Below are positions 1 to 64,000 of a DNA stretch of 64,000 nucleotides, one piece after another (within the stretch, counting starts at the first letter, position 1; each line of letters opens with the position of its first letter). A program made the position numbers and the translations under genes. The DNA lies in NCBI GenBank assembly GCA_001773215.1, contig MEWB01000001.1, positions 395,052 through 459,051 on the forward strand, written 5' to 3'. This stretch comes from a candidate division WWE3 bacterium RIFOXYC1_FULL_40_10. GTDB lineage: Bacteria > Patescibacteriota > WWE3 > UBA101185 > UBA10185. Under the pieces are notes generated by a model, which saw only the letters and a program-made list of their open reading frames with translations, was not told where the DNA came from and made no database searches.

Positions 1-890
1 CTAACTGCTCCTGCGGCCAAGTTTTGGCCTACACGGTCCCCATACGGGTAAATTATCACCATAGAGCTTTCCTCTTTGCTCATCTCACTTAATACCTGGA
101 GTTCTCTTAGTCTCATCGAACCTTTATTCTGCCTCAAGATTTCAGCTGCTTTAGTAGTCATTGTTGCAACTTCTACCTCTGCCTCGGCTTCAATCCTCTT
201 GGCCTCCGCACTACGGCGGGCGCGCGCAATTACAGCAAGTTCGTCTATCAAAGTCGGAGGTGTATCAACATCGGTAATTCTAACTGCTCTAACGTCAATC
301 CCATAAGTAGTTGCCCCTGAATCGATTTGAACTTTTAAATTGGCAGCTATTTCATCTCGCTCGCTAAGAATCTCTTTTAAATCCATACTCCCGATAGTAT
401 TTTTAAGCGCTTCGGTCGAAAGCCAAATTACCGACTGGCGATAATTTTGAACATCTATTACTGCTTTTTGCGGATCCTCTACTCTAAACTCAATCGCAGC
501 AGTAATCTTTGTGGGTACATTATCCTTTGTAAGTGTAGCCGTGGCCTCAACCTGATGGGTCTCTATTCTTGTATCCAAAATTGCTGCTACCGAATATACA
601 AATGGCGGTATGATAAATAACCCCGGTCCTCTAACACCAACGAATTTGCCTAATCTTAGCAAAACTAGCCTTTCCCACTCGGGTAGAATAAAAATCATCC
701 CCGCGATTACTCCTGCTAACCAAGCGTTGAACAACAAAGCCGGGACCATGAAAACCCAAGGGCTGGCAAATAGTGCGATTGATAGTACACCCAGAGTGAG
801 TGAACTCACAATTGTAAGGGACACGAATGTAAGTATCCACACTAAAGATCTCATAAAGCCTTGAACGGTGTTTGTGCTGTTATATAACAT
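1..890 (-). CDS. SPFH/band-7 (stomatin/prohibitin-like) membrane protein; C-terminus runs off window start
   Basis: Minus-strand frame open from ATG (complement of 888-890) to the window edge. Own translation: MLYNSTN..(two TM helices)..LPEWERLVLLRLGKFVGVRGPGLFIIPPF..TKDNVPTKITAAIEFRVEDP..ARARRSAEAKRIEAEAEV. This gives an N-terminal TM region, SPFH core motifs and an Ala/Glu-rich tail. Plus-strand ORFs 76-306 and 610-864 are shadow frames. Confidence 0.8.
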   Translation of the reverse strand, partial: MLYNSTNTVQGFMRSLVWILTFVSLTIVSSLTLGVLSIALFASPWVFMVPALLFNAWLAGVIAGMIFILPEWERLVLLRLGKFVGVRGPGLFIIPPFVYSVAAILDTRIETHQVEATATLTKDNVPTKITAAIEFRVEDPQKAVIDVQNYRQSVIWLSTEALKNTIGSMDLKEILSERDEIAANLKVQIDSGATTYGIDVRAVRITDVDTPPTLIDELAVIARARRSAEAKRIEAEAEVEVATMTTKAAEILRQNKGSMRLRELQVLSEMSKEESSMVIIYPYGDRVGQNLAAGAV

Positions 891-964
891 GTTATTCTAA
901 ATTTTCACCTCTTTCCGAATGTAAAATTCTTGCTTTTTGATATCAATAAAAGTATACATGACTC

Positions 965-1518
965 ATGGATATTCTGGCACAAGGGAGCAATATGGTTGTG
1001 TATAAATTGGGCGATAAGGTTCTTAAGATCAGTAAATATGCCTGCCATAAGGCTCTTCAACGCAGTATCTTGACAGATTATAGAAAAAGTAAGAAATTAA
1101 CGGGGATATATACTAAGGTTCCAACAACCTATCACGCGTTCTTCGACAGAGCAGATAAGATGAACATCGTTGAAAGCTACGAGGGAGAAAGTATCAAGGC
1201 TATTATAATCAGATCAGATCAGATCAGATCAGATCAGATATGCTTGTTAATAGGTGCCTTGATATCATAAAACTATTACCTGTCACTATCCCATTGGATA
1301 CAAATCCCGGTAGCTTTGTATTAAACCCCTGCAATGATATTGTGTTTGTGGATTTTACGCCGGTTAATCCCTGGAGATATAACGATACTCGCCAACAAAA
1401 AAATCACGAGGCATTATTCCCAAGTATCGTTAACGAGTATAGCGACAAGCATACAAAATACTTTACCCCCGAAGGAAGAATAGCCAGATTTCTCTATCAC
1501 CTGAAAAATTTAATATGA
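965..1518 (+). pseudogene. small protein-kinase-like fold protein, currently split into two overlapping ORFs (965-1270 frame 2; 1240-1518 frame 1) at a pentanucleotide repeat; candidate phase-variable gene
   Basis: N-terminal part has a Gly-rich/Lys strand (VYKLGDKVLKISKY) and a hinge-like ESYEG. C-terminal part has a catalytic-loop-like LDTNPGSFVLNPCNDIVFVDF (D..N, DF[G/T]-like). Frame 1 is open from 1174, so the two ORFs overlap across the repeat. Loss of one 5-nt unit would fuse them to about 185 aa. Confidence 0.5.
1208..1239 (+). repeat. (ATCAG)n pentanucleotide tandem repeat, about 6.4 units, inside coding sequence
   Basis: Direct reading: atcagatcagatcagatcagatcagatcagat. Each 15 nt encodes an IRSDQ repeat in the upstream ORF. 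Confidence 0.9.
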
Positions 1519-1530
1519 GTCACGCTAGTG

Positions 1531-1707
1531 TTATTTAAGCTTTTGAACCTCTTTAAAAAGAGTGTGCTTGCGAACATGAGGATTATATTTTTTTAACTGG
1601 ATTTTTTCGATAGTGTTAATTTTATTCTTTTGGGTAACGTAAATTCTGTCACCTGTTTCAGTGCATTCCAAACCGATTATAAATCTATTACCTTTTTTCT
1701 TTGCCAT
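1531..1707 (-). CDS. rpmG: 50S ribosomal protein L33
   Basis: Own minus-strand translation MAKKKGNRFIIGLECTETGDRIYVTQKNKINTIEKIQLKKYNPHVRKHTLFKEVQKLK (58 aa). Canonical L33 pattern, with 3 of 4 zinc-ligand Cys positions substituted. Not in the supplied ORF track because it is below the size cutoff. Confidence 0.85.
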   Translation of the reverse strand: MAKKKGNRFIIGLECTETGDRIYVTQKNKINTIEKIQLKKYNPHVRKHTLFKEVQKLK

Positions 1708-1804
1708 AACTGGGATAGTTTAATATATAAGCTAATTTAAAGCAAGCACAAAAATTATACCCCGGGATTTCGTTTTATCCCGAGGTATTTGCTTATCTCA
1801 CCTT

Positions 1805-2041
1805 TCAGATCTTGACTACCTTAACTACCGGAAGGTTAGCGGTATTCACAAAATCTTTTACCCGATAAGCTTCATTATCAACCAGTATCGCCTCGCCAAT
1901 CGCAGGCCGTGTGGAAAGGTACACTTTATCCTTTCTTAGCGGGTTGCCCGATGCATCTGTAACAAGGATTATGTAATTCGGCTCAGGCTCAAGGGGTGTA
2001 TTCCCGCTGGGCATCATTGGCACAAATTGCTTATCGTCCAT
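1805..2041 (-). CDS. hypothetical protein (78 aa)
   Basis: ORF with a strong upstream SD (AAGGAGGAAGAAATG on the minus strand). No recognisable motif. Confidence 0.5.
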   Translation of the reverse strand: MDDKQFVPMMPSGNTPLEPEPNYIILVTDASGNPLRKDKVYLSTRPAIGEAILVDNEAYRVKDFVNTANLPVVKVVKI

Positions 2042-2144
2042 TTCTTCCTCCTTAGCTAAATTAGAATGCCTGTATTGTACCCCATAGTTGTTCTTGGCGC
2101 AAATTCTCTACCCAGGCTGTGTATAAATTGCTATAATCACACAC

Positions 2145-4607
2145 ATGAATGATTCAGCTGTTTACGACCACAGTAAAATAGAAGCAAATTGGAAAAATAA
2201 GTGGTTTGCCGATAACTTGTACGAGGCAGTGGATTTTTCACCCAAACCCAAGAAATTTATATTAGCTGAACTTCCCTATCCCTCGGGTAAATATTTACAT
2301 GTGGGTCATATGATGAGATACACCGTCCCGGAGATATATTCCCGATATTTGCGAATGAAAGGCTTTAATGTTTTGTTCCCCATGGGGTGGGACTCATTTG
2401 GTTTGCCAGCAGAAACATTTGCGTTAAAATCCAATTCAACTCCCCGCAAAGTCCTCGACCAGGCAATTCCCGAATATAAAAAATCTATGATGGATATGGG
2501 CTATGCTATCGACTGGACTCGCGAGATCGATACTTCTCAGCCTGATTTTTACAAATGGACACAATGGATGTTTTTGAAAATGTGGGAAGCAGGACTTGCT
2601 GAAATTAAAGAAATGCCTGTGTGGTGGTGCCAAGCCCTGGGAGTTTTGGCTGATGAGGAAGTGCTTACCAAGCCTGATGGAACAAGGGTGTCCGAACGAG
2701 ATAATCATCCCGTTGAACGAAAAATATTTAAGCAATGGGTTTTAAAAATTACGAAGTACGCAGATAAAATGCTCGATGGGCTAGACAAAACTCAATACAC
2801 TCCCTCTGTTAAACAGGCCCAAGTCAATTGGATAGGTAAGAAAGAAGGTATAAATATTACCTATAAAATTGTAGATGATAGCGGAAAGGATACCAAAAAA
2901 ACCGTCACCTGCTTTACTACTCGTCCCGATACTAACTTTGGAGCTACATTCGTTGTTATTGCACCCGAGCACCCTTTGGTTGAGCAAATTACTCCTAAAG
3001 GGCAACTAGGTAAGGTACAGAAATATGTAAAAGATGCTCTAAATAAGAGCGAGCTTCAAAGAACCTCCGAAAAAACAAAATCCGGTATATTCACCGGGAC
3101 ATACGCTTTAAATACACTTACGAAAACAAAGATGCCCATTTTTGTAGCTGACTATGTATTGGCCCAATATGGTACCGGAGCCGTTGTGGGAGTTCCCGGC
3201 CACGACAAACGGGACTTTGAGTTTGCTAAACATTACGGACTGCCAATTCTAAGAGTTGTAGTTGGAACCGACGGAGATACCACTGAAATCACAAAAGTAG
3301 AACAGGTTCAGGAGGAAAGTGGGAAAATGATCAACAGTGGATTTTTAGACGAGATGGATATAAATAAAGCAACCGACATAATGATAAACTACATGGAAGA
3401 AAAGGGTTATGGAGAGAAACACACAACATATAAACTGAGAGATCAAATCTGGTCAAGGCAAAGATACTGGGGCGAGCCTATTCCCCTTGTTTACACCAAA
3501 GATAATGAAATAGAGCCTGATTATAACCTTCCCCTCAAACTTCCCGAGTTAACACCCGAGGTGATGTCAGGGCGAAAAGACTTTCCGACTTTGGATCAAT
3601 TTCAAGAATTCATAAGTACCAGTGATTCAAAAGGAAGAGAAGCAAAACGGGAAACTGATACCATGCCAACTTGGGCGGGCTCTAATTGGTACTACATAAG
3701 ATATATAGATCCAAAAAATACCGAGGAATTCGCAAACTACGACAAACTTAAATATTGGCTTCCCGTGGATAAGTATTACGGGGACGCCGGACACACAACA
3801 GCCCATTTGCTATACACAAGGTTTTGGTACAAATTTTTATATGATTTGGGTTTGGTACCACATACCGAGCCTATAATGTATAGAATGAGCGGGGGCTTAC
3901 TGTTGGGAGAAGACAACCGTAAGATGAGCAAATCAAGACCTGAGTTTGTCGTCAATCCCGAAGATGCTGTACAAAACTACGGTGCTGACGCAGTTAGAAC
4001 ATATTTGGCATTTATCGGCCCCTATGATGAAACATATCCATGGTGTACCGACGGCTTAAAAGCCATAGCCAGATTCATCAAAAATGCCTTTTCTCTCAAA
4101 TTTAAGGTTAAAAACAATATTAAGGATACAGAAGTAGAAAAGGCTTATAACAAGATGGTTAAAACTGTAACAGAGATGTGTGAAGGCTTTAAGATGAACA
4201 CTGCAGTTAGCCAGCTGATGATTTTTGTAAATTTACTAAAGAAAAAAGACGAAATTGATATAGATATCTGGAAAGGCTTCATCCGGGTACTTGCACCGTT
4301 CGCTCCATTTGTCGCCGAGGAGCTTTGGCAGGAAATAAATGGATTTGAAACATGGAAAAAAGAAAACAGTGTTCACCTGGCAAGCTGGCCAGATTACGAT
4401 AAGACAAAAATAGCCGACGATACATTCCAAGTACCGGTTCAAATAAACGGTAAGGTTAGAGCTGTTATCGAAGTTACAAAGGACATCTCAGAAGACGAGG
4501 TAAAGGCAATTGCTTATAAAAACGAGAATGTTAAGAAATTCCTTAACTCCCAAATACCGGGTAAGGTTATCTACATCAAAGAAAAAATTTTGAATATTGT
4601 TCTGTGA
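2145..4607 (+). CDS. leuS: leucyl-tRNA synthetase
   Basis: 820 aa. HIGH-type motif PYPSGKYLHVGHMMRYT, KMSKS motif (KMSKSRPEF), class I editing-domain architecture. Confidence 0.95.
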   Translation: MNDSAVYDHSKIEANWKNKWFADNLYEAVDFSPKPKKFILAELPYPSGKYLHVGHMMRYTVPEIYSRYLRMKGFNVLFPMGWDSFGLPAETFALKSNSTPRKVLDQAIPEYKKSMMDMGYAIDWTREIDTSQPDFYKWTQWMFLKMWEAGLAEIKEMPVWWCQALGVLADEEVLTKPDGTRVSERDNHPVERKIFKQWVLKITKYADKMLDGLDKTQYTPSVKQAQVNWIGKKEGINITYKIVDDSGKDTKKTVTCFTTRPDTNFGATFVVIAPEHPLVEQITPKGQLGKVQKYVKDALNKSELQRTSEKTKSGIFTGTYALNTLTKTKMPIFVADYVLAQYGTGAVVGVPGHDKRDFEFAKHYGLPILRVVVGTDGDTTEITKVEQVQEESGKMINSGFLDEMDINKATDIMINYMEEKGYGEKHTTYKLRDQIWSRQRYWGEPIPLVYTKDNEIEPDYNLPLKLPELTPEVMSGRKDFPTLDQFQEFISTSDSKGREAKRETDTMPTWAGSNWYYIRYIDPKNTEEFANYDKLKYWLPVDKYYGDAGHTTAHLLYTRFWYKFLYDLGLVPHTEPIMYRMSGGLLLGEDNRKMSKSRPEFVVNPEDAVQNYGADAVRTYLAFIGPYDETYPWCTDGLKAIARFIKNAFSLKFKVKNNIKDTEVEKAYNKMVKTVTEMCEGFKMNTAVSQLMIFVNLLKKKDEIDIDIWKGFIRVLAPFAPFVAEELWQEINGFETWKKENSVHLASWPDYDKTKIADDTFQVPVQINGKVRAVIEVTKDISEDEVKAIAYKNENVKKFLNSQIPGKVIYIKEKILNIVL

Positions 4608-4616
4608 GCTAAAAAA

Positions 4617-4645
4617 TGCGCCCCTCACAGTGTGTAAAGGGCGCG
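4617..4645. terminator. GC hairpin between convergent genes (bidirectional terminator candidate)
   Basis: gcgcccct..cacagtgtgtaa..agggcgcg stem-loop lies between the leuS stop (4607) and the stop of the minus-strand gene at 4654. Confidence 0.5.
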
Positions 4646-4653
4646 AGATTCCA

Positions 4654-4974
4654 TTACTGCGGATCGATTTTGACAGCCACTCTCTTTCGTACAGGCGCCT
4701 GTGCTCTACCAAGCAGGAGTAAAACCAGCAGAAGCAGTACTCCCAGGAAAAAGCCACCAAATCCAAAGAGCGTAAATAGTAGCGCTGTCACCACCCACCT
4801 ACCCAAATTTGGCTCGCTGCGAGTATATTTCTCAAAGACAGCAATTCCGAGACATAGCACGATGCAGCCGACCAAGAACGCGCTGTTGAGGAACAGTTGT
4901 CTTTCAGTAATTACGAGCTGAGGAAATAACCAGTTGAGGATATTTGGCAGAATCATTTTTTTCTCCTTAGTCAA
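4654..4974 (-). CDS. small membrane protein (2-3 TM helices, basic C-terminus)
   Basis: 106 aa, hydrophobic segments LFLNSAFLVGCIVLCLGIAVF and VVTALLFTLFGFGGFFLGVLLLLVLLLL. G+C-richer than neighbours. The antisense ORF 4616-4921 was judged a shadow frame. Confidence 0.45.
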   Translation of the reverse strand: MTKEKKMILPNILNWLFPQLVITERQLFLNSAFLVGCIVLCLGIAVFEKYTRSEPNLGRWVVTALLFTLFGFGGFFLGVLLLLVLLLLGRAQAPVRKRVAVKIDPQ

Positions 4975-5025
4975 AAGTTATTGAAAGAGTATAGCACACC
5001 TATAGGCCAAACAGCAAACGAAGAG

Positions 5026-5190
5026 CTATTTTTCAAAAACCTTGGTTATCACAGAAATAATATCCTTACCCGACCTTTTGGTAGCTTCGAGTAAAGCGAT
5101 CAGCGATTTCAATGCTTCGTTGTTCTCGTGCAGTTTCAAAATCTCTTGGCTTTTATTGATTTCCGATGGGTTCGACTTTTCGTTTTTCAT
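5026..5190 (-). CDS. small hypothetical protein (54 aa)
   Basis: Own translation MKNEKSNPSEINKSQEILKLHENNEALKSLIALLEATKRSGKDIISVITKVFEK. Helical/coiled character; below the ORF-track cutoff. Confidence 0.25.
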   Translation of the reverse strand: MKNEKSNPSEINKSQEILKLHENNEALKSLIALLEATKRSGKDIISVITKVFEK

Positions 5191-5198
5191 ATAAATAC

Positions 5199-5906
5199 CT
5201 AGGTCACAATACCATCTATGGTATTAAACCACTTTACAAATTTAGCCACATGTCCGTAGGTGGCCACACTATAGGGATTTCCCGCGTTGTATGCAGTAGC
5301 TAACTGTTCAACACTTAAATCTCCATAAACATCCAGATTCCGTTTATGATACCTTCCAATTAAATCTATGTTCACATCAGCACTATATAACTGGTCGGGA
5401 GAACCCGAAAAGCCAATTCCCCGTGCAGTACCGTATAATAACTGCCCCAAACCATAACTCGCGTCATTTATATGTGGTTCATACCTGTAAGCCTTGGTAT
5501 TACCACCAGATTCCACCATAATAGTGGCAAAAATTACCTTCGGATCTACATCATATCTTTTTGAGGCATCAACAATCTGAGGTTCATATCGCCTCCATAC
5601 ACCTAAAGCTCGTAGTTGTTCTTTATCCAGAGATCCCCGAAGCTTATCGTCATTTAGGGTAATTACCTTCAGCTCTTTTTGAATTGAAGGGGTTGTATCC
5701 ATAGCAACTGTCGTAACAGGAGTAGTTAAGGTCGAGTACGAAAGCATAAGTGCCATTCCAATACTCTGTGCATATTTTGCCAGGTTATCAAAGTCAATTC
5801 CTTGCGTCCGCATCCATGCGTAGGCCTCTGCATACCTATCCTCTAGCACTGCTAATAACCTTTTATGTTCTTCTTTTAAATCACTCACCGTTGGACTTGT
5901 CATCAC
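5199..5906 (-). CDS. lytic transglycosylase (SLT / GH23 domain) protein
   Basis: Catalytic-Glu motif IMVESGGN, followed by YGLGQL and AYNAG, typical of the SLT domain. Confidence 0.75.
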   Translation of the reverse strand: MMTSPTVSDLKEEHKRLLAVLEDRYAEAYAWMRTQGIDFDNLAKYAQSIGMALMLSYSTLTTPVTTVAMDTTPSIQKELKVITLNDDKLRGSLDKEQLRALGVWRRYEPQIVDASKRYDVDPKVIFATIMVESGGNTKAYRYEPHINDASYGLGQLLYGTARGIGFSGSPDQLYSADVNIDLIGRYHKRNLDVYGDLSVEQLATAYNAGNPYSVATYGHVAKFVKWFNTIDGIVT

Positions 5907-6649
5907 TTTAGCGAATAAGTTATTGTCAAAACTTTTGTTGCTTCACCTGTTCCGGGAACCAGCCCCCCACCGCCGCCTGCTCCTCTTCCATAATCACCAA
6001 AAACTTGATTATTATTTGTGTCATACCCCTCAACAATTCTCTGAATCTCCCCTAAAGAAAGGCCAATTCGAGCGGCTAAAATCTCAGCTTTTGCTCTCCC
6101 ATCGCTTAAGGCGTCACTTAATAGTTCGGAATCGTCGATTTTTTTGTTATCAAAAGTAAAGTTTGGCCCACCAAAATTGCTGATATCCAGCTGAGTCAAT
6201 AGTTCGGTAAGTTTATCAACCTGAGAGATATCCCTAACGGTTATGTCGATAGAAATATTTGCATTCCAATCACCAAACCTAGTTTGCCCCGAGTTATTAT
6301 CATAGTATTGATCCTGGTAAATATTTACACTTGTGGTTTTCAGGTCTGCTTCTGGAATTCCGAATTCCTTCAATTTTTCAATCAGCTGATCTGATTTTTC
6401 CTTGGCTTTCTCGGCAACCTCTATCTTGACCGCATTTCTTTCCAAGATACTAGCGTAAAAATTTGCTATCTGGTTTTGCACAACTTTGCTTGATACTCCC
6501 ACAACGGTTACCGTTCTAACTGGCTTGTTATACACATAAAGGAAATAACCACCCAATATAATGAGGAAAGCTACCAATACGGGTATTATCAAGCTCTTAA
6601 TCTTACTAATACATGAAAATATATAATTTCTTATTTTATTAATTAGCAT
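5903..6649 (-). CDS. SIMPL/DUF541-like (YggE-like) secreted/membrane-anchored protein
   Basis: N-terminal TM anchor, repeated beta-rich halves, Gly-rich GRGAGGGGG C-terminal region. 4-bp overlap with the downstream transglycosylase gene. Confidence 0.55.
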   Translation of the reverse strand: MLINKIRNYIFSCISKIKSLIIPVLVAFLIILGGYFLYVYNKPVRTVTVVGVSSKVVQNQIANFYASILERNAVKIEVAEKAKEKSDQLIEKLKEFGIPEADLKTTSVNIYQDQYYDNNSGQTRFGDWNANISIDITVRDISQVDKLTELLTQLDISNFGGPNFTFDNKKIDDSELLSDALSDGRAKAEILAARIGLSLGEIQRIVEGYDTNNNQVFGDYGRGAGGGGGLVPGTGEATKVLTITYSLK

Positions 6650-6700
6650 ATTGTTATGTTAACAAGTGTAACTCTACCTGTATAGTATAATCATAAATAT

Positions 6701-7459
6701 ATGTCGGCTATCAAAACCGCAGCACAAATACAAACGATGAAAGTTGCCGGAAAAATTCTGGGAGAAATTCTAGCCTCTTTAAAATCACATACCAAACCTG
6801 GCAAGCTGGTCTTAGAACTGGAAGACGAATTTATTAGCTTATGTGATAAATTCAAAGTTACTCCAACGTGTAAGGGCTATTCAGAATATGGTCTCAAACC
6901 GTTTCCTACAGGGCTGTGCGTTAGTATTAACAGCCAGGCCGTGCATTGCCCTCCCAAAAAAGACGTTATTATTACTGATACTGATATAGTGACAGTCGAC
7001 ACTGTTATAGGGTATAATGGCCTTCACGTTGATAGCTCTTTTTGCATAGCAATGCCCGGATCCACTACAACCAGAAAGAATATGGCAGTTACAGCCGAAA
7101 AGGCCTTTGATGAGGCTGTTTCCAGGGTTAGGGAGGGCATTAAAACAGGTCTACTTGGATCAAAAATCTATTCTACAGCTAAAATCGGGGGCTTTAATGT
7201 ATTAAGGGACTTTGCCGGCCACGGTATCGGTGAAGAAATGCACGAATGGCCGGATATTACATGCTTCGGAACTAAAAACGAAGGCGTTAAGTTAAAAGCG
7301 GGCATGACGATTTGTATTGAAACATTAATTTGCGAAGGAAACCCTAAAGTAGAAACAAAAGACGGTTGGGAGACCAATATGGCCGATGGCAAGGATTTTT
7401 GCCAGCACGAGCACACTGTACTCGTAACCAGGAACGGATACGAGATACTAACACAATAA
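6701..7459 (+). CDS. map: methionine aminopeptidase, type I
   Basis: 252 aa. Metal-ligand context DTDIVTVD, HGIGEEMHEWP and EHTVLVT match the MetAP pita-bread fold signatures. Confidence 0.9.
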   Translation: MSAIKTAAQIQTMKVAGKILGEILASLKSHTKPGKLVLELEDEFISLCDKFKVTPTCKGYSEYGLKPFPTGLCVSINSQAVHCPPKKDVIITDTDIVTVDTVIGYNGLHVDSSFCIAMPGSTTTRKNMAVTAEKAFDEAVSRVREGIKTGLLGSKIYSTAKIGGFNVLRDFAGHGIGEEMHEWPDITCFGTKNEGVKLKAGMTICIETLICEGNPKVETKDGWETNMADGKDFCQHEHTVLVTRNGYEILTQ

Positions 7460-7461
7460 TT

Positions 7462-8559
7462 ATGAAAGAAAACAAGTTGTTAAAAATACTAGCAAAGTTT
7501 TTCGGCCAAAATGCCGAGCTAAAAGTGTATAAATTCCTCAGATGGGCACTGGTTATAGCCGGTTTGTTAATAATACTTGGCATCCTTTTTCCAACGGCAA
7601 TGACTATATTTTGGAACATTCTCTGGGTAATCCTTTTCTTCTTTGTGTTAATGTTCTTTGGACTAGGGCTTCTAACTATTCTGGGCATGAAAAATGAAGT
7701 AAGCAAAATTCTGGATTTGCTTTTAGAAGGAGGCATGAGCTTTATTGATTTTTTAGATTTCATCAAGGATGTGTGGAAAAAATTCGTTGAGCTTCTGTTA
7801 GAGTTCCTGTTACTAGCCGCCTGGATACTTGCCTATATTGTCTGTGGCATTATTTATATATTAATTCTGCTTTTATATAAAAGCGTAGGCTCTCACTATG
7901 ATGTAACTTTAATGACCATCGGTATCACAATTCTTATGGTGGCCGCTTTTGGCATAATTAGCAAACCCAAAGTCTATGTAGAGGCCGCGAACGTGTGGGC
8001 CGCCAAATTCAAAAAACGATTCCGCCAAGGGATGATAGACGGACTTGAAATAGTATTATTCGTCTTCTTTTTAACTATAGATAGCACAAATCTCTTCTTT
8101 CTACCCCAAGAGTTAAATATTCCATTAAGAGCCGAATTTGGAGACCAGGATTTGATGGTAAAGAGCATGGACTATCATACAAACTTTAAATTCACCCTAA
8201 CCTTACTAATTTTAGCCACAACCTTTGAGGTAATAAGAAACATGCTCAGAGTGGTAGCCTGGGCCAGGTTCTATTACGCCAAAGATATGTTCGAAAACCC
8301 CGAAGCACCTTTTATGCAACTACTAAAAGGATCTCTGCGAAAAAGCTTTAATGACATGAAAAACGACCTTATTAAATTTATCACATTCACAACTGTTCTA
8401 TTCTTCGTTTTCATGTTCTTCCCAAAACTTAAACTCTTTACTCTGCTACTAGCTTCTGTAACTAACCTAGCATTAGACTTGTTTATAAGGGAAAGATTGA
8501 CCGCGCCAAGGGGGGAGGATCTAATTTCCAGAACTATCGCGTGGGTGTTCAGATTATAA
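7462..8559 (+). CDS. polytopic membrane protein of unknown function
   Basis: The ORF-track start at 7366 lies inside map. The first ATG after the map stop (7462, MKENKLL) is taken as the start. Many hydrophobic helices. Confidence 0.55.
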   Translation: MKENKLLKILAKFFGQNAELKVYKFLRWALVIAGLLIILGILFPTAMTIFWNILWVILFFFVLMFFGLGLLTILGMKNEVSKILDLLLEGGMSFIDFLDFIKDVWKKFVELLLEFLLLAAWILAYIVCGIIYILILLLYKSVGSHYDVTLMTIGITILMVAAFGIISKPKVYVEAANVWAAKFKKRFRQGMIDGLEIVLFVFFLTIDSTNLFFLPQELNIPLRAEFGDQDLMVKSMDYHTNFKFTLTLLILATTFEVIRNMLRVVAWARFYYAKDMFENPEAPFMQLLKGSLRKSFNDMKNDLIKFITFTTVLFFVFMFFPKLKLFTLLLASVTNLALDLFIRERLTAPRGEDLISRTIAWVFRL

Positions 8560-9213
8560 CGGTAGGTTCAACAGTTCTTCAGGCTTGCTGATCAAAAAAT
8601 CAGGCTGGTATTGCTCTAATAATTTTCGAGAATTGAGCCCCCACGAAACTGCTATAACCTTGATACCTACTTTTCTAGCGGCCAGAATATCTCTAAAATC
8701 ATCGCCTATATAATAGTCATTATTTGTATCTATGCCATGTTTATCCATTAGTTTCCTTAAGCGGAGATGCTTGTCAAATAATCCTTTAGTCGCCATAACA
8801 TCTTCAAACATATTCATTTTGTTGTTTTCTAAAAACCCCATTACCGTATCTCGGCTATTTATCGTGACAATGTATAGCGGATAATTTCGTTTTCGAAGCT
8901 CCCAAAGAACAGAGGGCATCCCAGAAACAGGTTTGATTTTGGCTAGGTTGTCGGCAAATATTTTCCGAAATTTTAAAAATAACACGGGGATCATTATCAC
9001 CGGAAGGCCTGTAATTTTAACCAGGTCGGTTAACGAATAATCCCTTAGTGCTTCTATACCGACCTCATTAATTTTTTGCTTAACTTGCAAGGGTAATTCG
9101 TTAATAAATGGTTCTAAAAACTCGAATGAATCGGCAATAGTTCCATCAAAATCGAAAATTAGCGAGCTTTGCCTGTTGATACCCTTAATGTGATCCATCG
9201 AAACAGTATACAA
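8554..9213 (-). CDS. HAD-superfamily hydrolase (phosphatase-like)
   Basis: Motif I FDFDGTIADS and motif IV-like YIGDDFRDILAARKVG. Confidence 0.7.
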   Translation of the reverse strand: MYTVSMDHIKGINRQSSLIFDFDGTIADSFEFLEPFINELPLQVKQKINEVGIEALRDYSLTDLVKITGLPVIMIPVLFLKFRKIFADNLAKIKPVSGMPSVLWELRKRNYPLYIVTINSRDTVMGFLENNKMNMFEDVMATKGLFDKHLRLRKLMDKHGIDTNNDYYIGDDFRDILAARKVGIKVIAVSWGLNSRKLLEQYQPDFLISKPEELLNLPL

Positions 9214-9234
9214 TATTTGTTATATAATGGGCTA

Positions 9235-9741
9235 ATGAACTCAAGAAGACAAAAACTTATCGAAACCAACACCAAGTATCATATGGTGATTCATTTGGTA
9301 ATTGGGGTGTTTATTGCCATTTTTGTACATAGACTATTTCCTTTTTCCTCTTTTTCTAAGACTCTAGTATTAAGCCTTTTTGGGTCATGGCTTCCGGATA
9401 TCGATCATTTTATTTTCTTTTATATCTATGGCCGTAATAACGAGTATTCAAAAATCGTTAGAGCTTTCTTAAGACAATTTAGACTCAAGGAATTTGCTAG
9501 TTTTGCTCAAAATAATCACAAGGAATTAACCGGACTTTACTCTCATAATCTTGCCAGTACTTTTATAGCTGCACTTATCTTTTTCGTACTGGCTTTGGAT
9601 GTACACGGGTATAAATCCGTAACCTTTGCCTTAGCAATAACTATGCATTTTATTTACGATATAGTTGAAGATTTGCTGTTTTTTGGACATCTGAATCCAA
9701 ATTGGTTTCTTCGTTTTAATAAACCAAAACACCAACTGTAG
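9235..9741 (+). CDS. membrane-bound metal-dependent hydrolase-like protein (DUF457/YdjM-like)
   Basis: His-rich membrane protein (HLVIG, WLPDIDH, SHNLAS, HFIYD). Start is uncertain: 9169, 9235 and 9283 are candidate ATGs; 9169 overlaps the HAD gene. Confidence 0.45.
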   Translation: MNSRRQKLIETNTKYHMVIHLVIGVFIAIFVHRLFPFSSFSKTLVLSLFGSWLPDIDHFIFFYIYGRNNEYSKIVRAFLRQFRLKEFASFAQNNHKELTGLYSHNLASTFIAALIFFVLALDVHGYKSVTFALAITMHFIYDIVEDLLFFGHLNPNWFLRFNKPKHQL

Positions 9742-9780
9742 TATCTGGACTTTTCCCTCCTTTTTAGTAATAATATAACA

Positions 9781-10116
9781 GTGAAGATGATACTAAGGTT
9801 AGTCGCCTTAACTCTAGCTATAATAGTAGGTTCGTACATTTTACCGGGTATAGCTATTGCTGATTATCCAACTGCTATTATTTTTGCTATAACTCTGGGG
9901 GTACTCAACACTTTTTTAAGGCCTATTATCTCAATTTTCACCTTGCCGATAACTCTAATAACTTTAGGGCTTTTCTCGTTGGTTATTAACGCTCTGATGG
10001 TCATTCTAGCCTCCTACATTGTTCCCGGGGTACAGATTTCAAGCTTTTTGGACGCTGTAATATTTTGCGTTGTCATCTCACTAGTCACTTCCTTTTTAAA
10101 CATGCTTACAAAGTAG
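9781..10116 (+). CDS. small 4-TM membrane protein, phage-holin-4_2/YvlD (DUF360)-like
   Basis: 111 aa, GTG start, four hydrophobic helices with the composition and spacing seen in YvlD-type proteins. Confidence 0.45.
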   Translation: MKMILRLVALTLAIIVGSYILPGIAIADYPTAIIFAITLGVLNTFLRPIISIFTLPITLITLGLFSLVINALMVILASYIVPGVQISSFLDAVIFCVVISLVTSFLNMLTK

Positions 10117-10126
10117 GGAGGAAGTT

Positions 10127-10345
10127 ATGAAAGGTGAATATTGCCCTCAGTGCGGCATAATGATGGTACCTGTGGGTCATATTATGTGCGAGGGGGAGAG
10201 ATGCATAGAGTATGAGTGTTCGTTCTGCAAGGATTCTTTCGCCTTGTATTGTGGCATCTTCGTATATATTGAAGTCGACGAGGATACTAAAAGCCCCAAG
10301 AGTAAATCTGTTGGGGCTCTTTTTTTGAAGTCGATGTTACAATAA
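10127..10345 (+). CDS. small Cys-rich zinc-ribbon protein
   Basis: CPQCG..CEGERCIEYECSFC motifs. Strong SD (GGGAGGAAGTTATG). Confidence 0.45.
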   Translation: MKGEYCPQCGIMMVPVGHIMCEGERCIEYECSFCKDSFALYCGIFVYIEVDEDTKSPKSKSVGALFLKSMLQ

Positions 10346-10349
10346 CACT

Positions 10350-11066
10350 GTGGCATTAAAAGCGTATAAGAAAAAACTCGAATATTCATACTCTCTTGGG
10401 ATTTTTCCTACAATAGAGCTGTTGCAAACTCATCCAGAAAAAGTTATCTCGATCCTTTTAGCATCAGGAGCTGAGGATACAAAAGGAATCTCGGAAATTA
10501 AGAAGCTGTGTGACAAACACAAGATTACATACGATATCGCCGATAAAGCGATAGCAAGAATTGCTATAAAGGAAAAAACTCAAGTCGCCGGGGCTTTTGA
10601 GAAATACACTCAGCCTCTTATCCGAAACGAACATCATGTTGTATTAGTAAATCCCTCTTTACCGGGGAATGTAGGAACAATAATTAGAACTATGGTAGGC
10701 TTTGGGATTACAAATTTAGCTCTAATTAGGCCCTGTATCGACTTTTTTGATCCTATGACAGTAAGAGCAGCTATGGGGGCAGGCTTTAAAGCAAATTTTG
10801 AGTACTTTTTGAGCTTTGACGATTATAGAAAAAAATTTTCCGAAAATACTATTTATCCATTTGTACTAAATGGAAAAAATGAGTTGAAAGATGTGATTTT
10901 TAAGAAGCCGGCAACATTGCTTTTTGGAAACGAAGGAAGCGGGTTACACCCCGACTTCAACTCCTCTGAGACATCTATAAGAATAAGTCACTCTAATGAA
11001 ATTGAATCATTAAACTTATCTACCGCCGCCGGGTTGGCCTTATACAGCTTATATAATCAACATTGA
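10350..11066 (+). CDS. TrmH/SpoU-family RNA 2'-O-methyltransferase
   Basis: SPOUT motifs VLVNPSLPGNVGTIIRT, LLFGNEGSGL and SLNLSTAAGLALY. Confidence 0.8.
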   Translation: MALKAYKKKLEYSYSLGIFPTIELLQTHPEKVISILLASGAEDTKGISEIKKLCDKHKITYDIADKAIARIAIKEKTQVAGAFEKYTQPLIRNEHHVVLVNPSLPGNVGTIIRTMVGFGITNLALIRPCIDFFDPMTVRAAMGAGFKANFEYFLSFDDYRKKFSENTIYPFVLNGKNELKDVIFKKPATLLFGNEGSGLHPDFNSSETSIRISHSNEIESLNLSTAAGLALYSLYNQH

Positions 11067-11120
11067 AACATACCCTGTAGTTTGATAAAATAGCCTAAAT
11101 ATATATAAAAGGAGACAATA

Positions 11121-11711
11121 ATGATCAAAGACGCTAAGTCGAGAGAAAAGATGTATGGTTTGGTGTTTGTTCTTGCAATTACATCCTTAATAAGCTTTCT
11201 TTTTGCCTCTGTCGTAAGTGGATCTCCCAAAGAAACTATCGGTAACATGTACTTGCCGGCTAAAGATCCTACTATGATTGGCCGACTACCTGAGGAATTA
11301 AGAAGGCAGGCGTTATATCAAGAGATTGGTGAACAAAGCATCAAGGAAGCGATCGTCGAGTTTCCCAACTGTGATTTTTCGCTGCGCCGTTGTCCGACGG
11401 AAATCCTCTATAAGGTTACTGGTAGCGATGCATGGAGATATTCTGTTACATATGAACGGCTCGTTGGCGACTACCCGACATGGCTTCAGCGTACTATTGT
11501 GCAGTATGATGTAGAGTACCTGCCCGAGGACAACAGTACAATGGTCATGGTTGTCGCCAGGAAAAGCACAGCGGGAACGGTGTTAAAGATTGTGGCGTAC
11601 TACTTAATAATGACAGCTGTACTTTCTTTGGTCTATGGAATTTGGATTGTGCACCTGGTCAGAAAGTTATTTAATATTCCTGAACCACCTATAAGCCCAG
11701 ATATGTTATAA
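11121..11711 (+). CDS. hypothetical membrane-anchored protein (N- and C-terminal TM helices)
   Basis: Strong SD AAAAGGAGACAATAATG, signal/TM MYGLVFVLAITSLISFLFA, C-terminal TM. Confidence 0.5.
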   Translation: MIKDAKSREKMYGLVFVLAITSLISFLFASVVSGSPKETIGNMYLPAKDPTMIGRLPEELRRQALYQEIGEQSIKEAIVEFPNCDFSLRRCPTEILYKVTGSDAWRYSVTYERLVGDYPTWLQRTIVQYDVEYLPEDNSTMVMVVARKSTAGTVLKIVAYYLIMTAVLSLVYGIWIVHLVRKLFNIPEPPISPDML

Positions 11712-11718
11712 AACACTT

Positions 11719-11754
11719 GGCGCCTGTGATTTGTTGCAGGCGCTATTTTATTTC
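11719..11754 (+). terminator. rho-independent terminator candidate
   Basis: ggcgcctg-tgatttgtt-gcaggcgc hairpin followed by tattttattt. Confidence 0.55.
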
Positions 11755-11781
11755 CGGGGTCATACCTGTAATATAAAGTAT

Positions 11782-12279
11782 ATGAGTGAAGCCGAAGCTT
11801 CTGAGCTGAATTCAATTTTAAATAGGCTCCCTTGTTCTCCCAAGGGTACATACAGGCCATTATATGAATATACGGATGAGACTGTTTCAACTGACTCTCA
11901 AATTGGATTGTCGGGCGCTAAGGCAGAAACCAGAGAAATTTTATATTTTCATCCGTCGGATGTGATCTTTATTAGCTTCGATACCTTAACAAGACCTGTA
12001 AAATCCCTGTCCTCGTTGCCAAAACGCAATGTATATAATCCTTCAAATGAAGAACTTGGGTCCAAAGTGAGGTCAGTCTCAATTAGTGAGTTAATAAATG
12101 CCGGCTATATAGGAGTGATTGCAGATACGGTAGATGTTGGTATTAGAAGAATGGAAAAAGGCCCCACAATCACTACAAAGGGCTTAATGCCTGTTATCAG
12201 GCAAATGGTCGCACAAAGTATAAATTCGGAGGGTAATGTAGTAAAACACCAAAAGTTTGATGTACTTAAAGAAGAATAG
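11782..12279 (+). CDS. hypothetical protein
   Basis: The track ORF starts at 11731, inside the terminator hairpin. The first downstream in-frame ATG (MSEAEASEL, 11782) is preferred. Confidence 0.45.
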   Translation: MSEAEASELNSILNRLPCSPKGTYRPLYEYTDETVSTDSQIGLSGAKAETREILYFHPSDVIFISFDTLTRPVKSLSSLPKRNVYNPSNEELGSKVRSVSISELINAGYIGVIADTVDVGIRRMEKGPTITTKGLMPVIRQMVAQSINSEGNVVKHQKFDVLKEE

Positions 12280-12317
12280 AAAAGGAGGGTCGTTAAATCA
12301 ACCCTCCCCATACGAGA

Positions 12318-12659
12318 CTAGAATCCCGACAGAATCACGAAAAAGAACCAGCCATTAAGTATCGCATTTACTAGCCATATCGCGATGAGTAGGTTGTTTC
12401 GCTTTTCTCTTTGGAAGTTGTAGACGATAATTGATAAACACGACAGTGCATATAAACCGGCTACTACTAGAAGTAACTCCATGTTAAAATGCTGGTACAC
12501 CCCCACCACCCATGCTACCAACAGGAGTATATTTACTGCCAGAAGAGGAACAATTGCATTGATTGGGAGAGCGCGTTTAATATTTGTCTCCACTATACCC
12601 AAACTCCAACCAATAGCCAGAAAAGATACTACAAGTTCTGCCCACGGAAACTCATCCAT
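12318..12659 (-). CDS. small polytopic membrane protein
   Basis: Track ORF 12318-12755 overlaps the upstream gene. The internal ATG at complement 12659 (MDEFPWAELVV.., TM helices follow) sits 2 nt after the upstream stop (12662). Confidence 0.5.
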   Translation of the reverse strand: MDEFPWAELVVSFLAIGWSLGIVETNIKRALPINAIVPLLAVNILLLVAWVVGVYQHFNMELLLVVAGLYALSCLSIIVYNFQREKRNNLLIAIWLVNAILNGWFFFVILSGF

Positions 12660-12661
12660 TT

Positions 12662-13033
12662 TCACTCCAGTGCGGTTCCGATTATAAACCATTGGTCCCA
12701 AACCCATTGGATAAGAGGGTCCAGGTCTGATTCCAAAGCTCTGTTTGGCAACCATTTCGTAGGTATACCTGCGCCTACTAGAACAACCATCCCCTCCATC
12801 TTCACTACGTATGTATCGTCGACCTGCACAACATACACATATTTAGGAGGCAAATTCTTATCACCATCTTCCTGCTCATCTGCCTTAAGATATACAAAAG
12901 GCACATAAGCTCCAGTTTGTGACAGGTAAACACCGGTTCTAAACAACGGATTTTTTTGTAACCTGGGGGTTAGGTGTATAAACCTTTGTAGAGTTTCTTC
13001 AGCCTGCTCTTGATTCCACAATTGAGTACCCAT
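12662..13033 (-). CDS. hypothetical protein (123 aa)
   Basis: Good SD on the minus strand (AAGGAGAGGACTATATG). No recognised domain. Confidence 0.55.
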   Translation of the reverse strand: MGTQLWNQEQAEETLQRFIHLTPRLQKNPLFRTGVYLSQTGAYVPFVYLKADEQEDGDKNLPPKYVYVVQVDDTYVVKMEGMVVLVGAGIPTKWLPNRALESDLDPLIQWVWDQWFIIGTALE

Positions 13034-13110
13034 ATAGTCCTCTCCTTGAAGATATAGTTCAATACTTATTGGTATTATATCTTAAATATAGCGTGGGAAC
13101 AAGTAAAGGT

Positions 13111-13131
13111 TGGTGACCCCACGGAGAATCG
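13111..13131. repeat. att-like direct repeat (copy of the tRNA-Glu 3' end)
   Basis: Exact 21/21 match to 22173-22193; flanking bases differ on both sides. Confidence 0.75.
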
Positions 13132-13386
13132 GTCACAGGTTCTCGCCTGCTGGCGATCCCTGCGACCCCGCCTCGCCGCCGTCGCGGCTCCGACTTTCGA
13201 TTCCAAGTTAGCTCATACAAAAGGAAGCATCAACCTTGTGGCTGATGCTTCCTTTCGTGGTGACCCCAAGGATATCATTTTACAACCAGTTATCTAAAGA
13301 GTTGGTAGATGTGGGAAAACTTATAGTTGATTACGATTTGGTTGGTGTGTTGAGTAACAATACTACCAGTATGGAGTGTAACTAGT

Positions 13387-13785
13387 ATGGAAAATATTGA
13401 GATTAAGCAAAAATTTGTAGAATTGAGGGCTAAAGGTAATTCCTTTCAAAAGATTGCAGATGAATTGGGTGTTACAAAACAGACACTTATTAACTGGAGT
13501 AAAGACTTGCAAACAGATATTAGAAATATGAAAGCTCTGGAATTGGATAGTCTTCTAACAAAGTACAAAATGACCCAAGAGTGCCAAATTGAATTATATG
13601 GTGAACTATTAGAAAAAATTACTGCAGAAGTTAAAAGTCGTAGCCTTCAAGACTTAAGTACAGATAAGCTTTTTAGTGCCTATTTCAAGTTATTTGAAAA
13701 TATTATGAATACTAAAAGAACAATAACACTTGAAAAAGAATCTGTTTGGGAAATAGAACCCCAAAAAACTCTCTGGACAACTTGA
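13387..13785 (+). CDS. helix-turn-helix DNA-binding protein (island-borne)
   Basis: N-terminal ELRAKGNSFQKIADELGVTKQTLINW is an HTH of the resolvase/terminase-small-subunit type. Confidence 0.5.
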   Translation: MENIEIKQKFVELRAKGNSFQKIADELGVTKQTLINWSKDLQTDIRNMKALELDSLLTKYKMTQECQIELYGELLEKITAEVKSRSLQDLSTDKLFSAYFKLFENIMNTKRTITLEKESVWEIEPQKTLWTT

Positions 13786-13835
13786 CCTTTTCTTTACCAA
13801 AAATTTACCTATTCTTATGAGATAATCTTATTAGA

Positions 13836-15251
13836 ATGATTACCAAAACAGACTTTTTAGTTTATCTGGAAGCTCCAAGGCACTTTTGGGCTTTGAAAAA
13901 TAACAAGTATGATTTAACAATATCCGATTTTGACAAACACTTGATTACACAGGGCTATATCGTGGAAACAAAGGCTAAAGAATACGCTAAGCGTTATTTA
14001 TTACCTAGCTATGCAACAAATGATTCTGACTTGGTTTTTCAGAGGACATGCCTAGACGGGGACTTTGAGGCTAGAACAGACATTTTAGTTAGAAATGCAA
14101 CTACTAACAAATGGGATATTTACGAGGTAAAAAGCGTAACTAAACCTAAGCCAGAGCATTACTACGACACTACATTTCAAACTATAATCTTTGAAAAGCA
14201 CATGGATATTGGCAATGTTTTCATTCTGCATGTAAACAACGACTATGTGCGAGAAGGTGATTTTGACTTGGGATTGTTCTTAGTTGCGGAAGATGTGACC
14301 CAAAAAGTGAAAGAGTTAAAAGAAGAAACGCTTAATAAGATGAAGGATTGCCAATTTCTAGTAGGTACAGACAACTATAAATTAGCTACAGAATGTTGGA
14401 AACCTAAAGAATGTCACTGTAAAGGGCTATGTTTCCCAAGTCTACCTAATGACTCAATCTATAACCTAGCACGGGTTACTGAAAAGAAAATTTTAGACCT
14501 ACGGGATAACGATATTCTAAATATAACGGACATTCCCGATGACTTTGACTTAACCACAAACCAACGAATACAGGTAGAAGTAGCCAAAAGAAATACGCCA
14601 CTAATAAATCATAAAGCTATAAAGCAAGAATTGGAAACCCTAGAGTATCCGTTATATTTCCTTGACTACGAGACCTACGACCCCGCAATCCCGATGTATG
14701 ACTGGTATAAACCGTATCAACAGATGGTTTTCCAGTACTCACTACATGTTTTAGAAAGCCCTAATAACAAAGACCTTAAACATTACGAATATGTTGTAAA
14801 AACGAAAAGCGAGCCTTGTAGGGAGCTTCTGACGCATATGAAACAGTATATTGGAAATACAGGTAGCGTGATTGTTTGGTACAAGGCTTTTGAGTGTTCA
14901 CGAAACAGAGAAATGGGACAAATCTGTATGGATTTTGCTGAATTTTTAGAAAATGTAAATGGTAGAGTTTATGACCTTATGGATATATTTAAAAACAATC
15001 TCTATGTTGACCCCAAATTCAAAGGCAGTAACTCAATTAAAGATGTATTACCCGTTTTAGTTCCAGAGCTAAACTATAAAAACCTAAATATACAAAATGG
15101 CACAATGGCAATGACTAACTGGCATAAGATGGTTTATAAAATTACGAACCAGAAGGAAAAAGACGAACTGCTTAAAAACTTGCTAACTTATTGTGAACAG
15201 GACACATTAGCTATGGTTAGAATATGGGATTTTTTAAGGCAACTGGCTTGA
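13836..15251 (+). CDS. two-domain nuclease-like protein: N-terminal PD-(D/E)xK, C-terminal DEDD/RNase-H-like exonuclease-like (DUF2779-like)
   Basis: PD-(D/E)xK-like TDILVRNATTNKWDIYEVKSV (D..E-x-K). C-terminal YFLDYETYDPAIP resembles a DnaQ-type Exo I D-x-E motif. The domain naming is inference from motifs only. Confidence 0.5.
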   Translation: MITKTDFLVYLEAPRHFWALKNNKYDLTISDFDKHLITQGYIVETKAKEYAKRYLLPSYATNDSDLVFQRTCLDGDFEARTDILVRNATTNKWDIYEVKSVTKPKPEHYYDTTFQTIIFEKHMDIGNVFILHVNNDYVREGDFDLGLFLVAEDVTQKVKELKEETLNKMKDCQFLVGTDNYKLATECWKPKECHCKGLCFPSLPNDSIYNLARVTEKKILDLRDNDILNITDIPDDFDLTTNQRIQVEVAKRNTPLINHKAIKQELETLEYPLYFLDYETYDPAIPMYDWYKPYQQMVFQYSLHVLESPNNKDLKHYEYVVKTKSEPCRELLTHMKQYIGNTGSVIVWYKAFECSRNREMGQICMDFAEFLENVNGRVYDLMDIFKNNLYVDPKFKGSNSIKDVLPVLVPELNYKNLNIQNGTMAMTNWHKMVYKITNQKEKDELLKNLLTYCEQDTLAMVRIWDFLRQLA

Positions 15252-15362
15252 AAACTAATGATTTTTACCCGCATAGATTAACTCTGCACTATAAATAAAT
15301 TCCCTAACTGTATATACTTAATACAATGACTACCCCTAATCAGAAATTTAAGGTAAAAAAGT

Positions 15363-16184
15363 ATGATTACAAGTAATCTAACTAAAAAACAACTTGAAAA
15401 CTCCTTGTTTGAAGGCGATTGTCTAAAAGTCATGTCTAAATTTCCAGATAAAAGTATAGATATGATTTTGTGCGATTTGCCATATGGCACAACGCAAAAC
15501 AAGTGGGATAGTGTAATTCCATTAGCTGCTTTGTGGAAGGAGTACGAGAGGATTATAAAAGATAACGGGGTAATAGCATTGACCTCTCAAGGTGTATTTA
15601 CAGCGTCGTTAATCATGAGCAACACAGCACTATTTAAGTATAAATTAACATGGGTTAAATCTAAGGCTACAAATTTTTTGAACGCTAAGATACAGCCTTT
15701 GAGAAAACACGAAGATATTTGTATCTTTTATAGAAATCACAAGTACAAACCAACATACCACCCGCAGATGACATTTGGAGAACCGTACGATAAAGGACAC
15801 AGAAAAAACCAACAAACTAGTAGTTACGGTGAATTTAACTCAATAGAGGTAAAAAGCGATGGAGAAAGATACCCAACAGATGTCGTTTATTTTAAAACCG
15901 CTGAAAGCGAAGGTGAGGTTTTCCACCCAACACAAAAACCGATTGAACTTGGAAGATATTTAGTTAAAACATATACTAACAAGGGTGAACTGGTATTAGA
16001 CAATACTTTTGGAAGCGGTAGTTTTTTAATCGCTACTGCCTTAGAAGATAGAAAGTTTGTTGGAGTTGAAATAAATCAGGAGGTTTTATTGCACAAGGAA
16101 AAAAAAGTTGATTTAATGCACATAGCAGAAAGCCGCATTAGGAAATTTCTACCTAAAATAGACATACCTATATACAAAATATGA
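15363..16184 (+). CDS. beta-class N6-adenine/N4-cytosine DNA methyltransferase
   Basis: Motif IV DLPYG precedes motif I (FGSGS), which is the beta-class order; FHPTQKP is also present. Confidence 0.85.
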   Translation: MITSNLTKKQLENSLFEGDCLKVMSKFPDKSIDMILCDLPYGTTQNKWDSVIPLAALWKEYERIIKDNGVIALTSQGVFTASLIMSNTALFKYKLTWVKSKATNFLNAKIQPLRKHEDICIFYRNHKYKPTYHPQMTFGEPYDKGHRKNQQTSSYGEFNSIEVKSDGERYPTDVVYFKTAESEGEVFHPTQKPIELGRYLVKTYTNKGELVLDNTFGSGSFLIATALEDRKFVGVEINQEVLLHKEKKVDLMHIAESRIRKFLPKIDIPIYKI

Positions 16185-18931
16185 CCACAATAAATTACAA
16201 TGAACGAAGCTGGGCAATTGATATTATATCCGAAATTAACATTTGGCTATCCAGTAGAAATATAATAATAAAAAGAGCTGGTGGTGAGAACACACTAATG
16301 GAAGGCACTAAATCTTTGTTTCCTGATGTATTGCTATTTGGAGATCTGGACAAAGGTAAAATTCTACAAGGGTGGGAGTTGAAAATGCCAGATACTCCCC
16401 TAGAAGATGCGGATTTTATAGCAAATGCAAAGGCTAAAGCTAAATTACTTTCTCTCAATAGTTTTTTGTTGTGGAATGTATCAGAAGCTGTCTTATATAA
16501 AATTGAGGATAGCGGCAGTCTTACGCAAGTTAAATCTTGGAACAATTTAAGTCATTTAAAACTTAGAGGTGAGGTACTTCAGCATAAAGATGCAATAAAA
16601 CTTATGTTGGTTGAAATACTGAATGATATAAATAGCTTTATTCTTGGTGGAACTATTAAAACGGTATCTGTTGTTACTGCCTTGAGTAGTGAAACAGTTT
16701 CGTGGCTAATACATAATAACTTAAGCTCGTATGTTGAAGCTTTAAAAAATAATGCTGTAGCTAATCATGGTTTTTCAGACGAAATTACTCTATGGTGGCG
16801 ATACGCCAAAAACGACTACCCCGAAGAACAAGATAAATTTGTTGTTCTGGGAAGAAATAACCTACTTTTCTTAATTAACAAGTTCATATTTGCACATATT
16901 TTGAAATCCTACCAAGTAGAAGCAAATTCAATTGATAATATAAACTCTAGTACTGATGTTGAGACGGCACTTGCCACATTTGACCATATTTCTGAAAAAT
17001 GTGATTTTTGGAACATATTCCAACGACAAACAGGTGAGGAGCTAGTCACTCCTGAAGTTTGGCAAGATATAGTAAGTTTTAACGCCTTGTTAAAAGAGTT
17101 TAATTTCGCAAAAATTGAAAAGAACCTTCTTCATGATCTACTTGGTGCAACGATTTACAAGAATAAAAGAAAATTTGCTGGGCAATTTACAACGCCACAG
17201 GAATTGGCAAGGTTTATTGTACGGCTTACCATTAAAGACAAAAATCTACATGCGATTGACCCCTGTTGTGGTACTGGAACTATAGTGAAAGAAATCTATA
17301 AGTATAAAAAAACACAAATAACTGTAAAGGAAAGTCTGGCTACATTGTGGGCATCAGATAAGTTCTCCCTTCCTCTACAGATGGCAATGTTTAACCTAGC
17401 TGAACCAGAGGCGTTAGGTTTCGTATTAAAAGTTTTCAAGGAAGATGCAACTAAACTTGAAGTAGATAAAGAAATCACGCTTCATGAACCTTTTAAAGGT
17501 ACAGCAATAATTGAGAAGTTACCAAAGTTTGGTTACATTATTTCCAATCTGCCGTTTGTTCAACAGGAAGATATTGAAGTCCTAAACCCAAATGTTGTAG
17601 AAATCAACAGGTTCATTCAAGACAAGCTAGGGGAGGGGTTTCTACTTGACGGAAGGAGTGACTTATATGCTTATTTTCCTTTTCATTTCTGGAAATTATT
17701 AGATACAGACGGAAAAATGTCTATTATCGTTTCAAACTCATGGCTGGGTACAGCTTGGGGTAAGAAATTTTATACAGCATTATCCGCTTTTTTTGAAATA
17801 GAAAATATAATAACATCAGGTAATGGTCGTTGGTTTGATAATGCCAAAGTCGTTACAAATATAATCACTTTGAGAAAGAAAAATTTTCCGTCACTACCAA
17901 ATGCAAACGAGATAATTAAATTTACAACAACTAAAAAAGCACTAACAAGCTATAATCCTGAAGAAATTGAAGAAATATCAGCAATTGTTTCCACAGCGGA
18001 ATCATTCAATGAAAGCGACTTGTCGGTGTATGCGTATACACACGAAAAACTAAATAAAGTTCTGTCTCTAGGACTAAATTTAAACAGTTTTTTTGCAAAT
18101 AATGACTGGCTTTTAGAACTAAGTAGCAAACTAATTAAGGTTTCAGAATTATTTGATATAGGCAGAGGTGAAAGGCGAGGCTGGGATAAGCTATTCTACC
18201 CCGATACAACTAATGGAATTGAGCAGGTATATCTACAACCTGTTTTAAAGACACCTAGGTCGGTTCATACACTAGGTGCAAAGCCAGATGCGTTAGCATT
18301 TTGTTGTGATAAAACGAAGGAGGAGTTGGAGCTTCTTGGGCATACAGGTGCCCTGTCATGGATAAATAAGTTTGAACATCAGGAAAATGAGAGGGGTATT
18401 CCATTAACTACAGCATTAGCGAGAAGCGGTACAAATTGGTATACCATGTCACCGACTACTATGGCGGAAATGGTGACTAGTATTAACTTTGGGGATAGGC
18501 TTTTCTTTGCTAAATTTCAAAAGCCAACCTTTGTGAACCAAAGACTTGTAAGATTTAGCAAAAAATCTGGAGATATTGATGATGACTTATGTCATTCATT
18601 ATTAAATAGCATTGTTGGGCAGTTTTACATTGAAGCTATGGGAACTGGTAGAGGAGAGGGGGCTTTGGACTTGAGCAAAGACAAAATAAAAGCTGACCTA
18701 AGAATCATTAACCCAAAGTTATTTACTGGGGATAAAAGAGATAAAATAATGACTCTGTTTGGAAAATTGATGGAAAGAGAAGTTTTACCTTTAAAGCAAG
18801 AGCTTGAAATGGACGATAGAGTAGACTTTGACAATGCAGTACTTGAGGCTATCGGCTTTCCTTTATACAGGGAACGCATAAAAACTGCTCTACTCACACT
18901 TTATAATATAAGGGCTTCCGTTAACGGCTAA
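16181..18931 (+). CDS. MmeI-like Type IIG/IIL restriction-modification enzyme (nuclease + gamma-class N6A methyltransferase + target-recognition domain fusion)
   Basis: 916 aa. N-terminal D..E-L-K (PDVLLFGDLDKGKILQGWELK). Central motif I FTTPQELARFIV..IDPCCGTG and motif IV ISNLPF. Overlaps the upstream methyltransferase by ATGA. Confidence 0.7.
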   Translation: MTTINYNERSWAIDIISEINIWLSSRNIIIKRAGGENTLMEGTKSLFPDVLLFGDLDKGKILQGWELKMPDTPLEDADFIANAKAKAKLLSLNSFLLWNVSEAVLYKIEDSGSLTQVKSWNNLSHLKLRGEVLQHKDAIKLMLVEILNDINSFILGGTIKTVSVVTALSSETVSWLIHNNLSSYVEALKNNAVANHGFSDEITLWWRYAKNDYPEEQDKFVVLGRNNLLFLINKFIFAHILKSYQVEANSIDNINSSTDVETALATFDHISEKCDFWNIFQRQTGEELVTPEVWQDIVSFNALLKEFNFAKIEKNLLHDLLGATIYKNKRKFAGQFTTPQELARFIVRLTIKDKNLHAIDPCCGTGTIVKEIYKYKKTQITVKESLATLWASDKFSLPLQMAMFNLAEPEALGFVLKVFKEDATKLEVDKEITLHEPFKGTAIIEKLPKFGYIISNLPFVQQEDIEVLNPNVVEINRFIQDKLGEGFLLDGRSDLYAYFPFHFWKLLDTDGKMSIIVSNSWLGTAWGKKFYTALSAFFEIENIITSGNGRWFDNAKVVTNIITLRKKNFPSLPNANEIIKFTTTKKALTSYNPEEIEEISAIVSTAESFNESDLSVYAYTHEKLNKVLSLGLNLNSFFANNDWLLELSSKLIKVSELFDIGRGERRGWDKLFYPDTTNGIEQVYLQPVLKTPRSVHTLGAKPDALAFCCDKTKEELELLGHTGALSWINKFEHQENERGIPLTTALARSGTNWYTMSPTTMAEMVTSINFGDRLFFAKFQKPTFVNQRLVRFSKKSGDIDDDLCHSLLNSIVGQFYIEAMGTGRGEGALDLSKDKIKADLRIINPKLFTGDKRDKIMTLFGKLMEREVLPLKQELEMDDRVDFDNAVLEAIGFPLYRERIKTALLTLYNIRASVNG

Positions 18932-18978
18932 AACTACCAACTTACTAAAATTTATAACTAAGAAAATTGAAAGGTTGC

Positions 18979-19004
18979 AAAAATCAGCTTCTTCACTGAT
19001 TTTT
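18979..19004 (+). terminator. hairpin terminator candidate after the RM gene
   Basis: aaaaatcag-cttcttca-ctgattttt. Confidence 0.45.
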
Positions 19005-19231
19005 AAATCTTAAAAGTGTATTTGAAAATGTTTAACAAAAAGCCTGCCTTGAGCAAGTATCGTCAAAAACAATTGGAAACGAGATGTTTCAAAAAGAAAC
19101 GGGTTTTAATGAGCGTCATACATTAAATAAAAACTTTGGTTACCCTATTATATTTAACGCCCCTCTCTTAAATTATACTTGACTGTATAATTCTCCACAT
19201 GCTATAAAGTATACATAACGGTATAATTTAT

Positions 19232-19651
19232 ATGAATGACTTAATAATTAGCAATTATGAAGAACGCAACAAACAGCTATTAGAGGACTGTATATCTATT
19301 TGGGTTGAACACGACTTTCAATCGCGCTGGTTTCGTGTAAAAGGATACCATGAATTGGGCAAAAGACTTTTAGAAGAACCAAAGGAATATGGGGATAGGT
19401 TTGTGCCATTGGTGGCAGAATCTTTGGGTAAAAGTGAACGAACAATATACAGGACTATTGAATTTGCACGAGCATTTCCTGATTTAGATTTACTTCCCGA
19501 AGGTAAAAATATTAGCTGGTACAAGATAATTCAAAAATATCTCCCATTAGAAACAAGATGTATAGGAGACGCTATGCTAGTGTATATATGTCCCAACTGT
19601 AATTCCGAACACAAAAAATCAGATATAAAGTTCATAAGAAAGAATATATAG
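19232..19651 (+). CDS. hypothetical protein with C-terminal CxxC zinc-ribbon (island-borne)
   Basis: CPNCNSEHK; GKSERTIYRTIEFARAF is possibly HTH-like. A TATAAT lies 10 nt upstream. Confidence 0.45.
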   Translation: MNDLIISNYEERNKQLLEDCISIWVEHDFQSRWFRVKGYHELGKRLLEEPKEYGDRFVPLVAESLGKSERTIYRTIEFARAFPDLDLLPEGKNISWYKIIQKYLPLETRCIGDAMLVYICPNCNSEHKKSDIKFIRKNI

Positions 19652-19652
19652 A

Positions 19653-20456
19653 ATGTTTCGGTTACCAGAAGCAGAGGAAATAAATCTATTAGATGCTAAG
19701 GCTAGAATTAACTTTGATTCCATAATCAACACAAGAAAGTACACCGTTAAAGACTCTACAATGACTTACCGTCAAGCTAATTCTATGGCGAGTGATAATA
19801 TGCTTCCCGAAGACAAAGATAGGGATAATGGGTGGAGAAAGTTCAGTCTCAAGGAGTTAATTTACATTGAATTGGTCTTATCACTAAAGAAGTTGGGACT
19901 AAAACACAGTCAACTTAGAAATGTTTGGGACTCTTTTTTCAATCCGTATGATGACGCAAAAAAGGAAAAACGATTATGGAGAGAAATTAGTGATGATGTG
20001 ATTGCGTTAGTAATGGGTCACATAGACATGATTTTAACAATAACTGCAGGTGGGGAGGTTTCCTATATACACCCTGTTTTTTTTACTAGGGAATATCCAA
20101 CTGAAGAGCCATTTGTTTTTGTTAGTATGAGCGATACCGTTAATAAAGTAGCTAAAAGAATTGGTAAAGAAGGGTTTACACCAAAAGCAACATTAGATAG
20201 CATTTATCACATCTTAACAACCAAAGAAGAAAAGGCATTAGCCCTTATAAGAAACGGCGAGTTTAGAACAATAAAGTTAACAAAAAAGGATGGGGAAATA
20301 GAGTTAATCCATGCAGAGCAGATGAATAAATCCGATAATATTACAATTAAAGCAATTGAGGAAGTCATCTCAACAGGTAAATACCAAAAAATTACTATTA
20401 CTCAAAAAGATGGAAAATTAGTCAACCTTACACAAGAAGTTATGATGAAAGTCTAA
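19653..20456 (+). CDS. hypothetical protein (267 aa, island-borne)
   Basis: Follows the previous ORF with 1-nt spacing. No recognised motif. Confidence 0.45.
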   Translation: MFRLPEAEEINLLDAKARINFDSIINTRKYTVKDSTMTYRQANSMASDNMLPEDKDRDNGWRKFSLKELIYIELVLSLKKLGLKHSQLRNVWDSFFNPYDDAKKEKRLWREISDDVIALVMGHIDMILTITAGGEVSYIHPVFFTREYPTEEPFVFVSMSDTVNKVAKRIGKEGFTPKATLDSIYHILTTKEEKALALIRNGEFRTIKLTKKDGEIELIHAEQMNKSDNITIKAIEEVISTGKYQKITITQKDGKLVNLTQEVMMKV

Positions 20457-20549
20457 CCACTGAGCTGATACACAGCAGGTGTTAGCATGTAATTAAAATT
20501 TATAAGCAAGTTATGAGAAACACTCAAGCTGGCTGGGACAACCAGTACT

Positions 20550-20714
20550 ATGAGTGCAGAAAAAGAAAAGTTAGCTAAAATTGCTCAATCTATAGAAAGG
20601 AAGACTAGTATTAAAGATAAAGAAAAGATATTAGGAATAGCACAGGCTGTAGATGACTTCGCTGGTCTAATTCTACAAAGCTATTTAGCAGGAAAGGCAT
20701 TAAAGAAAAAATGA
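20550..20714 (+). CDS. small ORF (54 aa) translationally coupled to the recombinase gene; candidate recombination accessory/directionality factor
   Basis: Own translation MSAEKEKLAKIAQSIERKTSIKDKEKILGIAQAVDDFAGLILQSYLAGKALKKK. Its stop TGA overlaps the recombinase ATG (ATGA). Confidence 0.25.
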   Translation: MSAEKEKLAKIAQSIERKTSIKDKEKILGIAQAVDDFAGLILQSYLAGKALKKK

Positions 20715-22213
20715 AAGCAATAATTTATTGTAGGGTATCTACACAGGAACAAGTTAATGAGGGCAACAGTCTTTTAACACAAGAAAGGCTTTGTAGGCAG
20801 TATGGAAAAAATAATGGCTACGAGATTGACAAGGTTTTCGTTGAGGAAGGTGAAAGTGCTAAAACCATATACAGAACATCCCTCAAGAACATGATGAAAT
20901 ATTGTACTTTAACGGAAGGTAAAATTGATGCTGTGTTGATTTATAGAATTGATAGGCTTTCAAGAGAAACTGCAGACTATATAGCCTTAAAGGTTTTTTT
21001 TAATAAATTAGGGATTAAAGTGATATCTACCAGCGAACCAATTGAAGATACACCTACAGGTAGGTTTTTAGAAACTGTTCTCGCAAGTAGTGCTCAAATG
21101 GATAATGAGATAAGAGGAGAACGAAGTAAAAACGGTATGATAGACCGTCTAAAACAAGGAAGATGGATGTTTTATGCACCTTTAGGTTATAGGACAGAGG
21201 GAGCAAAAGGTGCCTCAAATATAGAACCTGTAGAACCCATAGCAGGTTATATAAACAGGGTTTTTATGGCACTATCCTCTGGGTATATAACGGTAGAAGA
21301 GGTGCGAAGGGACTCCGCAAAATGGGGACTTGTAACAAACAGAGGTAAAGCACTTAGCATTTCAATGTTTCATAAAATGATTAGAAACCCGATTTATAAG
21401 GGGTACTTAGATGTCCCTAGCATGGGGATTTATCAAAAAGGCAGTTTTAAGGCTATTGTAGATGAAAAAGTATTTGACCAAGTTCAGTATATTTTAGAAA
21501 GCAAAAAGAAGAAAATGCCTATATATAGAAAATTAAACCCTGACTTTCCTTTAAGGGGTGCATTGAAATGTAGCAAATGTGGAAAATTACTAACAGCGAG
21601 TTGGGCAAAGCAAAGAACCATAGGTCACTACAGGTGTTCAGTATGTACCAATGTGAACCTAAACAAAAAGGTTTTGGAAAATACATTTAGTGAATACCTT
21701 AAGTCAATAGTTTGGAACCAAATAACAGTTGAAGTTGTAAAAGAAGCATTGTTATTAAATTGGCAATCGCACAAAAAAGAATACGAAAAAGAACTAGCTA
21801 AAATTGCGAAGCAACAAATTGAAATAAGAGAGTTAATGGATAAAGTTGTTGATAAAAACATGAGGGGTGTTTACAGTGACTCGCTAGCAAAAACTAAACT
21901 AAATGATTATGAAAGGAACCTCGCCGAATTGCGTTTAGAGACCCAGAAATATGCTTCTCCAGATGTTATGGAGGCAGATTTACTTAACTACAGCGTTGAC
22001 TTCATGCGTAATATAACTGGTATGTGGGATAAATTGGATATAGAACCAAAGCATAGGTTGCATAAAATGTTATTTCCTGATGGTATCGTTTATTTGAATG
22101 GGATATTTACAACCCCTGTTAAATCCTGTCTTATAGAGCTAAACGATCTAGTATGTGTTGAAAATTCTACTATGGTGACCCCACGGAGAATCGAACTCCG
22201 GTTGCCGGGATGA
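20711..22213 (+). CDS. large serine recombinase (resolvase-domain integrase)
   Basis: N-terminal catalytic context IIYCRVSTQEQ and resolvase-domain motifs (LIYRIDRLSR, SAQMDNEIRGERSKNG). Downstream recombinase domain and zinc ribbon CSKCGKLL..YRCSVC. The last 13 codons are encoded within the tRNA-Glu sequence. Confidence 0.9.
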   Translation: MKAIIYCRVSTQEQVNEGNSLLTQERLCRQYGKNNGYEIDKVFVEEGESAKTIYRTSLKNMMKYCTLTEGKIDAVLIYRIDRLSRETADYIALKVFFNKLGIKVISTSEPIEDTPTGRFLETVLASSAQMDNEIRGERSKNGMIDRLKQGRWMFYAPLGYRTEGAKGASNIEPVEPIAGYINRVFMALSSGYITVEEVRRDSAKWGLVTNRGKALSISMFHKMIRNPIYKGYLDVPSMGIYQKGSFKAIVDEKVFDQVQYILESKKKKMPIYRKLNPDFPLRGALKCSKCGKLLTASWAKQRTIGHYRCSVCTNVNLNKKVLENTFSEYLKSIVWNQITVEVVKEALLLNWQSHKKEYEKELAKIAKQQIEIRELMDKVVDKNMRGVYSDSLAKTKLNDYERNLAELRLETQKYASPDVMEADLLNYSVDFMRNITGMWDKLDIEPKHRLHKMLFPDGIVYLNGIFTTPVKSCLIELNDLVCVENSTMVTPRRIELRLPG

Positions 22214-22247
22214 AAACCCGGCGTCCTAACCGTTAGACGATGGGGCC
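22173..22247 (-). tRNA. tRNA-Glu (anticodon TTC)
   Basis: Minus-strand GGCCCCATCGTCTAACGGTTAGGACGCCGGGTTTTCATCCCGGCAACCGGAGTTCGATTCTCCGTGGGGTCACCA. Acceptor 7 bp with one G-U pair, anticodon loop TTTTCAT, TTCGATT T-loop, CCA encoded. Confidence 0.9.
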
Positions 22248-22302
22248 ACGACCTCGCCATTTTATCAGTAAATACACCTATCAGCAATATTTGGTAAAAT
22301 GA

Positions 22303-23727
22303 TTGCATTCTATGAATATCCTGGAAAAAATTATTATTTATTTCACCTCGGTGATCTTAACTCTATCCCCTACCCCTAAATATACAGAGGGTATAGTAGG
22401 CCAACCTCAGAATTTCTTGCCAAGCCAAGCGCAAACACCTAACGATCGAACAATTTCCAGGATGATTTTTAGAGGCCTGTTTAAATACGATAACTACGGA
22501 GCCCTTCAGCCGGATTTAGCAGATACTTGGTCAATTTCCCCGGATGGATTGGTTTATACCATAAAATTAAAAGAGAATAATTTTTGGACAAACGGCAAGA
22601 GAATTACCTCAGATGACTTAATCTATACATCATTTAAGGTTAACGACCTCTCGGGAGTGGCAACCGACAAAGTAGACGAGCTAACAGTTCGGTATACACT
22701 TCCAAATAGATACGCCCCATTTTTAAACTTGATGACTGTTGGAATAATGCCCTCCCAGTCTGAAGAAAAGGTAGACCCTATATTTCCGGTCTCCAGTGGC
22801 CCCTTTAGAGTAATTTCCGTTGAGAAAGTAGGGGGTTTAGTTAAGAAAGTGACATTGCATAATTCTGAAACTAACCTAAGAAAACTGGTGTTTAGATATT
22901 ATAAAACCGAAGATGATCTGAATTTGGCTATTAAGCTGGCAGAGATCGATGGATACACATCAGAGGCTGAAAACCCAAATGAGAATTTTGAGGATCACAA
23001 GTTCCCACTTCAAGGAGTATATTATGCATTGTTTTTTAACCAAAGAAATGAAAAATTTCAGGATCCGGCACTTAGAATAAATATCGCAAAAGCACTTAAC
23101 ACAAATCACGTTATTGGTAATAAAGGAATTCCCGTAGAAGGGCCTATTAGCCGCAGTGCTTTTACAAGCAGTAAGCTAAAGTTTAATATTTATGACGAAA
23201 ACTTTTCAATAGACATGAGTACGAAAGACTTTAAGTTAACTATCCCCGACTTACCCATACATAGGGATAGCGCTCAGCTAATTAAGTCTCTACTAAAGGA
23301 TAAACTGGGGATCAAAGTTGAGATTATTGCAGTACAGCCGGAAAATTTCATCAAGGAAATCGTGGAACCTAGAAATTTTGAGGTTCTCCTTTATGGCCAG
23401 GAAGTATCTAGAGATCCGGATAGGTATGTTTTATGGCATTCTGAACAAAAAGACCCGCCGGGTTTAAACATAACCGGATTTAAGCACGTAAGAGCCGACC
23501 GCGCTTTGGAAGAAGGCCGTAAGGAACTAGAAACCTCAAAGCGTACGTTACATTACGAAGAATTCGAACGAGTGTTTTCCGAACAGGTACCCGCGATATT
23601 TTTATACCATCCTTTTGTACACCACTATGTAACATCTCATATAAAGGGCATCGGAGAGAAATATACCTACACGTATGTGGATAGGTTCTTAGATTTTTAT
23701 AACTGGACCAGGCTTGATACGAATTAG
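22303..23727 (+). CDS. ABC-transporter solute-binding protein, family 5 (peptide/nickel-binding-like)
   Basis: Signal/TM start, then the NFLPSQAQTPNDRTISRMIFRGLFKYD..LQPDLADTWSISPDGLVYTIKLK pattern typical of SBP_bac_5. Confidence 0.65.
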   Translation: MHSMNILEKIIIYFTSVILTLSPTPKYTEGIVGQPQNFLPSQAQTPNDRTISRMIFRGLFKYDNYGALQPDLADTWSISPDGLVYTIKLKENNFWTNGKRITSDDLIYTSFKVNDLSGVATDKVDELTVRYTLPNRYAPFLNLMTVGIMPSQSEEKVDPIFPVSSGPFRVISVEKVGGLVKKVTLHNSETNLRKLVFRYYKTEDDLNLAIKLAEIDGYTSEAENPNENFEDHKFPLQGVYYALFFNQRNEKFQDPALRINIAKALNTNHVIGNKGIPVEGPISRSAFTSSKLKFNIYDENFSIDMSTKDFKLTIPDLPIHRDSAQLIKSLLKDKLGIKVEIIAVQPENFIKEIVEPRNFEVLLYGQEVSRDPDRYVLWHSEQKDPPGLNITGFKHVRADRALEEGRKELETSKRTLHYEEFERVFSEQVPAIFLYHPFVHHYVTSHIKGIGEKYTYTYVDRFLDFYNWTRLDTN

Positions 23728-23816
23728 TGTATAATGCTCGTTGGTGTATGGTGACCGTAGCTTCCGCCTTCGCTGGTGCTACGGCGGACAGGACTACACT
23801 ATTAAGGATGTCATGT

Positions 23817-23893
23817 GGTGACCGTAGCTCAGTCGGTAGAGCACCGCTCTGTGGAAGCGGGGGTCGCGGGTTCGAGCCCCGTCGGTCACCCCA
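23817..23893 (+). tRNA. tRNA-His (anticodon GTG)
   Basis: G-1 encoded and paired with C73. Acceptor GTGACCG/CGGTCAC, anticodon loop CTGTGGA, CCA encoded. Track ORF 23727-23912 overlaps it and is rejected. Confidence 0.9.
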
Positions 23894-23996
23894 GAAAATA
23901 AAGTTGATTTAACAACACTTTTTATAGTGCCCCTAACGATAAATTGAACCGAGACCTACATTCCCTTTCAACTCGGAGTATCGTATAATCAATAGT

Positions 23997-24326
23997 GTGA
24001 ACCGTAGAGTTGCATACTCATTAGCCTTTTTGTTTCTTACCGTTTTACTTTTGCTTTTTTTGTGGAAGCAAGTCGTTCTACTTTCATTTCTACTTGTACT
24101 TATTGCATATGCGAAATATAGAATAGCCCCTATTAAAAGAGAACTGCTGTGGTATGTTTTGGTAAGTCTTGCTGGCGGTATTACCGAAATCATATTAGTA
24201 AATATTGGTCGTGCGTGGAGCTACACCGGTCCAGGTTTTTTAGGTTTACCTATACAGATGGTACTTTTTTGGGGAGTTGTGGGCACCACTGTAGTCATAA
24301 TATATGATGAGTTAGTTGGTAAATAG
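23997..24326 (+). CDS. small membrane protein (3 TM)
   Basis: Hydrophobic helices. The antisense ORF 23933-24193 is less protein-like. Confidence 0.4.
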   Translation: MNRRVAYSLAFLFLTVLLLLFLWKQVVLLSFLLVLIAYAKYRIAPIKRELLWYVLVSLAGGITEIILVNIGRAWSYTGPGFLGLPIQMVLFWGVVGTTVVIIYDELVGK

Positions 24327-24523
24327 TATCCCTTTGTTTAGTATTTCTCGGAAAATCAGAATTGTTTTAATAATGCGGTTCAAGTTAGCACCTACTACCG
24401 ACCCCAATATATTTTCGTTGCTAAATCAACACTTTTTTGTAACCCCCTAATACTAAATTGAACCGGATTGCATATTTATGACAAGCTGCCTATAATCACA
24501 GCAAAATAAAAGGAGAGTGGAAA

Positions 24524-24808
24524 ATGACGATTAGAATCACATCTACGACTGACGATATGTGGGTAGGAAGGCAATTGGGCGGGAATAACGTTGATATAGC
24601 CCTACTTCATTACCCAGATAAAAAGGTAGGTTGCCACCTGTGTGTAAGGAAATCTATCAAGGACAGAATTTCAGAAACACTTGCGATAAAAGAGGGGTGG
24701 AAATCCACAAATTGTTATTTCTTTGTATGGGTAAACCAAACCCCGGAGCAAATCATAGATATGATCCGAACTAAAACACGTGAAACAGACACATTAGTGG
24801 TTTCATAA
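24524..24808 (+). CDS. hypothetical protein (94 aa)
   Basis: SD AAAGGAGAGTGGAAAATG. Followed by a clean terminator. Confidence 0.5.
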   Translation: MTIRITSTTDDMWVGRQLGGNNVDIALLHYPDKKVGCHLCVRKSIKDRISETLAIKEGWKSTNCYFFVWVNQTPEQIIDMIRTKTRETDTLVVS

Positions 24809-24860
24809 CGAAATGAGTTGTAATCGGGAGATATATTTTATATATAAAACATCGCTCACA

Positions 24861-24897
24861 AAGAACCTTCTAAACAAACAGAAGGTTCTTTTTTTAT
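24861..24897 (+). terminator. rho-independent terminator
   Basis: aagaaccttct-aaacaaac-agaaggttctt followed by a T7 run. Confidence 0.6.
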
Positions 24898-25072
24898 TTG
24901 TCTCAAATACTGATACTCATTATTCCCATTAGTCTCTGTAAAACAAGTATTATTTGGTTTAATCTAGCCTCCACCACCGACCGCAAGCAACAAAGAAGTC
25001 AATTACAGAAAACAAAGCCGTCATTGCCAAATCCATTAAGGAATCTGGGTCAGACGGCTTTTTGTCATCTAT

Positions 25073-26527
25073 TTATTGTAAATTAGCGCGAGAACTCAAG
25101 GACAGTGCCACGAATCCGCCAAACCCAAAAATTAGTATAACTTTTACCCCCGTAGCAGACGATGTGTGAACTTTCACTTCTTCGCATCTAACATACTCTG
25201 TTGCTTTGAACTCATCAGTTAGAAAACCTTCGAGTCCCCATAGCTCAAATAGACTTGCGGCAACTTCCTCGCCTTCCCCAATAAAGTAAGGCCGAGAAGC
25301 AAGCCAATCACTATCTAATCCGGCCGGTAGTAAGCATGGCCCAATGATAGTAGGAGGCTTAATATCAACTCCCCTCCTCATGGTGCGTACCTCATCTCCT
25401 ACCAGCAGCCTACCCTCACGGTGCTCTTTAGCAAAGGTAAGCGCCGAATTAAGGTTTTGAGAAACATACTCGCCCACAGTGTAATACACCTCGACAATGG
25501 TAATCTCTTTGAATACTCCCGGCCGAACCTCAATTGTAGGGGGTACAAAATTCGGATACTCCAACTCGATCTTTTGCTCCTTACCCCTTTTAAAGCTTTT
25601 TACAGTTACGGCCTCGGGTGTTCGATTGGCTTCAGCTATAGCTCCCTCGAGGTATCTATGCCATTTAATCCCCTTGGAAGTGGACAGTTGGAAGTATCTC
25701 TCCCCCGAAGGCCAACCGGCTAACTCATCCGGCGGAGCCCATGCATCCAAAATTTCCAGTAAAATCGGAGTATCGAAACCCCTTTGCAAAAACACTGCCC
25801 CTGCTTCGTACTGGGACTCGGCATATCGTCTGGCTTCCTCCTCAGTGTCATATTCTCGTCGAGACAAGGTTGTTGAGGAATCCGGCAGATATACATATTT
25901 TATCTCTACAGGTAGTCCGCCTTCATTCAAACAGGACACAAGTTGCTGCCAAGAAGAAAAACTTCGCGGATCTCCTTCTTGATTTCCCTGCTCCGCAGTT
26001 TTGTAGATAAAAACCCTCGATTGCTTGGAATACCCGTACACTGCAACCTCAGACCCATTCACAAGAGTACCACGGCATTCCCTATCCGGTTCAAGAAAAT
26101 ATCTTCTCGAAAATGATTCTACGGGAATATCTGCCCCGGCAATCACTAAAGCTTGTTGTGAGGGTGGATTAACTTTTAAACGTAACCCTGCCGCGGACTC
26201 AACCACACAGTTATCTAAAGCTCGCGCATTTTTAAAATAGGCTGCGTCTTTCTTTACAACTCTATCGAAAAAATGAAAAAGATACTCGCGAGTGTAACCG
26301 TTTTGGAAACCCACAACGCCTACATTCGTCCCCTCAATAGTTTCCCCGGTACATGGTAGTGTCCCCGGAGGAAAAAAACCTCCATCGGGTAGCCGATCGA
26401 AAATTATAGCCTCTTCCTCTGACCAGGCGTTTTCATAGTCAGAGGTGTCTAACGGGATACATCCTACAAGAACAAGCAACAGTGTAACTTGGATAATCCG
26501 AACAAAGAATCTACTCTTAATGACCAT
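25073..26527 (-). CDS. predicted lipoprotein with C-terminal TM anchor, unknown function (G+C-richer than surroundings)
   Basis: Lipobox-like LLLVLVGC, a large soluble region, C-terminal VKVILIFGFGGFVALSL plus a short polar tail. Confidence 0.55.
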   Translation of the reverse strand: MVIKSRFFVRIIQVTLLLVLVGCIPLDTSDYENAWSEEEAIIFDRLPDGGFFPPGTLPCTGETIEGTNVGVVGFQNGYTREYLFHFFDRVVKKDAAYFKNARALDNCVVESAAGLRLKVNPPSQQALVIAGADIPVESFSRRYFLEPDRECRGTLVNGSEVAVYGYSKQSRVFIYKTAEQGNQEGDPRSFSSWQQLVSCLNEGGLPVEIKYVYLPDSSTTLSRREYDTEEEARRYAESQYEAGAVFLQRGFDTPILLEILDAWAPPDELAGWPSGERYFQLSTSKGIKWHRYLEGAIAEANRTPEAVTVKSFKRGKEQKIELEYPNFVPPTIEVRPGVFKEITIVEVYYTVGEYVSQNLNSALTFAKEHREGRLLVGDEVRTMRRGVDIKPPTIIGPCLLPAGLDSDWLASRPYFIGEGEEVAASLFELWGLEGFLTDEFKATEYVRCEEVKVHTSSATGVKVILIFGFGGFVALSLSSRANLQ

Positions 26528-26634
26528 CTTCTTCTCCTTCTGTTATCTTAGATCAAGGCCAAGATGCCTATAGGCTCATATATGTGTGCAGTTTACTATA
26601 TATGACTTGTAGTAGCAAATGGTAAAATTATCAG

Positions 26635-27396
26635 GTGAAAATTATCAGCTGGAACGTTAGAACAGGTAATAAAAGGCTTCATAGAGCTTTAAACGACATT
26701 CTTAACAAGGAACCTGACGTGGTGTGTTTCCAAGAGTGGCCTAAGCGGAGACTGAATTTGCTTACTGGGTTAAATTCGTACGCATTACACCTTATTCCCG
26801 ATGTGATGAGTGATAATCCGCTGAAGGGTAGCTACATTTGCACCCTCACGAAATTACCTGTCGTATCCTCCAAAACAATTGAATATGCAACCAAAGCCCC
26901 GGCATCTCTTCTAAGCAAGGTATGCTATGAAGGATTTAATAAAACAAAAGAAGTCCATAAAGCCCTGGTTATAACCTTGCTTTATAATAACGCGACCTTT
27001 GAGGTGGCCAACTTTAGACTATCTTGCGCAGTAGGGCCTAGAACTCGCCAAAGATACTTAGATACCATCTTACGGACACACGGCGCTAACAAGCGCATCT
27101 ATTGCGGTGACTTTAATACAGTCGATGGCTTACTCATGAAAGCCTGGGGATGGGCGCTGGGATATAAAAAGGCTGATTTCTTATTCAACGAAAGAGGGGA
27201 ACTGGAGAAAAAGATTCAAGAGTTGAATTTGACTAACCCCTTTAACGGGATGTGTACCACATTTCCAAAGTGGTCTAGAAAAATGCAATTCGATCACATA
27301 CTGATTCCAAATGAGTTGAAATTATCCGAGAAGAAAATGCTCAAAAAAAGTATGGGCTCAGACCACCGAGTTCTTGTAACAAAAATAGAAGCATAG
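26635..27396 (+). CDS. endonuclease/exonuclease/phosphatase (EEP) family protein
   Basis: GTG start. IISWNVRTG, DVVCFQE, and C-terminal GSDHRVLVT (the SDH motif). Confidence 0.75.
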   Translation: MKIISWNVRTGNKRLHRALNDILNKEPDVVCFQEWPKRRLNLLTGLNSYALHLIPDVMSDNPLKGSYICTLTKLPVVSSKTIEYATKAPASLLSKVCYEGFNKTKEVHKALVITLLYNNATFEVANFRLSCAVGPRTRQRYLDTILRTHGANKRIYCGDFNTVDGLLMKAWGWALGYKKADFLFNERGELEKKIQELNLTNPFNGMCTTFPKWSRKMQFDHILIPNELKLSEKKMLKKSMGSDHRVLVTKIEA

Positions 27397-27660
27397 ATTG
27401 GATACCCGAAAATTTTTAGTCTTCGGATATCCTTTGCAAAACTACTTTGGAAGTCCCCTGAAAGCTTGTCTGAAAAAAACTCTGATGTCGCGAACAAATT
27501 TCCGGGGCAAAAAGTGAGGTCTTCCAACCGCCGGCCGTACCGCTTTTCTACGATTAGAGCTTTTAACAGTTTTAGGAGAGTCCATCTTCTATCCTTTCAT
27601 TGAGAGTCTAAGCGCGATACAGAAAAACTATCACAACTTGCTGTAATTGTATAGCTTCAG

Positions 27661-29559
27661 TTATATTTTAAGAAACCAAGGCCAAACCCTCACGTTGAAC
27701 CAGTCTAAAACAGGCGAGGATGCAACCATGCCGGTTGTCAGAGAATAATGCATATACCACGAAAACGTAACAAGAGCTAAAAACAATATAAGTTGAACAA
27801 CACTTGTTATTTTTGCAAAGTCATTTTTAAGCAGCCTATCAACATAAAATGCCAGTGGCATAAATAGTAAAACCACACTATCAAGCAGGTACCTATAGTC
27901 ATGTGAACCGCCCCCGAAGGAGCTTGTAGTAAACGTTAAAAAAGCGCTGGATGCTACAAATATAAAGACAATAAGAGATGCAATATTATAATATTGCCGT
28001 CTCATAAAATAGAAGCCGACTAGGGAAAATAGTAGGTAGGGCGCCATATATAATACCCCATATACCTCCTGGCTAGATAAGTAAGTTGTGCCGCCGGCCA
28101 CAGAATCGGGAAATACTGTTCCTCCAAAGAAAAGCACTATCGTGTTAAATAGGTGATTCTTAGTAAAGATAGAACTCTCGGATAAAAACATTGGATAGTC
28201 TTTGTAGTACTTAAAAGCTGTCGCGAAAGGGGATCCAAAAGCACTGTAATTAAACACTAATATAAATAGCAAAAAGGGTAACATACCAAAACCAACAGGC
28301 ATAATGTATCTAAATCGTTTTTTAAAGTGACTGACCAACTCTCGTGGTGACAACAAAGATAAAAGAACTAAGAAAACATAGAATAGATTTCGATACTCTG
28401 TAACTAATATCGCACCCAAAACAATTCCCAGTAACAACCTGATTTTTAAGGAATCTAACCGTTTTAGCTTTACCGCTAAAAACAGATAGGTTGCAACAAG
28501 CATAAGCATAATCGAGAAAGCATGGACGAATACCACGGTGCTGTACCTCCAAATTAGCGTGCCAAACGCCATGATAAGCGCTGTTAAGAAACCCGCTCCG
28601 CGAGATACTCCCAGTAGTCTTGTTAGTATCATATTCAGAAGCGACACCGATAAACCCGCTGATATTAGAGAAAGAAGGGATGAGAATCTGATAGGCACTT
28701 CTCTCCCTAGGTACCTGTAAATTCCTTCGTTAGCAGGAACATCCGTGCTGCTAAATATTTTTAAATAAGGAGTTTTATCTGCTTTAGCCCAAACATCCGT
28801 TAAACTATTCCTTGAAATCGCATTTTCGGTATCCCCCGCTCCAAGTAAGTAATAGTATCCTGTGGGTGAAACAACCTTGTTAGTTGGACCAACTAAAACC
28901 CAATACTTTTTATTAATATCAAGGTTACCTTTATATTCAAAGGTAATCTCAGATGCAAACTGCTTTAGCTGTTGAGAATATATAATTCTGCTCTGCCCAA
29001 CTGTTCCATCTCCCGGAATCCCCTTAACATCTTCCGCCACTGAGACATACAAATTATTCACGGGTTCTCCCATTTTCCCGATTCGCATTGTTATTTTTTC
29101 AATAGTGCTTGATTTGGGTTGAAACCTCCACGCATAAGTGTGCAAACTTTCTGGAGATTGCATGTCGATCCTGGTGTTAAAACCTGCCTGTAACGCCATA
29201 ATCCTATTGTTAGGAATCGCGACTAGTTTAGTATAAATTTCTCCTAAAGCATAAAAAGGGATTGCAGCTATAGACACTCCCATGGATTTATTTGAGTACT
29301 GTTTATCGCCAACTTTTGCAACATCACCCTCGGTACAAATTCGGTTTTGAGATATGTCAAAGGTTTGGTTCAAATAAAGAGATCGTGTTTCGCTCAAAAT
29401 AGCACCATCATTTGTCGATGCTAAATTCTCACAATCAAGGTGCCCCGTGGGCCAGCGAAATTTCCAATAAACAAAAGTAGAGAACAAAAACAATAGCAAT
29501 TCGACTTTGTTGGTGGAAACAAATGTTAAAAGGCCAAGGGCCAGCTTTTTAAAGCTCAT
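27661..29559 (-). CDS. large membrane protein: N-terminal extracytoplasmic domain + C-terminal polytopic domain
   Basis: 632 aa. N-terminal TM, about 270 aa soluble, then at least 9 hydrophobic helices. 4-bp overlap with the upstream oxidoreductase gene. Confidence 0.55.
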   Translation of the reverse strand: MSFKKLALGLLTFVSTNKVELLLFLFSTFVYWKFRWPTGHLDCENLASTNDGAILSETRSLYLNQTFDISQNRICTEGDVAKVGDKQYSNKSMGVSIAAIPFYALGEIYTKLVAIPNNRIMALQAGFNTRIDMQSPESLHTYAWRFQPKSSTIEKITMRIGKMGEPVNNLYVSVAEDVKGIPGDGTVGQSRIIYSQQLKQFASEITFEYKGNLDINKKYWVLVGPTNKVVSPTGYYYLLGAGDTENAISRNSLTDVWAKADKTPYLKIFSSTDVPANEGIYRYLGREVPIRFSSLLSLISAGLSVSLLNMILTRLLGVSRGAGFLTALIMAFGTLIWRYSTVVFVHAFSIMLMLVATYLFLAVKLKRLDSLKIRLLLGIVLGAILVTEYRNLFYVFLVLLSLLSPRELVSHFKKRFRYIMPVGFGMLPFLLFILVFNYSAFGSPFATAFKYYKDYPMFLSESSIFTKNHLFNTIVLFFGGTVFPDSVAGGTTYLSSQEVYGVLYMAPYLLFSLVGFYFMRRQYYNIASLIVFIFVASSAFLTFTTSSFGGGSHDYRYLLDSVVLLFMPLAFYVDRLLKNDFAKITSVVQLILFLALVTFSWYMHYSLTTGMVASSPVLDWFNVRVWPWFLKI

Positions 29560-30980
29560 ATATTGTTATTTTGTTTGGCAAGCCCGGTTTCATCCTCCTG
29601 ATATTCATCGTCAGTATTAACTTCCCACAAGTTATGATTTTTGTTATCAGCAATATTTTCGGCTGCCAAAATTCCCATGTATATACTGTGATCCTGGTTA
29701 TTGTATTTAAAAGCCCCGCCCCTACCGATTACAGTTAAGTTTTCTAAGCTATTTAAATAACTCTCTATTGGGGACAGATAATCTTTGTATCCGGGCTCAT
29801 ATATTGGGTAGCATTTGGGAATGCGCAACACATGCCCTTGCGTTATCTCACAATTGCCCGTCAACCCCAACGCTTCAATTTCTTCGATCGCCTTGTTTAT
29901 AATATACGATGTATCGTCCGACTTCCACAATACATCATTATCATGGAACCAATACTCCAGTGCCAATACCGAGTACTTATTTTGATCTCCATATAACTCA
30001 GGTATCCAGTTTCTAAAATTCGTTATTCTGCCAACCAAAACATCAGGCGCATGGATATATAACCATTGATCTGGAAATAATTCGTGATGCGGAACGTTTA
30101 AATATACTATCAGTGTGTTTCTAAATTTCAATTTTTTAACGTTTTCCTCAACCTGGCTTGGAAGGTTTGGCAAATTCTCAACTAAAGTAGTGAGAGGCAT
30201 TGTAGATATAACGTGATCATACTTAACTTGCTGTCCATCAGGGAGTTCTATACCACAAACAGCGTTGCCTTCTACTAGTACTTTACGGATGGGACGGGAA
30301 GTATAAACGTTGCCACCAAGTTCCTTAATACGATCAGCCATTTTCGAATAAACATAACCCGTTCCCTTTAGTGGGTAAGCAAACTTTTCTACTAGTGTAG
30401 CGTGATCCGTTTTAATAAACACACTTTTCATGGCCTCGGTTAGTGAAAATTTCTTAATTCTTTGCTTTGCAAAATCGGCGTCGAGTTCGTGACACTTGAT
30501 ACCCCAAAGTTTCTCGGAATAGGTTTTAAAAAAGTGGTGATATAGTCGCTTGCCAAACCTTGAAATGACCCAGGTTTCAAATGTTCCTTTATCTGGGGTT
30601 GGAGATAGTTTTTCTTTAAGATAACTTAGTACACACAAAGCAGTTTCGAGTATTCCCAGGTTACTTAGCGCGTTGAAAGGTTTTAGGGGATAGTTATAAA
30701 ATTTATTGCGGTAGTTAATTCTGGTTAATCTATTTACAAACTTGTATTCGTCTTTTACAACTTCTAGCCACAACTCATTCACTCGCCTATTTTTGGAGAA
30801 GAATCTGTGCGGACCAGTATCAACCGTGGTACCCCATAAGTTTAAGCTCTTACACATGCCGCCTACAGTGTCATCCGCTTCATATACATCTACCAAATAG
30901 GCCTTTTTAGCCAGCTCATATCCAGCGGATAAACCTGCCGGACCGGCACCTATTATTGCTATCTTTTTACTATTGGACAT
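29556..30980 (-). CDS. FAD/NAD(P)-binding oxidoreductase (amine-oxidase / UDP-galactopyranose-mutase-like)
   Basis: Rossmann dinucleotide motif KIAIIGAGPAGLSAGYEL..VDVYEADDTVGG. Confidence 0.65.
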   Translation of the reverse strand: MSNSKKIAIIGAGPAGLSAGYELAKKAYLVDVYEADDTVGGMCKSLNLWGTTVDTGPHRFFSKNRRVNELWLEVVKDEYKFVNRLTRINYRNKFYNYPLKPFNALSNLGILETALCVLSYLKEKLSPTPDKGTFETWVISRFGKRLYHHFFKTYSEKLWGIKCHELDADFAKQRIKKFSLTEAMKSVFIKTDHATLVEKFAYPLKGTGYVYSKMADRIKELGGNVYTSRPIRKVLVEGNAVCGIELPDGQQVKYDHVISTMPLTTLVENLPNLPSQVEENVKKLKFRNTLIVYLNVPHHELFPDQWLYIHAPDVLVGRITNFRNWIPELYGDQNKYSVLALEYWFHDNDVLWKSDDTSYIINKAIEEIEALGLTGNCEITQGHVLRIPKCYPIYEPGYKDYLSPIESYLNSLENLTVIGRGGAFKYNNQDHSIYMGILAAENIADNKNHNLWEVNTDDEYQEDETGLAKQNNNI

Positions 30981-31050
30981 GCCTCAGCATGATACACTAT
31001 TAGAAATGGTGGTACTATAGCCTTTGGCGTTGTATAATTTCAAGGTTTGT

Positions 31051-31107
31051 TGAGGGGACGTAGCTCAGTGGTAGACCTGCCTGCCGGCAGGCAGGGCAGC
31101 GGCTAAG
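31051..31107 (+). repeat. truncated 5' copy of tRNA-Lys interrupted by a 20-bp palindrome
   Basis: TGAGGGGACGTAGCTCAGTGGTAGA (25 nt) is identical to 31352-31376. After the palindrome, GCAGCGGC matches the anticodon-stem 5' strand of the intact gene; then the sequences diverge. Confidence 0.7.
31076..31095. repeat. perfect 20-bp palindrome CCTGCCTGCCGGCAGGCAGG
   Basis: Read directly; self-complementary. It is absent from the intact tRNA-Lys copy. Confidence 0.85.
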
Positions 31108-31114
31108 TAGTAGT

Positions 31115-31354
31115 ATGTATTTTGTATACGTATTAAAAAATGCCAAAGGTGTACTATACAAGGGACTGACGAGAGACCCGCTGACACGTTTGGAGCAACA
31201 TAACAAGAGCAGAAATAGGAGTACAAAAGGGAAGGGTGTTTGGGAACTTGTACTCATTGAAAATTATAATACACGCGCTGAAGCCAGGAAGCGCGAGAAG
31301 TATCTTAAGAGCGGATCTGGAAGGGAAATGCTTCGCAGGATATTGCATCTATGA
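31115..31354 (+). CDS. GIY-YIG nuclease-domain mini-protein (UPF0213/YhbQ-like)
   Basis: MYFVYVLKNAKGVLYKGLTRDPLTRLEQHN..WELVLIENYNTRAEARKREKYLK matches the GIY-YIG catalytic core. The stop TGA abuts the tRNA-Lys 5' end. Confidence 0.8.
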   Translation: MYFVYVLKNAKGVLYKGLTRDPLTRLEQHNKSRNRSTKGKGVWELVLIENYNTRAEARKREKYLKSGSGREMLRRILHL

Positions 31355-31429
31355 GGGGACGTAGCTCAGTGGTAGAGCAGCGGCCTTTTAAGCCGTTTGT
31401 CGTGGGTTCGAACCCCACCGTCCTCACCA
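31355..31429 (+). tRNA. tRNA-Lys (anticodon TTT)
   Basis: GGGGACGTAGCTCAGTGGTAGAGCAGCGGCCTTTTAAGCCGTTTGTCGTGGGTTCGAACCCCACCGTCCTCACCA. Anticodon loop CTTTTAA, CCA encoded. Confidence 0.9.
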
Positions 31430-31548
31430 TAATACCCCCTGGCCTTCCAGGATGACTTCTAACATGCGGTTATGACTATAGGTTGACATAAATACCCACA
31501 AATCGTATAATATCCATCAAACTACATTCAAATGAGAGGAGTTATGAG

Positions 31549-31845
31549 ATGTATAAGTTGAGAGTTATAGACTGGCATGACGAGGCGGATCGCGCTGATT
31601 ATTGGGACCCCGCTTTCAATGGAGCACCTGGAAATACGATAGGCTTTCTACACGAAGAGCTCTGTTCTGATCCTCATACAGTGATCCAGCGCATCAGCGA
31701 ATGTACAGCTTACCACCCACCTGCTTTAGAAGAGATTGAGAAACTCGGTGTTGGGGACTTCTATAAAAAAGAGCTATATAACGACCATGAAGACGGATGC
31801 TGGGGTAGTATCCCTGAGGGATACTTAGTATTTAGAGTGCCATAG
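31549..31845 (+). CDS. hypothetical protein (98 aa)
   Basis: SD AGAGGAGTTATGAGATG. G+C-richer segment. Confidence 0.45.
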   Translation: MYKLRVIDWHDEADRADYWDPAFNGAPGNTIGFLHEELCSDPHTVIQRISECTAYHPPALEEIEKLGVGDFYKKELYNDHEDGCWGSIPEGYLVFRVP

Positions 31846-31936
31846 TCAGTGTATCGACAGGAGTGGTCCCATACTCCCATGCTCTGCATAGTGTTTTTAG
31901 TGTACAATCATGCAAAATCGATAATACGGAGGCTAA

Positions 31937-32339
31937 GATGAAGCAATTGCGAATTTTTTTGTCCATGATCGCTCTGATTACCATTGGAGTTGCTTGCTTC
32001 TACCTGGGCAAACATAGCGTTCACACCTATGAGTTTGTCCGAGAGGAAGAAGTAAACAATACTCGTTACATCTTCATAAAGGAACCTGTCAGTGGTAAAG
32101 CTGTAGTCGATCGTGATGGCTATCTGGCAACAGGCTTCATTTCGCTCGATACGGTTCGGCTCAATGAAAAAGGCCAGCTAGTAATGACGGACAAGAGTCT
32201 TTTAGTAGTTACATGCCCAAATGGTGAGGCTGTTGTGTCAGCTACAGGGTACGACCCACAGTCCTCCCTAATAGCTTGTGGTAGCATAAAAGACTTAATT
32301 ACTAATTCGGAAGGTGTCTTGAGAATTTACAAAAAATAA
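31937..32339 (+). CDS. membrane-anchored hypothetical protein
   Basis: Track ORF starts at 31863. The internal ATG at 31937 has an SD (ACGGAGGCTAAGATG) and a signal/TM MKQLRIFLSMIALITIGVACF. Confidence 0.45.
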
Positions 32340-32360
32340 TAGTACTAGGAACATTCCTAA

Positions 32361-32388
32361 GACTCAACCAAAAGTTGGGTCTTTTTTG
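32361..32388 (+). terminator. rho-independent terminator candidate
   Basis: gactcaacc-aaaa-gttgggtc followed by tttttt. Confidence 0.5.
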
Positions 32389-32430
32389 TTTAAATCAGAA
32401 GTATTGAATCGTCTATTGACCACCTCATCA

Positions 32431-32880
32431 CTATTTCAATACTATGTGATACTCACCTGATCCGTCGTGAGTGACTTGCATTTCTTTATTTAAAACACTT
32501 GGATCCCAGTTTTCACCCCAAATGCTTAAGTACGGTTGATTGTTGTAAGAGCCGCTCTTTGAATATATTTTTTTAACTATCCTGCCACTATCAGGCTCTT
32601 CGGGTACCTTGGGACCTAGATCGATATACATAACAGGGAGTTGGCCGTGAATATCAAAGGTCCAAACCCTATCGGTAAACCCAAATATTTCTGCAAGAGC
32701 AACAAGGTCCTCAATTTTTCTAAAGGCATTCTCACCACTTATGTAACCTCCTCCTTCGGCAAACAAAGCGTTTTTATTTAAGTTAGGAAATTTTTGGATC
32801 AAAACAGGATAAGTTGCTTCCCTTACTACTTCCCGACGATGCCTTTCATCAGCCATAGACTCATTATACACACTCACCAT
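32431..32880 (-). CDS. hypothetical protein (149 aa)
   Basis: Protein-like composition. No recognised motif. Confidence 0.5.
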   Translation of the reverse strand: MVSVYNESMADERHRREVVREATYPVLIQKFPNLNKNALFAEGGGYISGENAFRKIEDLVALAEIFGFTDRVWTFDIHGQLPVMYIDLGPKVPEEPDSGRIVKKIYSKSGSYNNQPYLSIWGENWDPSVLNKEMQVTHDGSGEYHIVLK

Positions 32881-32905
32881 CGTAAAATAATGTTAAAATT
32901 TAATA

Positions 32906-33778
32906 ATGAAAAGTCCAGAAACAAGTCCGGAGGAATTCAAAAAGGACATTGCTCGTGTGGCCAGAAGAACTTTCATCTCAAAAGAGCTTGAAAACACTAA
33001 ATCTATTTCCGAAGTATCAGAAGGTGTCAGACAGAGGGAAACCCAAAGTGATGTCCAAGGTATTATTGAAAAACTTACGGAATCTGGCGAAACCTTGGAA
33101 CCCAAGATCGAAAAGTTATGTGAGTCATTATTGGAAAAACTACGAGCTGAATTTCCGTTCATCAAAGGAATAGTGGTAATGGGTAGTGGAGCACACGGAG
33201 GTGGATTGGTTAGATCAATTGTAGGAGACGAGGAGGAAGATTTAGATTGGACAATTGTATCGTCCAAGCGCCTAATGAGTCAGTCTTCAATAGACCAGGA
33301 GGTTCTAAAAGAGATCAGAATACGAGGGGATGAAATTATGAGAGAGATTGCTCCCCAGGTCGGTTTTACTTCAGAAATACAGTCCTGCCCTATGTATAAC
33401 CCGAGAAGTGGGGTTATCTATGAATTAGATAAAAATGAAGCCGAGCTCCTCGTTATGAAGGATGCTTATTCGATAAGACCATATCTTAACCCCACAATAC
33501 CTAAGACTGTGGGAGAAAATAACAGGATCCTGATTCAGCGGGCTCTGTTAGGCCTGGAGACTAACGATAACTGGAGGTTTGGATACTTGGGGAGAGATCT
33601 TAAGGATATGTGGAAAAAGATGCATACTCTAAAATATAAACACTTTGAGCATTACAACAAAGACTCCAGATCAGTAACGATGCTGAAAAGGATAGAGGAT
33701 AATTCTGCCAAGTCTATGACTGATAAGCCAGTCAGGGGATTGATTGATACACAAGAAAGAACCCGGCCTGGCGAATAA
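32906..33778 (+). CDS. nucleotidyltransferase-fold (Pol-beta superfamily) protein
   Basis: hG[GS]x9-13[DE]h[DE]h-like segment VVMGSGAHGGGLVRSIVGDEEEDLDWTIV. The family cannot be assigned without a search. Confidence 0.5.
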   Translation: MKSPETSPEEFKKDIARVARRTFISKELENTKSISEVSEGVRQRETQSDVQGIIEKLTESGETLEPKIEKLCESLLEKLRAEFPFIKGIVVMGSGAHGGGLVRSIVGDEEEDLDWTIVSSKRLMSQSSIDQEVLKEIRIRGDEIMREIAPQVGFTSEIQSCPMYNPRSGVIYELDKNEAELLVMKDAYSIRPYLNPTIPKTVGENNRILIQRALLGLETNDNWRFGYLGRDLKDMWKKMHTLKYKHFEHYNKDSRSVTMLKRIEDNSAKSMTDKPVRGLIDTQERTRPGE

Positions 33779-33801
33779 TCGCAAAGTCGGGTTCTACTAG
33801 A

Positions 33802-34701
33802 TTACAACAAAATCGGATTAGCCGAACTCAGCAGGTAAAATCTGTATGGCCTTCGTCCTTCGGGTGTTGGCAATTTCCATACAAATGCCTTTATAAGCTG
33901 GCCAATATTAATTTCTATTCCAGAGGAGCGCATGTCAGGCTTGACAGGTTGAGTGTCCCCATCAAAATAGCACACTGGCACCTTTGGATCATAATGCGCA
34001 GGCACTACCTGCAATAAAACCTGTTTTTTTGACCCTATTGCGCTGAACGCATTCCAATCAAGTCCCTCATCCCGAAGCCAGCTTTCCAAACGCGACACCG
34101 AATCCGGGTTTAAGGTAACGTACAAGGTGCCTCTCCGAACCTCAAACTCAAGTCCGAGGCTATTCGCCAACCTGGCTTTTGCTATGTTTGGAATACCATG
34201 TCCTGGAAGAAACTCCCCGGTGGCTGTCTCGGCGAATTTAAATCCTCCGCTCTTATATCGATAGTATTTGTTATCCCAAGCGGGGCTCACAATACCATTT
34301 GTCGGCAAAAGCCTAACCGGTTCATATTTCCTTCCGGTTAAAACTTTAATTCGGCAACCAGCCAAAGATAGCTGGGTAATTGACTCTCGAAGGTTTCCTC
34401 GATAGAACAGATTGTGGAACCAGATCCGAAGCTCGTTCCCTCCATTTGTAGCCTGACCAACCTGCCAGCTGAATCCAGGGTCAACAATTGTATAACCGGA
34501 ATCGGTTTTACTAACTGCCTGCCGGATTGGAACCTCATTTCCAATCCAATTAGGGATCAGCAGATCCGGTGAGCGGAAAGTGCTCTCTCCTGGTACAAAA
34601 AACCTTATCGCCTTTCGTGTCTTATCTACCATCCAGGTAGCGCAAACCGGAACAAAGTTGCCGTCAAATCGTGGTTTTACCCAAATGATTATCGATCTCA
34701 T
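33802..34701 (-). CDS. hypothetical protein (299 aa), G+C-richer
   Basis: No recognised motif. Confidence 0.5.
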   Translation of the reverse strand: MRSIIIWVKPRFDGNFVPVCATWMVDKTRKAIRFFVPGESTFRSPDLLIPNWIGNEVPIRQAVSKTDSGYTIVDPGFSWQVGQATNGGNELRIWFHNLFYRGNLRESITQLSLAGCRIKVLTGRKYEPVRLLPTNGIVSPAWDNKYYRYKSGGFKFAETATGEFLPGHGIPNIAKARLANSLGLEFEVRRGTLYVTLNPDSVSRLESWLRDEGLDWNAFSAIGSKKQVLLQVVPAHYDPKVPVCYFDGDTQPVKPDMRSSGIEINIGQLIKAFVWKLPTPEGRRPYRFYLLSSANPILL

Positions 34702-34836
34702 TTAAAGCCTCCTTTTGGCTTTTGTAATAGGTTTGACTAGATTAAATAACTGTAAATATTATACTATGGGCTTGGACTAAAATCAAGCCATAAAAAGACT
34801 AATGACAAGCCTAAAAAATTCATATACCATTACATT

Positions 34837-35901
34837 GTGAAGGAGTCCGTAAAAACAATTGCCACCAAAACAAAGGAGCTATTCACCGACAAAGCCCTTT
34901 GCAAAGAACTAAAACTTATCGCTGTAGCTTATTCCCACATAGAACGCGAAATGTTTGCGACGGAGGATGCATACAATGCTGAACTTGAAGTTGAAGAACG
35001 TGCCAAGCAAGTAGTTGAAACACTAAAAAAGCTGGGTTTCAACGTAAAAAGTTATGCCAGTGACCCTTACTTTCTAACCAACATCATCGTGGATAAGCCT
35101 GATTTACTTATTAATCTTGTAGACACCGTAAAAGGCCGAGATGAACTGCAGGAATCCATCCCTGCAATTTTAGAGTTTGCGGGCATCGAGTACACAGGAA
35201 GCGGTATCTCAGGACTAGTTGTCGGAAATAATCGAAATTATTTTAAACAGCTACTAATTACATCAGAAATTCCCTCACCTCAATTTAAATATATTAAAGA
35301 TTTAAGATCTAATACTGAACCCGACTTTGATCCACCTTATATAGTTAAACTAAATGAAAGCGGCGGAAGTGTAGGTATCGACAATAAAGCAGTAAAAGCT
35401 ACGAAAAAAGAAGTGTTAGAAAAAGTTAAAGACATGATTACCGCCTACAAGATGCCCGTTCTCATTGAACAGTTTATAGGCGGACCTGAAATCACAGCAG
35501 TCGTATTCGATGATGGGAATTCAAAAACTGTATATTTAGCTGAGAAAAAGTTTGGGATAAAACCGGACGGCGTGCACAATTTTACCAGCCAGGATAGCTA
35601 CGAATACGACAAAGCCTACACATATAAGTTTGTAGACGAAAAACTGGAGGAAAGGATAATTCCTCTAGTAATTAAGGCTTTCAACGTATTAAAATATAAA
35701 GATTACGCCAAATTTGACATTAGATTAGGGGAAAATGACATTCCATTTTTTATCGACTGCAACCCCAATACAGCATTCGGCCCCGATAAGGGTTTGCCTA
35801 TGACAGAGGTTTTAAAGATGTATGGAGTTAGCTTCGAAAATGTACTTTTAAGTTTAGTTAGCAAGCATGCCAGAATTATCAAAAACAAAAAGGTTGGATA
35901 A
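34837..35901 (+). CDS. ATP-grasp ligase (D-alanine--D-alanine-ligase-like fold)
   Basis: GTG start. PYIVKLNESGGSVGI (central-domain Gly loop), EQFIGGPEITAVVF, KFDIRL..FFIDCNPNTAFG (the Ddl E-x-N position reads D-x-N). Confidence 0.65.
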   Translation: MKESVKTIATKTKELFTDKALCKELKLIAVAYSHIEREMFATEDAYNAELEVEERAKQVVETLKKLGFNVKSYASDPYFLTNIIVDKPDLLINLVDTVKGRDELQESIPAILEFAGIEYTGSGISGLVVGNNRNYFKQLLITSEIPSPQFKYIKDLRSNTEPDFDPPYIVKLNESGGSVGIDNKAVKATKKEVLEKVKDMITAYKMPVLIEQFIGGPEITAVVFDDGNSKTVYLAEKKFGIKPDGVHNFTSQDSYEYDKAYTYKFVDEKLEERIIPLVIKAFNVLKYKDYAKFDIRLGENDIPFFIDCNPNTAFGPDKGLPMTEVLKMYGVSFENVLLSLVSKHARIIKNKKVG

Positions 35902-36505
35902 AATTCGTACTATCCAGCAAATATCCGAAAATCACTGCGGGCCGGCCGTCGTACAGATGTTGCTGGAAAACATTGGGATTGAAACAACCCAGGAACTGAT
36001 CACAAAAGCGGGAGGTTCAAATGAGTCTATGCTTGACCGATATGGAATGCGTGTGGACCAATTTGCAAAAGCTGTGTTTGTTATAGCACCCACTGCTTCC
36101 TTGTGGACTAAGGAGAAGGCTACTGTAAATGATATAAAAAAGTTACTTGAGGTTTACGATCATCCGGTGGGTATAGAGTGGCAGGGGCTGTTTGAAGACT
36201 CCTTAGAAGAGGAGGACCCTGATGAAGACTATGGGCACTATAGCATAGTCTCACATGTGGATGAAGAAACGGGTAATTTAATAATTGTAGACCCATACAA
36301 AGACTTTGTAGATAGAAACAGAATAGTCTCCAACAAAATCTTTGTGAAAAGGTGGTGGGACAATAATGCGTACATGGACGAGGTAACCTGCAAATTGAAG
36401 CATAAAAAGGACGTGAGGCTTCTATTCATTATTGCAGACAACTCGGAAACGTTTCCTGAAGAACTTGGACTTACGAAGGTAAGACAAGCCTCGTGTAACA
36501 CGTAG
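35867..36505 (+). CDS. papain-like cysteine peptidase, C39-like domain
   Basis: Q(x5)NHCGPAVVQMLL catalytic-Cys context and downstream GHYSIVSHVDEETGNLIIVDP His/Asp context. Overlaps the ATP-grasp gene by 35 nt. Confidence 0.5.
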   Translation: MPELSKTKRLDKIRTIQQISENHCGPAVVQMLLENIGIETTQELITKAGGSNESMLDRYGMRVDQFAKAVFVIAPTASLWTKEKATVNDIKKLLEVYDHPVGIEWQGLFEDSLEEEDPDEDYGHYSIVSHVDEETGNLIIVDPYKDFVDRNRIVSNKIFVKRWWDNNAYMDEVTCKLKHKKDVRLLFIIADNSETFPEELGLTKVRQASCNT

Positions 36506-36518
36506 AGGAAAATACCAG

Positions 36519-36959
36519 CTATTTAGTCGATTCTTTTATTTTCATGGCGCTTCGGCCTTTTTTACCACGCAAGTAAAAAAGCTTAGCTCTACGAACTTTA
36601 CCATGCTTTAATATATCCAAACTAACAATGCTAGGTGAATTTAGCGGAAAGATTCTTTCTACTCCGACACCATCAACGCCTATTCTTCTCACTACAAAAG
36701 TTTTGGAATCTCCAGCACCCCTTTTGGATATTACAATGCCTTCGTAAGGCTGTAATCTGGTTTTATCTCCTTCAATTATCTTGTACTGAAGTTTTATAGT
36801 ATCTCCCGGTTTAAAATCCGGCATCTCAAAGCGCGAGATTTTTTGTTCTTCCTTTATTTCCGGCAACTCTGAAATAGGATCTACCGCATCGGCTACAGCC
36901 GGTTCTTCGGTTATTTCTGGGGAATCAGTATTTTGTTGTTGTAATGTATCTTCTGCCAT
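36519..36959 (-). CDS. rplS: 50S ribosomal protein L19
   Basis: [58 protein letters not shown]. Acidic N-terminal extension. Confidence 0.85.
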
Positions 36960-37000
36960 AATGCGAGGTATAAAGTATCAGATAATGACGCTAAAATCAA

Positions 37001-39133
37001 TCACTTTGCGCTAACCTTAGCTCCAGCCCTTACGTTGAATTTCACTCCACTCTTATCCCAGGTTACTTCCACGTTGTCTCCCTCACCTAATTCACCCTTA
37101 ATTATCTTTCCTGATAACACGTTATCAAGCTCCTTCTGGATTAGTCTTCTCAAGGGTCGGGCTCCGTATTCATCGCTATAGCCTTCGCTTGCGAAATATT
37201 TTACAGCCTTCTCATCCACGGTCAGGTCGATTCCTTGCTCTAAGATTAACTTTACAGTCTTTTGAACCATCCGTCTGGAGATTTCTTCAATATCCTTTGG
37301 TGATAAGCTGGTAAAGACGATTATTTCATCAATTCGGTTCAAGAATTCCGGTCTAAATGAATTCTTTAACAAGGAATCGATTTTTTTATGCGTATCGCTT
37401 TTTTCCACATTTTTATCTTTAGATTTGCGAGACCCCTTATCAAATCCAATCTCTTGTCTTCTTAGCAGGTCAGATCCCACATTTGAGGTCATTATTAAGA
37501 TAGTGTTTTTGAAGTCAACAGTCCTCCCTTTGCTGTCAGTAAGCCTTCCATCCTCCATAATTTGTAACAAGGCGTTAAACGTATCAGGATGGGCTTTTTC
37601 GATCTCGTCCAAAAGTATGACCGAAAAGGGCTTTCTCCTAACTATGTCTGTCAGTTGACCTCCCTGATCAAAGCCAATGTAACCCGGAGGCGCACCTATT
37701 AGCTTACTAACCGAATGCTTCTCCATGTACTCACTCATGTCTAAACGTACAACCATATCTTCGTTTCCATACAAAGACTCAGTTAATGCCTTAGCAAGCT
37801 CGGTTTTTCCAACTCCTGTAGGTCCTAAAAATAAGAAGCTCCCGATAGGTCTCTTGGGATCCTTTAAACCTGCTCTCGCGCGTCTTATCGCCTCTGCAAG
37901 TACACTCACAGCTTCCCCCTGGCCAACAATTCTTTGAGAAATCGTCTTTTCCAAATTTAACAATCTCTCTTTCTCCTTAACACTTAACTTCTCTAAAGGG
38001 ATGCCTGTGGCACGTGAAACTACTTTTACAACAGCATCCTCCCAAACAGTCGGAATATCTTCGAGCTTGGTTTTAGTCCAAATTTCGGTCAGTTCTTTTT
38101 TTACTTTTTCCAATTCCGATATTCTTTTTGAAATCTCTTTTTTGCGGTCCTCCCCCAGGTCAGATCTAAACTCCTCTTTTAGCTGCACAAGCTCTGCGGT
38201 AACCTCTCTCAGATTCTCCGGCTCTTTTACCTGAGACAGTCTCACCAATGCACTTGCTTCATCAATCAAGTCAATTGCCTTATCAGGCAAAAAGCGGTCG
38301 CTAACATATCTATCGCTCATTTTTACAGCAGCTGCTATTGCCTCATCAGATATTTTTACCTGATGATGTTTTTCATAATTTTCACGTAATCCATAAAGTA
38401 TCTTTACGGTGTCTTCAGTAGAAGGCTCTTCCACCATTACCGGCTGAAATCTTCTCTCTAGGGCCGCATCTTTTTCTATATGCTTACGATATTCGTCGAT
38501 TGTAGTGGCCCCCACCATTTGCAACTGTCCCCGCGATAGTGCGGGTTTTAAAATGTTTGCCGCATCCATACTACCTTCGGCACTACCAGCCCCTACAACA
38601 GTGTGTAACTCGTCTAAAAACATTATTATCTGCCCTTTTGCGTCGATCACTTCCTGAATGATGTCTTTGAGACGGGATTCAAACATACCTCTATGAGAAG
38701 TACCTGCCAAAACAGAGGCAAGATCTAACGCGAACACCCTTTTTCCTCTCAGCAACTCAGGTACCTGCCCGTCTACTATTCTTTGAGCCAAACCCTCAAC
38801 AATTGCTGTTTTACCTACTCCGGGATCACCGATTAATACGGGATTATTCTTTGTTCTTCGGGATAAAATGTGAACGACTCGCTCTATTTCATCTTTTCGA
38901 CCAATTACCGGGTCCAACAGGCCATCTTTAGCCATCTCAGTTAGATCTCTTCCAAACTTATCCAATTTTGATGCCTTATCTGTAGTCTGTTTTGTTAGCT
39001 CCTCGTAACACTCTTCACAAACAGCCATATATATCTGTTGTCCGTTAATGATTTGATTTATTGGAATTTTGGCGGGTTTCTGCCCGCATCGATGACACAT
39101 TACCATACAGAATATTTTAGCAGGAATATCCAT
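37001..39133 (-). CDS. ClpC/ClpB-family double-AAA+ chaperone ATPase with N-terminal zinc-ribbon
   Basis: Walker A GDPGVGKT (D1) and GPTGVGKT (D2), short coiled-coil linker. N-terminal CHRCG..CEECYEE replaces the usual Clp_N repeats. Confidence 0.85.
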
Positions 39134-39163
39134 TTTAGCAATGGGGTATTTTGAGTGCCAGCT

Positions 39164-39574
39164 TCACTTTGGCTGTTTTTTTTGGTACTTGTAATCTATT
39201 CCCCCTGCTCGCCTATTACCGGCATATGTGTGTTTCTTCATAAAGTCAGCGGGGAATCTTTCCTCAAACTCATTAAGCCTATCTATAACTGCTTTTTGTG
39301 AATCAACCTCAAAAACGCACGCCAGTTTGTATACGAGGTACATTAAATCCCCTATGCTATCCTCCAGCTCGAGTTTATTTTCACTCATCACTTTTTTTAA
39401 CAGGGTCTCGTCTTTTTCCAAATGTTTAACTATATTCCATGCCTCCCCTATTTCCTCAGTAAGGTTTAACAGAATCCCATACACCTGGTATTTCTCTCCC
39501 CAATTACGAGCACTAATAAATTTATTGATCCTTTTCTGCATTTCATCTATTTTTACACTACTTTTTTTTGGCAT
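39164..39574 (-). CDS. MazG-like all-alpha NTP pyrophosphohydrolase
   Basis: ISARNWGEKYQ..LLNLTEEIGEAWN..LELEDSIGDLMYLVYKLA matches the MazG/dCTPase-type EExxE..D metal-binding helices. Confidence 0.65.
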   Translation of the reverse strand: MPKKSSVKIDEMQKRINKFISARNWGEKYQVYGILLNLTEEIGEAWNIVKHLEKDETLLKKVMSENKLELEDSIGDLMYLVYKLACVFEVDSQKAVIDRLNEFEERFPADFMKKHTYAGNRRAGGIDYKYQKKQPK

Positions 39575-40757
39575 ACACTGAATTTACCCTTTTAGTTCCT
39601 TTGTTCTCAAAACTAATTACTTGAAACCCAGTTTTCTTGAGCATCTTTTTGACACCCGCTATTGAGTATATACTCTTTTCTCTACTCATATCTCCCTCGG
39701 TTTTTCCAACCTTTTGGATAAAATCTAAAATAAGCGTGCCATTATTATTCAGCAAGCGGTATGCCTCCCTAACAAGCTTGTCGGAAGAATACTTTAAATG
39801 AGATAACAAAACTCCTCTGCTCACAATCAGATCGAAACTATTAACAGGTAGTGCTGTGTCAGCTGCATCTCCTACAAGGTACCCAATCTTTGGCGTTAGT
39901 TTTTTGGCAACGGCAATCATTTCTGGCGCAATATCAATTCCGGTGACTGATTTTGTAATTTTGGCCGACAAAAGGTGCCTGGCCACAATTCCTGTGCCGC
40001 ATCCCAGATCCAGTGCCTTTCTAAAAGTGGTCTTCCTACACACCTTTTCTACAAACCGGAGGAACCTTTTATAGCCCTTTTCAATGTTTACGTAGTGGGC
40101 CGAATTCTTGACATCTTTCTCCCAGGAACCAGCATGCTCCCCCCACTTTTTTTCGGAAATAATGTTAAGCATCTTTTCGAACTCGCATTCATACACGTGT
40201 AGGGACATAATGAAAATTGTAAAATCACCGGACTGAAGTTTAAGTTTTTTTGCAACTTGGTTGTGAATTTCCGATAATTTATATAAATCCGGGGGGAGCT
40301 TTTTTAGTGCGTCCATACTGCGCGATGCCACCGACATTACAAGTCTTCCATCTCTAATCATAAAGTTAAGCCCCCATACGCAAGGCACATGCTCATACGC
40401 AGTTTTTGGATCGATAAGTGTGACTATAGCTGATTTAGACCATGGGTTTTTTTTCAACTTCTTCACAACCAAATCGAGTTGGTCTATTCCATCGAAACTA
40501 TGTATATTCTTATAGTAGTACCCCTTCTCGAAGATGGCCTTAACAAACTCAAAGTGCTTTGAACCCATTTTCTCTAAATACCACGAAAGCTCAGCTCTAT
40601 CCGATTTATTACCGCAAACGCTTATTTTCATGTTTCGAAGTTCCAAAAGCTTTTCATCACCGTCGATGATTTCGCGGCCATATTTGAACAAGGCTCTTAA
40701 AGCTTTGTACCAGGCATCACTAAGGTTATTCGCTTTGTAATTAAGGTAGTCTTCCAT
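39558..40757 (-). CDS. thymidylate-synthase-like (pyrimidine C5 hydroxymethylase/methylase fold) fused to a class I SAM-dependent methyltransferase
   Basis: N-terminal half aligns by eye to ThyA: IDQLDLVVKKLKKNPWSKSAIVTLIDP, catalytic Cys in VPCVWGLNFMIRDGRLVMSVASRSMDALKKLPPD, and ..FIMSLHVYE. C-terminal half has LDLGCGTGIVARHL and DLIVSRGVLLSHL. Confidence 0.75.
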   Translation of the reverse strand: MEDYLNYKANNLSDAWYKALRALFKYGREIIDGDEKLLELRNMKISVCGNKSDRAELSWYLEKMGSKHFEFVKAIFEKGYYYKNIHSFDGIDQLDLVVKKLKKNPWSKSAIVTLIDPKTAYEHVPCVWGLNFMIRDGRLVMSVASRSMDALKKLPPDLYKLSEIHNQVAKKLKLQSGDFTIFIMSLHVYECEFEKMLNIISEKKWGEHAGSWEKDVKNSAHYVNIEKGYKRFLRFVEKVCRKTTFRKALDLGCGTGIVARHLLSAKITKSVTGIDIAPEMIAVAKKLTPKIGYLVGDAADTALPVNSFDLIVSRGVLLSHLKYSSDKLVREAYRLLNNNGTLILDFIQKVGKTEGDMSREKSIYSIAGVKKMLKKTGFQVISFENKGTKRVNSVYAKKK

Positions 40758-40762
40758 ATAAG

Positions 40763-41386
40763 TTATTTGGAAATTACATCAAGATAATCTTTATATTTAT
40801 CATCCTGATAAGTTATCCTATCTTGAATTGATTCTCTCAATATATCGGCTTTACTTTTTTTATAATTGTAAGAAGCCCAGTCTAGGTATTTTTCGAGTTT
40901 TTTATCAATGAAAAAGTTAAAGCGTATCTTTTCTCCTCCGCTTTCGTTTTCTCTAAAAAAGAGAATCATTATGTCCTTTAGAGTAGTCTTGTTATATTTG
41001 CGCATAGTTATTAAATCAGAATCTAACCCGGAAATAAATGAGTCTTTTAAATCCCTCTGGCTATCCTCCGACCATAGTATTAGAACAGGTTTTCTCCTCT
41101 CGATGGCAAGGGAGATTTGGTAACCGATCGAAAAGCTTGGTACAGTTGCTTCAAACACAACAGCATCACAGGCCAGTACTGCTTTGGAAACCTCGTGAAA
41201 TACTTCCTTCCATGGTAACTTTTCACACTTATCTGCCGATTTTTTACTGTCTGTATACTCCAAGGCAACATCAATCCAATCTCTAACCAATGTGTGACCT
41301 AACTCGCTAATGAGAGAGTTTATCAAAATGTAATTTTCCTTATATTTATCTATCTGGGCGGTAGAGCATGCAAAATTTACTTTCAT
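40763..41386 (-). CDS. nucleoside 2-deoxyribosyltransferase / Rcl / MilB-like N-glycosidase-fold protein with C-terminal extension
   Basis: CDAVVFEATVPSFSIGYQISLAIERRKPVLILW closely parallels the Rcl/NDT core (DxxxAEVTxPSxGxGYExG...KPI). Confidence 0.6.
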   Translation of the reverse strand: MKVNFACSTAQIDKYKENYILINSLISELGHTLVRDWIDVALEYTDSKKSADKCEKLPWKEVFHEVSKAVLACDAVVFEATVPSFSIGYQISLAIERRKPVLILWSEDSQRDLKDSFISGLDSDLITMRKYNKTTLKDIMILFFRENESGGEKIRFNFFIDKKLEKYLDWASYNYKKSKADILRESIQDRITYQDDKYKDYLDVISK

Positions 41387-41560
41387 ATCCGAATCCTATT
41401 GACTAAATTGTTACACATGATATATGTAATACATAATAGCTATGTATACGTACCCTATACATAATTACATACACTTCATTTTATACCACATAAATACTCT
41501 GTCTCGCAAACCTCCTTGAATTAACTCTAAAAATGTAACAAATTTCTGTGAGGATTTATT
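41387..41560. promoter_or_regulatory. divergent intergenic region with TATGTATA(N7)TATACATA inverted repeat and multiple ATGTA/TACAT half-sites (operator-like)
   Basis: Read directly: ..atatgtaatacataatagcTATGTATAcgtacccTATACATAattacataca.. Confidence 0.35.
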
Positions 41561-42817
41561 ATGAATTTTAAAAACTTAATATTAATCGACATAGGTACAA
41601 CCACTGTTAAAGCCTATAAGTACTCAGACAAGCTTATACCCTTAGAACAAATCAGTCTCCACTTTAAGCAGGATTTCTCGCCCGAACAAGGGATAACCAA
41701 GGAAAAAGAGCGCGAATTGTTTAAATTTATTGAAAAATTAAAGGCTAAAAACGAAGATACCCCTATCAAAGTCTATGCCACCTCTGTGTTTAGGAAAATG
41801 GACCCCAAAACACAAAAAGCTTTCACAGATAGATTCTTTAATAACACAGGTATCTTCTTCAATATAGTACCCCACGACTTAGAAAATTTCTATCTCCAAA
41901 CTAGTTTAATTGGCAAATATACATCTGCCGATCCTGTTATGCTCATTAACATAGGTGGAGGATCTACCGAGCTGGTTGTACTTGAGAATCGTAAAATAGT
42001 TGAAACTCACAACATAGATTTAGGGGTAGGTGCAGTGTTAGAAAAACACCCTGAAATAAATAAGGAAATTTCCGGGATATTTCTTGACGAGTTAACGCAA
42101 GAAGTAAAATTACAACTGCCGGAGATTGTATCAAAACCCAAAGTTGCATTTTATACCGGAGGAGAACTATCTTATATGAAACTGGCTGAATACCCGTTGA
42201 AAAGCAACTCGCTTTTCGAGGACCCCGACCATCCATACGTAATAGAAACAGCTCAATTTGCTCGAAAGAACAAGGAAGTATTCGAATACATCAGGCTGGA
42301 GACCTTAGAAAAACTGATGCCGGAAAACCCTAAGTGGATGGCCGGAGCACGACCATGTAGTGCAATAGCTCAAGCAATTTGCCAAAAGTATAACATCGAA
42401 TCATTGATACCTTCTGACTCAAACCTGATTAATGGTGTAGTACGACAGGAATTTAGGAAAGTTACCTTAAGCGGAAGCTTTAGAAAGCATCTTGACTATA
42501 TACTAACTATTAAACGGTCTCTGGAGCAGACTAAGATCGAAATACTAAGCCCAAGATTCACCGAACCAAAGAACCCTGGAGAGGAGTTTGTGGTATTTAC
42601 CGGGGAAGAGAATATGACTCCTTTGGATCTCGAGAGACATCATTTGAGATCTATCGAAAACTCAGACGCTTTAATTGTGTGTGACAAGGAAGGTTATGTT
42701 GGTGCATCAGCAATGATTGAAATCGGATATGCGCAGTCTTTCGGGAAAAGAGTCATTTTCGCCGAGCCCCCAGAAGAATTTATGTTAAAGACATTGCCGG
42801 CTGAAATTGGAATATAG
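41561..42817 (+). CDS. fusion of Ppx/GppA-type (ASKHA-fold) phosphatase domain and C-terminal nucleoside 2-deoxyribosyltransferase/Rcl-like domain
   Basis: N-terminal LILIDIGTTTVKAYKY and VYATSVFRKMD. C-terminal DALIVCDKEGYVGASAMIEIGYAQSFGKRVIF parallels the Rcl/NDT core. Confidence 0.55.
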   Translation: MNFKNLILIDIGTTTVKAYKYSDKLIPLEQISLHFKQDFSPEQGITKEKERELFKFIEKLKAKNEDTPIKVYATSVFRKMDPKTQKAFTDRFFNNTGIFFNIVPHDLENFYLQTSLIGKYTSADPVMLINIGGGSTELVVLENRKIVETHNIDLGVGAVLEKHPEINKEISGIFLDELTQEVKLQLPEIVSKPKVAFYTGGELSYMKLAEYPLKSNSLFEDPDHPYVIETAQFARKNKEVFEYIRLETLEKLMPENPKWMAGARPCSAIAQAICQKYNIESLIPSDSNLINGVVRQEFRKVTLSGSFRKHLDYILTIKRSLEQTKIEILSPRFTEPKNPGEEFVVFTGEENMTPLDLERHHLRSIENSDALIVCDKEGYVGASAMIEIGYAQSFGKRVIFAEPPEEFMLKTLPAEIGI

Positions 42818-42911
42818 CTCAATGCGGGCCGCAATACGCGGCCTGCCCCCCTATTTTAGATCGTGCGAATTTAGTATAGTATTACTACACATTAGCTAAA
42901 GGAGGCTTACT

Positions 42912-43256
42912 ATGGCAAACCTAATGCACCTAAGTCGGAAGGCATTTGAGCAGGTTATAGCGAAGGCTAAAACAGTTGAAATTCGAGTTAACGACCAAAA
43001 GCGAAGATTGTTGCGTGTAGGAGACATCATCACATTCGTCAACTGCTCTAATCAAGCAGATACAATATCTGTAGTAGTAACAAAGCTTGCAGTAATGGAT
43101 CTGTTTGTAGACCTATTCAGAGAAGTACTCCCTTCACTAGCAGGATGGCCGGCCGGAACCTCACCAAGAGACGCTGCTATCGCAATGCAATATTATTATA
43201 CCCTTGAAGAGGAAAGAGAATTCGGAGTGGTCGCCATTTTCTTTGAAAGAGTTTAG
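42912..43256 (+). CDS. ASCH (PUA-like) domain protein
   Basis: About 114 aa. TVEIRVND..GDIITFV beta-barrel pattern typical of ASCH; low-complexity call. Confidence 0.45.
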   Translation: MANLMHLSRKAFEQVIAKAKTVEIRVNDQKRRLLRVGDIITFVNCSNQADTISVVVTKLAVMDLFVDLFREVLPSLAGWPAGTSPRDAAIAMQYYYTLEEEREFGVVAIFFERV

Positions 43257-43303
43257 CACTGCGAGTTACATACCCCTCAAACAAACATTGGGGGGTAATT
43301 TGT

Positions 43304-45133
43304 TTAATGCTCCCAAACATCACCAACAAAGGGCTCCGAAGCTAGCGGAACTTTTTTGATAAATATTTCACCTGCCCTTATCATATCGTTAGACAAAACA
43401 TGAGAAAATTCCTCAGCTTGATCTTCCCTAACTTCACACACTATTTCGTCATGTACAGTATGGGTAATTCCCCCATCGTACTGGCCACTTTTAAACCTTT
43501 CTTGAACAAAAACCAAGGCATACTTTATTGCATCAGCGTTTGTACCCTGAATAGGATGGTTTTTTGCCTGTCTTTGAATTCTGCTTATTTTTTTTCTATA
43601 TTCAGGATCGGATTTTTCCGGTAATTTGTACCATCTTTTTCTTCCCGCCGGAGTCATACTGTACCCATGCACAATGGCATCCTTAGCCTGTTTATCCAGC
43701 CATTTACGGACGCTTGGGTAAGACTGGAAATATTTCTCCATATATTGTTCTGCATCCTCAGGGGTTACATCAATTTGCCTAGCTAAGCTTCCGGCACCCA
43801 TTCCATACATTAATCCAAAATTAATAGCTTTCGCCGCCTGTCGCTTGTCTGGATATTTCTTTTTAAAATCATCCGTGTATTCCAAACCAAACATTAGCGC
43901 CGCGGTATAAGAATGTAAATCAAGTCCGTCTTTAATGGCCTTAATAAACTTTTCATCTCCCGACAAATCAGCTAATATTCTCATTTCCATCGAAGAATAA
44001 TCCGAAACTACCATTTTGTACCCGGGTTTGGGGTTGAAACAAGTTCTGAAGGAGGCAGTTCTGCCTGCGGGTATTTGCTGAAGGTTAGGTTTGTTACAAG
44101 AAAATCTGCCCGTTGCCGCGCCCATTTGATTAAATTCCGGGTGCACTCTATTTGTTTTTGGATTTACTAATTCTAAAAAGGATTCCCCGAATGCGGATAA
44201 CAGCTTCTCGCTTTGCCTGTAATTTAACAGAATCTGAGCAATCGGATGCTTTTGTTCTTCTAGGATCTCAACTCCCGTCGATGGGATATTTAATTTCAAT
44301 TTGTTGTTAAACAAATCCATCAATTGTTGCTGACTATTCAGGTTTATAGCCGGAGCAGTACCACCAAATAGGTTAAATTGCGCGGTGGGAAAGTAGGGTT
44401 TTATTGCCTCATAAAATTCAGCCATAGCTTTGTCTCTATCTACACGGATAATATCCAATATTTCGTGCCATTTCTTGCGATCCACGTAAATACCTCGATA
44501 CTCCATTTCAGCAACCACACTTGTTGTGGCAAACTCCAGCTTGGCAACATTCAACACGTTTTCCTTCTTCAGCTTTTGCAGCTGCTGCTCAAATATCGGA
44601 AAAAGCACAAGCGTATCTTTAGCACCATATTTAAGTTGCTCTTCAGTGAAATGCGCATGCTGCTGACCAGCAAAAGATTTACGAATATCCTTGTTCATAT
44701 CAATTCCGGCGTAAGCTTGGGCAAGTGAAAGTAAACTAAAATAGCCCGAGCCCAACCCTGCTGTTAAAACTGCCTCCGCCAACATGGTATCGTATATGTT
44801 TTCCATAGCAACACCCGTAAAATGCTTTATCCATTTATAATCAAACTTGGCGTTATGTAATATTTTAATAACTTTCTTGTTTGTTAATAACTCAGAAAAT
44901 CCATGTATTTCCCCCAAATGAAGTATCCGGGCGTCAAACACGTAACTAATTGTTTCAGTGCCAATTTGTACAGTTAGCAAGGCACCTAAGTATGGGTCCG
45001 TATGTGTGGTTTCAACGTCAACCCCAACTGCTTTCTCCGAAATTAATGCTTTTAATGCTTCTACCGCCCGAGCAGTGTCGGTAATAAACTCGTATTTTGG
45101 CTCATTTGGATCAAATTTTAGTACATAGGGCAT
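43304..45133 (-). CDS. polA: DNA polymerase I, Klenow-like (3'-5' exonuclease + polymerase, no 5'-nuclease domain)
   Basis: Exo I VGVDVETT. Motif A DYSSMEMRILADLSGD, motif B KAINFGLMYGMG, motif C HTVHDEIV. 609 aa. Confidence 0.9.
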   Translation of the reverse strand: MPYVLKFDPNEPKYEFITDTARAVEALKALISEKAVGVDVETTHTDPYLGALLTVQIGTETISYVFDARILHLGEIHGFSELLTNKKVIKILHNAKFDYKWIKHFTGVAMENIYDTMLAEAVLTAGLGSGYFSLLSLAQAYAGIDMNKDIRKSFAGQQHAHFTEEQLKYGAKDTLVLFPIFEQQLQKLKKENVLNVAKLEFATTSVVAEMEYRGIYVDRKKWHEILDIIRVDRDKAMAEFYEAIKPYFPTAQFNLFGGTAPAINLNSQQQLMDLFNNKLKLNIPSTGVEILEEQKHPIAQILLNYRQSEKLLSAFGESFLELVNPKTNRVHPEFNQMGAATGRFSCNKPNLQQIPAGRTASFRTCFNPKPGYKMVVSDYSSMEMRILADLSGDEKFIKAIKDGLDLHSYTAALMFGLEYTDDFKKKYPDKRQAAKAINFGLMYGMGAGSLARQIDVTPEDAEQYMEKYFQSYPSVRKWLDKQAKDAIVHGYSMTPAGRKRWYKLPEKSDPEYRKKISRIQRQAKNHPIQGTNADAIKYALVFVQERFKSGQYDGGITHTVHDEIVCEVREDQAEEFSHVLSNDMIRAGEIFIKKVPLASEPFVGDVWEH

Positions 45134-45266
45134 ATGAACAGTTAAATTAAACCATATTTTTACTCAAATAAGTCAAGTTCAAAAAACCCGACTATGGGTC
45201 GAAATTAAACTCGTTTCGTGATAAGATACTCCAAGCTAATAAAACTATCATGATAGGAGGCTAAAA

Positions 45267-46016
45267 ATGAGCAGGCTCACGAAAGGGTTATTCAGTAGTG
45301 ATGAAAGAGTTTCTCTTCTGAGGAAGGAGCTGTTTGGTGATAAACTGAAACATTTTGGCAAACTGCTTAACATAAGATTTCCAAACATGGCTCTCAAAGC
45401 ACTCGCAGAGCTGGGAATTTCTCACTTCGCACAGGGTGTCTTAATTAAAAACCGAGATCTGTTCGAGTTTTCATTTGATGGCTTCGATATGGATTGCTTT
45501 AGCTTTGCCCTTAATGGAAGCGCGATTGGGCTTGTTGAGATCAACAACAACCCAGTTATAGCCTGCAAGGAGCTCGCCGCAGACATAGCAGCCATAGTAA
45601 GTGGAATCGCCCTTCGACAAGAAACGGACTTGGTGATTTGCAGTAACTGTGGTGGCAAGCCAGGCGACGTAAGCAGGGAATATTACTGCCCAGGCTGTGG
45701 CGGAGCAGACACATGGAAACTGAAGGATCCGATCACTTCGGGCATGGCACCTATTCCATCATCGTTTTTGAATTTGCTAAATGTGCACGAAATTCAATTG
45801 GTTGACGCTCAGCGGCCTCATCATACAGAAGAACCAGAATACTGCGCAAAGTGCCGTAAAGTGCTAGACAACCTTTACACCGGAATCGATATCATTTATT
45901 ACGATCCGCAAAAAGGATGGGTGGTTGAAGCATCGGCCAAAGGGCTCCATTTCACAGTGTGTCGTGATTGCAGTAAAGAGTTGGAAGGTACGCACAACAC
46001 CGGGTGGGTGACTTAA
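45267..46016 (+). CDS. Cys-rich hypothetical protein (two CxxC..CxxC zinc-ribbon-like pairs)
   Basis: Strong SD ATAGGAGGCTAAAAATG. CSNCGG..CPGCGG and CAKCRK..CRDCSK. G+C-richer. Confidence 0.5.
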   Translation: MSRLTKGLFSSDERVSLLRKELFGDKLKHFGKLLNIRFPNMALKALAELGISHFAQGVLIKNRDLFEFSFDGFDMDCFSFALNGSAIGLVEINNNPVIACKELAADIAAIVSGIALRQETDLVICSNCGGKPGDVSREYYCPGCGGADTWKLKDPITSGMAPIPSSFLNLLNVHEIQLVDAQRPHHTEEPEYCAKCRKVLDNLYTGIDIIYYDPQKGWVVEASAKGLHFTVCRDCSKELEGTHNTGWVT

Positions 46017-46053
46017 AGTAGTAGAAAGAGAGATTAAGAGGGTAAGCCGTATG

Positions 46054-47379
46054 CTAAAGCTTGCCCTCTATTTTTTTTCTTACTACCATTGGGTCCGCCC
46101 CTCCTTTAGTCTCCTTCATCACCTGGCCTACTAAAAAACTAATCGAATTAGTATTACCCTTTTTATAGTCTCCCACTGCTTTAGGGTTCATTTCCAACAC
46201 TTGGTCTATAACCCCGGCCAATTTTTCTTCATCTAAATTGTCCGAGTTTCCCTTTATAAGCTGCTCTAACATCGAGTAAAGATGTTCCGAACCCTTAGCG
46301 GCAGCCTCAATTATCTCCTTTTTGTTTACCAAAAAATTCGCGGATTTTATAGGATCCAAGCCCTTTTTTAGTGCCTGATCAAACAATATCACTGTATCAA
46401 GTCCGAAATTATTAACAATGGTTCTAGCCGTAGCAAGGGAAATTCCCATGCTCTCGTAACGGGAAACCGCCTCATCGGGTAATTCTCTTAACTGTGATGT
46501 AATTCCGGCAAGGTAGTCGTCGTCGAACTCCATGGGAGGTATGTCAGGTTCAGGGAAATACCTGTAATCATGAGCTTCTTCTTTGTCTCTTTGAGTAACC
46601 GTTTTCCCCGTAGCCTCATTAAAACCTCTGTTCTCCTGTTTTGGAATTTCACCTGATGTAAAAACTTCAACTTGCCTTTCAAACTCGGCGTTAACTGCTT
46701 TTTCTAAAAATTTAAACGAATTTATGTTTTTTATCTCGACTTTATAGGGAGCCAGTTCGTTCGCATTTTCCATTTCTTCCGTTCTAACAGACACATTAGC
46801 TTCTAATCTTAACTGGCCTTTCTCCATATCGACGTCGCCTATTTCTAAGAACCTAATAATATTTTGGACCTTTTTACAAAAATCCACTGCATCTGTTACA
46901 TTAGTAAAAACGGGTTTTGTCACCATTTCTATTAGCGCAACCCCCGACTTGTTGAAATCTATCAAAGTTTGGCTATTTACGTGAAATGACTTGGCAACAT
47001 CCTCCTCTAGGTGAATTCGGTCTAATTCAACTACAAAGCCATTATCGAGCTTCAAGGATCCCCCAACACATAAGGGTTGCTTATATTGGCTGATTTGATA
47101 ACCTTTTGGCAAATCCGGATAAAAGTAGTGCTTTCGATCAAACCTGGACTTCTGGTTGATTTCACACTTTAGTGCCATTCCAAGCAACTGTGTTTTCTCA
47201 ACCGCTTCCCGATTGGGCACAGGCAATGCGCCGGGCAAACCCAAACAAACCGGACACGTTAATGTGTTAGGCTCTTTTCCCCAAATATCAGAGGAGCAAT
47301 AACAAAACATTTTTTTATTAATTTTGGGATGTAAGTGTATTTCCAACCCCAATACAAGCTTATATTTAGTTAAGCTCAT
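46054..47379 (-). CDS. gatB: Asp-tRNA(Asn)/Glu-tRNA(Gln) amidotransferase subunit B
   Basis: LVLGLEIHLHPK..KMFCYCS..CPVCLGLPGALP..FDRKHYFYPDLPKGYQISQ. Confidence 0.9.
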   Translation of the reverse strand: MSLTKYKLVLGLEIHLHPKINKKMFCYCSSDIWGKEPNTLTCPVCLGLPGALPVPNREAVEKTQLLGMALKCEINQKSRFDRKHYFYPDLPKGYQISQYKQPLCVGGSLKLDNGFVVELDRIHLEEDVAKSFHVNSQTLIDFNKSGVALIEMVTKPVFTNVTDAVDFCKKVQNIIRFLEIGDVDMEKGQLRLEANVSVRTEEMENANELAPYKVEIKNINSFKFLEKAVNAEFERQVEVFTSGEIPKQENRGFNEATGKTVTQRDKEEAHDYRYFPEPDIPPMEFDDDYLAGITSQLRELPDEAVSRYESMGISLATARTIVNNFGLDTVILFDQALKKGLDPIKSANFLVNKKEIIEAAAKGSEHLYSMLEQLIKGNSDNLDEEKLAGVIDQVLEMNPKAVGDYKKGNTNSISFLVGQVMKETKGGADPMVVRKKIEGKL

Positions 47380-48067
47380 TGTTCATATCTCTAAAAACCA
47401 ATTGCTCTATTACAAAGTCATCTTGATCTATCACATAATCCACTAACTTTGCAACCTCTTTAGGATCCATTGAATACTTAAAATCCCTCTTGGCTCCGGC
47501 AGTTTCGTGTAAAGAAGTTTTCATTAAACCAGGATAGAGCCCTACAACACTTATATTATCTTTTTGTAAATCTTTTCTAAGGGCTTTGGTAAAGCCTGTA
47601 ATTGCCCACTTCGATGAGATATACACGCATCTTTCTTCTTTTGCTTCTATTCCATTTACCGACACAATGTTTACGATCTTTCCCCGTTTGTTTCTCTTCA
47701 TAATCGGCAAAACTGCCTTAGTCATATAAATCGTCCCCACTGTGTTAACCATTATCACCCGTGCAACATCTTGGTAAGTGTTTTCTACTAAATCTCCACC
47801 AAGCCAGATTCCTGCATTGTTTATCAAAACATCTATTTTCTTATGCCTCGCTACTATTTGGCTAACTACATCCTCAATTTGGCCGGGGTCTGATACATCA
47901 CAATAAAAATTGTCGCAACACAAGCTATCTCCAATCTCACACAGCTTGGTTTTATCGTTAGATGTAATTACTACGGTATGCTTTTGGTTCAGAAACTCTG
48001 CAATCTCAAGCCCCAAACCATCAGAGCCCCCTGTTATTAACACCACTTTTTTCTCTAATTCAATCAT
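47366..48067 (-). CDS. short-chain dehydrogenase/reductase (SDR)
   Basis: VVLITGGSDGLGLEIA Gly-rich motif, NNAGI, YxxxK context YISSKWAITGF. Confidence 0.8.
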   Translation of the reverse strand: MIELEKKVVLITGGSDGLGLEIAEFLNQKHTVVITSNDKTKLCEIGDSLCCDNFYCDVSDPGQIEDVVSQIVARHKKIDVLINNAGIWLGGDLVENTYQDVARVIMVNTVGTIYMTKAVLPIMKRNKRGKIVNIVSVNGIEAKEERCVYISSKWAITGFTKALRKDLQKDNISVVGLYPGLMKTSLHETAGAKRDFKYSMDPKEVAKLVDYVIDQDDFVIEQLVFRDMNNELN

Positions 48068-48068
48068 A

Positions 48069-48479
48069 TTAAATAATTACCCCAAGTGCTCTCAAAGCTT
48101 CTTTAAAAACTGTAATATTTTCAGTAAGTATAAAATGTGGCGGTTCAAACCCCGCTTCATGCACCAAATTATTTCTTATTTTGTGTGCCCCCCAAATGTT
48201 GCTATATAAATACCTATCAAAACGGTTTTCGGCAGATTTTAAACGCTCTCCCATCGACTCGCCATCCGAAATATCCTTTAAAGCCGCATCCAAACTTCTG
48301 TCTGCCATAATCAAGGCCTGTCTTAATTGCGCAGGAGATTTTGAAGCTATTGCCGCATTGATCTTTTTCCAATCGTCACGAATTCGTGCTTCGGATGCAG
48401 ATGATACCGAAGATCGTCCCCATCCGGATCCAAAAGAAAATAATTTAAATAAGTTTAAAACCATATATTTAATGAACAA
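48069..48479 (-). CDS. hypothetical protein with C-terminal HEPN-like R-x4-H motif
   Basis: ..RSLDAALKDI.. helix, then HKIRNNLVHE (R-x4-H). The start is uncertain. Inserted between gatA and gatB. Confidence 0.35.
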   Translation of the reverse strand: MFIKYMVLNLFKLFSFGSGWGRSSVSSASEARIRDDWKKINAAIASKSPAQLRQALIMADRSLDAALKDISDGESMGERLKSAENRFDRYLYSNIWGAHKIRNNLVHEAGFEPPHFILTENITVFKEALRALGVII

Positions 48480-48681
48480 TCATTCTCACTATTTTGTAGG
48501 CAAGTGCTAATGTGATTAAATGAACAGTCGCTTGAACCAATGCAGGCATCTCACCCAACGACTTTCCGGTGAAACCTCTAAAGACTTGATCTGCTAAAAA
48601 TATAACAAACACAAAAAACATAACCGGGACTGCTAGCCACATTATTCTATCGTCTATTTTTATAATCGGTGCTTTACCCAT
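48469..48681 (-). CDS. small membrane protein (70 aa)
   Basis: Two hydrophobic helices. Overlaps neighbours by a few nt on the same strand. Confidence 0.35.
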   Translation of the reverse strand: MGKAPIIKIDDRIMWLAVPVMFFVFVIFLADQVFRGFTGKSLGEMPALVQATVHLITLALAYKIVRMIVH

Positions 48682-48684
48682 ATG

Positions 48685-50106
48685 CTACTCAAGAATCGGC
48701 CTTTCTAAATTGAACTTAGTAGACTTTTCAAACTCGTGCGCTGCCCCTAACAGTTTCGCCTCAGCAAACATAGGGGCCATAATATTTAATCCTACAGGCA
48801 AATTTTGGTGAAGTCCACACGGCACTGAGATGCCTGTTATTCCTGCTATACTGCTTTGTTCTACCAAGACATCCATCATTTCTCCAAATGCCGAAAACTT
48901 CTCACTCTCACCTAATTTTAGAGCGATTCCAGGCATTGTTGGTCCAACAATAAGATCAACTTTCTCAAAAGCTTCATTCAAATCATCAATCAACATAGTC
49001 CTCACTCTTTGCGCTTTTGAGTAGTAAGCTTCATAATATCCGGCACTTAGGGCATACGCACCAAGCATCATTCGCCTCTTGGCCTCTCGGCCAAAGGTTC
49101 CCCTTGCATTTCCATACCTGACCCCGGTTAACCTAGCTAGATTGGAAGAAACTTCCGACCTTTGCAAAATCGTGTACACAGCTATCGAATACTTTGGATT
49201 CATCAAGTCAATATCAACTACTTCCGCTCCAAGCTCGGTGAAAACAGCAAGGCTATCCTCAACTGTTTTCTTATAGCCGGCTTCCATACCGATATCAAAG
49301 TAGGATGCCGGTCTTCCCACTTTTAAACCCTTCAAGCTGAAAGATTCCATCTTAGCTACATAATCCTCCACAGCCAAGGGAGAGGAAGTTGCATCAAACG
49401 GGTCGCCTCCCGCAATTACACCCAAAACTATAGCGGCATCTTCAACAGTTTTTGTTAGCGGACCGGGTGAATCAGTCGATGAAGCCATAGCAACCACACC
49501 GTATCTGCTTACACGTCCATAAGTAGGTTTTAAGCCTGTGATTCCACACCATGCCGCAGGGCCGCGAACACTTCCTGCTGTCTCGCTCCCAATTCCAAAA
49601 ATACACATATCGGCCGACACAGCCGCAGCAGACCCTCCGGATGACCCTCCCGGCACTCTGGAATAATCCCAAGGATTAGTAGTTTTAAAAAAGTCTGATG
49701 TTTCCGTGGAGGACCCGTGAGCAAATGCATCCATATTGGTTTTCCCCAATAAAATAGCCCCGGCATTTTCTAGCTTGCGTGTAACAGTAGATTCAAAAGG
49801 CGGTATATATCCTTTCAAAATATTCGACCCGGCCGTTGTTTGTATACCCCGTGTACTAAAATTATCCTTACAAACATAGGGAATTCCTAACAAAGGTTTT
49901 TTGTAACTGGCCTGTGAGATTTCCAGATCAGCTTTTTTGGCCAATTCTAGAGCCTTGTCGGCACATAACGTAATAAAAGCTTTAATTTTTTTATCATAGG
50001 AACTTATTTGGGTCAAACAGGCCTCCACCAAAGCCACACTGGTAAAATCCCGATTTTTTAAGCCTTCCCTTGCCTGTGAAATTGTGAGTTTGTTAAGCGA
50101 AGCCAT
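48685..50106 (-). CDS. gatA: Glu-tRNA(Gln)/Asp-tRNA(Asn) amidotransferase subunit A
   Basis: Amidase signature GGSSGGSAAAV, and the KDNF..TTAGS context. Confidence 0.9.
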   Translation of the reverse strand: MASLNKLTISQAREGLKNRDFTSVALVEACLTQISSYDKKIKAFITLCADKALELAKKADLEISQASYKKPLLGIPYVCKDNFSTRGIQTTAGSNILKGYIPPFESTVTRKLENAGAILLGKTNMDAFAHGSSTETSDFFKTTNPWDYSRVPGGSSGGSAAAVSADMCIFGIGSETAGSVRGPAAWCGITGLKPTYGRVSRYGVVAMASSTDSPGPLTKTVEDAAIVLGVIAGGDPFDATSSPLAVEDYVAKMESFSLKGLKVGRPASYFDIGMEAGYKKTVEDSLAVFTELGAEVVDIDLMNPKYSIAVYTILQRSEVSSNLARLTGVRYGNARGTFGREAKRRMMLGAYALSAGYYEAYYSKAQRVRTMLIDDLNEAFEKVDLIVGPTMPGIALKLGESEKFSAFGEMMDVLVEQSSIAGITGISVPCGLHQNLPVGLNIMAPMFAEAKLLGAAHEFEKSTKFNLERPILE

Positions 50107-50399
50107 TAGCGATCAAATACTGCCTCCGCACCAAATAAATCCCCTACTCTCTTGGAAGCATTAGACAACGCTTCTTCTGCCGATAAAGTAGCGGATACGT
50201 TTTCTTTTTGAAAAACATTTTTTCGCCCTGTAACTTGATATGTCTCATCAATATTGTGAGTGTCCAGTTCATTTAGAGTTACAACATAGTCCAACGTATC
50301 AGTTAGAATCTCCGAAAAGGCTTCCTCTTGCCCCGAGACATCAACTTTTATCAGTTTAGCAATATGCAAAACCTCATCTTTACTTATTCTATCGACCAT
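50106..50399 (-). CDS. gatC: amidotransferase subunit C
   Basis: 97 aa. The N-terminal ..EVLHIAKL.. region and the C-terminal ..RKNVFQKENVSATLSAEEALSNA.. region follow the GatC pattern. 1-nt overlap with the gatA start. Confidence 0.75.
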   Translation of the reverse strand: MVDRISKDEVLHIAKLIKVDVSGQEEAFSEILTDTLDYVVTLNELDTHNIDETYQVTGRKNVFQKENVSATLSAEEALSNASKRVGDLFGAEAVFDR

Positions 50400-50429
50400 A
50401 AAGCTATTGTATCTAAAAAAATCGAACTT

Positions 50430-51326
50430 TTACATACTTTCCAAGCGGCGGATGCGTTCCTCGATAGGTGGATGGGTGCTAAACAAATTTGCCGCTCCAC
50501 GCCCTATACCGGCACGGATAGGGCTTACAATGTATAAATGAGCTGTAGCGCCATTAGCAGCTTCAAGAATTTCCTCGTCGTTTGTCAGTTTTTTGAGCGC
50601 GCCTGCCAGCCCGGCCGGGTAGCGAGTTATCAAAGCAGCCGTGGAATCAGCTAAATATTCTCTGTTTCTCGAAAGTGCCAGCTTAATCAAAGTAGCTATT
50701 ATTGGGCTAAGTATTAAAAATACCACTCCGATCAGTAAAATAAGTCCGCTACCCTCGGAATTTCGTTTATTACTTGATCTGTACAACCTTCCACGGGTAA
50801 ACCAATCAGCTAACAAAGTGATTGTTCCTACTAGCACGCTCACTATACTCATTAGTCTAATATCGTAATTACCTATGTGGCTCATCTCGTGGGCTATTAC
50901 TCCCTCAAGCTCGCGTTTTTCTAATCTTTGGATAATCCCTGTCGTAAAGCAAATAACTCCATGCTCAGGATCCCTACCGGTCGCAAAAGCGTTCATTGAA
51001 GTATCATCGATAATGTAAACCTTCGGCTTAGGCAACCCGGAAGCTATAGACATGTTCTCAACTAGTTTGTGTACATCCGGTGCTTCATCGAAGTTAACTT
51101 CTTTTGCCCCCGAAATGCTAAGAACAATCTTGTCTGAATTATAATATGATAAAAGCCCGGAAACTCCCGAAAAGATAAGAGCAAAGGGAATCAATCCAAG
51201 CCCACCTGACTCTGTGAAAAACTCACCGATAAACCAACCTAGAGCGGACACCACAACAACGAAAGCAGTAACAACAAAAAATGTTTGGCGTTTATTCGAA
51301 TCGATATTTTGGTAAATATTTGGCAT
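50430..51326 (-). CDS. htpX: HtpX-type M48 zinc metalloprotease
   Basis: HEMSHIGNYD (HExxH), N-terminal TM helices, C-terminal ..STHPPIEERI. Confidence 0.9.
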   Translation of the reverse strand: MPNIYQNIDSNKRQTFFVVTAFVVVVSALGWFIGEFFTESGGLGLIPFALIFSGVSGLLSYYNSDKIVLSISGAKEVNFDEAPDVHKLVENMSIASGLPKPKVYIIDDTSMNAFATGRDPEHGVICFTTGIIQRLEKRELEGVIAHEMSHIGNYDIRLMSIVSVLVGTITLLADWFTRGRLYRSSNKRNSEGSGLILLIGVVFLILSPIIATLIKLALSRNREYLADSTAALITRYPAGLAGALKKLTNDEEILEAANGATAHLYIVSPIRAGIGRGAANLFSTHPPIEERIRRLESM

Positions 51327-51398
51327 GCGACTATTTTATCATCCATAAACGCGAAAAGCTCCGATTAAGGAGCTTCTCATATATATTGAACAATTAGC

Positions 51399-51920
51399 CT
51401 AAAAGGTAGTCATATAATCTGCAAGTTTAGGGAGTATCTGTTTAAACCAGGGTGTAAAACCTTCAGGATCCTGCTCAATTTCCTCTGCCAATTCCTCAAG
51501 AGATATCCATTCCCAGTCGCAAGCTTCATCTATGTTTATGTTGGGCTCCAAATCGTAATTACCCACAAACACGTGTGTAATTTCATGTTCCTTAAGGTTG
51601 TGATCCAACTCAACCTCATAATAATGCTCCATCAACGGTGTTAACTCGCACGAAAATCCCATCTCCTCCATCAAACGTCGTTTTGCAGCCTCTATAACAT
51701 CTTCACCGGGCCTGGGGTGGCCACAACAAGTATTCGACCACAATTCCCCGCAGTGGTACTTTTTTAAAGCTCTTCTTTGTATTAACAATTCCCCTTTTAT
51801 ATTAAAAACGAAAATCGAAAATGCCCTGTGCAGTAAACCTTTCTCATGTGCTTCCATTTTTTCCATTTCACCCAAGGGCTTGTTCTTGTTATCAATAAGT
51901 ATTACTTTTTCCACCATCAC
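51399..51920 (-). CDS. idi: isopentenyl-diphosphate delta-isomerase type 1 (NUDIX fold)
   Basis: HRAFSIFVFNIKGELLIQRR..WSNTCCGHPRPGE closely parallels the IDI-1 core (HRAFSVFLFN..TNTCCSHP). Confidence 0.8.
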   Translation of the reverse strand: MMVEKVILIDNKNKPLGEMEKMEAHEKGLLHRAFSIFVFNIKGELLIQRRALKKYHCGELWSNTCCGHPRPGEDVIEAAKRRLMEEMGFSCELTPLMEHYYEVELDHNLKEHEITHVFVGNYDLEPNINIDEACDWEWISLEELAEEIEQDPEGFTPWFKQILPKLADYMTTF

Positions 51921-52174
51921 ATTTTACTACACAAAACAAGAAAGCTCCCGTAAAGGGAACTTTCTCATGAGCCCGGCGGGTTGCAAAACCCTCCCGGTCC
52001 ACCACATAGCCTAAGCTATGAAAACCTATCAAGTAAGTTCAGTTTAACAAATCCTACTGTAAGTTCAATGGGATTATTCTATCGAAAATGGAACAATGTG
52101 CATTGATATTTCTAGCGAGATCAAGTATTTCTCTAAGGGTTCAATCCCCTTTGGGTCCACCACTAAATAGAATG

Positions 52175-52720
52175 TTAATTAAACCCAACCTTTACGGCCT
52201 CGCGTTCGGTATCGTTGGCTTCGAAGAACTCCTCGGCTTTAAATCCCAGCATATTTGCGATTAAGTTGCTTGGGAATACTACAATTTTCTCGTTAAACTG
52301 GCGGACCACATTGTTGTAAAACTGTCTGGAATATGCCACTTTATCTTCGGTGTCTGATAATTCCTTTTGTAAGTTGGTAAACCCCTCTTGAGCTTTTAAC
52401 TCTGGATATGCTTCTGCAACTGCAAACAAACTTTTTAAAGCTCCCGAGAGCATGTTATCAGCTTCACCGGCCTCTTTGGGATTTTGTGCACTAATAAGAG
52501 CCGCACGGGCTTTTGTTACATTTTCAAAAACTTCTCTTTCATGAGTAGCATAACCTTTAACAGTTTCCACAAGGTTAGGAATTAGATCCGCTCGTCTCTT
52601 AAGCTGAACGTCAATTTGGCTCCAAGCTTCTTTTATTCTTACCTTAAGAGAAGCCAGAGAATTATATAGACCTATTACTAAGAAGGCTAAAACTAACGGT
52701 ATTACCAATAAATAAATCAT
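52175..52720 (-). CDS. lemA: LemA family protein
   Basis: N-terminal [38 protein letters not shown]-terminal NMLGFK context. Confidence 0.8.
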
Positions 52721-52878
52721 AAAACCTCCACAAATTTTACTACTGCAAATATTATACTACTTCAGTTTTGACCTGTAACCAAGCCTTCAAACTTGACATA
52801 TGCTATAGGATATGGGATAATCCAAACATCGAACTTAACCCCAGATATCGGGGAAAAAACTCATAATAAGGAGCAAAA

Positions 52879-53703
52879 ATGAAGACCAAGTTTTGGATAG
52901 TTCTAGTAGTCGTGGCGTTTGCCTTGTCTTTTGCTACTATTCCAGAAAAGGTTAAGGCTAGTGAGCTAAATCTCCCCAGCATCTCGGTGAACTTTCAGGG
53001 TCAGCCCCAATGGGAAGAGCTTAGCATCTCAAATACAGGACTTATCGAATTTTTGTTCGTGCCTACCTCTACCTATCCAACCCCAGACTACCTGGATAAC
53101 GGAAGAGTCTGGTATAAAACTCCAGCAGGAGACTTCAGAATAGACGAAAATTTGTGGTCTCCTTCGGAAGAAGTAGAAGGCGCATATGTTTGGCACCAGG
53201 CCACTACTTCAAGTGTGCAAAGCTTTTGGATCGACACCTACCCGGGCATCCTTATCGATTGGAACGGTTATGGGCCGTGGGAAGAAGCCCTCATTCACTA
53301 CACCTATTCCGGTATCGAATTGACTGAGGGGAGTACTGCGATTAACTTTACTGTCTACCCCCCGGTTTACCTGCCGGGGTACGGGGTACAAAATCCCATA
53401 TGGGATTGGTACACTGAAGCTTTCCCCATGTGGGCTGCGGATCAGTTTGGGCCAATCATAATGGACATCCAAACCTCATGCGATGGCTTTGGAGACAACC
53501 ACGAGGGCGAATTCGAATGGGAAACCGACATGCAAAGCGGTTTATGGTTCGGAAATGGTGTTCCTAGGCTGTTCGTATTAGATCCATTTACAGAGGTTTT
53601 ATGGACGTTGATGAGACCCGACGGGACAATATTGGCTCAGGGTATATCGCAAGGCCCATCATGTGGTACTAATTTGATGTGGCTTCCACTTATACAGCAA
53701 TAG
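52879..53703 (+). CDS. secreted hypothetical protein (signal peptide; Trp/acidic-rich)
   Basis: SD AAGGAGCAAAAATG, signal MKTKFWIVLVVVAFALSFA. G+C-richer. Confidence 0.5.
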   Translation: MKTKFWIVLVVVAFALSFATIPEKVKASELNLPSISVNFQGQPQWEELSISNTGLIEFLFVPTSTYPTPDYLDNGRVWYKTPAGDFRIDENLWSPSEEVEGAYVWHQATTSSVQSFWIDTYPGILIDWNGYGPWEEALIHYTYSGIELTEGSTAINFTVYPPVYLPGYGVQNPIWDWYTEAFPMWAADQFGPIIMDIQTSCDGFGDNHEGEFEWETDMQSGLWFGNGVPRLFVLDPFTEVLWTLMRPDGTILAQGISQGPSCGTNLMWLPLIQQ

Positions 53704-53759
53704 ATTTGTTACATGAGCTCGGACAGAAATATATATGTCCGAGCTCTTTTATTTATAAC

Positions 53760-55526
53760 TCATTTCTTTAGTCTTAACTTGAACTTATCCGCAAATTCTC
53801 CAAAACTCAGCGTGTTTACAATATCCTTGGCCTCTATTCCCGCTCTTCGAGCAATATTTACACCATATTTCATGTATTCCATTTGGCTTTTCTCGTGAGC
53901 GTCAGTGTTAATCACTAATGGTATTGCCCTTTTAACACATTCCTTAGCAAGATCATCGGGTAAATCAAGCCTGTTGGGTTGGGCATTTATTTCCATCAAT
54001 TTTCCCTCATATGCACATGCCGAAAAAACTTTCAACCAATCCGGATCAACCGGATCCCTTTCGTTTAGCAATCTCCCCGAAGGATGGCCTATATAGTTAA
54101 TGTAGGGATTTTCCAGTGCTTTAATTATTCGGTCGGTTATCTCTTCCCTTGATTGATTAAAAGCTGTATGAATAGATCCAAGAGCAAAGTCCAGTTCCTT
54201 TAGAATAGAATCCGGTAATGCCAGTGTGGCATCCGCCAGAATATTAACTTCGTACCCGAATAATATCTTGATTTCCGGGTATTTTTTACTAAGAATCGCG
54301 ATTTGCTCTCGCGTCTCGGTAATTATTTTTTCGACTTCCTCCAAACCTCTTGTTTGAACACTAGGAGCGTGATCAGTAACTCCATAATATTCATAGCCTA
54401 TCTTTATAGCCTGAATAATCATATCTTCCAGGCTATTTAAGCCATCCGACGCAATAGTATGCGATTGCAGATCTCCTTTTATATCACTTACTTTTATCAA
54501 ATTAGGAATTTTCCTTTGTCTGGCCAAATCTACTTCGTTGGAGCCATGACGCATTTCTGGGGGAATGTACTCTAGATTTAAGAAACCGTAAAACTCTTCT
54601 TCGGTGGCAAATTCCTTAATATCTTCCATACCTTTGCGCTTTATGCCATATTCCGATAAGGAAAAACCTTTATCTAAGGCGTATTGTCTTAATAGAATGT
54701 TATGTTGCTTGGAACCTGTATTATATTGCAGCATCGCTCCGTAGGATTGCGGTGTTGACAAGCGTAAGTCTACTTGAGCATCATTTGTGAGTACAACCAT
54801 CACTTTTTTTTCACCACGGGTTAGTACCTCGGCTATCTCGGGAAACTCCAAAAAGTGTTTGGCAACTTCATCAAAATTAGAAGTAGCGACAACAATATCT
54901 ATATCTCCAACTGTCGGGTTTTTCCGGCGGTAAGACCCTAGGGCATCGATCTTCTCTACAAACTCGCACTCTTTCATATACATAATTATTCTGTTCACAA
55001 CTTGCTCAGCATGGACGTACAACATTCGAGGTTTTTCGTTTTTTGTTAATTTAGATTGATTAATTGCTTCTAAGATTTGCGCCTCGGATTTTTCACCAAA
55101 GCCCTCGAGTGTTTGAATCTTATGATTTTCGGCTACTTCTTTAAGTTTTTCGATGGCACTTTCTCTACTATCAAGTTTAAAAGCATGGGCCAGTTTAAAT
55201 GCTTTTTTGGCACCTATACTTCGTAACCCAATCAGCGCAAACATTCCATCCGGCAAGCCCTTTTTTAACGCTTCAAACTTCTTTACCTCTCCAGTTTTAA
55301 ACAGTTCATCTAAGTGTTCGGATATAGTTGTTCCCACACCGGGAATTTCCCGAAGTTTTTTGTTTTCCCAGATATCGAATATTGAAACAGTGAGATTGTC
55401 TAAAATAGAAATGGCGTTTTGGTATGCTCTAATTTCAAAAAAGTTATTTCCCCTTATTTCCATCGCTGCCAGGGCTTCTTCCAGGATTGTGATTACTTCG
55501 TTGTTAGGAAGTCTTCTTTTAGTCAC
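53760..55526 (-). CDS. DNA polymerase X family protein with C-terminal PHP phosphoesterase domain
   Basis: N-terminal HhH/Pol-beta-like region (GVGTTISEH, GDIDIVV). C-terminal PHP His/Asp motifs (GVTDHAPS, GSIHTAF, TDAHE). Confidence 0.85.
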   Translation of the reverse strand: MTKRRLPNNEVITILEEALAAMEIRGNNFFEIRAYQNAISILDNLTVSIFDIWENKKLREIPGVGTTISEHLDELFKTGEVKKFEALKKGLPDGMFALIGLRSIGAKKAFKLAHAFKLDSRESAIEKLKEVAENHKIQTLEGFGEKSEAQILEAINQSKLTKNEKPRMLYVHAEQVVNRIIMYMKECEFVEKIDALGSYRRKNPTVGDIDIVVATSNFDEVAKHFLEFPEIAEVLTRGEKKVMVVLTNDAQVDLRLSTPQSYGAMLQYNTGSKQHNILLRQYALDKGFSLSEYGIKRKGMEDIKEFATEEEFYGFLNLEYIPPEMRHGSNEVDLARQRKIPNLIKVSDIKGDLQSHTIASDGLNSLEDMIIQAIKIGYEYYGVTDHAPSVQTRGLEEVEKIITETREQIAILSKKYPEIKILFGYEVNILADATLALPDSILKELDFALGSIHTAFNQSREEITDRIIKALENPYINYIGHPSGRLLNERDPVDPDWLKVFSACAYEGKLMEINAQPNRLDLPDDLAKECVKRAIPLVINTDAHEKSQMEYMKYGVNIARRAGIEAKDIVNTLSFGEFADKFKLRLKK

Positions 55527-55543
55527 ATGGTAATTGTATCATT

Positions 55544-56149
55544 CTAGGCATGTGTCTGCGCGTAAGTCCAATCGGCGATGTGCCACCAATTTTCGATGTA
55601 TTCAGCTCTAAGGTTTTGATATTTTAAATAGTAGGCATGCTCCCACAAGTCCAAACCTATAAGCACAGTATTTCCCTCCGAAATAGGAGTATCTTGGTTT
55701 TTGGTAGTCAGAATTTCCAGGTCGCCAGAGGGCTTTTTAACAAGCCATACCCATCCGCTTCCAAAATGCTTCATTGCCACATCAGTGAACTTTGCCTTAA
55801 ACTCAGCAAAAGAACCAAATGTATCATCTATTTTATCAGCTAACGCGTTGTTCGGGAGCACTTGGGGATCGGGCGACATGCATAGCCAAAAAAGATTGTG
55901 GTTATAAACTCCTCCGCCATGGTTTTTTATTGCCTGCCTGCTTTTTTCGGGGATATTATCTAAATTTTTGAGTAAATCCTCCAAGGACAACTCTGCAAAC
56001 TGTGGGAGTGACTCAAGGGCGGAATTTAACTTATCTACATATGTTTGATGGTGTTTAGTGTGATGGACTTCCATTGTTTTTTCATCAATATACGGCTCTA
56101 GTGAATCATACGGATACGGTAGTTGGGGTAATTGGTGTTTCATATTCAT
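55544..56149 (-). CDS. sodA: Fe/Mn superoxide dismutase
   Basis: LPYPYDSLEPYIDEKTMEVHHTKHHQTYV and DLWEHAYYLKYQN. Confidence 0.9.
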   Translation of the reverse strand: MNMKHQLPQLPYPYDSLEPYIDEKTMEVHHTKHHQTYVDKLNSALESLPQFAELSLEDLLKNLDNIPEKSRQAIKNHGGGVYNHNLFWLCMSPDPQVLPNNALADKIDDTFGSFAEFKAKFTDVAMKHFGSGWVWLVKKPSGDLEILTTKNQDTPISEGNTVLIGLDLWEHAYYLKYQNLRAEYIENWWHIADWTYAQTHA

Positions 56150-56258
56150 AATTATCTATATGTTTGGGATTTTGTAAAGGCTTTTCTACTGAAGAAAGCA
56201 TCTGCAAGTTTGTCCGTTGACCCAGACAGGTTGAGTTGGTAAGATATGTTGGTATTTT

Positions 56259-56335
56259 GGGGCCGTAGCTCAGTTGGTTAGAGCGCTTCCCTGTCACGGA
56301 AGAGGTCGCGGGTTCGAGACCCGTCGGTCCCGCCA
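56259..56335 (+). tRNA. tRNA-Asp (anticodon GTC)
   Basis: GGGGCCGTAGCTCAGTTGGTTAGAGCGCTTCCCTGTCACGGAAGAGGTCGCGGGTTCGAGACCCGTCGGTCCCGCCA. CCA encoded. Confidence 0.9.
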
Positions 56336-56465
56336 GTTCTTACCTTCACTCTCTATATCCACCGTATCCCTACTATAGGTTGACGCCATGCCTTTTCAAT
56401 GCTATACTCTGCCAAGCTCTCTAATCAAATCCCTAGGCCATGTGGCCATTAAAAGGAGTAATGCA

Positions 56466-57014
56466 ATGAAAAAGCAGTTTATGCTGTATGTCGAGTACGT
56501 ATTTGCACAGTGGAACTACTTAGTGATGCTAATGCTGGGCGGAGTTTTTTTTGGTGTCTGGCTTGTGACCATAACCATCCCAAACACTACAGTTAAGTTG
56601 ATTGGCATCGCCTTTTTGCTTTCGGGATGTATATCATCCGGAATAGCAATTTATAATCCGCTAAGCTACTTCAAAAACGAGAAATATCGCTGTAAACGCG
56701 CTCATCTTGAGGAGTTGTCTCACAAAATGGACTGGCTGGTTGCGAACATGTGCAAGGCCTGCAAGAAAGGCTCACTGCCAAAGACACAGGCAAGCGACCT
56801 GATCTTGTTTTTAATCTCCTACTATATGGCAGGCGGAGATCTGGAGCATAAGATCGAGGAACTAAACAAAAGTTCTTACATCCTGCTCTTCACCACAAAT
56901 ACTCAGGGTACCTCGGTACATATCGAGTCCAAGCCAGGAGCACCTGCCATGATGATCACAGTTTGCATCGGAAATGATCTGAAACATTTGGCGGAAGGCG
57001 AATTTTGTAGTTAG
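56466..57014 (+). CDS. hypothetical membrane protein
   Basis: The track ORF starts at 56388, adjacent to the tRNA. Internal start MKKQF (56466) precedes two TM helices. CxxC present. Confidence 0.4.
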   Translation: MKKQFMLYVEYVFAQWNYLVMLMLGGVFFGVWLVTITIPNTTVKLIGIAFLLSGCISSGIAIYNPLSYFKNEKYRCKRAHLEELSHKMDWLVANMCKACKKGSLPKTQASDLILFLISYYMAGGDLEHKIEELNKSSYILLFTTNTQGTSVHIESKPGAPAMMITVCIGNDLKHLAEGEFCS

Positions 57015-57040
57015 GAACTAATTATTAGTAGAGAGCCAGG

Positions 57041-57080
57041 GGTAAGCGTCCATATGGACATTGCTTACCTCTTTTTTTTT
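57041..57080 (+). terminator. rho-independent terminator
   Basis: ggtaagc-gtccatatggacatt-gcttacc followed by a T9 run. Confidence 0.6.
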
Positions 57081-57142
57081 GCCTTATTTCTTCCACACTG
57101 ATAGAATTTCAACAAAGAGCTAATAGACTAAAGGAGGAAAGT

Positions 57143-57721
57143 ATGCTTCACATCATAGGTCACGATTGGCTTGCAGTTGCATGCGATCAAACTGATTGGA
57201 CCCGCGAGGCACTGGCCAATTCCATCGCAGAACACTTTGATACTATTGCTGGCAAAAGCTTTGAGGAGGTCTGCAGTGATATCTTGGAGGACCGAAGTAG
57301 ACGATTTGAACTTGTAGATTTCCTGAAAAACAGCATTGACCAACTTAAGGCCACCCCCCGCTGCAGAATTCTAAGCACGTTGGAGCTTAAATCCGGAGGA
57401 ACTTTGGTCTTCCTATGTTTTGGCAAGCAGATAACCAGAGATAGAATAGTTGAAACGATAGTGGAAGCCGGTTATAAAACACATTTGGTCACTAAAGATC
57501 ATGACTTGAACTTTCTTCCAGAGGAAGGGATCGGTGTTGTCATGCTAAGGGGGCTACTAGATACACCGGATACTCTCCTACTAGATAAACTGGATTGGAG
57601 TGAGGCGAGTGGATCTGAAGTATTTAAGTGGGTTCGAGAGCAGTCAACTTCAGGAATTTCTGGCCACTACACTACCGAAGAAGAAAGGAAGTTGCTTAGG
57701 AAATATTTGTTTCTACACTAG
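57143..57721 (+). CDS. hypothetical protein (192 aa)
   Basis: Strong SD AAAGGAGGAAAGTATG. No recognised motif. Confidence 0.5.
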   Translation: MLHIIGHDWLAVACDQTDWTREALANSIAEHFDTIAGKSFEEVCSDILEDRSRRFELVDFLKNSIDQLKATPRCRILSTLELKSGGTLVFLCFGKQITRDRIVETIVEAGYKTHLVTKDHDLNFLPEEGIGVVMLRGLLDTPDTLLLDKLDWSEASGSEVFKWVREQSTSGISGHYTTEEERKLLRKYLFLH

Positions 57722-57911
57722 TTAAGCAAAGCAAGGGTAATATAACATCCTTGCTTTTTCATTTTCCAACAACTAAACACTTTCATTTGAATAATATTTC
57801 TGGTATATACTACTTACAACTCAAATATATTTAATTGAGCTATCTTGCCCTTCTTGCCCAAAAACTACTATGTAACTGTTTTTTGACTAAGGGGGTGCTA
57901 ATAATTAGAAA

Positions 57912-58400
57912 ATGGCGGAAAATAAAGAAAACATTGATACACAAAAAGACGGACTAGCCTTAGTCGTGGGGGGACTTTTTATATTGGCTTTAGTTTTTGC
58001 AGCTTACAACTACTTTTCAAAAGGAAAAAACACTGAACAAACTACAACAACAACCGGTGAAACTGCGCAGGAAGTAGTTGCAGAGGCACCTAGCGAAGAC
58101 ACTGCAGAAGAACCGGTGGGGGATATTAACGGTGACGGGCTAGCTGATAATACCTTAGGAACAGAGCAGGCCAAATTGGAGTTAGGGGGATGGGTAGCTA
58201 ATAATTACAATTCCGGGGAAATTAAAGCAGGTAATTACACTGTAAAAAGCGGTGACACACTTTGGGAAATCGCGGAGGCGGCATACGGTAACGGGGCTGA
58301 TTGGGTAAAAATCCTAGATGCGAATAAAGGGTCTATTGATTTCTTACCAAATGGGTCACAAGCGTTGATAAGAACCGGTCAGGTTTTAGTATTGCCTTAA
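57912..58400 (+). CDS. LysM-domain protein with N-terminal TM anchor
   Basis: C-terminal YTVKSGDTLWEIAEAAYGNGADWVKILDAN..LIRTGQVLVLP is a LysM consensus. Confidence 0.75.
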   Translation: MAENKENIDTQKDGLALVVGGLFILALVFAAYNYFSKGKNTEQTTTTTGETAQEVVAEAPSEDTAEEPVGDINGDGLADNTLGTEQAKLELGGWVANNYNSGEIKAGNYTVKSGDTLWEIAEAAYGNGADWVKILDANKGSIDFLPNGSQALIRTGQVLVLP

Positions 58401-58431
58401 CTGCTCATTTAAATAGATAGCTTGCAAGCTC

Positions 58432-58464
58432 AAGGAGGGCCGTCTGGTGGAAGCGGCCCTCCTT
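58432..58464 (+). terminator. GC-rich hairpin (terminator-like, weak U-tract)
   Basis: aaggagggccg-tctggtggaag-cggccctcctt. Confidence 0.4.
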
Positions 58465-58492
58465 GTGTTGTGTTGATATAATTAAAACGTAT

Positions 58493-58567
58493 GCGGGCGT
58501 GGCTTAGTGGTAAAGCGTCTCCTTCCCAAGGAGAAGATCGCGGGTTCGAATCCCGTCGCCCGCTCCA
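58493..58567 (+). tRNA. tRNA-Gly (anticodon CCC)
   Basis: GCGGGCGTGGCTTAGTGGTAAAGCGTCTCCTTCCCAAGGAGAAGATCGCGGGTTCGAATCCCGTCGCCCGCTCCA. CCA encoded. Confidence 0.9.
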
Positions 58568-58722
58568 TAGCGTTTGGTTTTCGAAAACCTCTAATTCTGC
58601 CCCCTAAAACAAGCTTTTCCCTAGTTTGAGCCTAAATTTCGAGAAGACTTTCGTTAGTCTCAGCAATTTTATACTGGAAACCGGAGTCAGATCTATATTT
58701 TTTTCTGAGATATAATAGTTAA

Positions 58723-59232
58723 GTGAAAATTTACGTCGATAATAACATCCTATCTGCAATCATCGGAAACCAGTTCACTGTCGATGATGGGAACGCAATG
58801 CAAAAATTAGCTTTGAGTGATCATGAGTTTATTACTTCACAAATCACAAAGCAGGAAATGGATAAAGCTACCGTGCCTAAGATAAAAGGGGCTGCTCTGT
58901 TTATTTATAAAATATTCGGAGGAGAGAAGTTTCTGAACAAAGAGACTTATTCTGCATCCGGATTCGGGGATGCTCTTTTTGGAGCAGTTCCTTGGGGAGG
59001 CGGAGAAGCAGAACAGCCATCTTTATCTCTTCTAAGACAAGCCTTTGAACCCGATGACGCACGACACATTTTCCAAGCGCTTTCTAGTCACTCTGACTTT
59101 TTTCTCACGCTAGATGAAAAGACTATTCTTAAAAGATACAGATCAAATTATATGAATATGCAAGCTTTTTGTACAAAGGGCAAACTGAAAATTGTGAATC
59201 CAAAAGAACTAATAAAGGAGCTTCAACTCTAA
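58723..59232 (+). CDS. hypothetical protein, possibly PIN-like nuclease fold
   Basis: N-terminal MKIYVDNNILSAIIG resembles a PIN first strand/Asp. No other support; low confidence. Confidence 0.35.
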   Translation: MKIYVDNNILSAIIGNQFTVDDGNAMQKLALSDHEFITSQITKQEMDKATVPKIKGAALFIYKIFGGEKFLNKETYSASGFGDALFGAVPWGGGEAEQPSLSLLRQAFEPDDARHIFQALSSHSDFFLTLDEKTILKRYRSNYMNMQAFCTKGKLKIVNPKELIKELQL

Positions 59233-59259
59233 GCTTTTCCAACTATTTATCCTGTGAGT

Positions 59260-59386
59260 AATGATTGACTGCTCGTGAAAGGCGATCTCTGTGGCTAAGA
59301 TGGATCACAAACTAGTATGATACCATCAGTTCTCTAAAAGTAAGATACCCTCATCACAGAAATCATTTGGTAGCAGTAGTATGTCA
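59260..59386 (+). repeat. copy A of a ~105-125 bp structured direct repeat
   Basis: Shares aatgatt..ATCTCTG(T/C)GGCTAAG(A/G)TGGATCACAA..CCATCAG.TC.CTAAAAAG..TCACAG.AGA.ATCATT.GGTA..TAGTAT.TCA with 61120-61225. Confidence 0.6.
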
Positions 59387-59420
59387 ATTTGTCTCGCCTT
59401 TTTCTCCCCAAAGTTATAAA

Positions 59421-60155
59421 ATGTTAGTACATATGTGGACTAAGCATGACATTATTAAAGAGCTTCAAAGGTACGCTAAAGAGATTGGCAAAACTCCAAG
59501 CCAAAAAATATTTTTCGACAATACCGAGGTTGGAATATATGATCGAATGAGGTTTTGGCCTAACTATGGTGCACTTGTGCGTGAGGCTGGATTAACCCCT
59601 AACGAGTTTGATAAAACCAAATACAATCATGATCAACTATGTAGACTGTTTATTCGTGTTGTTCGTGAAGAAGGCAAATGGCCAACAAGAGGCATTTTAG
59701 ATGTTAAACATCATGCAGATCATAGTTTTCCAGACTCATCTACGTTTTACAAGAAACTTGGTTTGACTGGTGAATTAGCAAAAACTATCTTAATATTTGT
59801 CAATGAAAAACGTGGATACAGGGACATCATTGATACTTGCAATTCAGTGATTAAGGAATACGAAGATAGCAGTTTATTCTCAGAAGGTGATGTAGTTCCA
59901 GGTTATGTATATTTAGGTAAACAGAACGGAAAATATAAGATAGGCAAATCAAAAGACCCTGATCGTCGTAGAGAAGATATTACACTTTTAGGCCCTGAGC
60001 CTTTCGAACTAATACATGTGATAAAAACAGATGACATGAACGGTATTGAAAAATATTGGCATGAAAGATTTAAATCAAAACACAAAAGAGCTGAATGGTT
60101 TAGCCTATCCAGAACTGACATCAGCGATTTCAAGCAATGGAAGAAAATCGCTTAA
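59421..60155 (+). CDS. T5orf172 / GIY-YIG-like domain protein
   Basis: C-terminal GYVYLGKQNGKYKIGKSKDPDRRREDI..ELIHVIKTDD..IEKYWHERFKSKHKRAEWFSLSRTDI matches the T5orf172 pattern. Track ORF starts at 59367, inside the repeat; 59421 (MLVHMW) is preferred. Confidence 0.6.
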   Translation: MLVHMWTKHDIIKELQRYAKEIGKTPSQKIFFDNTEVGIYDRMRFWPNYGALVREAGLTPNEFDKTKYNHDQLCRLFIRVVREEGKWPTRGILDVKHHADHSFPDSSTFYKKLGLTGELAKTILIFVNEKRGYRDIIDTCNSVIKEYEDSSLFSEGDVVPGYVYLGKQNGKYKIGKSKDPDRRREDITLLGPEPFELIHVIKTDDMNGIEKYWHERFKSKHKRAEWFSLSRTDISDFKQWKKIA

Positions 60156-60437
60156 CTAGGAATATTTCCTTTGATTAAACTTTCCCTTTTTCAGAAAATC
60201 AACAAAAACCTCCTGAAACATACAGAAATCAACACTCTTTAGATAGTTTTTTAAAGCAGTCAGTTGTAGAATTAGTTCTGGAGTAACGGAAGACCGAAGG
60301 ATGATTTTGACATCAGTGGGAAATGTCATATCAGATTGGTTTAGAAGATATGATTTGATATTGCCCTCCAGGCTGGGCAGGTTCGAGCAAAGTACGGTCA
60401 CCAGCTCAATTGCGAAATGGTTTTGTGTTTTTCCCAA
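60156..60437 (-). CDS. hypothetical protein (93 aa)
   Basis: ORF only; abuts the upstream gene's stop. Confidence 0.3.
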   Translation of the reverse strand: MGKTQNHFAIELVTVLCSNLPSLEGNIKSYLLNQSDMTFPTDVKIILRSSVTPELILQLTALKNYLKSVDFCMFQEVFVDFLKKGKFNQRKYS

Positions 60438-60536
60438 TTTTCTTCAAGAAATCAATCTTTTCCCGAGTTCTAGCTACTATTTTTAACAATTTGTTGTTAG
60501 CCTGGAAGTTTTGGTTAATGGTGACGAGAGTCGGAC

Positions 60537-61118
60537 CTAAATATATTTAAGAAGAACTGGAATTTTGGTAACACCACCAACCTCCTTCATAAAGTGGCCT
60601 TTATTGTGTTCTACGATAATCTTTGCCCCCAGCTTTTCTCTATAAGCCAATTTGTTTTGTTCCAAGGGAACCCATGGATCATTGTCTGAGAAAAGAGCAA
60701 CAAAAACATTTGCTAAATGTTTCACTTTCTCATAATTAATTGGTGTTTCGTACCAAGATTGTACGATCTTGTGGTCTTCGGGTAATGGCAATGCTTCCTT
60801 GCTCAATATTTCCCAGCCAGCAACAAGTATGACTTTATCAACCTTTTCATTTTGTTGATCTAAGTATCTTATGATTGTCTGGCAACCCATTGAGTGCCCG
60901 ATCAGAATATCGGTTTGCCTTAGTTTACCGAGACTATTTGTCATTTCAGCTAACCATTCGGACATCACTGGATAATCTGGATTTGGCATAGCTGGTGTTG
61001 AAGCAGAATACCCTCTACTTTCAAGTTCTTTCAATGCCCACGGAAACCAATCTTGGTCATCACGACCAGTCCACCCATGAATAATAAATGCTCTTTTTCT
61101 TTCCATATCTTTTGTCAA
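60537..61118 (-). CDS. alpha/beta serine hydrolase, YdeN/RBBP9-like
   Basis: RAFIIHGWTG, nucleophile elbow GHSMGCQ. TTG start at 61118; an ATG is at 61106. Confidence 0.7.
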   Translation of the reverse strand: MTKDMERKRAFIIHGWTGRDDQDWFPWALKELESRGYSASTPAMPNPDYPVMSEWLAEMTNSLGKLRQTDILIGHSMGCQTIIRYLDQQNEKVDKVILVAGWEILSKEALPLPEDHKIVQSWYETPINYEKVKHLANVFVALFSDNDPWVPLEQNKLAYREKLGAKIIVEHNKGHFMKEVGGVTKIPVLLKYI

Positions 61119-61119
61119 A

Positions 61120-61225
61120 AATGATTCTTCAATCTCTGCGGCTAAGGTGGATCACAATTTGTGCCATCAGCTCCCTAAAAAGGGTACGTTCACAGCAGAG
61201 ATCATTCGGTACGCCTAGTATATCA
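61120..61225 (+). repeat. copy B of the structured direct repeat
   Basis: See copy A. Stem ATCTCTGC/GCAGAGAT here versus TCTGTG/CACAGA in copy A. Confidence 0.6.
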
Positions 61226-61353
61226 CTTCTTCAGATCCTTGAAGCTATTTATTTTTTAGGTGACGCATCAGAGATCCTAACTCTAATCCTAGTTCGGGGG
61301 TGATATAATCAAAAAGGTTCGAGCTGAGTACCGTCGCCCGCTCCATAAAGAGC

Positions 61354-62004
61354 TTACTCAATCACAAACAACACGTATCTGCCGTATAAATAGTTGTAAG
61401 TCAGCTCCGAATAGCTTTCCATGTGAACAAGATTCCAGCCTTTTTTGGCAACCAAATTTCGCCACCACTCAGCAGTGTGGTACGGATGAATGTAAAACTC
61501 CCAATTTCCAAGACAATCGCTTATCGACACTATTAGTTTTTCAAAAATGTTCCTGTAGGTATCTTCGATAATTATTACTCTATTTGCAACTCGTTTAGCC
61601 TCCTCCAAAACCCTCAAGCTGTCGGCACAGTGGTGCAATACATGCACAATTAGAGCAGTCTCAAAAGAGTTATCTTTAAAGGGAAAATCACTTCCGTTGT
61701 ATACCCTAACATTTGTACCTTCGAACAAGGCAACGTCGGCAATATCCAAGCCCGAAACAAAAAAGCCTTTTTTAGTCAAAAATTTGGATATGCCCCCGGC
61801 CCCAACTCCCACATCTAATAGCTTTTTACCCTTTATAAATTTGGCAATTCGGTCAAAAGTCGTCTTGGATTTGATATCAACATATCCAGTAACAATTCTG
61901 CTCAGCAAATCCTTGCCTTCGTAAATAACCTTATTTTTTCTAAACAGCTTTGTTACACTAGAGATTGGCATATGTGTAAAATCCAGTACAATAGTAGCAC
62001 ACAA
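61354..62004 (-). CDS. class I SAM-dependent methyltransferase
   Basis: LLDVGVGAGGISKFLTKKGFFVSGLDIAD (motif I) and a downstream acidic motif. Confidence 0.75.
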   Translation of the reverse strand: MCATIVLDFTHMPISSVTKLFRKNKVIYEGKDLLSRIVTGYVDIKSKTTFDRIAKFIKGKKLLDVGVGAGGISKFLTKKGFFVSGLDIADVALFEGTNVRVYNGSDFPFKDNSFETALIVHVLHHCADSLRVLEEAKRVANRVIIIEDTYRNIFEKLIVSISDCLGNWEFYIHPYHTAEWWRNLVAKKGWNLVHMESYSELTYNYLYGRYVLFVIE

Positions 62005-62039
62005 ACCCCATCTCTGATATCATCCAAATGCCACCCTAG

Positions 62040-62113
62040 CTCAATGGAAGAGCAGATGTATCGTAAACATCCGACAAGAGTTCGATTCTCTTGGGTGGCT
62101 CCACTGCATGATA
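62040..62113 (+). tRNA. tRNA-Thr (anticodon CGT)
   Basis: GCCACCCTAGCTCAATGGAAGAGCAGATGTATCGTAAACATCCGACAAGAGTTCGATTCTCTTGGGTGGCTCCA. Anticodon stem GATGT/ACATC, loop ATCGTAA. Confidence 0.85.
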
Positions 62114-62123
62114 CAATTTACCT

Positions 62124-62855
62124 ATGGCAAGAAAAAAGACCCTAATTAAATCAGACCTAACCGAAGAGGAATTAGCCCAACGTTTATTTTTAAGCCTACT
62201 CACAACTGTAGCTATAGTTACACTTTCGGGTATTTCTATCCTCTTTTTTGGGCCTAAGATAGGAGCTTTCTTCGGACTGCTCTCCAGCCACCGCAACGAT
62301 AGACCCAATATTCCCACTGCGCGGCCTAACCCGCCCCTATTTACAAACCTTCCTGAGGCCACAAACCAGGAAAAATTAACTGTTTCGGGAACATCCCAAC
62401 CGGGATACACGGTAAAACTATATGTTAACGGTCCTGAAAAGGCTTCGGCTATTGTAGGCGCTGATGGCGGATTTACATTTGCAGACATAAAACTTAATAC
62501 CGGTAGAAATAGTGTTTTTGCAAAGGCAGTTAATCAAAGCAACGAGGAAAGTTTAAATACCGAATACTACACGATTATGCTTGATACAAGAAAACCAAAA
62601 ATTGATCTGGAAACTCCACAGAACGATGACACAGTAAGGAATTTGGATAAAAGAGTGCTTGTTAAAGGGAAGATTGACGAGCAGGTGACGTTAACCATAA
62701 ACAAGAACTCTGTAATCATTCAGGAAGACGGCAACTTTGACTATCTTTTGGGAGTTAAAGAGGGCTTGAACGAAATCTCCATTGAGGCAACCGATAAAGC
62801 CGGGAATAAAGTTGAAGAAAAAATTACAATTAGGTATGAGAATCGCGGAATTTAG
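62124..62855 (+). CDS. membrane-anchored protein with Ig-like beta-rich extracytoplasmic region
   Basis: N-terminal TM, then beta-rich repeats (TVSGTSQPGYTVKLYVNG.., ..KVLVKGKIDEQVTLTINKNSV..). The antisense ORF 62036-62488 overlaps the tRNA and is rejected. Confidence 0.5.
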   Translation: MARKKTLIKSDLTEEELAQRLFLSLLTTVAIVTLSGISILFFGPKIGAFFGLLSSHRNDRPNIPTARPNPPLFTNLPEATNQEKLTVSGTSQPGYTVKLYVNGPEKASAIVGADGGFTFADIKLNTGRNSVFAKAVNQSNEESLNTEYYTIMLDTRKPKIDLETPQNDDTVRNLDKRVLVKGKIDEQVTLTINKNSVIIQEDGNFDYLLGVKEGLNEISIEATDKAGNKVEEKITIRYENRGI

Positions 62856-63969
62856 CCGAAAACAAAAAAATCAGCCAAAAAAACATAATAGCCGGAAAAA
62901 ACAAACTGTTTATAAACATTGAATTAACAGCCAAACTTGATACAATCTCCTTTTCCATACCCTTTAAAAAAGGCGAAAAAAAGCCTAATAAATAAAATAC
63001 TAATCCCACAATCCCGGATGTAGCCAAAATATTGAGAAAGCTTGAATCCGACCCTGCACCCGCGTGATCACCAAAGTCGTCTGGAGTGAGAAAGCCAAAA
63101 TCCTCCTGGACATATCTATAATAATTGAACCCGACTCCAAATATCGGAGAATGTTTCCAAATACTCACAGCGTTATTCCAGGAAATAATCCTAAAATGAG
63201 CCGAGTCCGCTGGATCTGTAATTCCCGAAATTCTAGTTTGGATACGTGGAACAGCAAAGTAAGCTAAAAAGGATCCAATGAGAGCTAGTATTATTATTTT
63301 TGGGTTTTTCGTCGCCCCATATACAACTAGTATCACACTGAGTGTGAGCCAAGAGCTACGTGAGAAAGTTAGTATTATGCCAATCACAAGAACCAAAAGA
63401 CTTAGCACTCGCTTCTGGGACAAAGCCAAAATGGTACACATACTCAAATATGCTCCTGTGAAATTAGGATCAAAGAATGTAGAAGATAGTCTGTTTTTGT
63501 GGGGGTCCCAACCCAAAGAAGGATCCAAAACCCCAAAATCAGGCAAAATCACCAGCTGGATCAAACCGGCGACAAAGATAAAGTACCCTGAGAGTAAAAA
63601 GGTTTGGATAATTTGTCCCATAGAAATCAACCCCATCTTTAGCATGTTATAAACAACGACAGCCGCTATCAAGTAAACTAGCCACCTGACATAGTAAAAA
63701 TTTGCAACCAGGTGTTGAGAGGAGTTAAATTTCCCGGCGGTTAATATATTCGACACCAATACAAACCCGCTAAATATCAAGAAAAACACAGAGTTGCTGG
63801 GAATGGCAAACCTTTTTTTAGCTAGCAAAAAGTAGATACAACCAAAAAACGCAAATACCGCTATTGAGATATCAAAAAGATATATGGAAAACCCCCCACT
63901 TTTAGCTATTACCGAAAGTTGACCCAACGATAAGGAGAGCACACACAGATAAAACAAATACTTAAGCAT
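62830..63969 (-). CDS. O-antigen ligase/polymerase-like (Wzy_C family) polytopic membrane protein
   Basis: At least 10 TM helices with a periplasmic loop containing FGVGFNYYRYVQ, typical of the RfaL/Wzy_C family. Confidence 0.6.
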   Translation of the reverse strand: MLKYLFYLCVLSLSLGQLSVIAKSGGFSIYLFDISIAVFAFFGCIYFLLAKKRFAIPSNSVFFLIFSGFVLVSNILTAGKFNSSQHLVANFYYVRWLVYLIAAVVVYNMLKMGLISMGQIIQTFLLSGYFIFVAGLIQLVILPDFGVLDPSLGWDPHKNRLSSTFFDPNFTGAYLSMCTILALSQKRVLSLLVLVIGIILTFSRSSWLTLSVILVVYGATKNPKIIILALIGSFLAYFAVPRIQTRISGITDPADSAHFRIISWNNAVSIWKHSPIFGVGFNYYRYVQEDFGFLTPDDFGDHAGAGSDSSFLNILATSGIVGLVFYLLGFFSPFLKGMEKEIVSSLAVNSMFINSLFFPAIMFFWLIFLFSAKFRDSHT

Positions 63970-64000
63970 ATTTTGCTTTCCAGGCTTTTTTTAGGGCAAT

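What the first reader, a model, noticed from the sequence alone, without database searches (positions are those of the whole stretch)
1208..1239. (ATCAG)6 pentanucleotide repeat splits a kinase-like gene: candidate slipped-strand phase switch
A perfect run of about 6.4 ATCAG units sits in the coding region of a small protein-kinase-like gene. Upstream the run encodes IRSDQIRSDQ. The downstream catalytic-loop half (LDTNPGSF..VDF) is in a different frame, and the two frames overlap across the repeat. Deleting one unit (or adding two) restores a single ~185-aa ORF. Non-triplet short-unit repeats in coding sequence are classic contingency loci. Such loci are rarely documented in reduced-genome environmental bacteria.
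Basis: seen in the sequence. Interest (0 to 1): 0.55.

Follow-up and report, generated by a model that had tools for sequence, protein, structure and literature searches.

The report
Pentanucleotide repeat frameshifts a mini-kinase gene
A perfect (ATCAG)6 microsatellite splits a small, conserved kinase-like gene in a tiny-genome groundwater bacterium (candidate division WWE3); the repeat varies in length in nature, but every version seen so far leaves the gene switched off.

Summary
(ATCAG)6+AT lies at 1208-1239 and is the only non-homopolymer microsatellite in the 64 kb window. It separates a 101-aa ORF (965-1270) from a 92-aa ORF (1240-1518) in the -1 frame. Tracts of 2, 5 or 8 units give one ORF of 177, 182 or 187 aa.

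The two halves are one gene. Thirty-seven single-ORF homologues of 190-263 aa span both halves, and two of them sit in the same gene neighbourhood and have no repeat. The family profile matches protein kinases. An AlphaFold model (pLDDT 89) matches kinase structures only.

The organism is a candidate division WWE3 bacterium from groundwater, with a genome of about 0.9 Mb. About 29 public contigs that are otherwise almost identical carry the locus. About 28 have 6 units and one has 7, and that extra unit is its only difference in 21.7 kb. A further contig breaks at the exact base expected if an allele of 7 or more units is present.

So the tract is a real slippage hot spot. No in-frame allele (5 or 8 units) is on record, both known alleles are OFF, and the catalytic-loop Asn (37 of 38 family members) is Ser here. 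A slipped-strand switch is mechanistically supported. An adaptive contingency locus is not shown, and incipient gene loss is at least as likely.

The parts
891..964 (.). Divergent intergenic region between the Band_7/SPFH gene (minus strand, start codon at 888-890) and the kinase-like gene. It presumably holds both promoters (inferred).
   Evidence: Gene tables show Band_7 with 313 aa. The consensus promoter scan finds no more sites than in shuffled sequence, so no promoter is demonstrated.
965..1207 (+). N-terminal half of the kinase-like gene (codons 1-81). It carries the G-loop-like QGSNMVVY, the beta3 Lys K21 (1025-1027) and the hinge motif E70..G74.S76.
   Evidence: ORF list. Codon-usage score 0.22, against 0.25 +/- 0.06 for genes of the window. 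Aligns from M1 with single-ORF homologues.
1208..1239 (+). (ATCAG)6 + AT pentanucleotide microsatellite. It encodes IRSDQ in every frame and is the site of the frameshift and of the length polymorphism.
   Evidence: TRF. 6 units in about 28 contigs and 7 units in GCA_035290405.1. A Logan contig break implies 7 or more units in SRR2090167.
1240..1270 (+). Out-of-frame tail (ICLLIGALIS) and TAA stop (1268-1270) of the truncated 101-aa product. It overlaps the start of the C-terminal half.
1240..1518 (+). C-terminal half of the kinase-like gene (residues 91-182 of the 5-unit protein), in the -1 frame relative to the N-half. It carries the catalytic-loop D110 (1297-1299), the DFG-like D128 (1351-1353), and FP and RY..R..RF motifs.
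   Evidence: ORF list. Codon-usage score 0.17 in its own frame and negative in the others. Aligned with homologues in a single stretch together with the N-half.
1312..1314 (+). AGC codon for Ser115, at the catalytic-loop position where 37 of 38 family members have Asn (DTNPGN).
   Evidence: Column count in alignment A2.

Best explanation
A lineage-specific (ATCAG)n microsatellite sits in the variable alphaD-alphaE linker of a conserved, uncharacterised protein-kinase-like gene of about 200 aa, in a groundwater WWE3 (candidate phyla radiation) bacterium. Slipped-strand mispairing adds or removes 5-bp units. Only n = 2, 5 or 8 keeps the two lobes in one frame, and n = 5 gives the linker length typical of the family.

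The population allele is n = 6, with n = 7 as a variant. Both stop translation after the N-lobe, so the gene is switched off in every sample seen.

Shown: the split gene, the kinase fold, the tract polymorphism and the absence of ON alleles. Inferred: the tract is still slipping and the knock-out is reversible in principle. On present evidence it is more likely a recent SSR-driven loss of a dispensable gene (incipient pseudogene) than a switch kept by selection.
For: - One gene: 37 homologues match both halves in a single stretch. The flanks of the repeat align in frame on both sides.
- Relatives in the same neighbourhood: two intact homologues lie among MetAP, SIMPL, LeuRS, L33, TP_methylase, UvrD and PMT_2 genes and have no repeat.
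- Kinase fold: profile against PDB sequences gives E 4e-6 with an alignment from G-loop to DFG. The AF2 model has pLDDT 89 and pTM 0.85. Foldseek gives 489 hits at E<=1e-3, and all 50 hits listed are protein kinases.
- Hot spot: GCA_035290405.1 differs from the window over 21.7 kb only by one extra unit, while other assemblies show 0-1 SNP per 15-20 kb. The start of the Logan contig from SRR2090167 equals the k=31 unitig break simulated for alleles of 7 or more units, and not for 6 alone or 5+6.
- Tract length: 6 units passes the usual cut-off of 5 or more pentanucleotide units for predicted phase variation (PMC6321876).
- Recent or reversible: both halves keep gene-like codon usage. The protein departs from the consensus at only 2 of 25 conserved columns, which is typical for the family. 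Five units give a 29-residue linker, against 26-39 (commonly 29-31) in homologues.
- Leaning to loss: no ON protein is on record with either start. Both alleles are OFF. N115S is unique (37 of 38 have Asn). It is the only SSR in 64 kb.
Against: - Assemblies report only the majority allele per sample, so minor ON subpopulations would be invisible.
- A perfect, uninterrupted tract in a tolerant loop, with an otherwise intact downstream half, is also what a maintained contingency locus looks like.
- Apart from N115S there is no second lesion (no stop, no further indel), so 'pseudogene' is not demonstrated either.
- The 7-unit call rests on one assembly plus one inferred graph break.
- Only about 7% of the genome was examined for other tracts.
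Confidence: 0.5

Rival explanations
1. It is a true contingency locus. Selection maintains the tract so that the population switches the kinase-like protein ON (5 or 8 units) and OFF (6 or 7 units) stochastically and reversibly. The sampled aquifer conditions simply favour OFF.
For: - The perfect non-triplet tract is above the usual prediction cut-off.
- Its length is polymorphic in an otherwise near-clonal population.
- It lies in a non-conserved linker of variable length, and 5 units give a linker length typical of the family.
- The downstream half is fully open, with normal codon usage and conserved motifs.
- Growing the tract unit by unit must have passed through OFF states, so the gene tolerates switching.
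- There is precedent for a kinase-type gene (choline kinase) under SSR control: H. influenzae licA with (CAAT)n (PMC2212159).
Against: - There is no ON allele among about 29 contigs or in the exact-sequence look-ups.
- The second allele (7 units) is also OFF.
- The catalytic Asn is lost.
- No other SSR lies in 64 kb, so there is no sign of a 'phasome'.
- Six units is at the short, slow end for known switches.
- The protein has no signal peptide or obvious surface role, and its function is unknown.
Confidence: 0.35
2. The out-of-frame alleles are still expressed. This could happen through ribosomal frameshifting or transcriptional slippage on the repeat. It could also happen as two separate lobes, with the C-lobe re-initiated at ATG 1240, which directly follows the tract. 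In the 7-unit allele the N-ORF stop lies within the 11-nt overlap ATGCTTGTTAA.
For: - An ATG sits exactly at the 3' edge of the tract, and the two ORFs overlap by 31 nt (6 units) or 11 nt (7 units).
- Both lobes are predicted as compact units.
Against: - The overlap has no X_XXY_YYZ slippery heptamer, not even a relaxed one.
- There is no Shine-Dalgarno-like sequence before ATG 1240; the upstream bases are the repeat itself.
- Homologues are all single chains.
- Met91 is not conserved in the family.
Confidence: 0.05
3. It is an assembly or sequencing artefact. The real gene is intact, and the 6-unit count (or the 6/7 difference) is an error.
For: Short-k de Bruijn assemblers can miscount periodic tracts. 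The 7-unit allele comes from a single third-party reassembly.
Against: - The 6-unit tract is identical in contigs from at least four pipelines and many samples.
- A 32-37 nt tract lies well inside one Illumina read.
- The Logan contig break independently points to 7 or more units in another data set.
Confidence: 0.03

Closest known systems
Haemophilus influenzae licA, a choline kinase with intragenic (CAAT)n (PMC2212159)
   Same: An SSR with a non-triplet unit lies inside the coding sequence of a kinase gene. Slippage puts the gene in or out of frame, with one ON frame and two OFF frames.
   Different: licA has a tetranucleotide tract near the 5' end with many more units, and ON and OFF variants are both observed and selected in the host. 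Its function is known (phosphorylcholine on LPS). Here the tract is a mid-gene pentanucleotide of 6-7 units, only OFF alleles are seen, the organism is free-living or episymbiotic in groundwater, and the substrate is unknown. No sequence relationship to licA was tested.
Pentanucleotide coding repeats of classic phase-variable genes: Neisseria opa (CTCTT)n (own knowledge) and the Mannheimia haemolytica type III mod CACAG repeat (Ryan & Lo 1999, cited in PMC6321876)
   Same: A 5-bp unit inside an ORF, so each gain or loss of a unit shifts the frame. The repeat itself contains no stop codon in any frame.
   Different: Those tracts are usually longer, lie near the 5' end, and affect surface adhesins or R-M methyltransferases of host-adapted pathogens. 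Here the target is a cytoplasmic-looking mini-kinase in a WWE3 bacterium.
Minimal atypical kinases of the protein-kinase-like superfamily (Bud32/KEOPS kinase, RIO, ABC1/UbiB)
   Same: The protein is about 200 aa with an N-lobe plus a short C-lobe. It has the beta3 Lys, the catalytic-loop D..PGN-type motif and a (D)F(G)-like Asp. A few family members give weak hits to Bud32 models (best E 2.8e-5) and to ABC1 (best E 2e-4). Rio2 is among the fold matches.
   Different: No curated model reaches its cut-off. The family has its own motifs (GSNC.V, IPLDTNPGNF, FVDF.PP.PW, RY..R..RF.YY). The window copy has Ser for the catalytic-loop Asn.
Frameshift-inactivated genes at repeats in reduced genomes (own knowledge: homopolymer frameshifts in endosymbionts, some rescued by transcriptional slippage)
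   Same: A small genome under ongoing gene loss, with a repeat-borne frameshift as the only lesion in an otherwise intact gene.
   Different: Those cases are poly-A/T runs. Here the repeat is a pentanucleotide, for which rescue by slippage is not known and no slippery site exists.

Membership tests
SSR-mediated translational phase-variable (contingency) locus | Perfect simple-sequence tract inside the ORF, unit not a multiple of 3, at or above the length used to predict phase variation (5 or more units for pentanucleotides) | tested here: met
   (ATCAG)6.4 with 100% matches. Cut-off taken from PMC6321876.
SSR-mediated translational phase-variable (contingency) locus | One repeat number restores a full-length ORF that corresponds to a real protein | tested here: met
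   n = 5 or 8 gives 182 or 187 aa. Single-ORF homologues span both halves, and the model is a confident kinase fold.
SSR-mediated translational phase-variable (contingency) locus | Tract length differs among otherwise near-identical genomes | tested here: met
   6 versus 7 units is the sole difference in 21.7 kb. The k=31 contig break in SRR2090167 fits 7 or more units.
SSR-mediated translational phase-variable (contingency) locus | Both ON and OFF alleles occur in the population | tested here: not met
   Exact look-ups of the in-frame products with 2, 5, 8 or 11 units from start M1, and with 2, 5 or 8 units from start V12, found none in the collection of about 15 billion proteins. Only the 6-unit products (101 and 90 aa) and the 7-unit product (96 aa) exist. 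Minor alleles within samples could not be examined.
SSR-mediated translational phase-variable (contingency) locus | High-frequency, reversible switching with a phenotypic consequence | not testable with these tools
   Needs read pile-ups, cultures or reporter constructs.
Protein-kinase-like (PKL) fold superfamily | Bilobal kinase fold and profile similarity to known kinases | tested here: met
   Profile of A1 against PDB sequences: STK4 and others, E 4.4e-6, aligned from G-loop to DFG. AF2 pLDDT 89.1. Foldseek gives 489 hits at E<=1e-3, and all 50 listed are kinases.
Protein-kinase-like (PKL) fold superfamily | Full catalytic set: beta3 Lys, catalytic-loop Asp and Asn, metal-binding Asp | tested here: not met
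   K21, D110 and D128 are present and invariant in the family. The Asn is replaced by S115 in the window copy only (37 of 38 have Asn).
Curated kinase families (Pfam Pkinase, APH, ABC1; NCBIfam Bud32) | Score at or above the curated threshold of the model | tested here: not met
   The window protein has no Pfam hit and only a 0.08 chance-level NCBIfam hit. Among 23 members the best are ABC1 at 2e-4 (5 members) and Bud32 at 2.8e-5 (1-2 members).
Decayed pseudogene | Several independent lesions (extra stops or indels, loss of many conserved residues) | tested here: not met
   There is a single frameshift at the tract, both halves are open with gene-like codon usage, and only 2 of 25 conserved columns deviate, as in normal members. 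The one notable lesion is N115S.
Anti-phage defence system component | Match to a PADLOC model | tested here: not met
   0 of 23 family members match.

The most novel reading that the evidence does not exclude
An ultra-small groundwater candidate-phyla-radiation (WWE3) bacterium runs a genuine SSR contingency switch on a previously undescribed Bud32-sized kinase. That would extend slipped-strand bet-hedging, known almost only from host-adapted pathogens and mycoplasmas, to uncultured environmental symbionts. My two literature searches combining phase-variation terms with 'Candidate Phyla Radiation' or 'Patescibacteria' listed no paper containing either taxon term.
Probability: 0.3. Interest if true: 0.65.

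Novelty: new member of a known kind. Interest (0 to 1): 0.42.

Why it matters
If the tract works as a switch, it would be a rare documented case of microsatellite phase variation in a candidate-phyla-radiation bacterium. It could be tested directly with the deep public metagenome time series from this aquifer.

Even if it is only gene decay, it catches gene loss in a 0.9-Mb genome at the first step: a single, still-mutating repeat lesion in an otherwise intact gene.

It also brings to light a rare, unannotated family of minimal kinase-like proteins of about 200 aa. The family has 37 representatives at 50% identity among 1.84 billion proteins. In the two relatives examined the gene lies in the same LeuRS/MetAP/SIMPL neighbourhood.

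Tried and rejected
- The word-indexed homologue search found nothing for the fused protein and only 2 hits for the profile. The exhaustive HMMER search was needed.
- Single-sequence AF2 gave pLDDT 37 and was unusable. The alignment-based model was used instead.
- The search for related loci with the family alignment in genome contigs found no confirmed locus. Its pattern required the Asn that the window copy lacks.
- The metagenome-contig scan with a variable gap for 2-8 units returned one contig, with 6 units.
Other tracts in this genome therefore remain unknown.
- Programmed -1 frameshifting was rejected because there is no slippery heptamer.
- A defence-system role was rejected.
- An assembly artefact was rejected because the tract is identical across pipelines.
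- The GTG start at 998 used by many gene callers (90-aa products) was rejected in favour of ATG 965. Homologues align from M1 through the G-loop.

Full report
**Observation**

Tandem Repeats Finder reports ATCAG x 6.4 at 1208-1239, with 100% matches and score 64. A separate scan for mono- to hexanucleotide tracts finds no other non-homopolymer SSR in the 64 kb; the longest homopolymer is T9.

The tract separates an ATG ORF at 965-1270 (101 aa, ending ...IIIRSDQIRSDQICLLIGALIS*) from an ATG ORF at 1240-1518 (92 aa, MLVNRC...LDTNPGSF...VDF...). The second ORF is in the -1 frame, and the two overlap by 31 nt. Rebuilding the locus with n units gives one continuous ORF only for n = 2, 5, 8 or 11 (177, 182, 187 or 192 aa).

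**Is it one gene, and is it coding?**

A codon-usage log-odds score was trained on 27 long ORFs of the window. It gives 0.22 for the N-half and 0.17 for the C-half, each in its own frame. Genes score 0.25 +/- 0.06, and the wrong frames score negative.

Pfam, NCBIfam and PDB sequence searches with the fused protein were empty, and the word-indexed homologue search found nothing. The exhaustive HMMER search of 1.84 billion representatives found 37 proteins of 190-263 aa with 28-45% identity to the query over the matched stretch. For the closer ones a single matched stretch runs across both halves, for example P0006 on query 21-182 and P0012 on query 2-179.

In the alignments the residues just before the tract (SIKAIII) and just after it (MLVNRCLDII..KLLP) align in frame with the homologues. 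The frame change therefore lies in the tract itself. Homologues align from M1 through a G-loop-like GSNC.V motif. This supports ATG 965 as the start, not the GTG at 998 that many gene callers chose.

**What the protein is**

A profile of the family matches eukaryotic-type protein kinases in the PDB (STK4/MST1 and others, E 4.4e-6). The alignment covers the G-loop, the beta3 Lys, the hinge E.Y.G.S, the catalytic loop D..pgN and the DF(G) motif.

With the 23-sequence alignment, AlphaFold2 models the 5-unit protein at pLDDT 89.1 and pTM 0.85. Foldseek against the PDB returns 489 hits at E<=1e-3, and all 50 hits listed are protein kinases.

A few members hit ABC1 weakly (5 of 23, best 2e-4) or Bud32 models (best 2.8e-5). 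None reaches a curated threshold, and none matches a defence model. So it is a minimal, uncharacterised protein-kinase-like family with its own motifs: GSNC.V, K21, E70..G74.S76, IPLDTNPGNF, FVDF.PP.PW, FP and RY..R..RF.YY.

The repeat-encoded residues 82-90 fall at the junction of two helices (H77-83 and H86-102 in the model). This segment is unconserved and varies in length. S76 to P104 spans 26-39 residues in homologues, commonly 29-31. Five units give 29, eight give 34 and two give 24.

**Organism and relatives**

The exact ORF products are annotated in NCBI as hypothetical proteins of candidate division WWE3 bacteria (RIFOXYC1_FULL_40_10 and others). They lie on contigs of up to about 897-904 kb; WWE3 is a candidate phylum.

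Two intact homologues on longer contigs (L033, L034) lie among the same genes that surround the window copy: MetAP M24, SIMPL, LeuRS, L33, TP_methylase, UvrD helicase and PMT_2. They are therefore likely orthologues in related lineages. Neither they nor P0006's gene contain any SSR of three or more units. The tract is specific to this lineage.

**Population data**

Look-ups by the neighbouring L33 protein and by the 101-aa ORF returned contigs from NCBI, JGI, ENA and Logan. Those compared are 99.9-100% identical to the window apart from runs of N. All of them carry 6 units, with two exceptions.

- GCA_035290405.1 carries 7 units.
- A Logan contig (L008, SRR2090167) ends inside the tract.

Protein look-ups give about 28 contigs with 6-unit products (101 aa, or 90 aa from the alternative start) and one contig with the 7-unit product (96 aa).

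Over window 1-21711, GCA_035290405.1 differs from the window only by the extra ATCAG. Other assemblies show 0-1 SNP per 15-20 kb. If that one difference fell at random, it would hit the 32-nt tract with probability about 0.0015.

A k=31 de Bruijn simulation shows that the first bases of L008, CAG(ATCAG)5AT..., are exactly where a unitig must start if an allele of 7 or more units is present, alone or mixed with 6. This is not so for 6 units alone or for a 5+6 mixture. Logan assemblies are built on 31-mers (PMC12424806). There are therefore two independent indications of alleles with 7 or more units.

In-frame products were looked up by exact sequence, with 2, 5, 8 or 11 units from start M1 and with 2, 5 or 8 units from start V12. 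None is in the collection of about 15 billion proteins. A variable-gap DNA scan of metagenome contigs found one more contig, also with 6 units.

**Interpretation**

The tract is a genuine slippage hot spot inside a real gene, and it exceeds the conventional cut-off of 5 or more pentanucleotide units for predicted phase variation (PMC6321876). Mechanistically it is an ON/OFF site.

What is missing is any sign of the ON state. The dominant allele (6 units) and the variant (7 units) are both out of frame.

The window copy also has Ser at the catalytic-loop position where 37 of 38 family members have Asn. It otherwise departs from the consensus at only 2 of 25 conserved columns, which is normal for the family.

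The lesion is therefore recent or reversible, and the gene may already be catalytically compromised. I rate a recent SSR-driven knock-out or incipient loss of a dispensable gene at about 0.5, and a selectively maintained contingency switch at about 0.35.

Expression of the OFF alleles by recoding or as split lobes is unlikely (about 0.05). There is no slippery heptamer and no Shine-Dalgarno-like sequence before ATG 1240. One detail is worth noting: in the 7-unit allele the N-ORF stop lies within an 11-nt overlap with that ATG. An artefact is very unlikely (about 0.03).

**Comparison with known systems**

The closest functional analogue is H. influenzae licA, a choline kinase switched by intragenic (CAAT)n (PMC2212159). 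The classic pentanucleotide coding repeats are also close: Neisseria opa CTCTT (own knowledge) and the M. haemolytica mod CACAG repeat (cited in PMC6321876).

This case differs in several ways. The tract is short and mid-gene, the host is an uncultured reduced-genome groundwater bacterium, the target is an unannotated mini-kinase, and no ON allele has been observed.

Two full-text searches combining phase-variation terms with 'Candidate Phyla Radiation' or 'Patescibacteria' listed no paper containing either taxon term. This is only absence of evidence within that library.

**Verdict**

It is a new member of a known kind (an SSR frameshift site), of moderate interest. Read-level allele counts from the existing metagenomes could settle the question.

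Noticed in passing
window 13836-22247: A low-GC stretch (0.34-0.355 against about 0.40-0.42) with strong positive GC and AT skew. It carries DUF2779, an N4/N6 methyltransferase, a 916-aa Eco57I-like fused R-M enzyme, three small ORFs and a 500-aa large serine recombinase whose end overlaps tRNA-Glu (22173-22247, minus strand). It looks like an integrated restriction-modification island at a tRNA gene.
   Followed up: no
L035-L114 (genome-contig hits): (ATCAG) tracts of 5 or more units occur in more than 119 stretches of species-representative genomes from very diverse phyla (Rhizobium, Synechococcus, Planctomycetota, Streptomyces, one archaeon, one Gracilibacteria MAG). Some have at least 10-15 units (L044, L056, L083, L107, L112). 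Every unit contains GATC. Whether these tracts lie in genes was not examined.
   Followed up: no
window 2207, 3073-3080, 7408: These are the only other differences seen between the window and near-identical assemblies: T>A at 2207 (L005, L016), a small indel and substitution cluster at 3073-3080 in LeuRS (L007), and C>T at 7408 (L026). The population is almost clonal across samples.
   Followed up: partly
L011 4342-4973 (just upstream of the window start, beside the TGT gene): Two tandem ORFs of exactly 101 aa each, with no Pfam hit, lie next to tRNA-guanine transglycosylase. They may be a small paralogous pair. In some assemblies only one of them, or neither, is called.
   Followed up: no
window 1-890 (minus strand) and L001/L011: The window starts inside a 313-aa Band_7/SPFH gene that is divergent from the kinase-like gene. 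In GCA_001773055.1 this gene is not called, because the window matches that contig in two separate pieces (window 1-217 and 294 onward) with about 76 window bases missing between them. This is an assembly discontinuity, not a biological difference.
   Followed up: partly
window 53760-55526: A PolX-type DNA polymerase (HHH_8, DNA_pol_B thumb and PHP domains) lies next to an Fe/Mn superoxide dismutase. This is a repair-related gene pair in a genome of about 0.9 Mb. No mutS or mutL was seen in the window, but only about 7% of the genome is covered.
   Followed up: no

What the first reader, a model, noticed from the sequence alone, without database searches (positions are those of the whole stretch)
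13836..15251. Island-borne protein combining a PD-(D/E)xK nuclease motif with a DEDD/RNase-H-like exonuclease-like C-terminal domain
The N-terminal region has TDILV..(15 aa)..YEVKS, a D..E-x-K arrangement. The C-terminal half begins YFLDYETYDPAIP, a D-x-E as in DnaQ-type Exo I. It resembles the DUF2779 architecture as I recall it. The gene sits directly upstream of the methyltransferase and the Type IIG enzyme in the same operon-like array. A dual-nuclease protein here could be an additional defence effector (RM-linked or Cas4-like) rather than a housekeeping nuclease.
Basis: inference. Interest (0 to 1): 0.6.

Follow-up and report, generated by a model that had tools for sequence, protein, structure and literature searches.

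The report
Two-nuclease DUF2779 protein on RM island
A protein that joins a Cas4-like nuclease to a proofreading-type exonuclease is encoded on a small mobile island beside a restriction-modification system in a candidate-phyla bacterium; the family is already described but never tested, and its frequent position near DNA-cutting defence genes makes it a plausible, unproven helper nuclease.

Summary
ORF 13836-15251 (+) encodes a 471-aa DUF2779 protein (Pfam 4e-38). It matches a hypothetical protein of a candidate division WWE3 genome exactly. The AlphaFold model (pLDDT 95.5) and Foldseek show an N-terminal Cas4/RecB-type PD-(D/E)xK nuclease and a C-terminal DEDDy 3'-5' exonuclease. Both catalytic sets are conserved in homologues down to 33% identity. 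The gene is island-borne. A 21-nt exact copy of the tRNA-Glu 3' end (13111 and 22173) brackets a 9.1-kb low-GC element. The element holds an HTH gene, DUF2779, a complete Type IIG RM system with extra methylase, and a large serine recombinase. Six of seven close relatives (≥65% identity) have an RM system next door, of four different kinds. Across 43 more distant loci with full flanks, 17 have RM genes within 5 kb. But there is no fixed partner, orientation varies, and PADLOC has no match. Other Patescibacteria keep the gene beside dnaG-rpoD, and Acidobacteria beside tsaD. The two-nuclease architecture was already published (2014, 2026). This is a new member of a known, uncharacterised family. 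The best reading is an autonomous DNA-end-processing nuclease that often travels with DNA-cleaving defence systems. A defence role is plausible but unproven.

The parts
13836..15251 (+). DUF2779-family two-nuclease protein, 471 aa (the finding)
   Evidence: ORF. Pfam PF11074 E=4e-38. 100% identical to P0001, a hypothetical protein of a candidate division WWE3 bacterium. AF2 pLDDT 95.5, pTM 0.89.
13836..14435 (+). N-terminal Cas4/RecB-type PD-(D/E)xK nuclease domain (about aa 1-200): D82 (14079), E97 (14124), K99 (14130), Q115 (14178)
   Evidence: Foldseek PDB top hits are Cas4 (8D3L_I E=1.3e-4, 4IC1, 4R5Q, 7MI4), then MGME1, RecE and ACE1. The residues are invariant in A1 and at least 90% conserved in A4. 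The domain boundaries are approximate, taken from the DSSP of the model.
14394..14432 (+). Cys cluster C187-x5-C193-x-C195-x3-C199 at the C-terminal edge of the PD-(D/E)xK domain; candidate metal or Fe-S site
   Evidence: C187, C193 and C199 are invariant and C195 is at least 90% conserved in A1. Only C187 and C193 are at least 90% conserved family-wide. Metal binding is inferred, not shown.
14448..14645 (+). Three-helix linker between the two nuclease domains (about aa 205-270), unassigned
   Evidence: DSSP helices 216-224, 241-252 and 259-267 in the model. No Pfam match.
14649..15248 (+). C-terminal DEDDy-type 3'-5' exonuclease (RNase H-like) domain: D277 (14664), E279 (14670), E353 (14892), D380 (14973), Y452 (15189), D456 (15201)
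   Evidence: Pfam DUF2779 on residues 274-400, and RNase_H_2 sub-threshold on 297-465. Foldseek hits to 3'hExo, RNase T, ExoI, Orn and PolB exonuclease domains. All six residues are invariant in A1 and A4.
13111..13141 (.). attL-like copy of the tRNA-Glu 3' end (21 nt exact, 31 nt at 87%); a further 15-nt partial copy at 13258-13272
   Evidence: the repeat finder families D4 and D6; sequences read.
22173..22247 (-). tRNA-Glu(UUC); its 3' end (22173-22203) is the attR-like repeat, overlapped by the end of the recombinase ORF
   Evidence: ARAGORN; Rfam tRNA 61 bits; repeat D6.
13387..13785 (+). Small HTH protein (132 aa), first gene of the island, 50 nt upstream of DUF2779
   Evidence: Pfam HTH_23 E=1.8e-5; PHROG transcriptional regulator, weak.
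15363..16184 (+). Stand-alone N6/N4 DNA methyltransferase (273 aa)
   Evidence: Pfam N6_N4_Mtase 2.4e-23; PADLOC MTase_II 1.3e-67.
16181..18931 (+). Type IIG restriction enzyme-methyltransferase (916 aa); its start overlaps the methylase stop by 4 nt
   Evidence: PADLOC REase_MTase_IIG, 1013.7 bits, residues 1-915 of the protein on 1-932 of 935 profile positions; Pfam N6_Mtase and Eco57I.
19232..20456 (+). Two island ORFs of unknown function (139 aa at 19232-19651; 267 aa at 19653-20456)
   Evidence: No hit in Pfam, NCBIfam, PADLOC or PHROGs.
20711..22213 (+). Large serine recombinase/integrase (500 aa) at the right end of the island
   Evidence: Pfam Resolvase, Recombinase and Zn_ribbon_recom; PHROG 95 integrase 1.9e-82; NCBIfam XisF/Ccr-like, sub-threshold.

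Best explanation
The ORF encodes a member of the DUF2779 family. It is a single polypeptide with an N-terminal Cas4/RecB-type PD-(D/E)xK nuclease carrying a small Cys cluster, a three-helix linker, and a C-terminal DEDDy 3'-5' exonuclease. Shown here: both folds, conservation of both active sites, and the gene's position as cargo of a 9.1-kb island. The island is integrated at tRNA-Glu by a serine recombinase and also carries a complete Type IIG RM system. Inferred: the enzyme works on its own, without a helicase or a fixed partner. It acts on free DNA ends, with the Cas4-like domain attacking the 5' strand or single-stranded flaps and the DEDDy domain trimming the 3' strand. Together they would shorten or destroy linear DNA from its ends. 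Most likely role on this island (inferred, about one chance in three): it finishes off the linear fragments that the neighbouring restriction enzyme makes from invading DNA. That would play the part RecBCD or AddAB plays after restriction in other bacteria, and could also release nucleotides. It is an autonomous accessory, not a subunit of the RM system.
For: Family and fold: Pfam DUF2779 at 130.9 bits; AF2 pLDDT 95.5. Foldseek matches Cas4, MGME1, RecE and ACE1 for the N-terminal half, and 3'hExo, RNase T, ExoI and PolB exonuclease for the C-terminal half. Active sites: D82/E97/K99/Q115 and D277/E279/E353/D380/Y452/D456 are conserved. Autonomy: no recurrent partner cluster in 83 loci. Most of the 150 best 50%-cluster representatives listed (of 6,788 matching clusters) match over nearly the whole query in one stretch. 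Island: att repeats, tRNA-Glu, recombinase and a GC drop. The RM system is complete without it: a full-length Type IIG enzyme plus a separate methylase. Association with DNA-cleaving defence: the window clade has swapped RM cargo in 6 of 7 loci, namely Type IIG twice, another Type IIG/L, and Type III three times, once with Mrr. Distant homologues sit beside Shedu with Type I RM, beside BREX with GmrSD, and beside MmeI-type IIG enzymes. RM-family ORFs cover 3-10% of the bases within 10 kb, and 17 of 43 full-flank loci have RM within 5 kb. The plasmid copies examined lie near other nucleases, helicases or ATPases, or toxin-antitoxin genes. Precedents from the literature: the Cas4-family enzyme ACE1 boosts Argonaute interference (PMC12094033), and solo-Cas4 lies next to RM in DPANN genomes (PMC5704561).
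Against: No biochemical or genetic data exist for any DUF2779 protein. No PADLOC model matches. The gap to the RM genes is 111 nt, and there is no evidence for or against co-transcription. In relatives the RM can be convergent. RM density is not highest right next to the gene (2.9% at 0-2 kb against 9.5% at 4-6 kb), which suggests shared island residence rather than a two-gene module. More than half of the distant loci show no RM with my HMMs. Some lineages keep the gene in core contexts: rpoC-dnaG-rpoD-DUF2779, or next to tsaD. A family member is quasi-essential in JCVI-syn3.0 (PMC13621843), and a Mycoplasma bovis transposon insertion in a DUF2779 gene is listed together with insertions in DNA replication, repair and nanoRNase genes (PMC7373297). 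Both point to a general DNA-metabolism role. The background RM density was not measured here. The enrichment estimate rests on general expectation (about 1% of a genome or less).
Confidence: 0.5

Rival explanations
1. It is a housekeeping DNA repair or recombination nuclease of small-genome bacteria, functionally replacing RecBCD/AddAB end processing. It merely happens to lie in, or be carried by, variable regions. Its neighbourhood with RM has no functional meaning.
For: Core-like synteny of rpoC-dnaG-rpoD-DUF2779 in Paceibacterota, Saccharibacteria and Dojkabacteria, and tsaD neighbours in Acidobacteria. MutL, UvrB and UvrC lie near the gene in L005. The family is quasi-essential in JCVI-syn3.0 (PMC13621843). 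No PADLOC hit, and no fixed partner.
Against: In the window the gene lies inside the att-bracketed island and shares its low GC. Homology to L002 stops exactly at the gene borders, and both flanks differ, so this copy is mobile and not core. RM, recombinase and other defence genes are much more frequent around it than I would expect for a random core gene. Copies in the two kinds of context interleave on the tree.
Confidence: 0.3
2. It is a nucleotide-scavenging nuclease. Patescibacteria and mycoplasmas depend on salvage, and the enzyme would degrade imported or restricted DNA to mononucleotides, with RM systems providing the first cuts.
For: Two exonuclease activities of opposite polarity are predicted. 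The family is concentrated in small-genome lineages. The published suggestion that epibionts use RM systems to source nucleotides is reported in PMC12455944. A DUF2779 transposon mutant is listed with nanoRNase and phosphodiesterase mutants in M. bovis (PMC7373297).
Against: The family also occurs in large-genome Chloroflexota, Acidobacteriota, Bacteroidota and Planctomycetota, which are not known to depend on salvage. No competence or transporter genes appeared among the neighbour families that were annotated. There is no direct evidence.
Confidence: 0.1
3. It is a backbone function of the integrative element itself, for example processing or protecting the excised element or promoting recombination, rather than a host-benefit gene.
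For: In the window clade, DUF2779 lies on one side and a conserved backbone on the other side of a variable RM slot. The backbone is ~390 aa, ~320 aa, DUF5659 and, where the contig extends far enough, a tyrosine integrase and a serine recombinase. Serine-recombinase/tRNA islands enclosing DUF2779 recur in L052 and L057, and the recombinase overlaps or abuts a tRNA in L010, L032, L036, L038 and L051. Recombinase density rises with distance, as expected for the far end of an island.
Against: The gene is essentially absent from phages (no PHROG; 6 partial hits in 50,697 records) and rare on plasmids (31 of 72,556). Many copies have no recombinase nearby. The window island has a different backbone from the L002-type islands. 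Core-context copies exist.
Confidence: 0.08
4. It is a bona fide Cas4 acting in CRISPR spacer acquisition, or it is the nuclease subunit of the neighbouring RM system.
For: Its fold is closest to Cas4, and it is adjacent to RM genes.
Against: The window has no CRISPR repeat family or tandem array, and the island ORFs include no cas genes. The protein has no Pfam Cas4/DUF83 hit at E ≤ 0.01. The Type IIG enzyme matches its PADLOC model over its whole length, so the system looks complete without a further nuclease. RM types differ between close relatives while DUF2779 stays the same.
Confidence: 0.02

Closest known systems
DUF2779 / PF11074 family (e.g. MMSYN1_0389 of JCVI-syn3.0; RNase H-like clade F.17 of Majorek et al. 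2014)
   Same: It passes the Pfam threshold. It has the same two-domain layout, with a Cas4-like/DUF83 PD-(D/E)xK domain followed by a DEDD-type exonuclease with Tyr in the Exo III motif. The same catalytic residues are conserved (PMC3985635; PMC13621843).
   Different: This protein is much shorter than the Mycoplasma UU173-type proteins (471 aa against a 650-position NCBIfam profile, scoring 82.6 bits against a cut-off of 225). Its clade has four clustered cysteines, whereas MMSYN1_0389 has two (PMC13621843). This copy is carried on a tRNA-integrated island with RM cargo, a context not described in those papers.
Cas4 (SSO0001 4IC1, Pcal_0546 4R5Q, type I-C Cas4 8D3L) and solo-Cas4
   Same: Cas4 gives the best structural matches for residues ~1-200. 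The protein has the D...ExK and Q-x3-aromatic motifs. Like solo-Cas4, it is common in CPR genomes and is sometimes next to RM (PMC5704561).
   Different: There is no sequence-level hit to Cas4 Pfam models or to PDB sequences. It lacks the canonical pattern of one N-terminal and three C-terminal Fe-S cysteines. There are no cas genes or CRISPR array nearby. It carries an additional DEDDy exonuclease domain.
TM0106 / TIGR03491 / COG2251 'RecB-like putative nuclease' (PF13482 RNase_H_2 clade F.13)
   Same: It has the same kind of fusion, a PD-(D/E)xK nuclease plus an RNase H-like exonuclease. A weak full-length HMM match covers residues 75-467 (E=6.8e-7). The two are neighbouring clades in PMC3985635.
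   Different: It scores 28.6 bits against a cut-off of 97.45, so it is not a member. COG2251 proteins often carry AAA domains (PMC3985635), which are absent here.
ACE1, the Argonaute-associated Cas4-family enzyme (9IAB/9IAC)
   Same: ACE1 is a Cas4-family nuclease encoded beside a DNA-cleaving defence protein, and it boosts interference (PMC12094033). It is a structural match. It is the best functional precedent for an accessory role.
   Different: ACE1 forms a fixed heterodimer with its pAgo partner and has no DEDD domain. DUF2779 has no fixed partner.
AddAB / RecBCD end-processing machines
   Same: They use two nuclease activities with opposite strand polarity on DNA ends, with an AddB-type or Cas4-type PD-(D/E)xK domain. 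They act after restriction cleavage. This is established knowledge for RecBCD, not tested here.
   Different: This protein has no helicase or translocase domain. Its second nuclease is DEDD-type rather than a second RecB-type domain. It is a single 471-aa chain.
DEDDh/DEDDy exonucleases (RNase T, 3'hExo, ExoI, MrfB, PolB proofreading domains)
   Same: It shares the fold and the Exo I (D-x-E) and Exo III (Y-x3-D) motifs.
   Different: The Exo II position carries Glu (N/Y-K-x-F-E353), and there is a further invariant D380. The match to PF13482 is only sub-threshold (17.6 bits against 22). The domain is fused to a PD-(D/E)xK nuclease.

Membership tests
DUF2779 (Pfam PF11074) | Match to the family HMM above the gathering score | tested here: met
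   130.9 bits against a cut-off of 23.3, covering profile positions 1-126 of 126 on residues 274-400. Homologues carry the same precomputed domain.
DUF2779 (Pfam PF11074) | Two-domain architecture: N-terminal PD-(D/E)xK (DUF83-like) plus C-terminal RNase H-like exonuclease, as described in PMC3985635 and PMC13621843 | tested here: met
   AF2 model and Foldseek. Most of the 150 best 50%-cluster representatives listed cover nearly the whole query in one stretch.
PD-(D/E)xK nucleases of the Cas4/RecB type | Catalytic D ... E-x-K plus a Q-x3-(Y/F) motif, conserved in homologues | tested here: met
   D82, E97, K99 and Q115 (followed by F119) are invariant in A1 and at least 90% conserved in A4.
PD-(D/E)xK nucleases of the Cas4/RecB type | Fold similarity to solved Cas4/RecB-family structures | tested here: met
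   Foldseek: 8D3L_I E=1.3e-4, 4IC1, 4R5Q (TM 0.57 on the target), MGME1, RecE.
Cas4 proper (Pfam DUF83/Cas_Cas4; CRISPR adaptation) | Sequence match to Cas4 models or to solved Cas4 sequences | tested here: not met
   No Cas4/DUF83 family at E ≤ 0.01 in Pfam or NCBIfam. No PDB sequence hit with the protein or with the profile at E ≤ 10.
Cas4 proper (Pfam DUF83/Cas_Cas4; CRISPR adaptation) | Four Fe-S cysteines arranged as one N-terminal Cys plus a C-terminal C-x2-C-x5-C | tested here: not met
   There is no conserved N-terminal Cys. Instead the protein has C187-x5-C193-x-C195-x3-C199, and only C187 and C193 are conserved family-wide.
Cas4 proper (Pfam DUF83/Cas_Cas4; CRISPR adaptation) | Linkage to cas1/cas2 and a CRISPR array | tested here: not met
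   No CRISPR repeat family (Rfam) or array in 64 kb, and no cas domain among the island ORFs. ORFs outside 7-24 kb were not scanned for cas genes.
DEDD (DnaQ-like) 3'-5' exonucleases | Exo I D-x-E, an Exo II acidic residue, and Exo III (Y/H)-x3-D, all conserved | tested here: met
   D277-x-E279; F352-E353 at the Exo II position (Glu instead of Asp) plus invariant D380; Y452-x3-D456. All are invariant in A1 and A4.
DEDD (DnaQ-like) 3'-5' exonucleases | RNase H-like fold similar to solved DEDD enzymes | tested here: met
   Foldseek hits to 3'hExo, RNase T (3V9X, prob 0.97), ExoI, Orn and PolB exonuclease, with weaker E-values of 0.02-0.09. Pfam RNase_H_2 scores 17.6 bits, below its cut-off of 22.
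TM0106 family RecB-like nuclease (TIGR03491) | HMM score above the curated cut-off | tested here: not met
   28.6 bits against 97.45.
UU173 family (NF045869) | HMM score above the curated cut-off | tested here: not met
   82.6 bits against 225; only the C-terminal 273 residues align.
Known anti-phage defence systems (PADLOC-DB 2.0) | Match to any defence-protein model | tested here: not met
   0 families at E ≤ 0.01.
Restriction-modification system component | Conserved co-occurrence and co-orientation with one RM type; required for a complete system | tested here: not met
   RM types and orientations differ among close relatives. The Type IIG enzyme matches its PADLOC model over its full length, and a separate methylase is present.
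Any of the above | Nuclease activity, substrate and polarity | not testable with these tools
   This needs biochemistry. No experimental study of a DUF2779 protein was found in the searchable library.

The most novel reading that the evidence does not exclude
DUF2779 proteins are a widespread, unrecognised class of autonomous 'clean-up' nucleases. They cooperate with many different DNA-cleaving defence systems (Type I, IIG and III RM, BREX, Shedu, helicase-nucleases) by degrading the linear fragments those systems create. In lineages such as Patescibacteria, which may lack RecBCD/AddAB (not checked here), they would supply the post-restriction degradation function, and possibly nucleotide recycling. 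For that reason they would be co-mobilised with swappable RM cassettes on serine-recombinase islands integrated at tRNA genes.
Probability: 0.2. Interest if true: 0.7.

Novelty: new member of a known kind. Interest (0 to 1): 0.4.

Why it matters
DUF2779 is a large family (about 6,800 clusters at 50% identity) with no experimentally assigned function. It is quasi-essential in the minimal Mycoplasma cell and common in candidate-phyla bacteria. If the link to RM and other DNA-cleaving defence systems is functional, it would identify a generic accessory step of immunity in bacteria that may lack RecBCD/AddAB. That step is destruction or recycling of cleaved foreign DNA. It would also give the family a testable role. 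The island seen here is compact (9 kb): a regulator, DUF2779, a Type IIG RM system and a serine integrase targeting a tRNA gene. It could be moved into a model host for such a test. If the link is only positional, the result is still useful. It would show that a core-like nuclease gene repeatedly becomes island cargo in Patescibacteria.

Tried and rejected
1. Sequence searches of PDB chains with the protein and with a 48-sequence profile found nothing at E ≤ 10. Only fold comparison links it to solved structures.
2. PADLOC and PHROGs gave no match for the protein.
3. I looked for an obligate partner gene by clustering 1,144 neighbour ORFs from 83 non-redundant loci (88 held). None was found. 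The most frequent neighbour clusters are recombinases (14 loci) and various methylases (7-9 loci each).
4. I rejected the idea that the DUF2779 gene is the integration target or the anchor outside the island. The att repeats enclose it, and its GC matches the island.
5. Operon status is inconclusive. The promoter and terminator scans give counts at chance level (36 against 32.6 expected; 4 against 5.1).
6. An empty-site search in metagenomes, using a 37-nt junction of the left flank with intact tRNA-Glu, gave 0 hits.
7. Rfam on the GC-rich stretch next to attL (12900-13450) found nothing credible.
9. I rejected a single 'defence' clade against a 'housekeeping' clade. Context is phylogenetically clustered, but the two kinds interleave.
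10. The model coordinates could not be read in the sandbox. The geometry of the Cys cluster and the relative orientation of the two active sites were therefore not measured.
Full report
**1. What is there**

The ORF at 13836..15251 (+) is real: ATG start, 471 aa. Its product is 100% identical to a hypothetical protein of candidate division WWE3 bacterium RIFOXYC1_FULL_40_10, so the window comes from a Patescibacteria (CPR) genome.

Pfam places residues 274-400 in DUF2779 (PF11074, E=4.1e-38, 130.9 bits against a cut-off of 23.3). A sub-threshold RNase_H_2 match covers residues 297-465. NCBIfam gives only sub-threshold matches to the UU173 family and to the TM0106 'RecB-like putative nuclease' family. 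PADLOC and PHROGs give nothing.

TDILV...YEVKS occupies residues 81-100 (D82, E97, K99). LYFLDYETYDPAIP occupies residues 273-286 (D277, E279).

**2. Are the motifs meaningful?**

I tested conservation at two depths:
- In 48 homologues at 42-100% identity, D82, E97, K99, Q115, D277, E279, E353, D380, Y452 and D456 are all invariant. So are C187, C193 and C199, and C195 is at least 90% conserved.
- In 77 cluster representatives at 33-45% identity, the six DEDD-type residues remain invariant. D82, E97, K99, Q115, C187 and C193 are at least 90% conserved.

The Exo II position reads N/Y-K-x-F-E353, with Glu rather than Asp. Exo III is Y452-x3-D456, the DEDDy subtype.

An AlphaFold2 model built on the 48-sequence alignment is very confident (mean pLDDT 95.5, pTM 0.89). 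Foldseek against the PDB splits it into two halves:
- The N-terminal half matches Cas4 (8D3L_I at E=1.3e-4, 4IC1, 4R5Q, 7MI4). It also matches MGME1, RecE and the Argonaute-associated Cas4-family enzyme ACE1.
- The C-terminal half matches DEDDh enzymes (3'hExo, RNase T, ExoI, Orn) and PolB proofreading domains.

No PDB entry covers both halves (TM on the query is at most 0.28). No PDB sequence is detectable by HMMER.

**3. Already described**

The architecture is not new:
- Majorek et al. 2014 placed PF11074 in the 3'-5' exonuclease clade of the RNase H-like superfamily. They noted its co-occurrence with DUF83, a PD-(D/E)xK domain (PMC3985635).
- A 2026 analysis of JCVI-syn3.0 described the quasi-essential DUF2779 protein MMSYN1_0389 as a Cas4-like nuclease fused to a DEDD nuclease with Tyr in place of His (PMC13621843).
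- I found no experimental characterisation of any member.

The family is large: 6,788 clusters at 50% identity with E ≤ 1e-3, and 1,925 with E ≤ 1e-30. Most of the 150 best hits listed match in one stretch over nearly the whole query.

**4. The island**

tRNA-Glu lies at 22173-22247 on the minus strand. Its 3' end is repeated in direct orientation at 13111-13141. The first 21 nt are exact and the full 31 nt are 87% identical. About 2e-5 exact 21-nt repeats are expected by chance in this region. A third partial copy lies at 13258-13272.

All genes between the repeats are on the + strand:
- an HTH protein (13387-13785)
- DUF2779 (13836-15251)
- an N6/N4 methylase (15363-16184)
- a full-length Type IIG enzyme (16181-18931; PADLOC 1013 bits)
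- two ORFs with no match in any library (19232-20456)
- a 500-aa large serine recombinase (20711-22213), whose 3' end runs into the tRNA

Island GC is 35.2% against 40.5% for the rest of the window, and the DUF2779 gene is at 35.9%. The gene is therefore inside a 9.1-kb tRNA-integrated element and is not a flanking core gene. No empty site was found in metagenomes.

**5. The window's own clade**

| Locus | Identity to window protein | What lies next to DUF2779 |
|---|---|---|
| Window | 100% | N6/N4 methylase + Type IIG |
| P0007 (L004) | 75% | the same methylase + Type IIG block |
| P0003 | 79% | a different Type IIG/L-like enzyme |
| P0005 (L002) | 74% | convergent Type III Mod/Res |
| P0009 | 72% | convergent Type III Mod/Res |
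| P0012 | 65% | Mrr + Type III |
| P0010 | 66% | no RM on the visible side; upstream side cut by the contig end |

Further points from these comparisons:
- Window and L004 share a colinear block at similar divergence (74.5%, 74.5% and 67.8% aa identity). The three genes have therefore travelled together there.
- Against L002, DNA homology starts and stops at the borders of the DUF2779 gene.
- In P0003, P0005, P0009 and P0012, the RM slot is followed by a conserved backbone (~390 aa, ~320 aa, DUF5659).
- P0003 and P0005 extend far enough to show a tyrosine integrase and a serine recombinase after that backbone.

In this clade, DUF2779 is a constant gene next to a swappable RM slot of an integrative element.

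**6. The wider family**

I fetched 80 loci from species-representative genomes. The query alignment covers 34-50% identity, and the loci span Patescibacteria, Chloroflexota, Acidobacteriota, Bacteroidota, Planctomycetota, Gammaproteobacteria and Bacilli. I added four further distant homologues chosen because they sit on long contigs (P0021, P0060, P0090, P0114). I called ORFs myself with a crude greedy method.

*Partners.* Clustering the neighbours gave no recurrent partner.

*RM and recombinase counts.* I built HMMs from six labelled clusters, which gives a lower bound:
- An RM component lies within 10 kb in 20 of 81 loci that are at most 50% identical to the window protein.
- An RM component lies within 5 kb in 17 of the 43 loci with at least 5 kb on both sides.
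- A large serine recombinase is present in 13 of 81 loci.

*Distance profile.* RM-family ORFs cover 2.9, 7.7, 9.5, 5.6 and 4.8% of the bases in successive 2-kb shells. Recombinase coverage rises steadily from 0.2% to 4.9%. This is the pattern expected for co-residence in islands of about 10 kb with the recombinase at the far end. It is not the pattern of a tight two-gene module.

*Pfam counts.* Among the two nearest ORFs on each side, the leading families are N6_Mtase, Eco57I, ResIII and N6_N4_Mtase. Among ORFs at least 6.5 kb away, Resolvase and Recombinase lead.

*Individual contexts.*
- Shedu plus Type I RM (L006).
- BREX plus GmrSD plus AbiEii (L007).
- MmeI-type IIG enzymes (L036, L038).
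- HsdR, YgjP, then DUF2779 (L066).
- 1,500-aa SF1 helicase-REase proteins.
- Conjugation genes (L010).
- On plasmids: OLD-type and PD-(D/E)xK nucleases with a WYL protein, a DEAD helicase with an ATPase and a PLD nuclease, and toxin-antitoxin modules.

I did not measure a genomic background. From general knowledge, RM genes occupy roughly 1% of a genome or less. The enrichment is therefore probably several-fold, but that figure is an estimate.

**7. Counter-evidence**

- In Paceibacterota (L046, L063) and Saccharibacteria (L048), the gene directly follows rpoC, dnaG and rpoD. In Dojkabacteria (L011, the closest species-representative at 50% identity) it directly follows an rpoD-like sigma-70 gene.
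- In four Acidobacteria it neighbours tsaD.
- On a neighbour-joining tree of 84 copies, 32 are labelled mobile or defence and 9 are labelled core. None carries both labels.
- The mobile label is clustered: 24 of 32 have a like-labelled nearest neighbour, against 11.7 ± 3.2 in permutations. This partly reflects shared descent.
- Core-context copies nevertheless interleave with island copies inside Patescibacteria.
- The gene is essentially absent from phages and rare on plasmids.
- Together with quasi-essentiality in JCVI-syn3.0 (PMC13621843), this argues for an activity that is useful on its own in DNA metabolism.

**8. Recurrent island design**

- The recombinase ORF overlaps a tRNA gene in L010 (Leu), L032 (Ile), L036 (Glu), L038 (Phe), L052 (Asn) and L057 (Gly). 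In L051 it lies 97 bp from tRNA-Glu.
- In L052 a 20-nt repeat of the tRNA 3' end lies beyond DUF2779, and in L057 a 16-nt repeat does.
- The gene is therefore inside islands of about 13.5 kb and 16 kb there.

The window's island is one instance of a repeated Patescibacteria design.

**9. Mechanism**

Shown: two nuclease folds with intact and conserved active sites, no helicase domain, no fixed partner, and island cargo next to a complete RM system.

Inferred: a metal-dependent enzyme that attacks free DNA ends with both polarities. Cas4-family enzymes are 5'-3' exonucleases or ssDNA endonucleases (PMC5704561, PMC12094033). DEDD enzymes are 3'-5' exonucleases. On this island the substrate most readily available is the linear DNA produced by the Type IIG enzyme.

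I therefore favour an autonomous accessory that degrades restricted DNA and possibly recycles it. ACE1 with Argonaute is the closest precedent (PMC12094033), and RecBCD after restriction is the functional analogy. PMC12455944 reports the published suggestion that epibionts use RM systems to source nucleotides.

My confidence:
- about 0.9 that it is an active two-nuclease DNA enzyme
- about 0.3-0.35 that it has a defence-accessory role
- about 0.3 that it is a general repair or recombination nuclease whose neighbourhood is incidental

**10. Verdict**

The protein is a new member of a known, computationally described but experimentally untouched family. It is not a member of Cas4 proper, TM0106, UU173 or any PADLOC system.

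The added value here is the context:
- genuine island carriage
- swapped RM cargo in close relatives
- a facultative but marked association with DNA-cleaving defence genes across phyla
- core-type locations in other lineages

Interest is moderate.

Noticed in passing
window 13132-13272: Between the attL-like repeat and the first island gene lies a GC-rich stretch of about 85 nt, unusual for a 40% GC genome. It is followed by a 19-nt-arm hairpin (13217-13258) and a second, partial copy of the tRNA-Glu 3' end (13258-13272). This may be the scar of an earlier integration or a degenerate tRNA-like remnant. ARAGORN and Rfam find nothing there.
   Followed up: partly
window 20711-22247; also L010, L032, L036, L038, L052, L057: The 3' end of the large serine recombinase ORF overlaps the tRNA gene that serves as the integration site. 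The same arrangement recurs with six different tRNA species in other Patescibacteria loci. This suggests a family of tRNA-targeting serine integrases whose coding sequence crosses the att site.
   Followed up: partly
window 19232-19651 and 19653-20456: Two adjacent island ORFs (139 and 267 aa) have no match in Pfam, NCBIfam, PADLOC or PHROGs. A 54-aa ORF (20550-20714) overlaps the recombinase start and could be a directionality factor.
   Followed up: no
L002 16172-19320; L094 8482-10903; L095 7850-9590; P0003 locus: A conserved island backbone follows the variable RM slot in WWE3-type islands. It consists of proteins of ~390 aa and ~320 aa with no Pfam match, DUF5659, and two small ORFs where visible. 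In P0003 and L002 a tyrosine integrase and a serine recombasinase-type gene (large serine recombinase) follow. L002 has a second integrase-recombinase pair upstream, which suggests tandem elements.
   Followed up: no
L046 3061-9979, L048 3355-9965, L063 21-4569, L011 8633-9979: In several Patescibacteria the DUF2779 gene directly follows rpoC-dnaG-rpoD, that is, the macromolecular-synthesis operon. In L011 only the sigma-70 gene was identified. This is a core-genome position that contrasts with the island position in the window.
   Followed up: partly
L005 7199-7684, L008 6829-7302, L002 5987-6445, L093 2866-3384: A NUDIX hydrolase gene lies close to DUF2779 in four otherwise unrelated loci. 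In two of them it is divergently transcribed just upstream.
   Followed up: no
BFVD hits A0A3G4ZWN9, A0A5K0U8I2, A0A5J6VIM9: Three giant-virus proteins (Faunusvirus, Yasminevirus and a Megaviridae environmental sample) match the model over both domains (TM 0.64-0.66), whereas phage proteins match only the PD-(D/E)xK half. The two-nuclease architecture therefore also exists in nucleocytoplasmic large DNA viruses.
   Followed up: no
L033 215-4822, L052 5241-9971, L072, L013, L088, L074: SF1 helicases of about 1,500 aa (AAA_11/AAA_12) with a C-terminal MTES_1575/DUF559 endonuclease domain recur near DUF2779. In L033 and L052 they lie directly upstream on the same strand. They may be a candidate functional partner in those lineages.
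   Followed up: no
L004 17662-19315 versus window 22173-23727: The tRNA-Glu and SBP_bac_5 gene pair is inverted relative to the DUF2779-methylase-Type IIG block in the related genome L004, and no recombinase is seen there. This suggests rearrangement or decay of the island in that lineage.
   Followed up: no

What the first reader, a model, noticed from the sequence alone, without database searches (positions are those of the whole stretch)
31051..31429. tRNA-Lys locus: GIY-YIG mini-nuclease ORF nested between a truncated, palindrome-interrupted 5' tRNA copy and the intact gene
25 nt (TGAGGGGACGTAGCTCAGTGGTAGA) occur twice 301 bp apart. The upstream copy continues into a perfect 20-bp palindrome (CCTGCCTGCCGGCAGGCAGG), then 8 more tRNA nucleotides (GCAGCGGC, the anticodon-stem 5' strand), then diverges into an ORF encoding a textbook GIY-YIG core (YFVYVL..GVLYKG.T.D...R...HN..W.LV..E..). 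The ORF's stop (TGA) is the three bases immediately before the 5' end of the intact tRNA-Lys.

This looks like a nuclease gene that inserted into, or duplicated, the tRNA 5' half. It resembles a freestanding homing-endonuclease-like event or an intron/integration remnant. The palindrome is a possible cleavage or recombination site.
Basis: seen in the sequence. Interest (0 to 1): 0.65.

Follow-up and report, generated by a model that had tools for sequence, protein, structure and literature searches.

The report
Tiny nuclease element inside tRNA gene
A 301-bp cassette (a 20-bp palindrome plus a 79-residue Slx1-like GIY-YIG nuclease gene) sits between a broken 5' copy and the intact copy of a tRNA-Lys gene, and the same design recurs next to many different tRNAs in several bacterial phyla, so it looks like one member of a widespread, apparently undescribed kind of very small selfish DNA element.

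Summary
The locus is one copy of a recurring module. In 80 related loci from CPR/Patescibacteria, Bacteroidota, Nitrospirota and Ignavibacteriota, 61 of 86 homologous ORFs lie directly upstream of a same-strand tRNA. At least 16 anticodon types are involved and none is on the opposite strand.

Most loci also carry a stub of that same tRNA, interrupted by the same palindrome, CCTGCCTGCCGGCAGGCAGG. The palindrome is inserted precisely, without target duplication, mostly at stem/loop boundaries. A mirror form also exists: tRNA, then ORF, then a 3' stub with the palindrome.

The protein belongs to the UPF0213/Slx1 branch of GIY-YIG nucleases, not the I-TevI type. Evidence for mobility comes from the family:
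- ORFs are 95–99% identical where flanks are 73–94% identical.
- Some loci hold tandem arrays or ORF-deleted remnants.
- One orthologous tRNA-Arg locus has three intact units in one species and a ~65-nt scar in its sister species.

No empty site could be tested for this WWE3 locus. My best reading is a homing-type selfish cassette expressed as the tRNA's leader, with the palindrome as its cis site. The mechanism is inferred, not shown. The palindrome also occurs alone in other genomes, which remains unexplained. I found no description of this module in the searchable literature.

The parts
31034..31039 (+). TATAAT hexamer, a candidate -10 box of the promoter that would drive stub, ORF and tRNA as one transcript
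   Evidence: Read directly in the sequence. The two-hexamer scan did not call it because there is no good -35, so this part is an inference. In Bacteroidota relatives, the TAnnTTTG promoter motif lies within 60 nt upstream of the stub in 18 of 37 loci, and upstream of the intact tRNA in 1 of 37.
31051..31075 (+). Upstream repeat copy: 3 leader nt (TGA) plus tRNA-Lys positions 1-22 (the outer part of the stub)
   Evidence: Identical over 25 nt to 31352-31376.
31076..31095 (.). Perfect 20-bp palindrome CCTGCCTGCCGGCAGGCAGG, inserted precisely between tRNA positions 22 and 23, with no target duplication and no deletion
   Evidence: The exact same 20-mer lies within 150 nt of 46 of 86 family ORFs. 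Of 53 precisely mapped palindromic insertions in tRNA stubs, 42 are exactly 20 nt.
31096..31103 (+). Inner part of the stub: tRNA-Lys positions 23-30 (GCAGCGGC)
   Evidence: Matches 31377-31384 of the intact tRNA.
31115..31354 (+). 79-aa GIY-YIG nuclease gene of the UPF0213/Slx1-like branch; its TGA stop abuts the tRNA
   Evidence: Pfam PF01541, 7.6e-14. Y5, Y15, R25 and H29 are invariant and E49 is at least 90% conserved among 38 homologues. The family profile hits UPF0213 structures 1zg2 and 1ywl, then SLX1. The AF2 model has pLDDT 90.6 and its Foldseek best hits are 1zg2 and Slx1.
31355..31429 (+). Intact tRNA-Lys(UUU) with encoded CCA; it has no room for a promoter of its own
   Evidence: ARAGORN; Rfam RF00005 at 75.5 bits.

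Best explanation
The region 31054-31354 holds one copy of a very small selfish element that lives inside tRNA transcription units. The 301-bp repeat unit is stub 1-22, the 20-bp palindrome, stub 23-30 and a 79-aa Slx1/UPF0213-type GIY-YIG nuclease gene.

Shown by sequence and comparison:
- The ORF is always co-oriented with, and usually abuts, an intact tRNA.
- The other side of the ORF carries a partial copy of that same tRNA, so the tRNA stays functional despite the insertion.
- This stub is interrupted by a nearly invariant palindrome.
- Units multiply in tandem, lose their ORF, are exchanged between related genomes, and are patchily spread across phyla.

Inferred:
1. The cassette is transcribed from the tRNA's own promoter as the leader of the pre-tRNA, and RNase P cleavage at tRNA +1 frees it. 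In the mirror class it is transcribed as a trailer.
2. The nuclease makes structure- or palindrome-directed breaks that trigger recombinational copying (homing) into the same tRNA gene of DNA that lacks the element. The conserved tRNA sequence on both sides serves as the homology arms. This would explain why protein clades keep to one tRNA type across phyla.
3. The palindrome is the element's cis site, most likely the hairpin or cruciform that a dimer of the domain-only nuclease binds or cuts. By splitting the direct repeat into pieces of about 22 nt or less, it also lowers loss of the element through repeat recombination.
For: Recurrence:
- 429 tblastn-confirmed relatives were found in species-representative genomes, and 80 were examined.
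- 61 of 86 ORFs have a same-strand tRNA directly downstream, 8 have one upstream only, and 0 have one on the opposite strand.
- 16 anticodon types are involved: Arg x4, Leu x5, Lys, Phe, Asn, Met, Ala, Gly, Ile.

Stub and palindrome:
- 71 of 86 ORFs have a palindrome-like sequence within 150 nt, and 46 have the exact 20-mer.
- 70 of 72 palindrome-like sequences in 362 kb of family loci lie within 200 nt of the ORF.
- Insertions are precise, and 37 of 53 lie at stem/loop boundaries.
- Variant palindromes follow protein clades, as in the Ala and Met clades.
- Translated palindrome occurs in the N- or C-terminal extensions of 17 of 150 top family representatives from an independent library.

Mobility and selfishness:
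- L023 vs L036: ORF 95.1% identical, against 75.3% for the tRNA and 73.2% for the flanking gene.
- L055 vs L068: 99.2% against 93.8%.
- Tandem arrays and ORF-deleted units exist.
- One orthologous tRNA-Arg locus has three intact units in L011 but only a ~65-nt scar, without palindrome or ORF, in sister species L139.
- Protein clades mix CPR, Bacteroidota, Ignavibacteriota and Nitrospirota while keeping the tRNA type.

Active enzyme:
- The catalytic residues are conserved.
- L023 vs L036 differ in 6 synonymous and 3 non-synonymous codons.
- The fold matches UPF0213 and Slx1.

Expression logic:
- TAnnTTTG lies upstream of the stub in 18 of 37 Bacteroidota loci, against 1 of 37 upstream of the intact tRNA.
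- Here the stop codon abuts tRNA +1.

Precedent: T4 SegB is a freestanding GIY-YIG homing nuclease that sits among tRNA genes and recognises a conserved tRNA T-arm motif (PMC2330249).
Against: - No element-free allele of this WWE3 tRNA-Lys locus could be found or excluded. One search failed a positive control.
- No nuclease activity or target is known for this family.
- The protein has no DNA-binding domain, so long-site recognition as in I-TevI or Seg enzymes is unlikely.
- If the tRNA gene is the target, the intact tRNA beside the gene should also be cut.
- In L029, L036 and L046 the stub does not match the adjacent tRNA. Between L046 and L059 the stub plus palindrome is 59/59 identical although the ORF is only 66.7% identical. 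A simple 'duplication at insertion, then neutral decay' does not predict this.
- The same 20-mer occurs alone, without any family ORF, at 40 of 42 sites in 35 stretches of viral-collection contigs, mostly 55-68% GC.
- No copies were found in the plasmid collection, and only two weak (38% identity) matches in the phage collection, so these collections show no obvious carrier.
Confidence: 0.55

Rival explanations
1. Two unrelated parasites. The GIY-YIG cassette is a mobile or relict insertion in the tRNA gene. The palindrome is an independent miniature palindromic element, moved by some other machinery, that merely accumulates in the harmless tRNA stub.
For: - The exact 20-mer occurs solo at 40 of 42 sites in viral-collection contigs, with no family ORF by tblastn or hmmsearch, and in an AT-rich intergenic region of L025/L033.
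- Some stubs carry two or nested palindromes of different ages (L017, L088, L058, L048, L023).
- The distance from the palindrome to the ORF-proximal end of the stub varies from 6 to about 40 nt.
Against: - In 362 kb of family loci, 70 of 72 palindrome-like sequences are within 200 nt of the ORF, although other hairpins and intergenic DNA are available.
- The 20-mer is exact in 46 of 86 loci while the proteins are only 42-58% identical.
- Palindrome variants track protein clades.
- Stub plus palindrome is 100% conserved where everything around it has diverged.
Confidence: 0.2
2. A domesticated host function. The small Slx1-like nuclease is a housekeeping factor co-transcribed with tRNAs, for example to process hairpins or R-loops at highly transcribed tRNA genes, or to act on RNA. 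On this view the arrangement is a conserved operon rather than a mobile element.
For: - Co-orientation and adjacency to tRNAs are strict.
- The catalytic residues are conserved and selection is purifying.
- Stubs are often identical to the neighbouring tRNA.
- Earlier work noted a GIY-YIG fused to a TrmH tRNA methyltransferase and suggested an RNA-related role for prokaryotic Slx1-like proteins (PMC1564403).
Against: - The partner tRNA differs from genome to genome, with 16 anticodon types.
- Occurrence is patchy: 429 relatives in a collection of 185,579 species genomes, although the scan used a single peptide pattern (RKREKYLK) and so undercounts the family.
- There are tandem arrays, ORF-deleted units, and a scar versus three copies at one orthologous locus.
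- ORFs are far more similar than their flanks.
- Clades mix phyla.
Confidence: 0.12
3. The protein acts on its own transcript. The palindrome hairpin and stub are RNA elements (an mRNA end-protecting hairpin or a processing site), and the nuclease is an RNase that matures the stub-ORF-tRNA precursor.
For: - The palindrome is always on the side of the ORF away from the intact tRNA, 5' in one class and 3' in the mirror class. That is where a free mRNA end would need protection.
- A stable hairpin is predicted in the RNA.
Against: - GIY-YIG enzymes characterised so far are DNases (established knowledge).
- A generic stabilising hairpin would not need an invariant 20-nt sequence across phyla.
- Solo palindromes occur in unrelated contexts.
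Confidence: 0.05
4. An ordinary att-type remnant of an integrase-mediated integration into the tRNA gene, or an assembly artefact.
For: Partial tRNA copies are commonly produced by integrative elements (PMC9897764).
Against: - Only 301 bp and one 79-aa ORF lie between the repeats, and there is no recombinase.
- The 5' part of the tRNA is duplicated here, not the usual 3' part.
- The same design recurs in hundreds of genomes.
- The sequence is identical in more than 10 independent assemblies.
Confidence: 0.03

Closest known systems
Freestanding GIY-YIG homing endonuclease genes of T4-like phages, especially SegB in the T4 tRNA gene cluster
   Same: A GIY-YIG nuclease gene is inserted between or next to tRNA genes. 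SegB recognises a conserved tRNA T-arm motif in DNA and drives its own inheritance with flanking tRNA genes (PMC2330249). Like seg genes, the present ORFs are more conserved than their flanks and are patchily distributed.
   Different: Seg and I-TevI enzymes are 200-250 aa with a separate DNA-binding domain. This protein is a bare 79-aa catalytic domain of the Slx1/UPF0213 branch; I-TevI scores only E = 2.6e-3 against 3e-11 for UPF0213. The element is chromosomal in bacteria, and only two weak matches were found in the phage collection. It carries a partial duplication of the target tRNA and an invariant palindrome, neither of which is described for seg genes.
Mobile endonuclease ORFs of fungal mitochondria that insert into a gene and bring a replacement copy of the displaced gene end (for example Allomyces macrogynus atp6; recalled from my own knowledge, Paquin et al. 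1994, not checked here)
   Same: A nuclease ORF is flanked by one intact and one displaced partial copy of the host gene, so that the gene stays functional. GC-rich palindromic clusters often accompany such ORFs in fungal mitochondrial DNA.
   Different: Those cases are protein-coding host genes in organelles, with larger endonucleases that carry DNA-binding regions. This case is a bacterial tRNA gene, with both 5' and 3' versions and one specific 20-bp palindrome.
Integrative elements that target tRNA genes (phage/ICE att sites)
   Same: [quoted passage not shown]
   Different: Those elements are kilobases long and encode tyrosine or serine recombinases, and they mostly duplicate the tRNA 3' part. 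This one is 301 bp, has no recombinase, mostly duplicates the 5' part, and has a palindrome inside the partial copy.
REP sequences with their RAYT transposases, and IS200/IS605 hairpin-dependent elements
   Same: A short GC-rich palindrome sits beside the gene of a small nuclease. Insertion is precise and makes no target-site duplication. Solo copies of the palindrome are dispersed in some genomes.
   Different: The enzyme here is a hydrolytic GIY-YIG, not an HUH/Y1 transposase. Only one palindrome occurs in this 64-kb window. The palindrome sits inside a tRNA stub, and no trans-mobilisation has been shown.
Eukaryotic Slx1-Slx4 structure-specific endonuclease and bacterial UPF0213 proteins (BH0048, EF2693, E. 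coli YhbQ)
   Same: These are the closest sequence and fold relatives. They share the minimal GIY-YIG domain. Preference for branched or hairpin DNA is known for Slx1 (established knowledge).
   Different: There is no RING/zinc-finger domain and no Slx4 partner. The function of bacterial UPF0213 proteins is unknown. I found no published report of tRNA linkage or a palindrome for them.

Membership tests
GIY-YIG nuclease superfamily (Pfam PF01541) | Profile match above the curated threshold | tested here: met
   52.2 bits against a cut-off of 22.6, E = 7.6e-14, residues 1-69.
GIY-YIG nuclease superfamily (Pfam PF01541) | Catalytic motif residues: Tyr of 'GIY', Tyr of 'YIG', Arg, His/Asn and Glu | tested here: met
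   Y5, Y15, R25 and H29 are invariant, and G17, N30 and E49 are at least 90% conserved, in 38 homologues.
GIY-YIG nuclease superfamily (Pfam PF01541) | Beta-beta-alpha-beta-alpha core fold | tested here: met
   The AF2 model has pLDDT 90.6 with E2-8, E14-19, H22-30, E44-51 and H54-65. The best Foldseek hits are 1zg2 and Slx1, with TM 0.58-0.68.
UPF0213 / Slx1-like branch (as opposed to the I-TevI/Seg or UvrC branches) | Closest to UPF0213 and SLX1 by profile; domain-only architecture | tested here: met
   1zg2 at 3.4e-11, 1ywl at 6e-10, SLX1 at 3e-6 to 5e-4, I-TevI at 2.6e-3. The protein is 79 aa with no other Pfam domain.
Eukaryotic-type Slx1 | C-terminal RING/zinc-finger domain and an Slx4 partner | tested here: not met
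   The protein ends after the nuclease domain. A partner cannot be assessed.
Homing endonuclease gene (freestanding) | Nuclease gene lodged in or beside a conserved target gene | tested here: met
   The ORF abuts tRNA-Lys here, and 69 of 86 family ORFs abut a same-strand tRNA.
Homing endonuclease gene (freestanding) | Presence/absence polymorphism at the same site in relatives | tested here: inconclusive
   For this locus no relatives were available, and the metagenome scans were uninformative because one search failed its positive control. Elsewhere in the family, one orthologous tRNA-Arg locus has three units in one species and an ORF-less scar in its sister species. No virgin empty site was seen.
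Homing endonuclease gene (freestanding) | Horizontal spread: element more similar than flanks, and phylogeny incongruent with hosts | tested here: met
   95.1% against 73.2%, and 99.2% against 93.8%. Protein clades mix phyla.
Homing endonuclease gene (freestanding) | Site-specific cleavage of the element-free allele, followed by gene conversion | not testable with these tools
   This needs biochemistry or genetic crosses.
Homing endonuclease gene (freestanding) | Extended DNA-binding region that reads a long target | tested here: not met
   Only the 79-aa catalytic domain is present.
Integrase-type integrative element in a tRNA gene | Tyrosine or serine recombinase encoded between the direct tRNA repeats | tested here: not met
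   The only sizeable ORF between the repeats is the GIY-YIG gene.
Group I (or II) intron in a tRNA gene | Ribozyme core, with the tRNA split into two exons | tested here: not met
   No intron family matched in the Rfam E-value scan of 30500-32000, and the downstream tRNA is complete.
REP/RAYT or IS200/IS605-like hairpin elements | HUH (Y1) transposase | tested here: not met
   The protein is a GIY-YIG.
REP/RAYT or IS200/IS605-like hairpin elements | Many dispersed copies of the palindrome in the genome that carries the nuclease gene | tested here: inconclusive
   One copy occurs in this 64-kb window, and 2 of 72 lie away from the ORF in family loci. Multi-copy solo palindromes occur in other contigs that have no ORF in view. 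Whole genomes were not available.
Known anti-phage defence systems | Match to a PADLOC model | tested here: not met
   No hit.

The most novel reading that the evidence does not exclude
The 20-bp palindrome is itself the mobile DNA, which would make it the smallest mobile unit described. The domain-only Slx1-like GIY-YIG protein would be its nuclease. It would cut hairpin or cloverleaf DNA at stem/loop junctions, and the palindrome would be pasted in precisely. The stub-palindrome-ORF-tRNA module would then be the autonomous 'master copy' of a new hairpin-based mobile system. That system would be analogous to REP/RAYT but built on a hydrolytic nuclease, and it would give bacterial UPF0213 proteins their first function.
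Probability: 0.2. Interest if true: 0.92.

Novelty: new variant of a known kind. Interest (0 to 1): 0.78.

Why it matters
Bacterial UPF0213/Slx1-like GIY-YIG proteins are a large family with no known function. A profile of this subfamily matches 6,938 clusters (at 50% identity) at E <= 1e-10.

This locus and its relatives give the family three things:
- a concrete genomic role, as a selfish cassette resident in tRNA genes;
- a defined candidate DNA substrate, an invariant 20-bp palindrome;
- a testable expression route, as the leader of a pre-tRNA.

If confirmed, the roughly 300-bp unit would be among the smallest autonomous mobile elements known. It would show how an element can occupy an essential single-copy tRNA gene in streamlined CPR genomes without killing the host.

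There is also a practical point for annotation. The module creates tRNA fragments and produces ORFs that gene callers extend into tRNA or palindrome sequence. The LPAGRQ, PACRQA and CLPAGR peptides seen in predicted proteins come from this.

Tried and rejected
1. Intron reading. An Rfam E-value scan found only the intact tRNA. Rejected.

2. Empty-site search for this locus.
- An exact pattern joining the upstream flank to an uninterrupted tRNA found nothing in metagenome contigs.
- A control pattern taken from the intact tRNA also found nothing, although that sequence is known to be present in a JGI contig (L008).
- Both negatives are therefore uninformative.

3. Relatives through flanking genes.
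- The upstream FAD-oxidoreductase has no homologue above 60% identity outside its own genome.
- All contigs that carry the downstream 98-aa gene also carry the element.

4. A 'fixed-distance cleavage from the palindrome' model. The distance from the palindrome to the stub end ranges from 6 to about 40 nt, and one disrupted copy (L072) is full length. Rejected.

5. Hairpin-loop targeting of solo palindromes in viral contigs.
- MFE-based classes are the same as for control positions.
- The perfect-stem measure is not significant (p = 0.34).
- Inconclusive. The stem/loop-junction preference holds only for tRNA stubs, and those events are not all independent.

6. Phage or plasmid carriers. There were two weak Staphylococcus phage hits and no plasmid hit.

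7. Defence-system or named-family assignment. There were no PADLOC or NCBIfam hits and only weak PHROG endonuclease hits.

8. Literature. Six full-text searches, including one for the palindrome sequence itself, found no description of the module. Subscription-only papers are not covered.

9. Identical protein P0007 in many samples. The element is always at the same tRNA-Asn, and only the DNA beyond the tRNA 3' end varies. This gives no evidence of recent transposition.
Full report
**1. The observation**

The window comes from a candidate division WWE3 (CPR/Patescibacteria) genome. The ORF product is 100% identical to a protein named from RIFOXYC1_FULL_40_10.

- The 25-nt string TGAGGGGACGTAGCTCAGTGGTAGA occurs at 31051-31075 and at 31352-31376.
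- The upstream copy continues into the perfect palindrome CCTGCCTGCCGGCAGGCAGG (31076-31095). It is unique in the window even with three mismatches allowed, and none of 100 shuffles produced a match.
- Eight further tRNA nucleotides follow (31096-31103).
- A 79-aa ORF (31115-31354) is a clear GIY-YIG domain (Pfam 52.2 bits).
- Its TGA stop abuts tRNA-Lys(UUU) at 31355-31429.

In tRNA coordinates the palindrome is inserted between positions 22 and 23, inside the D-stem 3' strand (GA|GC). There is no duplicated or lost base. The stub ends at the last base of the anticodon-stem 5' strand. The identical sequence appears in more than ten independent assemblies, so it is not an artefact.

**2. It is one member of a recurring module**

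Homologues at 42-58% identity come from CPR phyla and Bacteroidota. Several predicted proteins have tails that are translated tRNA genes. One N-terminal extension spells the translated palindrome.

A scan of one genome per species found 429 confirmed relatives, and I examined 80 loci. Counting the window and tandem copies, there are 86 ORFs:

- 61 have a same-strand tRNA starting at or just after the ORF end.
- 8 have a same-strand tRNA just upstream instead.
- None has an adjacent tRNA on the opposite strand.
- 16 anticodon types are involved.

In most loci the other side of the ORF holds a partial copy of that same tRNA, interrupted by a palindrome. 71 of 86 ORFs have a palindrome-like sequence within 150 nt, and 46 have the exact 20-mer.

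A mirror class has the order intact tRNA, ORF, 3' stub with palindrome (L028, L062, L074, L076, L080, L087). For tRNA-Leu(CAA) the same palindrome position (32/33) is seen in both classes.

Among 53 insertions that could be mapped to the base:

- 42 are exactly 20 nt.
- None has a target duplication.
- 37 lie at boundaries between stems and loops. 25 are at D-loop|D-stem-3' and 7 at anticodon-stem-5'|loop.
- These events are not all independent.

In 362 kb of family loci, 70 of 72 palindrome-like sequences lie within 200 nt of the ORF. An independent library confirms the scale of the family. The family profile matches 6,938 clusters (at 50% identity) at E <= 1e-10. Of the top 150 representatives, 17 carry the translated palindrome (LPAGRQ, PACRQA or CLPAGR) in an extension.

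**3. The protein**

- Profile search of solved structures gives UPF0213 proteins BH0048 and EF2693 first, then SLX1. I-TevI is only marginal.
- The AF2 model is confident (pLDDT 90.6) and matches the same structures.
- Catalytic residues are conserved.
- The closest ORF pair differs by 6 synonymous and 3 non-synonymous codons.

It is therefore a probably active, domain-only nuclease of the Slx1-like branch. It has no DNA-binding domain, no NCBIfam or PADLOC assignment, and only weak phage-family matches.

**4. Evidence that the module is mobile and dispensable**

a. Elements are more similar than their surroundings.
- L023 vs L036: ORF 95.1% nt, against 75.3% for the adjacent tRNA and 73.2% for the syntenic flanking gene.
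- L055 vs L068: 99.2% against 93.8%.

b. Tandem arrays exist (L011, L016, L043, L048). So do units that have lost the ORF by internal deletion (L021, L029, L055).

c. An orthologous locus differs between sister species.
- L011 has three intact units between a histidine-kinase gene and tRNA-Arg(ACG).
- L139 has a kinase that is 87% identical and the same promoter. There, a 17-nt stub remnant is joined to about 45 nt of ORF 3' end, followed by the intact tRNA. It has neither palindrome nor ORF.

d. Protein clades keep to a tRNA type (a Leu clade, an Arg clade, Ala, Met). Yet they mix CPR, Bacteroidota, Ignavibacteriota and Nitrospirota, and tRNA switches do occur. Lys appears twice, and Phe and Asn lie inside the Arg clade.

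e. Between two closely related elements, an extra 43-nt palindromic insert is present in one and absent in the other.

**5. Expression logic (inferred)**

In Bacteroidota the TAnnTTTG promoter motif lies within 60 nt upstream of the stub in 18 of 37 loci. It lies upstream of the intact tRNA in only 1 of 37. That this motif is the Bacteroidota promoter consensus is my own knowledge.

In the window a TATAAT hexamer lies 15 nt before the stub, and there is no space for a promoter between the ORF and the tRNA. The tRNA must therefore be transcribed through the stub, palindrome and ORF, and then cut out by RNase P. On this view the ORF mRNA is the tRNA's leader.

**6. How it most likely works**

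I favour a homing-type selfish cassette (confidence about 0.55).

- The nuclease makes a structure- or palindrome-directed break.
- Repair copies the cassette into the same tRNA gene of DNA that lacks it. The conserved tRNA sequence on both sides acts as the homology, which explains the fidelity to tRNA type across phyla.
- The partial duplication keeps the tRNA intact.
- The palindrome is the element's cis site. It also breaks the direct repeat into short pieces, which should reduce loss by repeat recombination.

T4 SegB, a GIY-YIG homing nuclease that targets a tRNA T-arm motif, is the closest tested precedent.

**7. What does not fit**

- The same 20-mer occurs alone at 40 of 42 sites in 35 stretches of viral-collection contigs, mostly GC-rich, with no family ORF in view. 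One such site is inside the variable loop of a tRNA-Met-like gene.
- In L029, L036 and L046 the stub is not derived from the adjacent tRNA. Between L046 and L059 the stub plus palindrome is 59/59 identical, while the ORF (66.7%), the flanking gene (70.2%) and even the tRNA (89.3%) have diverged. This suggests either constraint on the stub or separate transfer of it.
- The intact tRNA beside the nuclease gene should be a target too.
- No empty allele could be examined for this locus.

These points keep three rivals alive: the 'two parasites' reading (0.2), a domesticated function (0.12), and an RNA-level role (0.05).

**8. Novelty**

Six full-text searches, including one for the palindrome itself, found no description of this module. 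A 2026 survey of tRNA introns in Patescibacteria does not mention it. A paper on prokaryotic tRNA gene fragments attributes them to integrases and CRISPR.

I class it as a new variant of a known kind. It is a freestanding nuclease element with a host-gene duplication, and it carries an unusual, possibly independent, palindromic component. The more radical reading is that the palindrome is itself the mobile unit of a new hairpin-based system. I give that about 0.2.

Noticed in passing
window 59367-60155 (+): A 262-aa ORF whose C-terminal part has a T5orf172/GIY-YIG-like motif (GYVYLGK...KIGKS...EKYWHERF). It gave a weak tblastn hit to the family. It is a second, unrelated GIY-YIG-like gene in the window.
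   Followed up: no
window 29556-30980 (-): The FAD-dependent oxidoreductase next to the element has no homologue above 60% identity outside its own genome. Its best hits are from Spirochaetes and Bacteroidota rather than CPR, which suggests horizontal acquisition of this neighbourhood.
   Followed up: partly
window about 21115-22213, beside tRNA-Glu 22173-22247 (-): A large serine recombinase (Resolvase, Recombinase and Zn_ribbon_recom domains; L001 1-1099) lies next to a tRNA gene. The roughly 9 kb between it and the tRNA-Lys locus may be an integrated island.
   Followed up: no
L008 versus window, about 31449 onward: The only difference between the JGI contig and the window across 1.4 kb is a 19-nt deletion just downstream of tRNA-Lys.
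   Followed up: partly
window 31389 (L004-L007, L009, L010): All Logan contigs that carry the ORF end at the same base, inside the anticodon loop of tRNA-Lys. This implies a graph branch there, meaning another sequence in those samples shares the tRNA 5' half.
   Followed up: no
L091-L125 (viral-collection contigs): The exact 20-bp palindrome occurs 42 times in 35 stretches of contig, mostly 55-68% GC. It is often flanked by short direct repeats (cacagaga|PAL|cacagaga; ttgcgga|PAL|ttgcgga) or nested in older palindromes. One contig holds 6 copies in 29 kb.
   Followed up: partly
L115 2240-2330 and L092 about 8616: A tRNA-Met-like gene carries the palindrome in its variable loop, and ARAGORN still calls it a tRNA. 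It may be a tolerated insertion that mimics a long variable arm.
   Followed up: no
L129-L138 (protein P0007): A CPR tRNA-Asn locus has the palindrome at the same GA|GC position as in the window. The DNA beyond the tRNA 3' end differs between samples, and a TrwB-like coupling-protein gene lies upstream. This is an integration hot spot unrelated to the cassette.
   Followed up: partly
L139 1305-1450: After the intact tRNA-Arg there is a ~125-nt insert, followed by a 15-nt repeat of the tRNA 3' end (TTCCTCCGGGTTCAC). This is a separate att-like event at the same tRNA.
   Followed up: no
window 31111-31139: An imperfect palindrome overlaps the ORF start codon, and the predicted RNA fold pairs it into a hairpin that sequesters the AUG. 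It could affect translation.
   Followed up: no
tool behaviour (metagenome contigs): An exact 38-mer from the intact tRNA-Lys was not found in metagenome contigs, although it is present in JGI contig Ga0208953_1007894. Negative results from that collection should not be read as absence.
   Followed up: yes
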